Notes under the pieces: generated by a model
What the model saw: the letters and a program-made list of their open reading frames with translations, nothing else
Told to the model about the DNA's origin: nothing
The model's database searches: none
Assembly: GCA_039024555.1 (NCBI GenBank)
Contig: JBCCQQ010000056.1
Location: 1-41,749 of the forward strand
DNA from: Cyanobacteria bacterium P01_D01_bin.156
GTDB lineage: Bacteria; Cyanobacteriota; Cyanobacteriia; Phormidesmidales; Phormidesmidaceae
DNA length: 41,749 nucleotides
Direction: 5' to 3'
Position numbers and translations under genes: made by a program
Part shown: piece by piece, positions 1 to 41,749 of the stretch
Numbering within the stretch: the first letter of the stretch is position 1
Layout: the number at the start of each line of letters is the position of its first letter

Positions 1-1137
1 AGGTTTTGCGCTGTACCACTTACTAAATGGAACTTTTGTTTTTTCTAGGAGTTTTATTTCATATTCGTAAGACTCAAATCGACACGTCGTTTCGATCATC
101 TCTTCCATTTCGTCAACGGCCTTGGGCAATTGCTCAAAAATAGCTTCGCGCCCCTCATCCTTTAGGCCAAAGAAGCCTCGCTTAATATCCTCCTGTTCAA
201 TGATTGAAGACGGTAACTGTTTAGACCAATCTTCAATGTCTGATATATCGCCCAAGTTTTCCCGCAAGCTTTTAAAGACTGAGTTCTCAGTCGCAGCAGG
301 ATCTTTCCATTGATAAATGCGTGTTAGGCGAGACAAATCTACTGCGCCCATTAGTTGTGGATGAAGATACATCAATGGATTTGGCGTTAAGAGCAAATCG
401 ACATACTTAACCATTCTCGATTTAACTTTGTGCTTCCCTTCTTCAAAACGGCTACGGGCAAGACCATACTCACCCAGCTCCAGATAGCAACGTGTCTCGG
501 CTATAAAGGCAAGGCATAAGGTAAGTAGATATTCATCTCCAATTTGGCTATGACGCTCTAGTTCCTTATCGGTTAGGTCTGCATAGACATGTTCTGCTTC
601 TAGAAATCGATCAATTGCCTGCATTGCACTGCTGCGCCGATTTTCAGGATCGCTCATTTCAAAGGCGTTACGAGCCAGGTCAAGAGCAGCACGAAAGTTC
701 GCATAAAACGCCAGATCTATTTTTTCGTCTATTTCCTCTAGCTTTTTCTGAAATTGTTGCAACCGTCCTTCAAGTTTTTGAATTTTCTTATATATGACCG
801 CAAAGCCAATTGCAGTCATCCCAAGCGTCAGAAAGCTGGCAGCAGACTGAAACATCACCATATTCTGCAATTGCCCAACCTGTTGACTGATGGCACCTAA
901 ACGCTGTTGTGTAACAGCAGAGTCAGTGGCCTGGACAAGCAAGCGTAAAGCACCTGTTGGATCAACACCGGTAATCGCATCAGCTGGAATATTGGAATTT
1001 AATGCTGCATCTTTCAGCCAAGTTACAACTCGGCCACTCTGATCTTGAATGACACCGCCATTACGGACAAAATCCCCAGCCCTGATTCCATCAGCAATGT
1101 ATTTGGGCATGTCAAACGTCAGTGAAATCGGTGCCAT
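1..1137 (-). CDS. Hypothetical protein (>=379 aa, truncated by the window edge) with one hydrophobic segment followed by a coiled coil and a helical region
   Basis: Translated by hand from the ATG at 1137: MAPISLTFDMPKYIADGIRAGDFVRNGGVIQDQSGRVVTWLKD...ASFLTLGMTAIGFAVIYKKIQKLEGRLQQFQKKLEEIDEKID...SKWYSAKP. No stop codon down to position 1. It is absent from the ORF track, presumably because its stop lies outside the window. Confidence 0.85.
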   Translation of the reverse strand, partial: MAPISLTFDMPKYIADGIRAGDFVRNGGVIQDQSGRVVTWLKDAALNSNIPADAITGVDPTGALRLLVQATDSAVTQQRLGAISQQVGQLQNMVMFQSAASFLTLGMTAIGFAVIYKKIQKLEGRLQQFQKKLEEIDEKIDLAFYANFRAALDLARNAFEMSDPENRRSSAMQAIDRFLEAEHVYADLTDKELERHSQIGDEYLLTLCLAFIAETRCYLELGEYGLARSRFEEGKHKVKSRMVKYVDLLLTPNPLMYLHPQLMGAVDLSRLTRIYQWKDPAATENSVFKSLRENLGDISDIEDWSKQLPSSIIEQEDIKRGFFGLKDEGREAIFEQLPKAVDEMEEMIETTCRFESYEYEIKLLEKTKVPFSKWYSAKP

Positions 1138-1418
1138 AATCAATAATCAACTTCAGCTAGTAGGGACAAACTTCCTAGTTTTCACTGATGTTCTCAACAT
1201 CTCCGGAATAGCATCTGGAGTAAGTTGAGTGTTAGACAACCAAGGCCAGCTATACACGAAGCCAGGTCCTCCGATGTTTTGCATCGGTAATTTAGGATCT
1301 TTGTACTACATATTTTTTTGACATAAATATCAACAACTTTCCCTGATGGATTTAAAGACAAAATGTAGATAATAAGCTGAGCCGAAGTTCTATCGGGCAT
1401 GCATTTAGGGGAGCCACA

Positions 1419-4400
1419 ATGGCGTCCAATTTCGATTTCCTCAGCAACCGCTATCCCACCCTTCACGAGCATGCCACCCATGCCGAGCGGTTGATCCTCT
1501 CTGCCCCCCGTGCCAGCTGCTTCTATAGTCGCTTCACCCTAGAGCAAGCGGTCCAATGGCTCTATGCCAACGACCCATACCTGAGGCTGCCCTACGCCAA
1601 CAGCCTGGGCGCACTGATCCACGAGCAAACCTTTAAAGAAAACCTCAAACCCGGACTCTTCCCAAAAATCCGTACCGTCCACAAAGTGGGCAACCTGGCT
1701 GTCCACGACTCCAGCAAAATTAGTCAGAGAGACGCCCTGCGAGTCGTTGAGGAGCTGTTTCATTGCCTCTACTGGCTGTGTCGCTACTACGCGCCAGACG
1801 GCAAAAATCTAGGCACCCTTACCTTTGACCGCAACCTAATCCCCAAACCAGCTGACGACCAGGCTGACCTTACCCTAAAGCAGCTGCAAGAACTCGAATC
1901 GCGCCTATCCCTGGCCGATGAAATGCGGCAAATCGCTGAAGCCAAGCGACAGCAGACCGAGCAGGAGCTGGCAAACCTCAAAGCCGAACTGGATGCCCTT
2001 AAACAGTCCAACGAAGCCGCTGACGACACCCACGACTACAACGAAGCCGACACCCGCCATTACCTAATCGATGTCCTGCTCAAAGAAGCAGGCTGGGACA
2101 TTCACCAGGATGGCTGGACCGAGGTGGAAGTCAAGGGCATGCCCCCAGCCACAAACCCCACCGGCACTGGCTATGTGGATTATGTTCTGTGGGGTGACGA
2201 CGGTAAACCCCTGGCCCTGGTGGAAGCCAAACGCACCAATCGCAACCCCGTAGAAGGGAAACGCCAGGCCGAACTCTACGCCAACTGCCTGGAGCAGCGC
2301 TATAGCCAGCGACCGGTCATTTTCTATAGCAACGGCTACGAAACCTGGATTTGGGATGATGCCACCTATCCTCCGCGAGCCATCCAAGGCTTTCTAAAAA
2401 AAGACGAACTGGAGCGCTTGATCTTTCGCCGTACCCATCGCAAACGGCTGCATCTGGTGCAGGTTAACTCAGCCATTGTGGATCGCTCCTACCAAACTGA
2501 AGCCATCCGCCGTATTACCGAAACCTTTGACCAGGAACGGGGGCGCAAGTCTCTGTTGGTGATGGCCACCGGTACTGGTAAAACCCGAACTGCGATCGCC
2601 CTGGTGGATGTCTTAATGCGAGCCAACTGGGTCAAGCGCACCCTATTCCTGGCGGATCGCAATGCCTTACTCACCCAGGCGCTACGGGCCTTTAAGCGCA
2701 ATCTGCCTACGGTGACGCCTATTGACCTCACCAAGGACAAGGTGGCCGATAGTGCCAATGTGGTGCTCTCCACCTACCCAACGATGCTCAACGCCATCGA
2801 CCGGGTAGCAGAAGCAGAACGGTTCTTTGGTCCTGGCCATTTCGACCTGGTGCTCGTCGATGAAGCCCACCGCTCCATTTACAAAAAGTACCGTGCCCTA
2901 TTTGACTACTTTGACTCCCTATTGGTAGGCCTGACTGCCACTCCCCGCGCTGAGGTAGACCGCGACACCTATCGCATCTTTGAGCTGGAGCAGGGCAATC
3001 CGTCCTTTGCCTACGAGTTAGACGATGCCATCAAAGACGGCTACCTGGTGCCACCCAAGGGGGTGGACGTGCCATTTAAATTCATGCGTAAGGGCGTCAA
3101 GTTCTCAGAGCTATCTCCCGAGGAGCAAGCCGAATACGAAGAAAAATTCCAAGACGAGGAAACCGGAGTCGTCCCAGACCAGGTGAATGCAGCCGCCCTT
3201 AACCGATGGCTGTTCAATATCAGCACCGTTGACCAGGCGCTGCAGTTGATGATGGAGCAAGGCATCAAAATTGACGGGGGCGATCGCTTAGGTAAGACCA
3301 TCATCTTTGCCCGCAACCATAACCACGCCGAATTTATCGTCGAGCGCTTCGATGCCAACTATCCCAAGTTCAAAGGCAAATTCGCCCAGGTGATCGACAG
3401 CCATGACAACTATGCCCAGAGCCTGCTCGATGACTTCTCAGACCCGGCCAAGGAACCCACCATCGCCGTCTCGGTAGACATGCTCGATACTGGCGTGGAT
3501 GTACCTGAGGTGGTCAATCTGGTGTTTTTTAAGCCGGTCTATTCACTGGTGAAATTCAACCAGATGATTGGACGAGGTACCCGCCTCTGTAAGAACCTGT
3601 TCGGCCTGGGTGAGCATAAAACCGAGTTCCTCGTATTTGACCTCTGTGGCAACCTGGAATACTTCAACCAGCCCATCGAAGAGAAGAATCAAAAGCTTCC
3701 CGATAGTCTCTCCACCCGACTGGTTAAAACCCGCCTGGAATTGGCCCAGACATTGGGGACAAAGAACAGTGCTGATACGGGGGACTTACGACAGAACCTG
3801 CTGGATACCCTTCATCAGCATGTAGCCACCATGGAACCGGATAACTTCCTGGTGCGCTCTCACTTAAAACAGGTGGAAGACTTTTCCAACCGAGAACGCT
3901 GGGATCAGCTCAGCGAGGAAGACACCGAAATAATAGCGGATAACCTGGCCTCTTTACCCAACAGCATCCCCAGCGAAGACCGATTTGCCAAAGAATTCGA
4001 CCTCCTCTGCTTGAAACTCCAGCTAGCTGTGCTCAAACAGTCTGCCGACTTTATCCGCCTGCGGGATAAGGTGCGAGACCTGATGGCCAAGCTGGAAGAC
4101 AAGAAAACCATCCCCATGGTCCAGGCACAGCTCACCCTGATCGAGGAAATTCAACCTGAGGACTGGTGGACCAACGTCACCCCCGCCATGATTGAGCATG
4201 TTCGCTGCAGTCTACGGGACCTGATCAAGTTCATCGATCGCCAGTCCCAGACCATCGTCTACACCAACTTTGCCGACCAAATGGGCCGGGTCAAAGAAGC
4301 TGAGGTGCCTGTCTATCAGCCTGGCTTTAGCCCGTATCAGTATCGAAAGAAGGTTGAAACCTATATTCGGGCAAATGAAAATCATGTTGCGATCGCCAAG

Positions 4401-4820
4401 CTCAAGCGCAATCTGCCCCTGACTGAGCCCGATTTAGAAGCCTTGGAAACCATGCTGTTCGGTGCTGAGGAAATCGAAAGCCGGAAGCGGTTTGAGGAGG
4501 TCTACGGCAAAGACCTGAGCTTGAAGCTGTTTATACGGAAGCTGGTGGGTTGCGATCGCAATGCCGCTAAAGAAGCCTTTTCCAACTACCTGGTGGGTAA
4601 TAGCATGAGTGCTAACCAGATCCGCTTTATCGAAAATATAATCGACTACCTGACCCAGAACGGTGTCATGGATCCTGGCCTACTTTACGAGCCACCCTTC
4701 ACCGAGCTGCATGATGAGGGGCTAGATGGCATTTTTCAAGACAATGACGCAGATCAAATTATCAACATTGTTCATTCATTTAACAAAACCGTAGAGGCAA
4801 ACTTTGAAGTTGCGTCGTAA
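1419..4820 (+). CDS. hsdR: Type I restriction-modification system restriction subunit R (EcoKI/EcoEI-like, with DUF4145-like N-terminus)
   Basis: 1133 aa. PD-(D/E)xK nuclease motif YVDYVL...LVEAKR, Walker A MATGTGKT, DEAH box (DEAHRS), LTATP, MLDTGVDVP, QMIGRGTRL and an EcoEI-R-type C-terminus. RBS GGGGAG lies upstream. Confidence 0.93.
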   Translation: MASNFDFLSNRYPTLHEHATHAERLILSAPRASCFYSRFTLEQAVQWLYANDPYLRLPYANSLGALIHEQTFKENLKPGLFPKIRTVHKVGNLAVHDSSKISQRDALRVVEELFHCLYWLCRYYAPDGKNLGTLTFDRNLIPKPADDQADLTLKQLQELESRLSLADEMRQIAEAKRQQTEQELANLKAELDALKQSNEAADDTHDYNEADTRHYLIDVLLKEAGWDIHQDGWTEVEVKGMPPATNPTGTGYVDYVLWGDDGKPLALVEAKRTNRNPVEGKRQAELYANCLEQRYSQRPVIFYSNGYETWIWDDATYPPRAIQGFLKKDELERLIFRRTHRKRLHLVQVNSAIVDRSYQTEAIRRITETFDQERGRKSLLVMATGTGKTRTAIALVDVLMRANWVKRTLFLADRNALLTQALRAFKRNLPTVTPIDLTKDKVADSANVVLSTYPTMLNAIDRVAEAERFFGPGHFDLVLVDEAHRSIYKKYRALFDYFDSLLVGLTATPRAEVDRDTYRIFELEQGNPSFAYELDDAIKDGYLVPPKGVDVPFKFMRKGVKFSELSPEEQAEYEEKFQDEETGVVPDQVNAAALNRWLFNISTVDQALQLMMEQGIKIDGGDRLGKTIIFARNHNHAEFIVERFDANYPKFKGKFAQVIDSHDNYAQSLLDDFSDPAKEPTIAVSVDMLDTGVDVPEVVNLVFFKPVYSLVKFNQMIGRGTRLCKNLFGLGEHKTEFLVFDLCGNLEYFNQPIEEKNQKLPDSLSTRLVKTRLELAQTLGTKNSADTGDLRQNLLDTLHQHVATMEPDNFLVRSHLKQVEDFSNRERWDQLSEEDTEIIADNLASLPNSIPSEDRFAKEFDLLCLKLQLAVLKQSADFIRLRDKVRDLMAKLEDKKTIPMVQAQLTLIEEIQPEDWWTNVTPAMIEHVRCSLRDLIKFIDRQSQTIVYTNFADQMGRVKEAEVPVYQPGFSPYQYRKKVETYIRANENHVAIAKLKRNLPLTEPDLEALETMLFGAEEIESRKRFEEVYGKDLSLKLFIRKLVGCDRNAAKEAFSNYLVGNSMSANQIRFIENIIDYLTQNGVMDPGLLYEPPFTELHDEGLDGIFQDNDADQIINIVHSFNKTVEANFEVAS

Positions 4821-4831
4821 ATTTACGACGC
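4812..4831. terminator. Perfect 20-bp palindrome overlapping the hsdR stop codon (possible terminator or protein-binding site)
   Basis: GCGTCGTAAATTTACGACGC is fully self-complementary. There is no U-tract. Confidence 0.4.
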
Positions 4832-4955
4832 TGATCTTACTGACAGAATCTGTGTGCTCGATAGTACGTGAGCCAATATCGTCAACATAGTTCTTGGGTT
4901 TAGAGTCTTTACAGGTGATGATTAAAACATAACCATCCATTACACCTGGGCTTGT

Positions 4956-5729
4956 ATGTTCAACCTGCTGATTGGCGAATTAAAGCGTACCTGGATTCAA
5001 TTTATTCGTTACCCTAGCGAAATTATTGGCGGCGTAATCATCATTACCACTGTTTTCTACGGTTTGTTTATCAGCGCTCAGTATATGGCCGGTCCCGCCA
5101 TGAACTTTGGCGATCGCCTCGATTCCGTCGTCGTCGGCTATGTCCTCTGGACCCTAGCGCTCTATATCGTCAACGACATTGCCTTTAATATTCAATCAGA
5201 AGCCCAGACCGGGACCCTGGAACAGATTTTTCTATCCCCCTTTGCAGCACCCAAAATCTTTTTCGCTCGCGCTGTTGCCAGCCTGGCCCTGCGAATGACC
5301 ATCATTGTGTTCATTCTGTTTATCCTCATGGGCATTACCGGTAGCCAACTGTCGTTTCCGCTGGGTCTAATTTTTCCATTACTCACCCTATTAATGGCCG
5401 CCTATGGTTTGGCCTTTATCATGGGCTCTTGTGCCCTAATCTTCAAGAAAATACAACAGATTTTACCCATCTTTCAGTTTGCCCTCCTGTTTTTACTCGC
5501 TGCACCCACAGAAGAATGGAACGGTCAGGCTAAACTAGTTGCCAACTTTTTGCCCATGTTGCCAAGCACAGGACTCCTGAGAGATCTTATGGCCCGTGGG
5601 GAAGGGCTGGACACCATAATGCTAGGCGTAGCGCTGCTCAACGGATTAGCCTACTTTGGCCTCGGTTTAGTTGTATTTGGCTGGGCCGAACGACAGGCAA
5701 AACGCAAGGGTATTTTGGGTGGTTATTAA
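4956..5729 (+). CDS. ABC-2 type transporter permease
   Basis: 257 aa with about 6 TM helices and an E..TGTLEQIFLSP motif typical of ABC-2 permeases. Confidence 0.85.
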   Translation: MFNLLIGELKRTWIQFIRYPSEIIGGVIIITTVFYGLFISAQYMAGPAMNFGDRLDSVVVGYVLWTLALYIVNDIAFNIQSEAQTGTLEQIFLSPFAAPKIFFARAVASLALRMTIIVFILFILMGITGSQLSFPLGLIFPLLTLLMAAYGLAFIMGSCALIFKKIQQILPIFQFALLFLLAAPTEEWNGQAKLVANFLPMLPSTGLLRDLMARGEGLDTIMLGVALLNGLAYFGLGLVVFGWAERQAKRKGILGGY

Positions 5730-5803
5730 GCAACTGTAGCTAATCATCCTGCATTAAAAACATAGCTGCCTTAACCTAAATTGCAACGTGTTTTAGATAA
5801 GCT

Positions 5804-6427
5804 ATGACATTTTGGGCTGGATGGTTAACAGTATTCGTAGTTGGCTTGGTGGCTGTGGTTACACCAGGTCCAGATTTTGCGCTGACGCTGCGCAGCAGTT
5901 TAGCCTACTCTCGTCGGGCAGGTGTCTATACAGCGGTAGGCATTGGTTTGGGAAATGCCATCCATGCCACATACTGTCTCATTGGCATTGGTGCCATTAT
6001 TTCCCAGTCGATTTTGTTATTTAGCGCCATTAAGCTACTGGGTGCAGGGTATTTAATTTATCTAGGCATAAAGTCTCTCCAGGCCAAGCCAGCTAAAACA
6101 GACTCTTTTGAAGACAACCGACGAATTGTCAGTGCCTTCGCTGCGTTTCGGCTAGGGTTATTTGGCAATCTCCTTAACCCAAAAGCAACACTGTTTTTCT
6201 TAGCACTGTTCACCCAAATTATTCAGCCAGAGACACCACTGCTAACCCAAGCGCTCTATGGGGGTACGGTGGCGCTTCAATCGCTAGTGTGGTTTGCCTT
6301 ACTTGCCCTACTGATTTCTCAAGGCTGGGTAAAGCAGCTGTTGGTGAATGTTTCCCACTGGCTAGAGCGGGTGACCGGGGCTTTATTAGTTTTGTTAGGG
6401 TTGCGGCTGGCACTTTCTGAACGTTAG
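5804..6427 (+). CDS. LysE/RhtB family amino-acid exporter
   Basis: TPGPDF motif, GAGYLIYLG and NLLNPKA..FFLALF, in a hydrophobic 207-aa protein. Confidence 0.92.
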   Translation: MTFWAGWLTVFVVGLVAVVTPGPDFALTLRSSLAYSRRAGVYTAVGIGLGNAIHATYCLIGIGAIISQSILLFSAIKLLGAGYLIYLGIKSLQAKPAKTDSFEDNRRIVSAFAAFRLGLFGNLLNPKATLFFLALFTQIIQPETPLLTQALYGGTVALQSLVWFALLALLISQGWVKQLLVNVSHWLERVTGALLVLLGLRLALSER

Positions 6428-7881
6428 CGCGTCTGAAACATGCTGAGGCTAAAGGTGTAGACGTATCCAGCGAGGAATAAAACTAGAAATGGTAGAGAGA
6501 GATAATGGTGATTGATGAGCGCGATCGCAATCGTCACCACCAAATACATCACCATAGTTAACTCCAAATACGGCACCCAGTTCTTTGCCGCCCGATATTT
6601 CTTATCAAACCAGCGCTCTGTCGTGGTTAAAATGCCATGCTTGGGCGTACGCACAAAATCATTGTTGTGCCCCCACAAACCATCACATACCGCCAAGGAC
6701 TGGTTAACGCTCAAACCAATCCCTACCCCCATCATCAATAAAAGGTTTCTTAGCAGCTTCCAGGAGAGCCAGTTATCCTCCGGCTGGCGTTGAGCAACCA
6801 GATAAAACCCCACTAAGCTAAAGCTAGTAATTAGCGAAAGAGGTCCATAGAAGAAGACGGCATACTGCCAGCTGTAGGGCATCACATAAAGCTGGTATGG
6901 CAGAGAGAGAAATAGCAACAACAACATTAGTAAATAGTTAAAGTTGTTGGTCAGGTGAAAAAATGCCTCCCACTTAATATGGACAGGAAAATTAGCTCTC
7001 ATAATAGACGGCAACAACAACTTAGCCACCTGACTTGACCCCTTAGCCCAGCGAAACTGCTGGGACTTAAACGCATTCATTTCCATGGGGAGTTCTGCTG
7101 GCACCTGAATCTCCGGTAAATAAATGCACTGCCATCCCTGCATCTGAGCCCGATAGGATAAATCTAAATCTTCAGTTACGGTGGCATGTTGCCATCCACC
7201 AGCATCGGTAATCGCAAGCCTACGCCAAATGCCAGCGGTCCCATTGAAGTTAAAAAAGCACCCCGTACGGCTACGAGAGGTCTGTTCAGCCACAAAATGA
7301 CCGTCTAACATGAGTGCCTGCAGCTCTGTGAGCGATGAATAGCCACGATTTAGATGGCTCCACCGCGCCTGTACCATCCCCACCTGCGGATCAACAAAGT
7401 AATGCACCATGTTTTGCAGGATGTCGGGCGGTGGTACAAAGTCAGCATCAAAAATGGCCACAAGGTCTCCCGTACATTGCTCTAATCCATGGGCCAAAGC
7501 CCCGGCCTTAAAGCCTTGGCGCTGCTGACGATGAATATGATGAATATGGAGTTTTTGTTGTAACCCCTCGACTATCTGTTGACATACCAGTCGGGTCTCA
7601 TCAGTCGAATCATCGAGTACCTGAACTTCTAACTTTTCCGTTGGGTAATCCAGCTTAGAAACAGCCTGGAGCAAGCGTTCTACCACATTGATTTCGTTAA
7701 AAATAGGTAACTGGATAGTAATGCGAGGTAGCTCAGTCTCTGAATAATAGCGAGCAGGGACGGGCGTACGATAACGATGATGGTAAAACCTCCAGATAAT
7801 TAGTAGTCGATGGCAGCTATACAGGGCAATAATACAGAGCAGTAGGTCGTAAACACGAGTGACCAAATCGGACAGTTGCAT
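6424..7881 (-). CDS. Processive glycosyltransferase family 2 (cellulose synthase-like / CslA-type)
   Basis: QLPIFNE, DDSTD, FKAGAL, FDADF (DxD), TEDLD and QQFRW (QxxRW) motifs, with N- and C-terminal TM helices. Confidence 0.9.
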   Translation of the reverse strand: MQLSDLVTRVYDLLLCIIALYSCHRLLIIWRFYHHRYRTPVPARYYSETELPRITIQLPIFNEINVVERLLQAVSKLDYPTEKLEVQVLDDSTDETRLVCQQIVEGLQQKLHIHHIHRQQRQGFKAGALAHGLEQCTGDLVAIFDADFVPPPDILQNMVHYFVDPQVGMVQARWSHLNRGYSSLTELQALMLDGHFVAEQTSRSRTGCFFNFNGTAGIWRRLAITDAGGWQHATVTEDLDLSYRAQMQGWQCIYLPEIQVPAELPMEMNAFKSQQFRWAKGSSQVAKLLLPSIMRANFPVHIKWEAFFHLTNNFNYLLMLLLLFLSLPYQLYVMPYSWQYAVFFYGPLSLITSFSLVGFYLVAQRQPEDNWLSWKLLRNLLLMMGVGIGLSVNQSLAVCDGLWGHNNDFVRTPKHGILTTTERWFDKKYRAAKNWVPYLELTMVMYLVVTIAIALINHHYLSLPFLVLFLAGYVYTFSLSMFQTR

Positions 7882-8098
7882 ATGTAGCTGCGGTTAGGGT
7901 GGGTCCAGAGGCATTATAGTCAGCAAACCAATGCCAATGCTGGGAAGAAGCTGGTTAGAAGATGAGCAGTTGCTGATTTATCAGAAAAACAACCGATAAA
8001 ATCTTTCTAGGTGCAGAATTTGAAAGCTGAAATTATCTCGAACTTCAGCAGCACCGCAGATTCATACTGGCTAGAACACTGCTTTTGGAGAAACGGCT

Positions 8099-9454
8099 AT
8101 GGCTATTTTAGGAGGGCTGCTGGCGACGTTTGTATTGTTGTTGATCAGCGTATCTAGGGGGGTGTCTCTAGTATGGCCATTAGGCGGTGCGATCGCGCTC
8201 TTTACAATCATCCATCGTTGTCGAGGGTATACCCTAGCTACCCTCAGCCAGTTTTGCTGGCAGGGGGCAAAACAATCTTGGCCCGTGTTTAGTATTTTGC
8301 TACTCATCGGTGCCCTAATGAGTTCCTGGCTAGCCGCAGGTACAGTTCCAGCCTTGGTCTACTACGGTACTCAGCTAATTCATCCACAGTACTTTATTCT
8401 CTCCGCCTTTATTCTCACAGCCCTGGTTTCTACACTGCTTGGGACATCCTTTGGTGCTGTTGGCACGGTGGGTCTGGCTTTAATGATTATGGCCCGTGGT
8501 AGCAGTACACCTTCAGCCCTAAACTTAACAGCTGGGGCGATTATTGCTGGAGCCTACGTTGGCGATCGCTGCTCCCCCTTATCGTCCAGTGCCCACTTAA
8601 TTGCCACAGTCACCCATACTCCCATTTATCAAAACCTCAAGCAGATGCTGTTCACCTCCCTGGTGCCGCTACTGCTATCGGGACTATTTTATGGTGTACT
8701 CTCTCGGTATTATCCCCTAAATATTTCTCAGCCATCTCCCATTAGCCAACAGCTAACGGAGGTATTTCATCTAACGGGCTTCGTACTTTTACCCGCATTG
8801 TTGGTAGTTGTGTTAGCCAGTTTTCGAATAAATGTCAAACTGACCATCGGTCTAAGCTGGCTACTAGCTTCTAGTCTAGCCATCCTAGAACAGTCTTACA
8901 GCGTAGCCGATGTGTTGAATTTCACCCTATGGGGTTTTGAGATAGGTGAGCACCCTGCTCTGTCAGCTATTCTGGGAGGTGGTGGTTTGTGGGCCATGCT
9001 TCAAGTATGCATCGTCGTACTACTGTCCACGACATTATCAGGACTTTTAACCGGTACACAGAGCCTAAAGCCTGTTAGCCAGTGGCTCCAGAAAGCACGA
9101 CAGTATCGGGCTCTATTTATCGGCACTTCCCTCATCAGTCTTGTGGCCGGTGCCTTCGGCTGTACCCAGACGATTACCATCTTGCTCACCCATCAGCTAG
9201 TCACTTCTGAATATCGACAGCGAAGGTTTAGTCAGAATCAGCTAGCCCTAGATCTAGAAAATACAGCGGTTGTTTTAGCACCACTGATCCCTTGGAACAT
9301 TGCTGGATTAGTCCCTGCCACATTGTTAATGGTGGGGCCGGGCTTTATTCCCTTTGCGGTGTATCTCTATGTTATTCCCCTGTATAACTGGCTATGGCCC
9401 AATAGTTTTGGAATATCTCCTGCAGCATCTACCCCAACCTCTTCCTATCACTAG
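8099..9454 (+). CDS. nhaC: Na+/H+ antiporter NhaC family protein
   Basis: W..AGTVP.L..YG, GTSFG..GT.G, GAYVGDRCSPLSS and PLIPWN motifs in a polytopic membrane protein. Confidence 0.85.
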   Translation: MAILGGLLATFVLLLISVSRGVSLVWPLGGAIALFTIIHRCRGYTLATLSQFCWQGAKQSWPVFSILLLIGALMSSWLAAGTVPALVYYGTQLIHPQYFILSAFILTALVSTLLGTSFGAVGTVGLALMIMARGSSTPSALNLTAGAIIAGAYVGDRCSPLSSSAHLIATVTHTPIYQNLKQMLFTSLVPLLLSGLFYGVLSRYYPLNISQPSPISQQLTEVFHLTGFVLLPALLVVVLASFRINVKLTIGLSWLLASSLAILEQSYSVADVLNFTLWGFEIGEHPALSAILGGGGLWAMLQVCIVVLLSTTLSGLLTGTQSLKPVSQWLQKARQYRALFIGTSLISLVAGAFGCTQTITILLTHQLVTSEYRQRRFSQNQLALDLENTAVVLAPLIPWNIAGLVPATLLMVGPGFIPFAVYLYVIPLYNWLWPNSFGISPAASTPTSSYH

Positions 9455-9605
9455 AGATAGGCCTACTAGCAGAAAGAACCTAAGTTGGTCATTGGCCTGT
9501 TAGTTTGTCAAACGTCAGAGGCACTATGGATTAGTCAGGGTGTCGATGAGCCTCCGGGACGATGGCTCGAAAGCTTCAAACCGATGTACTGCCTTCTGTC
9601 GCCCT

Positions 9606-10601
9606 ATGCGTTTCCCCTCTGTCTGGCCATTGAACTCAAATCGTTTACCTAAAATCTTACCGATAGTCTTAGCGCTGCTGTGCTTTAGTTGTAGTAAAAG
9701 CACGGCTCCCACGATATCTGCTGCAGAAGAAAATGGACCACTAGCATCTGCCGAAGCGAGTGAACTTGCAACAGGAGACCCTGTTTACTTTGGAGTATTG
9801 GCCATTGATAGCGCAGTTTCAGTGACTGAGCGCTACAGGGCTTTTATGGACTACTTATCCCAAGAACTTGGTCGCCCAGTTGAGTTAGTCATTCTTTCCC
9901 AAGAAGATCAATTTACAAAGGTGGCTGAAGGAGAAATAGATTTTATTACTAGCAACCCCCTGGCCTCTGTACAAGTTCAACGGCTGCATAATACTGAATT
10001 TTTAGTTACCCAAAATCGTCCTAAAACAGGAACACAATTTGGTGGCCTCATTATTGTCAATCGTGATAGCGACATTATAGATGTTGCAGATCTGAAGGAT
10101 AAACGAGCGGCTTGCGTTAATTTCCAAACAGCCGCCGCTGGATGTACGTTTCAGATTTATCATTTACTACAACAAGATTTTGATCCTCACCAAGATTTTA
10201 GTAGTTTTATTGAAAATAAATCTCAGGATAATATTGTTTTAGCCGTCCTCAACGGCGTTATTGATGTTGGATTTATTCGTACTGGACAGCTAGAGAAAAT
10301 GGTTACAAAAGGAATGCTATCCAGTACAGATGAGCTACGAATTATAGATATCGCTGAAGATGGCTTTCAATACCCACACACAACAGATTTATACCCAGAG
10401 TGGTCGGTTGCATCAGCCCCAGGGACCGATGCAACATTAGTACAACAGATGCGCTCAGCTTTGCTGAGTTTACCTGAAGACCATCCGGCATTAGCCAAAA
10501 TGAAGACAGCGGGGTTTGTTGAACCTGTGGACTATGGGCAGCTTAATCAGTTGATTGAGACTCTCAAGTTAAAGACTTGGGACGTTCAAAAAACCAATTA
10601 A
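9606..10601 (+). CDS. Phosphate/phosphonate-binding (PhnD / TtrS-sensor-like) periplasmic lipoprotein
   Basis: Probable ATG at 9606 (the track starts at GTG 9540). A lipobox-like LLCFSC is followed by DYLSQELGRPV, FGGLIIV, QDNIVLAVLNG.IDVGFIRTG and LYPEW. Confidence 0.8.
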   Translation: MRFPSVWPLNSNRLPKILPIVLALLCFSCSKSTAPTISAAEENGPLASAEASELATGDPVYFGVLAIDSAVSVTERYRAFMDYLSQELGRPVELVILSQEDQFTKVAEGEIDFITSNPLASVQVQRLHNTEFLVTQNRPKTGTQFGGLIIVNRDSDIIDVADLKDKRAACVNFQTAAAGCTFQIYHLLQQDFDPHQDFSSFIENKSQDNIVLAVLNGVIDVGFIRTGQLEKMVTKGMLSSTDELRIIDIAEDGFQYPHTTDLYPEWSVASAPGTDATLVQQMRSALLSLPEDHPALAKMKTAGFVEPVDYGQLNQLIETLKLKTWDVQKTN

Positions 10602-10748
10602 AAACGGGCTTTGCTGATCCTTAGAACGATTTTAGCTGTTCAATCAAGGCACCTGATAAGTTCCACAGATCGTTTCATCCCCTGAATCAGCAACGGCAAA
10701 AGACAAAAATATCTTGGTGTAAGGATTAGCTTACAATAATTCAGGTGA

Positions 10749-13148
10749 ATGAAGACTTTAAAGAAACGTATATTAGAACAATTTAAGCGTAGTATTGCAC
10801 TGCGCTACTTAATGGTAGCAAGCTCATTTGTGCTGTCTGTACAACTAGTATCCAGTCTGTGGCAGATTAGCCGCAATCAGTCACAACAGATGACTGATTT
10901 GCACAATCGTGTGGAAAACCAAGCCGATTTTTTACGTAAGGTAACCCCTGAAGCTATTTTACAGCTTGATTTTTTGGCACTAGAGACATTGATGCAGGAG
11001 GAAACAGACTCCAACGATGTTGTTTACAGCGTAATCTTAAATCCAGATGGTGAGGAGTTACTGACCCGCTATTTAAATGCTCAAAACCCTCTTATCAAGA
11101 CCACTGCTGCCCAAGCCGGTATCCCCTTGGAGCAGACAAAAAAGGTGATCGAAACAGTAGATGAGCTGCCCTATGTACAGCATGTGCAGTTACCCATTGA
11201 GTCTGCTGGAGAAACATTGGGGCAGGTTCGCATAGGTTACTCTACCAAACGTGTACATTCAGAAACTGTTAAAGCAGCAATCAATAGTATTCTGACAGCA
11301 TGTCTGGTAAGCCTGTTATTGGCAGGGCTGACCATTGTGTTATTTAATCGTCAAGTGTATGTGCCCCTAAAGGCGCTGAAAAAATTTGCTAATGGGTTTG
11401 AAGAAGGCAATTTAGATCAGCGTATTCAAATTATCTATCCAGACGAGATTGGACAAGTGGGTACCGCCCTAAATCACATGGCCGATCAACTTCAAGGGTA
11501 TCTGCTTGGGTTATCTGAGGCGCGTGACCAGGCCATGGCCGCCAGTCAGGCTAAGGGAGAATTTCTAGCCAATATGAGTCATGAAATTCGCACCCCCATG
11601 AATGGCATTATCGGCATGACAGAACTGTTACTAGCGACTAATTTGAACCCAGAGCAGCGTAACTTTGCTGAAACAGTTCAGGGCTGTAGTAACTCGCTAT
11701 TGACAGTCATCAACGATATTTTAGATTTCTCTAAAATTGAGTCAAATAAGTTAGATATTGAATATGCACCATTTAATTTACGCAACTGTATCGAAGATGC
11801 ACTGGAACTTTTAGCCCCCAAAGCCGCAGATAAACAATTAGAACTTTGCTGTGTAATTGCCCCAGAGACACCTAATTGTTTGCTGGGTGATGTCACTCGA
11901 CTACGACAAATTTTAGTGAATTTGTTAGGTAATGCAGTGAAATTTACCCACGCAGGTGAGGTAGTTGTAAAAGTTCATGCTACCGAGGCCGAGGCTCAAG
12001 GGCATTCAACAGATAATAGCTACACAACCGTCCATTTCTCAGTTCAAGATACCGGTATTGGTATCGCTGAAGAAAAAATGAGTCGACTATTTGAGTCATT
12101 TAGTCAAGCTGACTCCTCAATTACTCGTCAGTATGGTGGTACAGGTTTAGGCTTAACCATTAGCAAAAAACTGTGCCACCTCATGGGAGGTACCATGACA
12201 GTGAGTAGTGTGACAGGTGAAGGTTCCTGTTTCTCATTCTCCATTGTTGCCCAGGTACTACCTCAAACAGAAGCAACACCGCAGGTACGAGCTAATGACA
12301 ATGCCATAATGGGCAAACGATTATTGATTGTCGATGATAATGCAACGAATCGAGATGTTGTCATGTTGCAAACTCAGTCATGGGGGATGGTGCCAGTCGC
12401 AGTGCAATCTGGCTATGAAGCCTTAGGTCTCTTAAGCTGTCAATCTGATTTTGATGCGATTGTTCTCGATATGCAGATGCCCCATATGGATGGCTTAACT
12501 CTAGCTCGCAAAATTCGCTCAGGATCCTCCTACGGTCAACAGGTACCGCTAATCATGCTGACATCCATGGGGCGGCCATCAGAGGATGTACTGCAGGATA
12601 TTAATTTCGCTGCTTTTCTGAGTAAGCCTATCCGACAGGCTCATTTTTATGAGGTGCTGACCCAGGTGTTTGCGACGGAGGCTAAGCCTGTGACAACATC
12701 TGTGCCCAGCATTGCTCCTGTTGTTGAAACTAAGCTGGGGCAAACCCATCCTCTTAGAATTTTGGTAGCAGAAGATAATAAAGTGAATCAAATGTTGGCT
12801 AAACAGTGGCTGAACAAACTGGGGTATCAAGCAGACCTAGTCAGTGATGGCAGTGAGGTGCTGGAGCGCCTAGAGCAACAATCTTACGATGTTATTTTGA
12901 TGGATGTACAGATGCCTACAATGGACGGCATCACCGCAACTACAAAAATCCGTGAACAGTGGACTGAATCCCAGCGTCCCTACATCGTTGCCTTAACGGC
13001 TAATGCGATGAAAGGCGATCGAGAACGGTTTCTGGCCCATGGGATGGATGATTATCTTAGTAAACCCTTTGTCCTCAAAGATCTTGTAGAAACGCTCAAA
13101 CGAGTTCCTCAAGAATCTAAAATGCTTGAGGTCCATACTCTCCAATAG
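10749..13148 (+). CDS. Hybrid sensor histidine kinase (2 TM, periplasmic domain, HAMP, HisKA, HATPase, two REC domains)
   Basis: [38 protein letters not shown], and two receivers (LDMQMP and MDVQMP). Confidence 0.95.
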
Positions 13149-13172
13149 TCGGCAGACATTACATAACGTCTC

Positions 13173-13197
13173 TTGAGAGTCTTTACATTACTCTCAA
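13173..13197. terminator. Possible hairpin terminator between convergent genes
   Basis: TTGAGAGT-N9-ACTCTCAA forms an 8-bp stem between the kinase stop and the stop of the small membrane protein gene. Confidence 0.35.
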
Positions 13198-13198
13198 A

Positions 13199-13513
13199 CT
13201 ACGCACTGCGCTTGGGGCCTTCAAAACCAACGTTAGATTTAGGGCGCTCATAAACTCCTAGTTTTTTAAAAAAGTGTCGACAGGTCGCTGCAATTAGCCA
13301 CGCCCCTATCACCGTAGGAATCATAAAGATGATAAAGGTTAGCCTGGGAGAATACTGGCCTTCGAGGACTTTTGCTTGCCAGATAATAATGGATCTTGCA
13401 GGGCCTGTTTCAGTGGATACCCAATGTATAATTACGGCCATGCAACAACTTAAAAAACCGAGGGGTAAAAAACAGCCAAGGTTTTGTAGCCAGTCTTTTA
13501 GGATTGGATGCAT
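13199..13513 (-). CDS. Small hypothetical membrane protein (about 104 aa, 2 TM)
   Basis: ATG at 13513 (MHPILKDW...), two hydrophobic segments and a basic tail. No recognisable family. Confidence 0.5.
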   Translation of the reverse strand: MHPILKDWLQNLGCFLPLGFLSCCMAVIIHWVSTETGPARSIIIWQAKVLEGQYSPRLTFIIFMIPTVIGAWLIAATCRHFFKKLGVYERPKSNVGFEGPKRSA

Positions 13514-13914
13514 GGTTATAACAAGACATAGACGGCACAAGTCCACAACACGGATGAAGAGACTCTATACCTACAACCTTCTTTTTAACGGTCTTTAGAT
13601 CCAGAAGATTAAACGCAGCGTCTTCTACTGCATACAAGACTTCTGTTATGGATGTATAATCCATAACTATTTTGTTATTTCAAAAAATGCTGACATACGG
13701 CCTACACCTTGCTCTGCAAGGCTTTCCTCCATTGAGTCAACTAAGATAAGCTTTTGTGAGTATCAGTAAAATCTTGTTGAAGACAGTAGCTGATGCCGTA
13801 ATGGCACTTGATGAGTTCAATAGCTACCTCTCTCATCAAATGTTATCCATTTAGAATATCTATGGCCGTTAAGGTGTGCCAATTACTAAAACGGCCCCCT
13901 TAATTTAGCGACCA

Positions 13915-14556
13915 TTAGGCCAAAGCTGCCGATTGCCAATGGGTAAAAATGTGGGTGCCCTGTACCCGCAGTGTGCAGGACTCTAGGTCAAAAATCATCG
14001 GCTCGTATTTAGGGTTGGCAGCTTCTAAAACCACCACAGATTCTTTTTGGTAAAAGTGCTTTAAGGTAGCTCCTTGACCTTCCACGTAGACAGCAACAAT
14101 CTCACCCGGCTTAGGACGATAGTCATCGGACACTGGGCGAATGCCCACATAGGCGCCGTCAGGGATACCGGCTCCCACCATACTGTCTCCTGAAATTTTT
14201 AGTACATAGTCCTTAGGTTTGCGACCGCTGTACTCAATATTGAGATAGTCATTGGTGGCCGTGGCCGGATCATGACAGTAGCCTGCAGCAATTTCACCGC
14301 GAATTGGTAATCCTTCAGGAACGGTATCTGGATAGGGGGCATCTACCTCAAAATTAATCAGCTTGATGCCACGGGAGGTGCGTTTACGGCGAGTAATATA
14401 TTGATTTTTTTCTAGCCACTTGAGGCTATTTTGAATGCTGCCATGGGACCGCTCGGTAGCAGTGATAATTTCACGTACCGTAGGACTCGTCTGATGTTTA
14501 CGCCAATAAGCATCAATAAAACTAAGTACGATTCCGTGGGGTTTGCGGACAGCCAT
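13915..14556 (-). CDS. lexA: LexA-family repressor (divergent paralogue) with intact S24 autoprotease
   Basis: N-terminal wHTH (SPTVREI...SRGIKL), Ala-Gly cleavage site IAAG, catalytic Ser in GDSM and catalytic Lys in ATLKHF. Confidence 0.85.
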   Translation of the reverse strand: MAVRKPHGIVLSFIDAYWRKHQTSPTVREIITATERSHGSIQNSLKWLEKNQYITRRKRTSRGIKLINFEVDAPYPDTVPEGLPIRGEIAAGYCHDPATATNDYLNIEYSGRKPKDYVLKISGDSMVGAGIPDGAYVGIRPVSDDYRPKPGEIVAVYVEGQGATLKHFYQKESVVVLEAANPKYEPMIFDLESCTLRVQGTHIFTHWQSAALA

Positions 14557-14582
14557 AGGTCAACACTTATAGTACGCATGCA

Positions 14583-14604
14583 TTATAGTTCAATTGAACT
14601 ATAA
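14583..14604. promoter_or_regulatory. Perfect 22-bp palindrome, putative LexA-paralogue autoregulatory operator overlapping a TATAAT -10 box
   Basis: TTATAGTTCAATTGAACTATAA lies 26 bp upstream of the lexA ATG. A minus-strand TATAAT at 14582-14587 overlaps it. Confidence 0.65.
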
Positions 14605-14648
14605 ACGCCTAGGGGGCTGTAAATTTATTTGTTGCGAGTCGATGGCTA

Positions 14649-15029
14649 CTACGAAGAACGCCTCTTTTCAATACATACGGGTAGCAGCTGGCATCCCGCA
14701 ATGCGCCAGGTATCGTCTGACTGCTGCTGCATAATATAAAGCGCCCGTATTAACGAGCCCCCTTGGGACATCAGCATAATTTGTAGAGTGGGATGCTGTT
14801 GAATATAGATGATGCCTTCAAAAATAACTGCTCGAGGATTGTAAACAGGGTGGTAATGGTCGCGGACCATTTCCATAAAGGCATGGGGCTGCCGTAGCTG
14901 TTGCTGCAATGTTGGACTGGCAAGGGAAAATGCAGTGCGAGCATCGTTATCCTGAAATGCCTGAAGCTGTCGTTCGACAACACTGCGAATTGCGCGTTCG
15001 TTTTGAGGTGACAAGTTTTTTCTATACAC
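14649..15029 (-). CDS. DUF4864-like small protein
   Basis: IRSVVERQLQAFQ.DDA..AFSLASP.LQ...FM.MVR..Y.PV..PR and Y.MQQQ.D.TWRI.GC pattern; GTG start. Confidence 0.8.
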   Translation of the reverse strand: MYRKNLSPQNERAIRSVVERQLQAFQDNDARTAFSLASPTLQQQLRQPHAFMEMVRDHYHPVYNPRAVIFEGIIYIQQHPTLQIMLMSQGGSLIRALYIMQQQSDDTWRIAGCQLLPVCIEKRRSS

Positions 15030-15310
15030 AATTTTTAGCTTAAAGCTGTTAAGCAGTGGCTAAGTTTAACGGTTCATTCTCCTTATGGAGAAACACGCGC
15101 TGTCCCTTGATAGGTTGTAGGCACCTGAAGGGAGCGTTAGCAACTATTGAATTCAACATGACGTAATTGACTGCTGAAGATTTTGAGCCATTGCTGTTGA
15201 TTTAGGTCCCCGCTTGTTCAATAGACAACTTACAGACCTTGGCATCAGGATAGTTTCCTGGGCTGATAGAACCACTATCCTGGTAGCCTTGACTGGGAGT
15301 CGCTGTTTGA

Positions 15311-16297
15311 ATGCTCATGCCCGCCATCGAGGTAAAACATCTAACAAAGGTTTATCCGGTTGCCATTAAACAACCAGGGCTTGCAGGCACCTTGCGTCAT
15401 TTCTTTCAGCGTGAATATCGTCAGGTGAAGGCCGTCAGTGACGTCTCCTTTAGCATTCAGCCAGGGGAGGTAGTAGGTTTTTTGGGACCCAATGGTGCCG
15501 GTAAGACCACGACACTCAAAATGCTCACCGGCCTCATCTATCCATCATCCGGTCAGATCACTGTGGCTGGCCGCACACCCTTTCAACGGCAGCGGTCTTT
15601 TTTAGAGCAAATTACCCTAGTGATGGGGCAAAAGCAGCAGCTGATTTGGGATTTGCCCACGTTAGATTCCCTGCGCATTAACGGAGCAATTTACGATCTC
15701 TCAACCCAGGAGCTGCGGCAGCGTATCCATGAGCTGGCAGATATGCTCGATATTGAGGACAAGCTGACCCAACCCGTGCGTAAACTGTCGTTGGGAGAGC
15801 GGATGAAAGCAGAAATGTTGGCAGCTCTACTGCACCGTCCAAAGGTTTTATTTTTAGATGAGCCAACATTAGGGCTGGATGTCAATGCCCAAATGGCGGT
15901 GCGTAGTTTTTTACAAACCTACAATCAGCGCTATCAAGCAACCATTGTACTGACCAGCCACTACATGGCAGATATTACGGCACTGTGCGATCGCGTTTTA
16001 CTAATTTATCAAGGGCAGCTGATCTACGACGGCTCTCTAGATCAACTCGTGGAACAGTTTGCCCCCTATCGAGAAGTCACCGCCGACCTAGCCACCGAAA
16101 TATCTGCAGACGTACTAGCAACCTACGGAGAAGTACAGTCTATTGACGGCTGTAAAGTGGTACTCCTTGTGCGACGAGAAAACCTAACCAAAACAGTATC
16201 CCAAGCCCTAGCTCAGTTACCCGTCATCGACCTTACCGTTACCGACCCACCCATTGAAGACGTGATTGGTCGTGTATTTGATGCCGGCAGCGTTTAG
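15311..16297 (+). CDS. ABC transporter ATP-binding protein (ABC-2 / COG4586-like)
   Basis: Walker A GPNGAGKTT, signature LSLGERMK, Walker B LFLDEPT and H-loop TSHYM. Confidence 0.93.
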   Translation: MLMPAIEVKHLTKVYPVAIKQPGLAGTLRHFFQREYRQVKAVSDVSFSIQPGEVVGFLGPNGAGKTTTLKMLTGLIYPSSGQITVAGRTPFQRQRSFLEQITLVMGQKQQLIWDLPTLDSLRINGAIYDLSTQELRQRIHELADMLDIEDKLTQPVRKLSLGERMKAEMLAALLHRPKVLFLDEPTLGLDVNAQMAVRSFLQTYNQRYQATIVLTSHYMADITALCDRVLLIYQGQLIYDGSLDQLVEQFAPYREVTADLATEISADVLATYGEVQSIDGCKVVLLVRRENLTKTVSQALAQLPVIDLTVTDPPIEDVIGRVFDAGSV

Positions 16298-16875
16298 CTG
16301 TTGATAAACGGCGTACCCCAGAATTTCCAATTTTCCTTATTAAAAGGGGAGCGCCACTTACATATCAGAGCGGATTCTACCTTTTGACGGGGACGACGCT
16401 CATCGGGGGCCTGTCGCCAAAAAGCAATCCCCAATTGACTATCCAGATGGTGATGGTAGTGGGCCTGACGATAGTTCATCAAGTAGCGTTTGCAGTCGTG
16501 CTCCCCTTTCCACCGCTGGTTTGACTTTACTGTTTCGCCAACATAAAGCAGTAAGTCATTGTGATAGTCAATGACAAAATAAAGCGCGGCCACCCCCACA
16601 TCACTCACCTGCCATCGCCAAAATTCCGTATTTTGTTGAGGCAACTCAAAAGGATCAATAGCATCAGCCGGATCAGGAAGCGTGTCGAACAGGCTCGCCT
16701 GCTCCATGACGGGGGAGACTTTAACAGTTTTCTGAAAAGTCGAAATTTTTGTCTTCCAGGCTACTAATTCCCGGTAGCCAAGGTCAGTTTTAGGAGTTAA
16801 ATTCTGGAATCGGGACTGACTAATAGCCTGCTGGGTCTCCTCACTCAAGAGGGAAGTTTGTTTTCGAGAACCCAT
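16294..16875 (-). CDS. GIY-YIG nuclease family protein (cyanobacterial type)
   Basis: ALYFVID...LLYVGET...RWKGEHDCKRY, E..LI..W..PFN. Likely start is the ATG at 16875 (MGSRKQ). Confidence 0.75.
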   Translation of the reverse strand: MGSRKQTSLLSEETQQAISQSRFQNLTPKTDLGYRELVAWKTKISTFQKTVKVSPVMEQASLFDTLPDPADAIDPFELPQQNTEFWRWQVSDVGVAALYFVIDYHNDLLLYVGETVKSNQRWKGEHDCKRYLMNYRQAHYHHHLDSQLGIAFWRQAPDERRPRQKVESALICKWRSPFNKENWKFWGTPFINS

Positions 16876-17360
16876 GGGTATGAAGTATAAAACGCTAGAT
16901 ATGGAGTAATCGTGATGCCTTTCCAGCAATCATACCCCTCTATCTAGTATCAAGAATACCTGCTTTACAAGTCTGATCACAGCGTAGAACCCCGTAGAAA
17001 TACGCTGATTTTATTGAACACGCCATAGCCAGCGTCTTTTCCGTAAGACCACCCACAGCAAAATGCCGTAGCCGGACATTAAATTATGAAGACTCCTGCT
17101 TAACCTGGGACGAATTTGTATTGATTGTGTAGACCCATGCCTTTACACACATCAGGTTTGATTTTTGTTGCTTAAAATTTGATTGAGCGGAGGGTGACTG
17201 CCGAAGAAGTATCGAAACTACATATCGTCGGTCCCTTCTTTACTCGTTAGCTCAACGAGTTGGACGACCTATATAGATAATCCGTCTGATTAAACTTCTG
17301 GGTAATCTAGAAGTTGCCCGGCGATTATGACAGTCTTTTGTAAATATTGTTATTAGTTTT

Positions 17361-18350
17361 ATGGTCGATAGTATTAAGGCGTCTTCTCCTGCGTCAGCCC
17401 TAGTCCAATCGGAACTTCAAACCATTCAACTGCCTGCCAGTGTGACTGTAGTTGAAGCGACAGCATTTAAAAAGCAGTGCCAAGATTTATTTGCTGACCA
17501 GTCTGATTTATCTGAACTTGTATTAGATTTTGCGGCGACTCGCTTTATTGACAGCAGCGGCATCGGAGCCCTGGTTATTTGTCACCGTTTGAGTGTTGCC
17601 AGCGGAGTGAGTTTACGACTCGTTAATGTTCCGCCTCAGGTGATGATGGTCTTGTCCCTGACAGAACTCGATAAAGTATTTGATATCACCCTCGCCCAAG
17701 AGAGCCCCTCTAGCTCTGAGGAGCAGGTACTGCCCGAGACCCATCCTTCAGTGAATTCCAAGGCCAAGCGGACGTTGGATATTGTGGGTGGTTTGGTTGG
17801 GCTATTGTTAATGGGCATTGTGTATGTGCCAGTTGCCATCATCATCAAATTAGATGATGGAGGTCCCATATTTTTTGCTCAGACGCGCTGTTCTTGGCTC
17901 GGTAAGCGGTTCAAAATTCGTAAGTTTCGCTCCATGGTGACCGATGCTGAAGCGCGTAAAAACGAGGTGGTTAATCAGGTGGAAGGCCCCTTGTTTAAGA
18001 ATGAGAACGATCCTCGGATTACGAAAATTGGTCGCTTTCTTCGTAAAACTAGCTTGGATGAGTTCCCCCAGTTTTGGAATGTTGTAAAAGGTGAGATGAG
18101 CTTGGTGGGCACTCGTCCGCCAACGCCTGATGAAGTTGAGCAGTACGAAGTGGGTGCGTGGCAGCGTCTAAATGTAAAGCCGGGTATGACAGGCGAATGG
18201 CAGGTCAATGGTCGGTCTAGCATTACCAAGTTTGAGGATGTGATCAAACTGGACCTGCGCTACCAGGAAAACTGGAGTTTCTTCTACGACATCAAGCTGA
18301 TTATCAAGACTGTCCTAGTCTTATTTAGCAAGGATTCTGGAGCTCACTGA
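17361..18350 (+). CDS. STAS (anti-anti-sigma) domain fused to a bacterial sugar transferase (priming phosphoglycosyltransferase)
   Basis: STAS motif LDF...FIDSSGIGAL, then KRTLDI, KFRSM, DPRIT.IGRFLRKTSLDEFPQFWNV.KGEMSLVGTRP and KPGMTG.WQV. Confidence 0.92.
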   Translation: MVDSIKASSPASALVQSELQTIQLPASVTVVEATAFKKQCQDLFADQSDLSELVLDFAATRFIDSSGIGALVICHRLSVASGVSLRLVNVPPQVMMVLSLTELDKVFDITLAQESPSSSEEQVLPETHPSVNSKAKRTLDIVGGLVGLLLMGIVYVPVAIIIKLDDGGPIFFAQTRCSWLGKRFKIRKFRSMVTDAEARKNEVVNQVEGPLFKNENDPRITKIGRFLRKTSLDEFPQFWNVVKGEMSLVGTRPPTPDEVEQYEVGAWQRLNVKPGMTGEWQVNGRSSITKFEDVIKLDLRYQENWSFFYDIKLIIKTVLVLFSKDSGAH

Positions 18351-18375
18351 TGTGCTAAGCTGCACTCTTTGAGTG

Positions 18376-18421
18376 AATAGCAAAAGAGTCAGGCAGCATG
18401 CTGCCTGACTCTTTTGCTATT
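18376..18421. terminator. Bidirectional rho-independent terminator (perfect 46-bp palindrome)
   Basis: AATAGCAAAAGAGTCAGGCAGCATGCTGCCTGACTCTTTTGCTATT lies between convergent genes and has T-tracts on both strands. Confidence 0.85.
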
Positions 18422-18444
18422 GAGATTCAATATTGAGGATGGCG

Positions 18445-18846
18445 CTAGCCTACTTCAACTTGGCTAGTGTCAACAGCAGTAGCCCCTTCAACATCCTTAG
18501 CAACAGCGACCATTTTGTCGAGGATTGCCTGGGTGGGCACTTTGCCCTTCAGCACAACTTTGCTGCTGAGCTGAGCAACCCATAGGGTTTCAACATCATC
18601 GAGTTGAGAATCTTCGTCAAAAGCAAGGGTGACACGCTTAGCCAAACCGCTTTCGTCAAATTCACCCGTTAGGCCAATTTTACATAGAGGAATTTCCTCT
18701 TCTTCAGGCGCATTGTTAGCGGCAGCGGCAGTGGGAGCAGCAGCAGTAGTTTTGGGAGCTGCTTTTTTCGCACCGGGGCGACGACCAGCTTTAGTACTGG
18801 CACCCGCAGGCTTATCCTGCTTGAAAATACGCTTTAGAAAACCCAT
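18445..18846 (-). CDS. BON-domain (phospholipid-binding) protein, cyanobacterial type
   Basis: Amphipathic MGFLKRIFK start, Ala/Lys/Pro linker, then GEFDESGLAKRV.LAFD...VVLKGKV...V.GA..VDTSQV. Confidence 0.85.
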   Translation of the reverse strand: MGFLKRIFKQDKPAGASTKAGRRPGAKKAAPKTTAAAPTAAAANNAPEEEEIPLCKIGLTGEFDESGLAKRVTLAFDEDSQLDDVETLWVAQLSSKVVLKGKVPTQAILDKMVAVAKDVEGATAVDTSQVEVG

Positions 18847-19198
18847 GAAAACTTCCTACGTGAATACCACAGTGAGTAGAACAGACGTGCCACTCAATCA
18901 ATAGAGTAGCGGTGGAGTTCTGATTCCATCCACATCTTCAGAAACAAATAATTTTGATGGCGTATTTCTCTGCGACGAATAGCAGATTTTAGTCATACAA
19001 AGTGATGACATCAGCAAGGCCATCGCCTGCTGACATCTGTAATTCCTAAGAATCGGAAATTCAGTCCTTCAAGGCTGCGTTCCTTGAATATTTAGACGGG
19101 CTGCACCTAAATTAACGATGAAACAAGTTTTCTCGATGCTAAAGCTGACGTTGAAGGACTTGCTATAGTCTGAAGACATTGGCGCGGCAGGGCAAACC

Positions 19199-20233
19199 AT
19201 GGTGAGAGAAGGGCTACAAACGATTACAAATCGCTATTTTGGGGGGCGACGGGTATCGCCCCAGGCGCTTAAATATATGCGCGATAGTCTGATGGATGAT
19301 TCGGAACTGAGCCGCGACTATGTGGTGATGACCATCGGGGCCTGCATCATCGCCACCCTAGGTTTACTGTCCAACAGTGCAGCGGTAATTATCGGGGCCA
19401 TGCTAGTTGCCCCACTGATGTTACCGATTCGGGGCGTGGCTTTTGGTCTGTTGGAAGGGGATCTGGAACTGATTAAGGAAGGGGCTAAGGCACTTGGGTT
19501 AGGCACCCTGATTGCGATCGCACTTTCCACTGCCCTAGGACTGATGCTGGGTCTCTCGGAATATGGGACCGAGGTATGGGCGCGCTCCGAACCTACCCTG
19601 CTAGATTTGGGCATTGCCATTACCGCTGGCGGTATCAGCGGATTTGCCAAGGTGCAGCCAAAGCTATCGAACACTATATCGGGAACTGCGATCGCAGTCG
19701 CCCTCATGCCACCGGTCTGTGTCATTGGCCTAGGGCTGGCCCAGGCAAAATTACCCCTGAGCTTGGGTGCCACACTGCTGTATTTGACCAACCTGATCGG
19801 CATTACCCTGTCGTGCATGTTGGCTTTTTGGCTAACCGGCTATGCCCCATTTCAAAAAGCCCGCAAGTCCTTAAACTTTGTCTTATTAATGACAGCGGCC
19901 TTGATTGTGCCCTTGGCCATTAGTTTAGTCGAACTGGTACGCCAGAACCGAGCTGAAGATAGCGTACGAGATGCTCTAGTCAACGGCACCGTCACCTTCA
20001 CCCGACTAGAGCTCATCGATAGTGATATCAACTGGCTGGCCAGCCCACCAGAAGTACGGCTCACAGTTTATAGTGTCGAACCTGTTACGCCTACTCAGGT
20101 TGGCTTGCTCGAAGAATATGTAACACGGCGAATGAATCGCCCGTTTAGGCTAATTTTTGAAGTCAGCGAAGTAAAAGAAGTTACCCGAGAAGAGGTACAG
20201 CCCGCCAGCGTCGAACCCATCAGCGAGGAGTAG
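19199..20233 (+). CDS. DUF389 / TIGR00341-family membrane protein
   Basis: IATLGLL.NSAAVIIGAMLVAPLM.PI, R..PTLLDL.IA and G.AIAVALMPP motifs. Confidence 0.9.
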   Translation: MVREGLQTITNRYFGGRRVSPQALKYMRDSLMDDSELSRDYVVMTIGACIIATLGLLSNSAAVIIGAMLVAPLMLPIRGVAFGLLEGDLELIKEGAKALGLGTLIAIALSTALGLMLGLSEYGTEVWARSEPTLLDLGIAITAGGISGFAKVQPKLSNTISGTAIAVALMPPVCVIGLGLAQAKLPLSLGATLLYLTNLIGITLSCMLAFWLTGYAPFQKARKSLNFVLLMTAALIVPLAISLVELVRQNRAEDSVRDALVNGTVTFTRLELIDSDINWLASPPEVRLTVYSVEPVTPTQVGLLEEYVTRRMNRPFRLIFEVSEVKEVTREEVQPASVEPISEE

Positions 20234-20298
20234 GGACACCGTGGAGGCATCCCTACTCTGATAACGAGGTTTTATAAAGGAGTTTGAAAGCTATCCAG

Positions 20299-20366
20299 GC
20301 CCCCTTCCGTCCCCCAATCCTGGGGAAACTATACTCAAGGACCCCAATTTTGGGGGTTTTGGGGGC
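20299..20366. repeat. Inverted pair of short dispersed cyanobacterial repeat units (approximate consensus TCAAAGTCCCCCAGAATTGGGGGATTTAGGGGGC)
   Basis: GCCCCCTTCCGTCCCCCAATCCTGGGGAAACT...TCAAGGACCCCAATTTTGGGGGTTTTGGGGGC. A further degenerate copy sits at about 20431-20460. Confidence 0.65.
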
Positions 20367-20501
20367 ATGAACAACTTTTAGCTTCTTTGACGATGACTTG
20401 ATCGTAGAAATTTCTTTGGTAAACGAATAATCCCTCCCAGCATTAGGAAATTTAGGGGCCTAGATACCTGATAGATTCTCTATCGGCAATGTCCTCGAAC
20501 C

Positions 20502-21509
<1,008 letters not shown>

Positions 21510-21657
21510 TTAGGATCTCATACGGTTGAGCCATTACCGTTATCTGAAATAAACCTTAAGCAATGTAGGGCAACATTGTGAACTGTAGGGATCGGTAAAG
21601 GGATATTAAGGGTACACCTGCGTCTGCAAAATCTTAGCCCCACCCTCTCACCAGAAT

Positions 21658-21951
21658 CTAACTTTTGGGAGCCCGACCAACCTTACCGCCTGCTCCACCT
21701 TTGAGTCCCCAGGATGGGGTTGATCCCTTGCCTTGGGTCTTGCAAAATGAGCCTTGGAATCGGGAGGGATCGCCAAAGGCAAGCTGAGGTTGTTCGATCC
21801 TGGTTTCGTTGGGTTCTTGAACAAAGCCGAGGGCCTGCAATGCTTTGGATGTCCAGGGTTTACCCATAAACATAAACATACCGGGAGAGTTGGAAACAGT
21901 GAGATAGAGATGGCATCGGCGTTTGGTGTGCCAAAAACGTTGTTGTTTCAT
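21658..21951 (-). CDS. Possible small basic hypothetical protein (97 aa)
   Basis: ATG at 21951 (MKQQRFWHTKRRCH...), open to 21658. No recognisable motif. Confidence 0.35.
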   Translation of the reverse strand: MKQQRFWHTKRRCHLYLTVSNSPGMFMFMGKPWTSKALQALGFVQEPNETRIEQPQLAFGDPSRFQGSFCKTQGKGSTPSWGLKGGAGGKVGRAPKS

Positions 21952-22171
21952 GACAGTTCGCGGGATGTGTAAGAGAACAGAAAGCTTACAGGGGCTGGCT
22001 GCGGATTTACCCTGTCTTGACCGCAAGTTAGTACACAGCGCTAGCTATTGCTTACCCAGATAAGGGCCAGCAATCAACAATAGACAAATTTTTCTTGATG
22101 AATTAGGTAAGTAGACTGAACCATATTCTAGATATGGAGACTTCCAACCATTCCCAAAGATTGGGGGAAGC

Positions 22172-22375
22172 TAAGGGAAGTGCGTGAAAATAAGACACCT
22201 TAATAAGGCTTGGCGATACCTGGTTCCCCTTGGCAAGAGGAACCGTTAGGGAGGGGTCTGGAAAACTAGCGCAAATGGTCGAAGACCCCTCCGCCTAAGG
22301 CACCTCCCCTTGTTAAGGGAAGGACGTTGCTTAATAAAATCCTGCTTGGAATTTTATTTTTGTGCAATCGCCTAA
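22172..22375. mobile_element. MITE-like non-autonomous element with degenerate terminal inverted repeats and nested internal hairpins
   Basis: Flanked by direct CTAAGG (22171-22176 and 22372-22377; TAA as a possible TSD). The ends GGGAAGTGCGTGAAAATAA and the reverse complement GGCGATTGCACAAAAATAA are similar. An internal perfect 10-bp IR (GGAGGGGTCT/AGACCCCTCC) and two CCCTT..AAG(A/G)G hairpins are present. Confidence 0.55.
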
Positions 22376-22409
22376 GGACATTTCTGGAGAAGAAGCTACC
22401 CGATATCCA

Positions 22410-22545
22410 GCCCCCTAAATCAAACAATTCTGGGGGACTTTAAGTCTTCCTCTATCCAATTTGTGGGTAGAAGCATATTCAACCGGTATCGTCTTTTCTA
22501 GAAAATATCTAAACTTAAAACCCGAGAATTAGGAGATTTAGGGGA
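22410..22545. repeat. Two further copies of the dispersed repeat (minus copy 22410-22443, plus copy 22515-22545)
   Basis: GCCCCCTAAATCAAACAATTCTGGGGGACTTTAA and TTAAAACCCGAGAATTAGGAGATTTAGGGGA. Confidence 0.65.
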
Positions 22546-23306
22546 GATACGAAGAAATTAAGTGGTCGGCTTACGCTTTAAAGACAATTAGGCTCATTTA
22601 CTGACACTAACAGGCGAAAGCACTCAATAGTGTTTTCAATGGGCTGTGGCTTGTCGAGAACAGAAAGTGAGTCAAGCTACGGAATCCATTAAACCTGACG
22701 TTTAAGTTGACCACAATCATGGATGGTGACTATGGAAGAGAGATAAAGCTATTTGATATAGCCCCTGATAAGACTTTCTGTTTGTTCTACTATTCGGACA
22801 GCTACGAATTTACCCGGATATTATTTCAAGTATTTTACAAAGCACTAAAGCCTTGTTTTAGGAGGGTTTGAATGGCGATTCAAAAAGGTGAACTGTTTTT
22901 TTAGATGTAATTAGGGTCTTTTGGCGTAGAGACGCAGGTAGTTTTGCTCAGAGGATTAATTGTACGAGTTGGCAAATAAGGTAAGTCAATCTGCAGCTTG
23001 GTTCGGTTCAATCATAGAGAAGAAATGCACAGTGCCTGCCGCACAGTTGCATCATCTCCACAGCTGATGTGGATGCCATAAGAGACAAACACAGAATGAA
23101 TAGTAACTCTCTTTTCGTACTCAATATCTATCCCAACTCATATCTATGAGAATGATTCTTGCCTTGATGAAATTGATTAAGGATGCAGAGCTAATCCTGT
23201 TAGTTAACAAAATTTGACTGATGTTTAAAAGATTGAGTGTCTAATTACATCTTTATAAGCTGTATGGATATACTACTGGTGTAGGAATTCTAGCTCTACG
23301 TAGTTC

Positions 23307-24548
23307 ATGAGTGTCAATATCTTTTTTTCGTATGCCCGCAAAGATAAAGACCTTAGAGATGAACTTGCAAAACATTTAAAGATTCTTGAGCGTCAGGACA
23401 TCATTGAAACGTGGCACGACCAGGATATTGATGCTGGGGCAGAACGTTCTGCTGAAATTGATAAGCAATTAGATTCGGCCGATATTATTTTGCTCCTTAT
23501 CAGCTCTGATTTTGTAGCTTCAGACTACTGCTATGACGTAGAACTTAAACGTGCTCTTGAAAGGAATGACAAGGGCGAAGCTAAAGTAATTCCAGTGATT
23601 GTGCGTCCGATTGATTTAGAAGGCACTCCTTTCAGCAAGCTGCAATCTTTACCACAGGACGCGAAACCCATTACTGAATGGGAAAATCGAGATAAGGCTT
23701 TTCTCAATATTGTTCAGGGTATCCGTCGTAGCATAGAGGACCTTGCTAATTTTCAGCAGCAAAAGCAAGTACGCCTCTACGGTTCCTTACTGAAGTTGGG
23801 CTATCGGCAGCAGTCCAGACTTTTTCGGCGAGCCATAGATTCTGAATCAGTGGCTGGCTTTTTAATTCATGGTTTGCCTGAATATGGTCAACGCTGGCTC
23901 TTAAATAGATTGGTCGTGCAATATCTACCAGAGCATTTGAATAGCAAAGTCGTCAAAGTTAACCTAGGCCGATTGGCTAGGCAAACCAATGTAGCTGCAC
24001 TCTGGCGGGAATTGGGTGGGCGAGTAAAAAAAAATCGAGGGCATAAGCTGACACCACCTGAAATTGCAGATGGTGTTTACCGCTGGTGGCTGACTCAGGA
24101 TGTGATTTTGGTATTTCATGATGTCCAAGCACTACCTGAGTCAGCCGCACAAGAAATGATTGAGCAGTTTTGGAAACCTTTGACTAAGAGAGTTCAGGAA
24201 GCATCTGACGGTGAAAGTGCATGCAAATTGCTGATGTTTTTAGTGGACTACGTAGGCAAATCAGAGCAATGGAAATTGCCCTTTGTCGAGAAATTAGACG
24301 CTGGATGGAAACCACAAAAGCCTATTAAGACGCCGAAAATTCAGGAATTTACTGATAAAGATTTAATGGATTGGCTGGATGACCAATTTCGCGACTTACC
24401 TTCGGATTTGACCCAGGGTATTGATGATAAGGTTGAGGAAATCTTGGAAAGTAGTGAGGGGGGGATTCCTGAGCTTGCTCTGCGTGAAATTTGTGACCAA
24501 TGTGGACTTGATTGGTATGAGGAGTTGGATAAGTGGTTACGGCTTTAG
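23307..24548 (+). CDS. TIR domain plus inactive STAND (iSTAND-like) protein
   Basis: N-terminal TIR (IFFSYARKD...WHD.DI.AG...SDYCYDVEL with the conserved Glu). The C-terminal P-loop-like region has a degenerate Walker A (FLIHGLPEYGQRWLLNRL, Gln for Lys) and Walker B-like VILVFHDV. Confidence 0.8.
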   Translation: MSVNIFFSYARKDKDLRDELAKHLKILERQDIIETWHDQDIDAGAERSAEIDKQLDSADIILLLISSDFVASDYCYDVELKRALERNDKGEAKVIPVIVRPIDLEGTPFSKLQSLPQDAKPITEWENRDKAFLNIVQGIRRSIEDLANFQQQKQVRLYGSLLKLGYRQQSRLFRRAIDSESVAGFLIHGLPEYGQRWLLNRLVVQYLPEHLNSKVVKVNLGRLARQTNVAALWRELGGRVKKNRGHKLTPPEIADGVYRWWLTQDVILVFHDVQALPESAAQEMIEQFWKPLTKRVQEASDGESACKLLMFLVDYVGKSEQWKLPFVEKLDAGWKPQKPIKTPKIQEFTDKDLMDWLDDQFRDLPSDLTQGIDDKVEEILESSEGGIPELALREICDQCGLDWYEELDKWLRL

Positions 24549-25468
24549 ATTCAGAACTGACGTATACCGGCAAAAAGCAGCCTAAGCCTGGAGAACGTGA
24601 CCCTAAAACTCACCGTCCTTTAACACCCTATCTGCCTAGCGAAGAGCTAGTTGAGGTTGTAAACCTTGCTATTTATTTAGAGCGTCCGCTTTTATTAAAA
24701 GGGGAACCAGGTTGTGGCAAAACTCGTTTGGCCAGAGCAGTTGCTTATGAGCTAGGTCTACCCTTTGAAGCTTGGTATGTTAAATCAACCAGCCAAGCTC
24801 AAGATGGGCTTTACAGATATGATACTGTTGGTCGCTTAAGAGATGCTCAGCTCGCTGCAAATCAGCTCATAAAACCTGAAGAGCTATCGCGTATTAGCGA
24901 CCCAATGACTTACATTAAGTGGGGACCGCTAGGAAAAGCGTTTCAATCTGAACAACGAGCTGTTGTATTGATTGATGAAATCGACAAAGCTGATATTGAT
25001 TTCCCAAATGATTTGCTACTAGAACTAGACGAGTTGCGCTTTGTAGTGGAAGAACTGGAACAGCAAGAAATAGCAGCTCGGTTTCCACCAATTGTTTTTA
25101 TCACCAGTAACGATGAGAAGGATTTGCCAGATGCCTTTCTACGTCGTTGTTTATTCCATTACGTTAAGTTTCCTGATCATGAGCAATTAGTCATGATTTT
25201 GCAGGGTATGTTTCCAAAAACGTCAATGAAACTCACTCAGAAAGCTGTAGATAGGTTTCTGGAACTACGACACGAAATGAGTAAAACACGAGGAGTTGCT
25301 ACCAAAAAGTCTAGTACCAGTGAGTTGATTGATTGGTTTCGAGTACTACAACGTTTTCCTGAGGATGAAGCTCTTTCGAAACTTAAAGGCCAATTACCTT
25401 TTGGTAGTGTCCTAGTCAAAAGTTGGGAAGACCATCAGCGATATCTTCAGCAAACTACGTCAAACTAA
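24533..25468 (+). CDS. MoxR-family AAA+ ATPase
   Basis: RPLLLKGEPGCGKT, Y.YD..GRLRD, VLIDEIDKAD.DFPNDLL and ITSN.EKDLPDAFLRRC. The GTG start overlaps the end of the upstream gene. Confidence 0.93.
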   Translation: MVTALDSELTYTGKKQPKPGERDPKTHRPLTPYLPSEELVEVVNLAIYLERPLLLKGEPGCGKTRLARAVAYELGLPFEAWYVKSTSQAQDGLYRYDTVGRLRDAQLAANQLIKPEELSRISDPMTYIKWGPLGKAFQSEQRAVVLIDEIDKADIDFPNDLLLELDELRFVVEELEQQEIAARFPPIVFITSNDEKDLPDAFLRRCLFHYVKFPDHEQLVMILQGMFPKTSMKLTQKAVDRFLELRHEMSKTRGVATKKSSTSELIDWFRVLQRFPEDEALSKLKGQLPFGSVLVKSWEDHQRYLQQTTSN

Positions 25469-25470
25469 CA

Positions 25471-26931
25471 ATGCAAGCTGAGGAATTACCACTATTTGAA
25501 CTCTATACCCGTTTACAAGAGGCAGGGCTACCACTTGGCTTAAATGAATATACACAACTTCTAAAAGCCCTACAGGGAGGCTTTGGCTTGCCCGACCGTC
25601 AAGCACTTTCACATTTATGTTGTACTTTATGGGTTAAAAATGAGGAAGAAGAACATATTTTTAACTATCATTTTGCTGAGGTCATAGGAGTTAAACCTAC
25701 TTCCTACAAAGATATTGCTGAAACAAGTGCGCAAAAATCAACTCTTTATCAAGAAATCACGTCTGCTCAAAACATTACAGTTCAAACAAATCGGAAACTA
25801 CTAATTGGGATATTTGTTTTGTTAGTAGTATTTCTAGCAACCTTAGGTGGATTGAAGTTTTTATCAGGCACCCCAGAAAACGAAAGCCCACCATCAGAGT
25901 CTCCTAATCCGACAGTACCAACAGAAATAGAAGGCGAATTTATCCCTGGCCAACCACTTCCTAATGCGCCTGAGGATCTTGAAATAGAGTCCATGGAACT
26001 TCCTAAGATACCAATTACATTTTTGAGTTCCTTAGTAGGTTTAATGTTGTTGAGTAGTACTGTTTCATGGTTTTTCATTCGTCAAATAACTGTTACGCAA
26101 ACTGTGCTCCCAACTGAAGATTTCGATGATTTTACAATTCAAGATTCTGTTTCAAAAACTGAGATTTTTACAGCAGGCAATGATGAAGTTCAGCTAGCTG
26201 AAACAATCCGAAAAACAAATAAAGAGAAGGCAAGTTTTTCTAAAGAGAAGGTAATAGGTCAAGATGAATATTTTCCATTAACCAGACGCCAGATGAAACA
26301 AGGTTGGCGATATCTTCGACAAAATAAACGTGAAGGACCGAAGACAGAATTCGATCTTGATGAGACAGTTAGTCAGATTGCTCGCCAGGGTTCATTTTTA
26401 AGACCTATCATGAAGTCAGCTCGCAGCAGTCGTACTGACCTAATACTTTTAATTGATCAAGATGGCTCTATGATTCCATTTCAGGCACTAGCCAAACGTT
26501 TGGTTGAGACTGCAACACGAGCAGGACGTTTAGGCAATGCTGACACCTACTATTTTCACAACTGTCCAACAAACCATCTGTATCATAACCCTACGATGCA
26601 AAATGCAGAACCTTTAATCAACTTTCTAAGCAGACGTTTATCACCCAAATCAATAATTGTTATTATGAGTGATGCAGGAGCTGCCAGAGGAGGATTGAGT
26701 ACTGCCCGCATAAAGAGAACTAAGGAGTTCATAGGGCAGATTAATCAGTATGCTCGCTACATTGTTTGGCTCAATCCTGTTCCTAGAAATCGTTGGGAAC
26801 TGACTACGGCTGGTGAACTTTCCAAGCTTGTTCCTATGTTTGAGATAAATCGAGCTGGGTTTCACGATGCAGTAGATGTACTGCGAGGTCGATGGAAGCC
26901 AAGTTTAGAAAATCTAAGAACTACGCTATGA
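25471..26931 (+). CDS. vWA-domain (CoxE-like) MoxR partner with an inserted two-TM segment
   Basis: ATG 2 bp after the MoxR stop. N-terminal helical LPLG..EY..L..AL..GFG...LW, two hydrophobic helices, MKQGWRYLR, MIDAS-like LLIDQDGSM.PF, SDAGAARG and WLNP.P..RW..TTA. Confidence 0.85.
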   Translation: MQAEELPLFELYTRLQEAGLPLGLNEYTQLLKALQGGFGLPDRQALSHLCCTLWVKNEEEEHIFNYHFAEVIGVKPTSYKDIAETSAQKSTLYQEITSAQNITVQTNRKLLIGIFVLLVVFLATLGGLKFLSGTPENESPPSESPNPTVPTEIEGEFIPGQPLPNAPEDLEIESMELPKIPITFLSSLVGLMLLSSTVSWFFIRQITVTQTVLPTEDFDDFTIQDSVSKTEIFTAGNDEVQLAETIRKTNKEKASFSKEKVIGQDEYFPLTRRQMKQGWRYLRQNKREGPKTEFDLDETVSQIARQGSFLRPIMKSARSSRTDLILLIDQDGSMIPFQALAKRLVETATRAGRLGNADTYYFHNCPTNHLYHNPTMQNAEPLINFLSRRLSPKSIIVIMSDAGAARGGLSTARIKRTKEFIGQINQYARYIVWLNPVPRNRWELTTAGELSKLVPMFEINRAGFHDAVDVLRGRWKPSLENLRTTL

Positions 26932-28934
26932 CCGGTACACTTACAAACCTCTTAGAAATAACCAGCAAAATCAATCTTCCTACAGTGGAAGCTTTTGTTA
27001 AACGCCATGGAGAAGCTCATTTCCTATTCGCTTGTCATGCAGCTTTGCCTTTAGGACTTACCCCTGAGCTTTTGTACAAGCTATGGGCTAATTTCCAAGT
27101 AGATTGTCGTGGCAAACAACTTGGCATTCCTTGGATCGCTACATCAGACTTATTGCTCTCTAATTTATGTGAGGAGGTTGGAGATGGACTATATGAAATG
27201 AACTCTTTAGTAAGAGAGGCGCTATTAGATTTTTTAGAGAATCATGAATGTCTTAACCTAAAACGTATTCAAGAATTAGCCGCGTTTATGGCTACGCATG
27301 TTCAATCACAGCTGAAGAGTGAGAATCTAGATATCCAAGATTTTGCTAAAGCGCAGAACTGGTTATCTATAGCCTATTTGCAACCTGAAAAAGCTGTAAA
27401 AGAATTGGCTGCTAACCTTGCAGACGCTTTCCAGGAAAAGTCAGATGACTTGTTGCGTATTGCCTCAATTGTAAGGGCATTGGAAAGACCCCTAATTAAC
27501 TATCCTGACTTGTTGACTTATGCCCGTGGGATGGAAAACTATGCGCAAGGAAACATTGAAGATGCCCAAAAAGAGTTTGATAAGATTCGACAATCGAATA
27601 ACTTGCATCATTCTTTGAATAAGGGGCTTCCTCTACCACATAGTTCCTCCCAAAAAGTTCAAATTGAGCAACGAAATAAACAGATAAACCTTCCCTTAAC
27701 AGCTCAAATACTAGCCTCAATTACATTGGGGAGTGTAATTAGTGGAAGCTTTTGGCTGCTTCAGATACAACGACCTATTGAAGCCGTTCTAACGGAACCA
27801 TCTATAATTGCATCAACAGATTTAGATGATTCGAGTAAAGTCACAACAGCAATTCATGAAGGGTTAACTACATCAGAGGCACCGTTTCTTGAAAATGCTG
27901 AAAAAATCTCGGCTCCTCCAAAACCTCAGATAGAGCCTCAAAACGAAGTCGTTAAGCAAGATAAACCTCTTAAAGAATCTCAAGATGAAGTTATCGACCA
28001 AGAAATACCTTCTGAAGAGCCTGATGAAATCACGACTTCTTCACAAACTCAAGTAGAGTCTCAGGATGGAGTTATTAACAGTGAAATATCTCTTCCGGAA
28101 TCTGATGATGAAGTTAATAACTCTCAACCCATATTAGAATCTCAAGATAGAGAATCTTCAGGAGAGACCTCAACGTTTACATCCACTCAGCTTTCCTCTA
28201 ATGATGTTGAGGGTAATCCGGGAATCAACAATGCAGATAACGATATTGACAACGGAGCATTACCATCTGATGAAACTGCTGAATCTGTTCCTTCTCAGAA
28301 CACGCAAAGTTTTGGGGATGATAATTCTTTTCCTAATGAATCTAGAGCTCCTAACCCTATTTCTGGTGGTTTCAGTTTAGTTGCTTTGACTAATTCGACA
28401 GGCGGTAACCTTGATGAAAATTTGCAAATCAGAATTCCTCGACATGATGATAGCAGTCCTTTATTTCTCATGCGTGAACTAAGTGCACGTTACCAATTAG
28501 ATGAGGTTCCATTCACTATCCAAGATAATTTTCATACCTATAGTTTGCCAACTCGTAGCTTGGTCCAACTTGGTGTTAATAACATTAACCAGTTACGACC
28601 ACTTGCATTTACCAATTCTCCCCAGCGCATAGCTGTACCAACCATCCTAGGACAAGCCTCCGATAGCTATCGTTTCATTTTCCATAGCAGTGCTCCTTCT
28701 AGATTTTTAGAGGTTTCCATCCGAAGTAATGATGACGGTAGAATTTATGTAACCGAGAGATCTCAAACACTCCAAACAGGGGAGTATATCTTCGTGTGGC
28801 CAGGAGTTAGATCTTTCCCTGCTGGTCGTTATACATTCTCCTATAAAGTCGAAGTCGAAATGGAGAGAAACAGCTCACCAATACGTATTGCTCGTAGCTT
28901 TATTTTTGAACATGATCCAAGCTTGCTTAGATAG
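26928..28934 (+). CDS. Membrane-anchored hypothetical protein: conserved helical N-terminal domain, TM, acidic repeat linker and C-terminal beta-rich (Ig/FlgD-like) domain
   Basis: ATGA overlap with the vWA stop. N-terminus FACHAALPL.LTP.LLY.LWANF...W.A..DLLLS.LC.EVG..LYEM, a TPR-like helix, TM ILASITLGSVISGSFWLL, ESQDEVI-type repeats and a C-terminal FVWPG...PAGRYTF. Confidence 0.75.
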   Translation: MTGTLTNLLEITSKINLPTVEAFVKRHGEAHFLFACHAALPLGLTPELLYKLWANFQVDCRGKQLGIPWIATSDLLLSNLCEEVGDGLYEMNSLVREALLDFLENHECLNLKRIQELAAFMATHVQSQLKSENLDIQDFAKAQNWLSIAYLQPEKAVKELAANLADAFQEKSDDLLRIASIVRALERPLINYPDLLTYARGMENYAQGNIEDAQKEFDKIRQSNNLHHSLNKGLPLPHSSSQKVQIEQRNKQINLPLTAQILASITLGSVISGSFWLLQIQRPIEAVLTEPSIIASTDLDDSSKVTTAIHEGLTTSEAPFLENAEKISAPPKPQIEPQNEVVKQDKPLKESQDEVIDQEIPSEEPDEITTSSQTQVESQDGVINSEISLPESDDEVNNSQPILESQDRESSGETSTFTSTQLSSNDVEGNPGINNADNDIDNGALPSDETAESVPSQNTQSFGDDNSFPNESRAPNPISGGFSLVALTNSTGGNLDENLQIRIPRHDDSSPLFLMRELSARYQLDEVPFTIQDNFHTYSLPTRSLVQLGVNNINQLRPLAFTNSPQRIAVPTILGQASDSYRFIFHSSAPSRFLEVSIRSNDDGRIYVTERSQTLQTGEYIFVWPGVRSFPAGRYTFSYKVEVEMERNSSPIRIARSFIFEHDPSLLR

Positions 28935-28970
28935 ATAAAAGCTAGACAGATGCTTCTTCCCAAGATACAA

Positions 28971-30056
28971 CTAATGTTTCACGGAGACAATTGTTTCCAC
29001 GACTCGCCGAATCCCCTGCACCACATTCAAAAACGCCTCATCCTGGTCATTCCATCGGGTAATCGGTTTCGCATCCTTAGGCAATGCCTGTAACTTCTCC
29101 AACGGTGTTCCCTTAAAGTCTACCGGTTTCAAAATAATCGGGATCACCCTTGCCGTTCCAGTTTTGTGGCGTTCCATGGCATGGGCCAGCTCAATGTCAT
29201 TGATATAATCCGACGCCATAAATCGAGGCGTTACCAACAATAAAATTATTTGAGCCTTTTCCAACGCAGTTTTGATTTTATCGTCCCATTCTGTTCCTGC
29301 TTCAATGGAACGATCCTGCCAGGGTTTAATCTTGTTCTGTCGCTTTAGCGTCGATAGATGAACCTCTAGTTCTTCCTTGAGCTCCTCATCTCGATGGGAG
29401 TAGGAAATAAACACATTTAAGGGCTGATTGGGGTTGGTTCCACTTTTTTTACTCACGGGTGACGGCTGGCTGGTTGAAGTACTCGTCGCCCTAGATGGGG
29501 CGTCACTTTGCAACAATATGGGCAAATCTTCATCCCCGGCTCCACTCAAAGCCATGGCGGATTTGCCCAGTTCAAAGGCAAACTCCACAGATTCTCCATT
29601 CCCCAAGGCATCGTAAAAGCCCACTGAAAATTCAATGGCAGCGCGATCGTTTACGCTATCCTGCATACCGATAACGTAGGGAATATGAGCCGAAATAGCC
29701 TCTGCCTGAGCTTCGGAGTAGCAGCCATTCAACACCACACAGGTTACCTGGGCCTTGAACAGCTTAAACAAATTGGCCAGGGCGTCTCCGGTAATTAGTT
29801 GGGCATTGCCGACATTGTCCTCAAAATATAAGCCCGCTGCCCCTTCTCCATGGCCGGAAAAATGAACAATCTGCGGTTTTTCATCCAGCATGGCCCGCTG
29901 AAGATCGCGGGGGCGCACAGCCCAGCGCTGGGTAATGGCAAATTCATCCCGATGCTTAGCCCGTTCTAGACCGGCACTGATATCTCGGACTTCTTCGTCT
30001 AAACGTAACCGTGTAGTACCGTTAGGATTGGCCGCAAGAATCAGGATTTTAGGCAT
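28971..30056 (-). CDS. CHAT (caspase-like) peptidase plus C-terminal TIR domain protein
   Basis: Likely ATG at 30056 (MPKILILAANP). The CHAT dyad IVHFSGHG / VLNGCYS is intact. An S/T/P linker leads to a TIR, VFISYSHRD...ASDYINDIEL. Confidence 0.9.
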   Translation of the reverse strand: MPKILILAANPNGTTRLRLDEEVRDISAGLERAKHRDEFAITQRWAVRPRDLQRAMLDEKPQIVHFSGHGEGAAGLYFEDNVGNAQLITGDALANLFKLFKAQVTCVVLNGCYSEAQAEAISAHIPYVIGMQDSVNDRAAIEFSVGFYDALGNGESVEFAFELGKSAMALSGAGDEDLPILLQSDAPSRATSTSTSQPSPVSKKSGTNPNQPLNVFISYSHRDEELKEELEVHLSTLKRQNKIKPWQDRSIEAGTEWDDKIKTALEKAQIILLLVTPRFMASDYINDIELAHAMERHKTGTARVIPIILKPVDFKGTPLEKLQALPKDAKPITRWNDQDEAFLNVVQGIRRVVETIVSVKH

Positions 30057-30153
30057 TAATCGAGCGTGGATCAATTCGCTCTTACTATAGCCTGTGTGGT
30101 TTTCTGGGTCAGGGCCTAGAAAGCTAACGTCATGTTTCAATGGTTACTTATGA

Positions 30154-30187
30154 CTCAAAGCCCCCAGAATTAGGTTTTTTGGGGGCC
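30154..30187 (+). repeat. Dispersed repeat copy between the CHAT-TIR and RND genes
   Basis: CTCAAAGCCCCCAGAATTAGGTTTTTTGGGGGCC belongs to the same family as the copies near 20340 and 22515. Confidence 0.65.
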
Positions 30188-30197
30188 ATCAATCATC

Positions 30198-33100
30198 TTA
30201 CACACCTGTTTCGGTCATCTCCCGCTCGTAGACAATCAGCTCATCCTCTGGATCGTCCGGTGGCCCAAAGGATTCGCTTAGGGCCTTGAACACAATGTAT
30301 AAAATCGGCACCACAAACAAACTTAGGAAGGTGGCCACAAACATACCGCCAAAGACGGCTGTTCCCAAGGATTGACGACTCCCGGCACCCGCACCCGTAG
30401 CAACCACTAACGGAAAAATACTACTCAGGGTGGAAATCGCCGTCATCAAAATTGGTCGCATCCGTGACTGGGCCGCTTCCAAGGATGCTTTAACAATGGG
30501 TAATCCCTGGTCTCGCATCTGGTTGGCAAACTCCACAATTAAAATGGAGTTTTTACTGGCTAGACCAATTAACATAACCAGACCAATCTGGCAGTACACA
30601 TCGTTGGGCAGACCGCGCATAGACTGGGCCAGCAAGGCACCAAATACGGCTAACGGTACCGCAAACAGAATAATTACCGGGTCTACATAGCTCTCGTACT
30701 GGGCGGCTAGCACCAGAAATACAAAGATAATACCCAGGCCAAAGATAATGGGGGCCTGACTGCCGGAGTCGATCTCTTCTAAGGCACTGCCGGTCCATTC
30801 ATAGCCAAGGCTGGCGGGTAGTACCTGGGCAGCGACGTCTTCCATGGTGTCAATAGCGGCACCGGAACTTACACCGGGAGCAGCCTGCCCGTTAATTTCA
30901 ATGGACCGGAAGAGATTATAGTGGTTGATGGTTTGAGCCCCTGTGGTCTCTTTGAGACTCACCAGATTCCCCATGGGAATCATGACATCGTTATTGGAAC
31001 GCACATAGAGTTTGTTAATGTCATCAGGGGCAGAACGATACTGTTGATCGGCCTGGACATAAACTCGATAGGTGCGTCCCTGCAGGGTAAAGTCATTGAC
31101 GTAGCGAGAACCTAAATAGGTTTGCAGGGTACCAAAGACCTCATCAATATCGACATCAAGGGCTTTAGCTTTGTCCCGATCCACATCGATTTCGATGAGG
31201 GGAGAGTTAGCGGCATAGGTGCTAAATACGGCCTGCAGGTTGGGGTTTTGGTTAGCGGCCCCCAGCAGACCAAACATATTTTGCACTAGGGTATCGATGC
31301 TCAGGTTACCGCGCCGGTCCTGCAGCTGAAACTGGAATCCACTAAAGCTGCTCAGACCTTGAATGGCCGGAGGGTTGACTGGAAAGACTCGGGCTTCGGT
31401 AATTTGAGAAAACTGACCAAACAGCTGATTAATCAGACTGAACGATGTTACTCCCGGTGGTCGTTCTTCCCAAGGGACCAGGGTAGTAAAGACAACGCCA
31501 TTGTTGGCAGTGTTACCGCTAAAGCTAAAACCACCCACGGCAAAGGTGGCCCGCACACCCTCCTGAGCCAAAATAGTCTCTTCGACCTGGCGCATCACCT
31601 TACTGGTCTGATTTAGGGAGCTACCTTCAGGCCCCTGAATCAGGGTAATAAAGTAGCCCTGGTCTTCGTCGGGCAAAAATGCAGAAGGTACGCTGTTGTA
31701 CAGCCAGCCAGTTAAGACAAGGGAGGCGACAAAGGCGGCTAAAACAAAGATTTTTAAATTATTGAGAACCCGTAGGGCATGGCCGTATCGGTTCGTCAGA
31801 TTATCTAAAAAGCGGTTAAAGGGGATAAAGATACGGTCTAAAATGCCATGACCACCGGTCTGCTGACGTAACAACAATCCGGACAAGGTAGGGGTTAAGG
31901 TTAAGGCATTAAAGGTGGAGAGTGCGATCGCAAAGGCAATGGTCAACGCAAACTGACGGTATAGCGCGCCGGTTGTCCCTGGAAAAAATGCCACCGGAAT
32001 AAACACAGCCATTAACACCAAAGAAGTGGCAATGACGGCCCCCGTTAGTTCCCGCATGGACTCAATGGCTGCCTGTTTTGGTGGGAGACCACGCTTTTGA
32101 ATTTTAGACGAGATATCTTCGACCACCACAATGGCGTCATCCACCACCATGCCTGTCGCCAAGGTCAAACCAAACAGGGTAAGGCTATTAATGGAGAAGC
32201 CAAAGATTTTCACAATGGCAAATGTCCCAATCAGGGCCACTGGAATCGTAATAGCCGGGATTAAGGTGGTGCGCCAGTCCTGGAGAAAGAGATAAATTAC
32301 CAGTACCACCAGGGCAACCGCCTGAATTAGCGTCCACACGACGCGAGACAACGACTGCTGTACAAATTCTGTGGTATCAAAGCCAATGCCGTACTCCATT
32401 CCCTGGGGAAATTCTGCTGACAGCTCGGCCATCACATCTTTAATGCCCTGGGCCACCTGCAACGCATTACTCCCCGGCAGTTGGAAAATCCCCAAGCCGA
32501 CAGACTCATTTCCCCTAAACCGCAGAAATGTGCTGTAGCTTTCGGCGCCCAATTCTGCTCGCCCCACATCCTTTAGTTTGATCAGGGCACCATTCTCTCC
32601 AGTTTGGATGACTAGATCTTCAAATTCAGACACCTCTTGTAAACGGCTTACCGCCCGTAGGTCAATCTGAAATGTTTGGTCACTGGGAGAGGGCGGCTGG
32701 CCGATTTGGCCAGCACCAATTTGAATATTCTGTTCCCGTAGGGCTTCTACCACATCATCCGCCGTTAAATCCCGACTGGCCAGTCGCTGCGGATCGAGCC
32801 ATAGACGCATGGCATAGGTACGTTCTCCAAAGATCACCACATCCCCCACTCCAGGGACCCGACGCAGGGCATCCACAATGTAGAGATCGGCGTAGTTACT
32901 CAAGAAAACATTATCAAAGGTGCCATCTTCTGAAAACAGACTCATGGCTAGCAGAATATTACTATTCTGTTTCGACACAACCACACCCGTCTGACGCACC
33001 TCTTCCGGTAGCTGTGGTTCAGCCAAAGAGACTCGATTTTGTACGTCTACCGCTGCAATATCTTTGTCTCGACTGGAGTCAAAGGTAACAACAATATTGC

Positions 33101-33362
33101 TCACACCGTTGTTACTACTGTTAGAAGAGATATAGCGCATCCCTTCCACCCCGTTAATTTCCCGCTCCAGAACTGTGGTCACAGCCTTTTCCACGGTCTC
33201 AGCATCGGCACCGATATAGCTAGCCGTCACATTAATCTGGGTAGGACTAATATCTGGATATTGAGCAATGGGCAGTGTGGGAATACTGACAGCACCAATC
33301 AGTAGGATGATAATGGCGCAAACAGTGGAAAAGACAGGTCGTTTAATAAAATAGTTGACCAT
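30198..33362 (-). CDS. RND efflux transporter permease (HAE1/AcrB family)
   Basis: 1054 aa with FIKRPVF, PIAQYPDI.P, GMVVDDAIVVVE, IGLASKNSILIVEFA and RMRPILMT. Confidence 0.96.
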   Translation of the reverse strand: MVNYFIKRPVFSTVCAIIILLIGAVSIPTLPIAQYPDISPTQINVTASYIGADAETVEKAVTTVLEREINGVEGMRYISSNSSNNGVSNIVVTFDSSRDKDIAAVDVQNRVSLAEPQLPEEVRQTGVVVSKQNSNILLAMSLFSEDGTFDNVFLSNYADLYIVDALRRVPGVGDVVIFGERTYAMRLWLDPQRLASRDLTADDVVEALREQNIQIGAGQIGQPPSPSDQTFQIDLRAVSRLQEVSEFEDLVIQTGENGALIKLKDVGRAELGAESYSTFLRFRGNESVGLGIFQLPGSNALQVAQGIKDVMAELSAEFPQGMEYGIGFDTTEFVQQSLSRVVWTLIQAVALVVLVIYLFLQDWRTTLIPAITIPVALIGTFAIVKIFGFSINSLTLFGLTLATGMVVDDAIVVVEDISSKIQKRGLPPKQAAIESMRELTGAVIATSLVLMAVFIPVAFFPGTTGALYRQFALTIAFAIALSTFNALTLTPTLSGLLLRQQTGGHGILDRIFIPFNRFLDNLTNRYGHALRVLNNLKIFVLAAFVASLVLTGWLYNSVPSAFLPDEDQGYFITLIQGPEGSSLNQTSKVMRQVEETILAQEGVRATFAVGGFSFSGNTANNGVVFTTLVPWEERPPGVTSFSLINQLFGQFSQITEARVFPVNPPAIQGLSSFSGFQFQLQDRRGNLSIDTLVQNMFGLLGAANQNPNLQAVFSTYAANSPLIEIDVDRDKAKALDVDIDEVFGTLQTYLGSRYVNDFTLQGRTYRVYVQADQQYRSAPDDINKLYVRSNNDVMIPMGNLVSLKETTGAQTINHYNLFRSIEINGQAAPGVSSGAAIDTMEDVAAQVLPASLGYEWTGSALEEIDSGSQAPIIFGLGIIFVFLVLAAQYESYVDPVIILFAVPLAVFGALLAQSMRGLPNDVYCQIGLVMLIGLASKNSILIVEFANQMRDQGLPIVKASLEAAQSRMRPILMTAISTLSSIFPLVVATGAGAGSRQSLGTAVFGGMFVATFLSLFVVPILYIVFKALSESFGPPDDPEDELIVYEREMTETGV

Positions 33363-33501
33363 GGGGAATGCCTTGGGAATGGGCTAACGAAGGGTAGCGT
33401 TAGAGAGTATCTAGAAATAAAAAATGTATGGACTAGCCTGGTGCTTGCCCTGAAGAATGTAGGAGCTTGCCTTATGCTCGCCGCTCTAGCGCAGGTTTCT
33501 A

Positions 33502-34860
33502 TCAGGAAGACCCGGCTGCCTCTGCCGTTTCTTCCTGGGGGGCGATAGGTACACCATCCTGTAAATTTAGTAAGCCAGTGGTGACAATTTCTTCCCCTGG
33601 AGACAGCCCGTCTAATACCTGAAAACTGTTGCCCTGCATGCCTCCCAAGGTGACGGGGCGCAATTCTGCCACAGGTCCTTCCATGGCAGGTTGTCCATCT
33701 TGAGGGGGTGGGGCATCGGCAGCCACATACACAAACGATTGCCCCCCTAGGCGAGTAATAGCCATAGCCGGCACCAATAACCCTGGACGTTCATCCAAGA
33801 CAATGCTCACATCTACCCGCTGATTGTCCTGTAACCGTCCACCAAAATTATCAAACCGGGCCTTAGCTAAAACGGTTTGAGTGGCGGCATCGGTTTGAGG
33901 AGAAATAAAGCTAATGGACCCCGTGGCCTCGGGGATATCTGCTCCAAAGGTGGATATCTGAACAGGCATGCCCAGCTGAATCTCATTAACTTGTTCAGCC
34001 GGAATATCAATCTCTAGTTCCAACACTTCATTTTGAGTGATGGTGGTCAGGGTACCGCCCGGTTGCACAAAGTCCCCTAGCTCTACAGGAATATTACCCA
34101 CCACTCCAGCAATCGGCGCTGTGACGGTTTTGTCGAGTAAATCTTCACGGGTGGCTGAGGCGATTGCCTGGGCCTGACTAAATAGGGCTTCGGTCTGCTC
34201 TAGACTAGCTTGGGCCGCTGAAATTTCTTCTTTTGCCGCATTTAGGGAAGCTAGAGCAGCATCGCGATCGCGCTCTACCTCATCAAGGTCCTGCTGAGAC
34301 TGAGCCCCTGCCTCTACCAACCGTCGAGTCCGATCAAATTCGGTATCCTGCAGTTTGACATCTGCTTCAATACTGATTCGCTGAGCGACTAAAGACTGCA
34401 AGCGAGCCCTGGCATTATCGCGAGCCGATTGGGATGCACTCACATTGGCCAACGCTGCACTCAGTTCAGCCTGGAAGCGTTCGGCACTGAGTTCCATAAC
34501 TGGGTCACCCACAGCTACCCGATCACCGGACGACACATAGATGCGGGTAATTCGACCGCTAGCTTCGGGCTGTAAAATCACCCCAGTCTGAGCATCCAGC
34601 GTACCGACAAAGGACGCCTGGTCCTGCAGCGTGGTCAGCTGCATATTTTCTAAGGTGACCGGCACACCGCCCCCCATGGGCATGCCTGGAGATCCCCCGC
34701 TTTGGCCCAAAAAACGCCATAGAGCAAATCCGCCACCTGCCAGCAGCACCAATGCCGATAACCAAACCAGCCAGTTATTAGGCCTTGAACGTGACGATGC
34801 CAGTGAAGCCTCAAAGGAAGATCCTTCCTCCACTGTTGAAGAGCCAGAATGTGAAGTCAT
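33502..34860 (-). CDS. RND efflux periplasmic adaptor (membrane fusion protein)
   Basis: N-terminal TM, lipoyl halves (GRIT.IYV.SGDRV..GD; APIAGVVG) around a long coiled coil, and a C-terminal VLDGL.PGE.IVT.G. It lies directly upstream of the RND permease. Confidence 0.93.
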   Translation of the reverse strand: MTSHSGSSTVEEGSSFEASLASSRSRPNNWLVWLSALVLLAGGGFALWRFLGQSGGSPGMPMGGGVPVTLENMQLTTLQDQASFVGTLDAQTGVILQPEASGRITRIYVSSGDRVAVGDPVMELSAERFQAELSAALANVSASQSARDNARARLQSLVAQRISIEADVKLQDTEFDRTRRLVEAGAQSQQDLDEVERDRDAALASLNAAKEEISAAQASLEQTEALFSQAQAIASATREDLLDKTVTAPIAGVVGNIPVELGDFVQPGGTLTTITQNEVLELEIDIPAEQVNEIQLGMPVQISTFGADIPEATGSISFISPQTDAATQTVLAKARFDNFGGRLQDNQRVDVSIVLDERPGLLVPAMAITRLGGQSFVYVAADAPPPQDGQPAMEGPVAELRPVTLGGMQGNSFQVLDGLSPGEEIVTTGLLNLQDGVPIAPQEETAEAAGSS

Positions 34861-35648
34861 AAAAAGTACGAGATAACAAACAGAGTTATCCAGAAATAGC
34901 TAGCAGCGTACAAAATGCTATTGTTCTAAATTATTGAACTTTCTAATTAAAGAGAATACATGATTGCCGACAGTATTGACTATGGCTAAAGGCAGATATT
35001 TTAAGAGGATATGCTTTAGCTGTATCCTAGCGTTTTTTCCAGAAACCTTGTTGGCAAAAAAATATCCTCAATCAAACGGCATTCCACGAGAGATGTCTAT
35101 ACCACCTGCACGGAGCTGCTGAGCTTAGGTACATTGTCACGTGAGTTCAACTAGTGCTAAAGCCCCCAAAACTCTCCAGTAGCCCCCCTAAAAGAAAGCT
35201 TCAAAGTTTACCAGAGTAGTATGGCCTAGAGTCTTTCAAAAAAAATTTCTATTGCTAAATTAAAGAATAAACTGGCTTGACAACAATCGACTATACCAGG
35301 GCCTTTCAGAAAAGTTCATTCTAAGGAAAAACACCATATCCATCTTGGTTATGGAGCCAGAGCTGTAAAGAGCGTGTCTATTTTTTTACCTTAGCGTATC
35401 AACACTGCTTTGTGGATGTTTCTCTTGTATAAAGAGTATGAGCAAAATCGATACACCACAGCGGCAGCTAAAAAACCGTCTCTGCTATGGGTATCTATAA
35501 TACTTTTGGTATTTGTAACGAGGCTCAGAATGGGGGACTTTTGCTGTTCTTCACTTAGCCAGTGACACAACAGTGACCTTGCAAAAACATGCAAGACAGG
35601 CATCCTCAATCTCACGTAGGCTAATGGGGTCCTTAATCTATTTTTTCT

Positions 35649-36368
35649 ATGACCACGGTGTCTAAATTGACTCCCTGGAGAGAGTTCTGGGCTGGTGCCC
35701 AACAAACTCTGCCTCTGATTGTTGGTGCGATTCCCTTTGGTATTATCTTTGGCACTCTTGCTCAATCTAGCGGTCTCTCTTTTAGTGGAGCCATGGGTAT
35801 GTCGGCAATTGTTTTTGCGGGGTCTTCCCAATTTATTGCGCTAGGACTGTTGGCAACAGGTACCCCCCTTGGCATTATTGTTCTCACCACATGGGTCGTT
35901 AACCTACGGCATCTGCTATATGCTGTCACGCTAGTTCCCTACGTTAAACATTTGAGTCAGGCTTGGAAGCTCCCCTTGGGTTTTTGGTTAACCGATGAAA
36001 ACTTTATGGTAGCGATCCAACGCTATCACCAGGATGATTTATCTCCCTACAAGCACTGGTTTCAACTGGGCTCGGCGGTGGCAATGTATGTCAACTGGCA
36101 GCTATGCACCCTGTTGGGGCTCACTCTGGGGCAAACGATTCCCAATGCGGCAACCTGGGGTCTGGACTTTGCCATGGTGGCCACATTTATTGGCATGACG
36201 GTGCCCTATCTGAGCAGTCGACCGATGGTGGCCACGGTGATAACAGCCGGAACCATATCTTTACTGGCTAGAAACCTCCCCCATCAGTTGGGCTTAATGG
36301 TGGCTGCGATCGCAGCAATCCTCATCGGCATGATTATGGAAACCTATCTAGAGAAAAAACATGCTTAA
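35649..36368 (+). CDS. azlC: AzlC family branched-chain amino acid exporter, large subunit
   Basis: [27 protein letters not shown] and GLDFAM..TFI motifs. Confidence 0.92.
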
Positions 36369-36699
36369 TAACAGTGAGATTATGCTCCTCGGGGGCATGA
36401 CCCTAGTGACGTTTTTAATTCGCTACCCCCTGTTAGCCATCAGCGATCGCATTATCCTGCCCCCTAGGTTGTTGCAGGCGCTGAACTATGTGCCTCCAGC
36501 AGTTCTCACCGCTATTGTTCTACCCTCAATTTTAGTGCAGGATAACGAGCTCTGGATTCATCCCACCAACCCTCGTCTCATCGGAGCCCTAGCGGCCCTC
36601 AGTATCGGTTTGTGGAAGAAAAACCTACTCTTTACCATTCTTGTAGGTATGGGCGTTTTTCTCTCATGGCAAGGGCTGCTCGATCAGGTTGTTCCATAG
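36361..36699 (+). CDS. azlD: AzlD family small subunit
   Basis: [20 protein letters not shown] and TILVGM motifs; overlaps the end of azlC. Confidence 0.9.
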
Positions 36700-36820
36700 A
36701 CTCACCCATTGCTTTAGACCATAGATGATCCGTAAGGTCTAGTGGGCATTCTGACGGAGTGCACTACGAACCGTTAATCATTCATCATTGTCGCCATTCC
36801 TGAAGTCAAACCAGGCCACC

Positions 36821-39262
36821 ATGACCCATGCACCGTCCCTTAGACTATTCCCACGCAGCAATCACGGCACGACCCAGCCATCTGCACCTGGGGCATGGCA
36901 CAGGGCATGGCCGCGTTGGATAAACCGAGGGCTAGTGCTGAGTATGGCCCTGGGCATTAGTGTTACCGGTTATTGGAGCTACCGGGTTGTTCGAGGACTG
37001 TTGCTCAGTAACATTAAACGCAATGTTTTACTACAGCTAGAACAGCGCACTGACACCTTGGATCAATGGCTGATTCAGCGTAAATCAGAAGTGGCTAGCA
37101 TTGCCAATACGCCATCGCTGCGAGCGATGGAGTGGACCACTGCAGAGCCCTTTTTACAGTCAGAAGTCACCCGTATCCCGGGCTTCTACTTTTTTGCCAT
37201 GATTAGCCCTGACGGCTCCTATTACAACACTAAAGTCGGATATGCCAAGGGTAAAAATCTCAAAGATCGACGCCACGTGCAGGAAGCACTTAAAGGGAAT
37301 ATCTATGTTTCGGACCCGGTCCTTTCTAGGACATTAGATATTCCCATCGTGGCGGTCACCTCTCCGATTTGGGCCGATGCTACCCAATCCACAGATCCCA
37401 TCGGGGTTACAGCTGGGCTGATTGACATTAAACAGCTAGAACGGGAAGTTACAGCCATTGAGTATGGAGCCAACAGCTATGCCTTTGCCCTAAATTCCAC
37501 TGGGCTACCCATTGTTCATCCTGATAAAACGGTGATGAGCACCCTCAATGACGCTGAACCCATCAGCTTTGTTGAGAATGATGATCCGGTCCTAGCCACC
37601 CTTGCCCAGCAAATGGTAGCAGGTCGCAGGAATCTAGAATTGACGACATTAAACGGCCAACCTGTCTATGTGGCCTATATGCCCATTCAGGAAGCAAACT
37701 GGTCCCTGGCCTTGGTGATCCCTCGTCAGAACATTGAATCCCAACTGCAGTTGCTCAATGTGATGGCTGTCCTAATTTTGGGGCTAGTGGCCTCTATGCT
37801 ACTGGGGCTATGGCGGGTGCAACAGTTTAAGCAACAACAGCTGCGTAAGTCTAAAGAACTAGCAGATTCTGCAAACCAGGCCAAAAGCGAGTTTTTAGCA
37901 AACATGAGCCATGAGTTGCGCACCCCCCTCAATGGCATCCTAGGCTACGCACAGATTCTGTTGCGATCGCAACACCTTAGCGATCGCGACCAGCAGGGTT
38001 TAAAGGTGATTCATCAGTGTGGTTCTCACCTCCTGACCCTCATCAATGATGTCCTTGACTTAGCTAAAATTGAAGCTCGTAAGCTGACATTAGACCCCAG
38101 AGAAGCCCATTTAGGAGCTCTGCTACAGAGCGTAGTGGAGATTGGTCAGATTCAAGCCGATCAAAAAAACATCGAATTTCGATACATTTTTGACAAAACA
38201 CTCCCCACAGGCATCGTCACCGACGTTAAGCGCCTACGTCAGGTATTACTTAATCTGCTCAGCAATGCCATCAAATTCACCGACAATGGACAGGTTACCC
38301 TGCGAGTGAAACGCATAGACGGATCAGGCTGCCAGCTCAAGTTTGCAGTGGAAGATACTGGCATTGGCATTTCCCCAGAACAGTGCCAACAGATTTTTGC
38401 CCCCTTTGAACAAGTGGGTCATCAGAAAAAGCAAGCTGAAGGAACCGGATTGGGATTGGCCATTAGTCAACAAATTGTCACCCTAATGGGAGGGAGCATC
38501 CAAGTACATAGCCAAGTCAACCAAGGCAGCACGTTTGAATTCACAATTCCCATCTCCCACTGTCAAGATTGGACACAGGCCAATACTCTCCTAAAGGAGA
38601 ACACCATTACCGGTTACAAAGGCCCCGTACGCCATATTTTAGTGGTAGATGATCGCTGGGAAAATCGCGCTGTGTTAACAAATCTGTTAACCGATATTGG
38701 CTTTGAAATTACTGAAGCAACGCATGGTCAAGAGGCCCTTGAAAAACTTGATCATTGCCAGCCCGATGTCATTATTACCGATCTCGTCATGCCGGTAATG
38801 GATGGCTTTGAACTCATTAAACAGCTGCGCCAGATGGAGACTTGGAAAACTCGACCCATTATTGCGTCTTCTGCCAGCGTTAGTGCCATTGATGAACACA
38901 ACAGTTTACTTGCCGGCAGTAATGAATTCTTACCTAAACCTGTACAGACCGACAACCTGTTTAAAGTTCTCCAAACCTATCTTAAGTTGACCTGGCTCTA
39001 TGCTCCACCCACGTCTACGTCTGAATCCATTAGCCCCTCTGCCAGCCTTCACTTCCCCCCTGAGGAGACTCTTAAATCTTTGTACCATCTAGCACTTCAG
39101 GGAAATCTCAAAAAGGTAAAACAGCAAGTAGAGCAGCTAATCGAAACAGATGCTACTTACAGTGTGTTTGCTCAAAAAATTCAACATTTTGTCACCGGCT
39201 TCCAAGAACAAGAACTCACTCGGTTTCTTAAAGATGCCCTTGAGCAAGCCGAGCATGCATGA
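36821..39262 (+). CDS. Hybrid histidine kinase with dCache sensor, HisKA, HATPase and REC
   Basis: Likely ATG at 36821. Cache motifs (DRRH...AL.G..YVSDP..SR; YAF.LN..G..IVHP; NWSL.LVIP), [15 protein letters not shown] and TDLVMP. Confidence 0.93.
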
Positions 39263-40590
39263 TGACTAACCAAGCCACGCATCTAGGAATCGTTTTAGTG
39301 GTAGATGACAATCCGCACAATCTGGGGGTAATTTCTGATTGTTTAGAGGTTGCTAATTTTGAGGTGCTTATTGCCAAATCTGGGGAAAGTGCCTTGGAAA
39401 AGGTCAACTATGTGATGCCAGATATCATTCTTTTAGATGTAATGATGCCTGGCATCAGTGGGTTTGAAACCTGCCAAGCGTTGAAAGATGATGCCGCTAC
39501 AGCCAATATTCCGATTATCTTTATGACTGCGCTAGCAGACACCGAGAGCAAGGTCAGGGCATTTCAGCTGGGTGCCGCAGACTATGTCACTAAACCCTTT
39601 CAAGAAGCTGAAATTATTGCGCGTGTTAAAACCCACTTAAATCTGCACCAGGCGCTGCAGGATGTACATCACACGAATAAAGTTTTAGAAGAAAAAATTC
39701 ATCAACAGACTCTTACAGAAGAACAATTACGATCTACCTTGGGAGAACTGCAGATAGCGCAAAGTAAACTTATCCAAGCCGAAAAATTATCTAGCCTTGG
39801 GAAAATGGTTGGTGGTGTTGCCCACGAAATGAATAATCCTCTCACCTTTATTGAGGGTAATTTAGCCCCTATGGCCCGCTACGCCCATGAATTAGAAAAA
39901 GCATTTAAGCTCTATCAGACCCTCGATTTTAAATCTCTTCAACCTATCCAAGAACAACTTGAAGATATTGATCTCGACTTTATCCTTGAGGATCTCCCCA
40001 AAATCTTACACTCAATGAAAGCGGGGACCTCCCGCTTAGACAAAATCATTCAAGGGCTCAACAGTTTTGCGCACTTGGATCAGGCTACCAAAAAAGTGAT
40101 TGATATTCATCAGGCTCTCGACCATACACTGCTGATGGTCAGTCATCGACTAGTGGCCGCTGAAACAAGAGCTGTTATCCACATACACAAAGACTATCAA
40201 TTTAGTGCGAATACTGTTGAATGTTACCCAAAACTGCTCAATCAAGCCTTTTTTCAACTACTGACCAATGCAATCGATGCCATTGATGAAAAGTTGAAAA
40301 AGACTCAGCACTGGGAGAATGGAGACATTAAAATTGCCACACAGCAGCAGGGCAATTGCCTATTGATCAGCATTAGTGACAATGGGGTAGGCATTGCTCC
40401 CGACCATTATTCCCATATTTTTGATCCGTTTTTTACCACCAAACCAGTGGGTCAGGGTCTTGGCCTGGGCTTATCTACCACCCATCAAACCATAGAGCGC
40501 CACCATGGGCAGATCCATTGTCAATCTGATTTAGATCAGGGAACCACAATGAAAATTGTTTTACCCCTCCAACAACCACAGGTTTTATAA
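39259..40590 (+). CDS. Hybrid response regulator-histidine kinase (REC-HisKA-HATPase)
   Basis: [36 protein letters not shown] and [20 protein letters not shown] overlap with the upstream kinase. Confidence 0.93.
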
Positions 40591-40692
40591 AGTCACCTCA
40601 AAGAAGAGAACAGTTTTTCTAAACTGCCCTGGCAATCGCTGTATCTCATCCATAACTGAGAATCGGACAGATAAGACCTAGGGTATCTCAAG

Positions 40693-41445
40693 CTATTCCA
40701 GGGTGGGCCTAGAAATAACGGTGAGCTCAGTAACTTCAGCGATTCCCTGACACACCGTCCAAAAAACACTGTAGCGATCTATCTGCATATTCCAGCGTTG
40801 ACCGGGACGACCATCTTTACCTCGCTCATAGCCTGGGCGCGGGTCCTGGGCCAGGGTTTCAGCAATTAGCTGACGGATGCGATCGCAGTTGCGGTCCTTT
40901 ACCAGCACCGCTACGGCTTTAGGACTCCACTGTACCGGTAGGAGATCATCCTGACCAGTCGCCCAAGCCCCCTGGGCATGGGATAGCGCATCTGAGTAGG
41001 GGACATAGGGCTTAATGTCGATAACGGGCGTGCCGTCCAAAAAGTCTCCCCCTTGCACCCGTAAGCGAATTTCTTTTTTAGTAGTATTCTCCTGTAAGTT
41101 AACAAGCTGCACCGCACTCATGCCAACGGGATTGAAACGATTAGGACTACGGGTGGCATAGACACCGACACTTTTATTGCCCCCCAGACGGGGGGGACGC
41201 ACCAGAGGGCGGAACTCACGGTTGGGTTGATTAAACTTTTGCTGATTGTGAAAGACAAACAGCACCCATAGGTGAGAAAACTCTTCAATTCCGCGCAGGG
41301 CTAATTTGTTATTTTCTGTCGCCCTAAAAACAATATCGGCATAGGCAGAGTTGACAAGACCTGCCTGCCGCGGAATCCCAAACCGTTCTGGGTAACAAGA
41401 TTGAATATGGGCGATGGGCGTAAAGGTAACAGTCTCAACAGTCAT
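40693..41445 (-). CDS. trmO: tRNA (N6-threonylcarbamoyladenosine(37)-N6)-methyltransferase TrmO
   Basis: FGIPRQAGLV, FSHLWVLF.FH, VRPPRLGGN..VGVYATRSP.R.NP.GMS, DGTPVIDIKPY.PYSD and L.QDPRP.Y. Likely ATG at 41445. Confidence 0.93.
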   Translation of the reverse strand: MTVETVTFTPIAHIQSCYPERFGIPRQAGLVNSAYADIVFRATENNKLALRGIEEFSHLWVLFVFHNQQKFNQPNREFRPLVRPPRLGGNKSVGVYATRSPNRFNPVGMSAVQLVNLQENTTKKEIRLRVQGGDFLDGTPVIDIKPYVPYSDALSHAQGAWATGQDDLLPVQWSPKAVAVLVKDRNCDRIRQLIAETLAQDPRPGYERGKDGRPGQRWNMQIDRYSVFWTVCQGIAEVTELTVISRPTLE

Positions 41446-41749
41446 GCTCAGCAGCAGAGTAGCTTTATGCCCATAGTGCATTGGCAAACCACGCCAACAG
41501 CTATCAGCAAAACAACCTGCAGGACAATCCCGCAGGTTGCGATAGGTCCAGCATAGGACAGTATTGAGATGATGGCAGGAATACCCTCTATCCGGAATAA
41601 GGGTTTGCTCTGACGGGGTTACACAACTGCTGCAAGCCTTATAAATTCAGTGGTTAAGAATGGGTAGATAAAAAAAGATAGGCTAGTTTTACGAACACGA
41701 CCTATCACGCCCTATGATACCGTCAATCTACCAAAGCTATCTAGAGAAG

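What the first reader, a model, noticed from the sequence alone, without database searches (positions are those of the whole stretch)
23307..30056. Five-gene candidate conflict/immune system: TIR-iSTAND, MoxR AAA+, membrane-embedded vWA, membrane-anchored receptor-like protein, and convergent CHAT-TIR
Seen: four tightly coupled + strand genes (16-bp overlap, 2-bp gap, ATGA overlap) converge with a 36-bp gap on a CHAT-TIR gene. The block looks AT-richer than its neighbours and has no HIP1 site. Established: MoxR plus vWA plus an inactive STAND protein carrying an effector domain is the layout of the iSTAND-type NTP-dependent ternary conflict systems predicted computationally by the Aravind group in multicellular bacteria, including filamentous cyanobacteria. 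To my knowledge they are largely untested experimentally. Inference: this is a membrane-anchored variant. An extracytoplasmic domain senses envelope attack or non-self contact, the MoxR/vWA chaperone remodels the iSTAND protein, and a TIR (NADase or adaptor) plus a caspase-like protease are released to kill or arrest the cell. The class is known, but I do not recognise this full architecture as described.
Basis: partly seen in the sequence, partly recalled or inferred. Interest (0 to 1): 0.85.

Follow-up and report, generated by a model that had tools for sequence, protein, structure and literature searches.

The report
Membrane iSTAND system beside orphan effector
Four linked cyanobacterial genes are a new member of a predicted but untested immune-like machine, with a swappable tip likely facing outside the cell, while the fifth gene is an older resident of the site and likely the leftover front half of a different, frameshift-linked sensor gene.

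Summary
All five genes and their junctions are real. Genes 1-4 (TIR-iSTAND, MoxR, two-helix vWA, vWA-linker/TM/tip) are an iSTAND ternary system. TIR fusion, membrane anchoring and the separate linker gene are already in Kaur 2020/2021. New here is the tip, an Ig-like beta-sandwich taken from an uncharacterised, signal-peptide-bearing protein family. Two congeners carry a WD40 propeller instead.

Gene 5 (CHAT-TIR) is probably not a dedicated member. It has genome-like GC and full-length orthologues in 12 of 21 congeners, only 2 of which carry the cassette. Its TIR is not a cognate copy of gene 1's. In 7 of the other 10 it precedes an NB-ARC ORF that is always in the -1 frame. A slip-like stop-plus-hairpin motif joins effectors to STAND ORFs in 10 of 10 matches; it is lost in this window.

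Recruitment of gene 5 by TIR-TIR pairing remains possible, because related systems attach peptidases to iSTAND. The scan has noted iSTAND systems and frameshift-linked CHAT-TIR before, on other DNA. No function is shown.

The parts
23307..24548 (+). g1, TIR-iSTAND (413 aa). TIR at about 1-150 with the putative catalytic Glu79 kept. Inactive STAND module: Walker A remnant GLPEYGQR at 189 without Lys, Walker B remnant FHDVQ at 270.
   Evidence: Pfam TIR_2 and PF19995; motifs; the Lys is missing throughout a 30-row alignment. That Glu79 is catalytic is inferred from recalled TIR knowledge.
24533..25468 (+). g2, MoxR-type AAA+ ATPase (311 aa) with intact Walker A (57), Walker B (147), sensor-I Asn and Arg finger (FLRR 202)
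   Evidence: Pfam AAA_5/AAA; motifs; the only MoxR of this type in the genome
25471..26931 (+). g3, vWA component (486 aa): N-terminal helical domain, TM1 (~111-129), a 49-aa acidic Pro-rich loop, TM2 (~181-203), then a CoxE-type vWA with MIDAS-like DQDGS (329) and SDAG (400). The vWA likely faces the cytoplasm.
   Evidence: The loop has 0 K/R and 11 D/E. In 3 relatives it is replaced by WD40 propellers.
26928..27632 (+). g4 N-terminal helical domain (aa 1-235), inferred to be the vWA-L linker of Kaur 2021
   Evidence: It heads the gene after vWA in 28 distinct related proteins and is fused to many different C-termini. The Atlas structure hit (TM 0.76) is to an FGS cluster in which 13% of members carry VWA_CoxE. 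No vWA-L profile was available, so the name is inferred.
27633..28373 (+). g4 weak TM segment (~253-281) and an acidic, Ser/Pro-rich stalk of about 200 aa
   Evidence: Hydropathy 1.53 here; 1.23-2.14 in 11 close homologues and 1.66-2.36 in 10 related loci
28374..28934 (+). g4 tip (aa 483-668): Ig-like beta-sandwich captured from a family of ~240-aa stand-alone proteins with signal-peptide-like N-termini; likely periplasmic
   Evidence: 73 homologues, 57 with an N-terminal hydrophobic peak. AF2 pLDDT 96.8. VIA best Z 7.1, generic Ig/FnIII sandwiches. Atlas FlgD-Ig lead 0.85. No stand-alone copy in the genome.
28971..30056 (-). g5, CHAT-TIR (361 aa) with His69/Cys112 and TIR Glu289 kept. A resident gene of the acrB-por site and the orphaned 5' half of a CHAT-TIR / NB-ARC-WD40 pair. 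The slip-like end motif and hairpin of its orthologues are absent here.
   Evidence: CHAT similar to PDB 8tl0, E 3e-15

Best explanation
Genes 1-4 encode an iSTAND-type MoxR-vWA ternary system that is likely anchored in the inner membrane and likely senses a cue at the envelope through a swappable Ig-like tip on gene 4, then is predicted to use MoxR ATP hydrolysis to switch on the NAD+-cleaving TIR of gene 1, while gene 5 is an older resident and likely not a dedicated member. Steps. (1) Shown: the domains, intact MoxR, MIDAS-like and TIR motifs, the dead STAND P-loop, and tip and distal-cassette exchange at one orthologous site. (2) Inferred from hydropathy, charge bias and signal-peptide homologues: the g3 vWA and g4 linker face the cytoplasm, and the g4 tip faces the periplasm. 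(3) Inferred from known MoxR/vWA couples: the g4 linker docks on g3, and binding at the tip changes that complex so the MoxR ring remodels or releases TIR-iSTAND. (4) Inferred: clustered TIR then depletes NAD+ or makes an ADPR-type signal and arrests the cell. The cue is unknown; phage adsorption, a predator or epibiont, and non-self contact are all candidates.
For: Membership features met. The tip is the variable part. Two congeners with the same five genes at the same por-acrB site have WD40 tips. Related g4 proteins end in FGS, SLH, PG-binding, peptidase C39, POTRA, VanY, trypsin, GUN4, Macro, SAVED, FHA or pentapeptide domains. Among 12 closest g4 homologues only 2 pairs share a C-terminus. 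g1 is 86-93% identical to both congeners, like por (92%), whereas MoxR, vWA and linker are 81%, 58-63% and 62%; the congeners are 93%, 80% and 88% to each other. So the distal block was exchanged behind a constant TIR-iSTAND. For g5 being separate: GC3; 12 of 21 congeners have it but 2 have the cassette; it stands without the cassette at 6 fully read sites; the g1 and g5 TIRs sit in different clades at 51% identity. An actinobacterial MoxR/vWA pathway with surface propeller sensors is reported as required for responses to an epibiont (bioRxiv 10.64898/2026.09.08.750141, passages).
Against: There is no expression, binding or phenotype evidence. The g4 TM is weak (1.53). Many related tips are cytoplasmic (GUN4, Macro, SAVED, FHA), so the variable position is not always an outside sensor. 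Kaur 2020 reads the vWA-linked domains as effectors and the third component as sensor. Kaur 2021 proposes that iSTAND binds nucleic acid. In related systems a peptidase nearly always accompanies iSTAND, which favours a role for g5.
Confidence: 0.5

Rival explanations
1. Five-gene system (first reader, refined). The resident CHAT-TIR has been co-opted: its TIR pairs with the TIR on iSTAND as EAD adaptors do in sister systems, or an ADPR-type signal from g1 activates the protease as in type IV Thoeris.
For: A peptidase is fused to iSTAND in 11 related loci: trypsin in L018, L020, L022, L023, L027, L061, L064, L070; CHAT or caspase in L069, L034, L035. In 8 more it is attached through a shared small coil domain (L019, L025, L028, L030, L062, L063, L065, L066). 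The in-locus pair was the best match in 7 of 8 loci tested. Those CHATs are 49-66% identical to g5's. L075 fuses a CHAT-TIR 82-83% identical to g5 to a vWA-linker protein of a MoxR-vWA operon. All 3 genomes with the cassette at this site keep g5 intact.
Against: g5 is also intact where both NB-ARC and cassette are missing (L042, L043). The two TIRs are not cognate copies, and an own-genome TIR on contig C39 is closer to g1 (56% vs 51%). Two other genomes with TIR-iSTAND systems show no full-length CHAT-TIR with this query (G200, 100% complete; G548). The three co-occurrences are one inherited event. Transcription is convergent.
Confidence: 0.22
2. Inside-out model (Kaur et al.). iSTAND senses an intracellular invader such as nucleic acid, TIR makes the signal, and MoxR/vWA then deploys g4, whose tip acts as an effector or decoy at the envelope.
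For: This is the published model. Cytoplasmic enzymatic or binding tips occur in relatives.
Against: g1 is the most conserved part (90-92% in iSTAND), which is unexpected for an invader-recognising surface. The tip shows no enzymatic fold match. There is no peptidase in g1-g4 to release it.
Confidence: 0.18
3. Not a defence system: an envelope-stress or cell-contact signalling and assembly chaperone, or a decaying cassette.
For: Most characterised MoxR/vWA pairs are assembly chaperones. No PADLOC model covers g3 or g4.
Against: Patchy presence (3 of 22 genus genomes at this site), low GC, tip exchange and a TIR with its Glu kept fit conflict genes. All four frames are intact.
Confidence: 0.1

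Closest known systems
iSTAND MoxR-vWA ternary systems (Kaur, Burroughs, Iyer, Aravind, eLife 2020, PMC7159879; split vWA-L form in eLife 2021, PMC8195603)
   Same: Order iSTAND > MoxR > vWA > linker-effector; TIR on iSTAND; TM segments in the vWA protein; a TM-preceded variable C-terminal domain; cyanobacterial host.
   Different: The tip is an Ig-like domain from an uncharacterised exported family, not among the domains named in the passages read (PEGA, OmpA, PASTA, Sel1, FGS). The 2020 source-data list was too large to read and may hold this locus type.
DGR-linked ternary sensors (Dore et al., PNAS 2024, PMC10907252)
   Same: [quoted passage not shown]
   Different: VMAP-type systems with hypermutated C-lectin domains. 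Here variation is by whole-domain exchange.
Esr pathway of oral Actinobacteria (bioRxiv 10.64898/2026.09.08.750141)
   Same: Surface sensor plus MoxR/vWA, with experimental support for threat sensing (passages only).
   Different: Beta-propeller sensor with kinase/FHA output to Esx secretion; no iSTAND or TIR in the passages read.
Type IV Thoeris, TIR-caspase (bioRxiv 10.1101/2024.10.24.620036, abstract)
   Same: TIR plus a caspase-fold protease, as in g5 or g1+g5.
   Different: There they are two stand-alone proteins coupled by N7-cADPR. g5 is a CHAT-TIR fusion tied to an NB-ARC gene.
APAF-1-like NB-ARC-WD40 STAND proteins; dnaX/IS-type -1 frameshifting (recalled)
   Same: g5 orthologues precede an NB-ARC/APAF1_C/WD40 ORF. 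Two of them end in A_AAA_AAG.
   Different: Most use C_CCT followed directly by a stop and a GC stem. That partner and signal are absent from this window.

Membership tests
iSTAND ternary system | Third component with an inactive STAND module | tested here: met
   PF19995 1.3e-28, cutoff 24 bits, score 100.9; Walker A Lys absent
iSTAND ternary system | MoxR AAA+ with intact motifs and no VMAP-type N-terminal extension, directly after the third gene | tested here: met
   311 aa, Walker A at residue 57, Arg finger present
iSTAND ternary system | CoxE-type vWA with an N-terminal helical domain and two MIDAS aspartates | tested here: met
   VWA_CoxE 1.4e-11; D329 invariant and D401 at least 90% conserved in 33 rows
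iSTAND ternary system | vWA-L linker followed by a variable C-terminal domain, fused or as a separate gene | tested here: met
   Conserved helical domain with variable tips in the same gene position. The name vWA-L is inferred from position, since no profile was available.
iSTAND ternary system | N-terminal TIR, peptidase or EAD on iSTAND | tested here: met
   TIR_2 8.2e-17
iSTAND ternary system | The components form a complex and act in conflict | not testable with these tools
EAD-type adaptor pair (g1 TIR / g5 TIR) | The two copies in a locus are closer to each other than to other copies | tested here: not met
   51% identity, separate clades; 14 other TIRs among 34 rows exceed 52% identity to g1 or lie closer
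Five-gene system including CHAT-TIR | g5 co-occurs specifically with the cassette | tested here: not met
   10 of 12 congeners with g5 lack the cassette with this query (4 are 65-75% complete; 6 sites were read flank to flank); not found in 2 of 2 outside TIR-iSTAND genomes
Type IV Thoeris | TIR makes N7-cADPR that activates the caspase-like protease | not testable with these tools
   Catalytic residues are present; the product is unknown
Programmed -1 frameshift (g5 orthologues) | Conserved -1 overlap, slip-prone codon at the stop, and a 3' structure | tested here: met
   7 of 7 orthologue-NB-ARC pairs in the genus; 10 of 10 motif matches; not present in the window copy
Programmed -1 frameshift (g5 orthologues) | Covarying stem and a trans-frame product | tested here: inconclusive
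   8 of 10 pairs never vary and 1 has a two-sided change; an in-frame TIR-NB-ARC homologue exists (L093); no ribosome or proteomic data

The most novel reading that the evidence does not exclude
The site records a rewiring of bacterial innate immunity. A caspase-TIR effector that relatives make both free and, by a portable stop-codon -1 slip signal, fused to an APAF-1-like sensor has lost that sensor. It has been plugged by TIR-TIR pairing into an incoming membrane iSTAND machine whose outside tip is swapped from ordinary exported proteins.
Probability: 0.2. Interest if true: 0.72.

Novelty: new member of a known kind. Interest (0 to 1): 0.4.

Why it matters
iSTAND ternary systems remain predictions: no experimental test appeared in searches. 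This locus offers a natural swap series at one site, with a near-constant TIR-iSTAND and an Ig-like versus WD40 tip. That allows a direct test of whether the variable domain is the sensor or the effector, on which published models disagree. The side finding is a short motif that puts NB-ARC ORFs in the -1 frame behind CHAT-TIR, TIR or trypsin ORFs in two families. It would mean some bacterial NLR-like genes set their effector-to-sensor ratio by recoding and are mis-annotated as two genes. Paper searches listed no paper on this; the scan's own notes had raised it on other DNA.

Tried and rejected
HIP1 absence as evidence of foreign DNA: 5.4% of genome windows do the same.

Single-sequence folding of the tip failed (pLDDT 41) and was redone with a 55-row alignment. 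Foldseek gave no match at E <= 0.001. VIA gave only generic sandwiches (Z <= 7.1), so no specific family or ligand is named. The iSTAND profile has no solved relative.

No Rfam match. Promoter and terminator counts were below shuffled levels. No RNA holder was listed among sequencing runs, which says nothing on expression. Complex prediction (iSTAND + vWA + linker) was not available, so binding is untested.

P0102 was first read as an in-frame CHAT-TIR-NB-ARC fusion; it is linker-NB-ARC-CHAT-TIR. L060 and L017 end too soon downstream to exclude a convergent CHAT-TIR, so their whole genomes were searched instead. The slip motif as a repeat element was rejected: it is single-copy in each matching genome and absent from the own genome. 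L019 and L068 are the same locus and were counted once.
Full report
Observation. The five ORFs and four junctions are exactly as reported, and Pfam confirms the domain calls: TIR + iSTAND, AAA_5, VWA_CoxE, no family for g4, and CHAT + TIR. The window is contig C56 of a 6.6-Mb cyanobacterial genome. One of its two closest loci is from Leptolyngbya sp. Heron Island J. The low GC covers g1-g4 only (0.41, lowest 2% of windows); g5 looks native (GC3 0.51). HIP1 absence is seen in 5.4% of equal windows.

Core system. g1 keeps the TIR Glu and has lost the Walker A Lys. g2 has full ATPase motifs, and g3 has both MIDAS-type aspartates. g3 has two hydrophobic helices around a 49-aa loop with no K/R, so the loop is likely outside and the vWA inside. 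In three relatives the loop holds WD40 propellers. g4 starts with a conserved helical domain that follows the vWA gene throughout the related loci; I infer it is the vWA-L linker. A weak but conserved TM segment, an acidic stalk and a 186-aa tip follow. The tip matches 73 proteins, mostly about 240 aa and stand-alone, of which 57 have a signal-peptide-like start. It folds confidently (pLDDT 96.8) as an Ig-like sandwich with no specific structural relative. This supports a periplasmic tip captured from an exported protein.

Variation. The same five genes lie between por and the g5-acrB side in two congeners (acrB itself is seen in one, L016), but their tips are WD40 propellers. g1 is 86-93% identical to them, like por, while MoxR, vWA and linker fall to 81%, about 60% and 62%. 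The congeners stay at 93%, 80% and 88% to each other, and DNA identity drops from about position 24,600 onwards. The distal block was therefore likely exchanged behind a constant TIR-iSTAND. Tips in other relatives include FGS, SLH, PG-binding, C39, POTRA, trypsin, GUN4, Macro, SAVED and FHA.

Gene 5, evidence against membership. Full-length orthologues occur in 12 of 21 other genus genomes; the cassette's iSTAND occurs at 90% or more in 2. Six sites read from g5 to por lack the cassette, and three sites lack both. In 7 of the 10 cassette-free orthologues g5 is followed on the same strand by an NB-ARC ORF, APAF-1-like with WD40 where complete. Two have lost it and one is broken at a contig end. 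The g1 and g5 TIRs are 51% identical and in separate clades of a 34-row tree. Two other genomes with TIR-iSTAND systems gave no full-length CHAT-TIR with this query.

Gene 5, evidence for a role. Related iSTAND proteins carry a peptidase by fusion (11 loci, one of them CHAT) or through a shared small adaptor (8 loci), and the adaptor's best match was its own neighbour in 7 of 8 loci tested. A CHAT-TIR 82-83% identical to g5 is fused to a linker protein in a metagenomic MoxR-vWA operon. Recruitment is thus plausible but not shown; I put it at about 0.2.

The frameshift link. In 7 of 7 orthologue/NB-ARC pairs the NB-ARC ORF is in the -1 frame and open across the g5 stop, with no conserved start before its P-loop. 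Five end in C_CCT then a stop, followed by a stem of -15.6 to -24.6 kcal/mol (z -1.2 to -3.4); two end in A_AAA_AAG then a stop. A pattern built from these and two further homology-found loci matched 9 of 173 family genomes and 3 of 401 class genomes, one of them new, always in single copy. The reversed control matched 0 and 1. All 10 distinct matches end an effector ORF (CHAT-TIR, TIR-X or trypsin-X) and open a P-loop STAND ORF in the -1 frame. Three of them were not used to build the pattern, and all 3 fit. An in-frame TIR-NB-ARC homologue exists (L093). Against: the stem is invariant rather than covarying, kin are not independent, and no product was observed. I rate programmed recoding at about 0.65. 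The window copy has lost both partner and signal.

Mechanism. Most likely the tip binds an envelope cue, the membrane g3/g4 pair passes the change to the MoxR ring, and ATP-driven remodelling clusters TIR-iSTAND so that NAD+ is cleaved and the cell arrests. Domains, motifs and exchange are shown. Topology is inferred from sequence. Complex formation, direction of signal and outcome are inferred from family knowledge and are untested. Rivals are the five-gene model, the published inside-out model and a non-defence role.

Literature seen. PMC7159879: outline, parts 2-3 of the main section and passages; its source-data PDF was too large to read and may list this locus type. PMC8195603: passages and a search of 12 of 13 supplements, which show TIR+iSTAND2 and vWA-L+TM architectures. 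PMC10907252, bioRxiv 2026.09.08.750141 and bioRxiv 2025.12.03.692087: passages; the last has no mention of MoxR, iSTAND or vWA in its main text. bioRxiv 2024.10.24.620036: abstract. Searches listed no experimental test of an iSTAND system and no paper on this frameshift; subscription papers are largely outside the library.

Verdict. This is a real, intact new member of a described but untested class, four genes rather than five, with a new tip domain. The scan holds 95 earlier notes with the words iSTAND, MoxR and vWA and several on frameshift-linked CHAT-TIR or NLR genes, which I read after finding the link. Interest 0.4.

Noticed in passing
L040:3745-3800, L041, L046, L048, L049, L092, L098, L099, L106, L108 (ends of effector ORFs): Portable candidate -1 recoding cassette (C_CCT, stop, 2 nt, GC stem) joining CHAT-TIR, TIR-X or trypsin-X ORFs to NB-ARC-WD40 or NB-ARC-TPR ORFs in five genera of two families. 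L044 and L045 use A_AAA_AAG in the same frame.
   Followed up: partly
L075:2391-7974: MoxR-vWA operon with an EAD1 third gene and a linker-NB-ARC-CHAT-TIR protein whose CHAT and TIR are 82-83% identical to g5.
   Followed up: partly
L062:4520-7501, L063:4586-7342, L069:8316-11654: vWA proteins whose loop between the two TM helices is expanded into 500-700 aa of WD40 propeller, paired with multi-TM pentapeptide linker proteins. L069 has a direct CHAT-iSTAND fusion.
   Followed up: partly
P0029-P0101: Uncharacterised family of ~240-aa exported proteins with a conserved Cys pair region and an Ig-like fold. The two members scanned had no Pfam match. It is the source of the g4 tip.
   Followed up: partly
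L040:6794-10006, L041:3661-6594, L042, L043, L045: A DUF4347...DUF4114 gene of about 1000 aa occupies the cassette's place in five congeners; the por-acrB interval is a variable site.
   Followed up: partly
window 21658-21961 (-): Short ORF upstream of por, conserved at 76-82% DNA identity across the genus; the orthologue scanned had no Pfam match.
   Followed up: no
G000 C39:15778-18402, C136:782-1975, C60:1025-2353, C31:4-2334, C70:2300-4741, C66:2498-4681: The own genome holds further TIR or CHAT proteins of the same families (by eye: TIR-NTPase-TPR, TIR-FGS, TIR-GUN4, LRR-ROC-TIR, CHAT-TIR-AAA). They are possible partners of g1 or g5 in trans.
   Followed up: no
window 1419-4820 (+): Type I restriction enzyme R subunit (HsdR, EcoEI-like with DUF4145) near the contig start.
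   Followed up: no
L060:6839-9268: A TrwC relaxase gene lies directly upstream of a TIR-iSTAND system, suggesting carriage on a mobile element.
   Followed up: no
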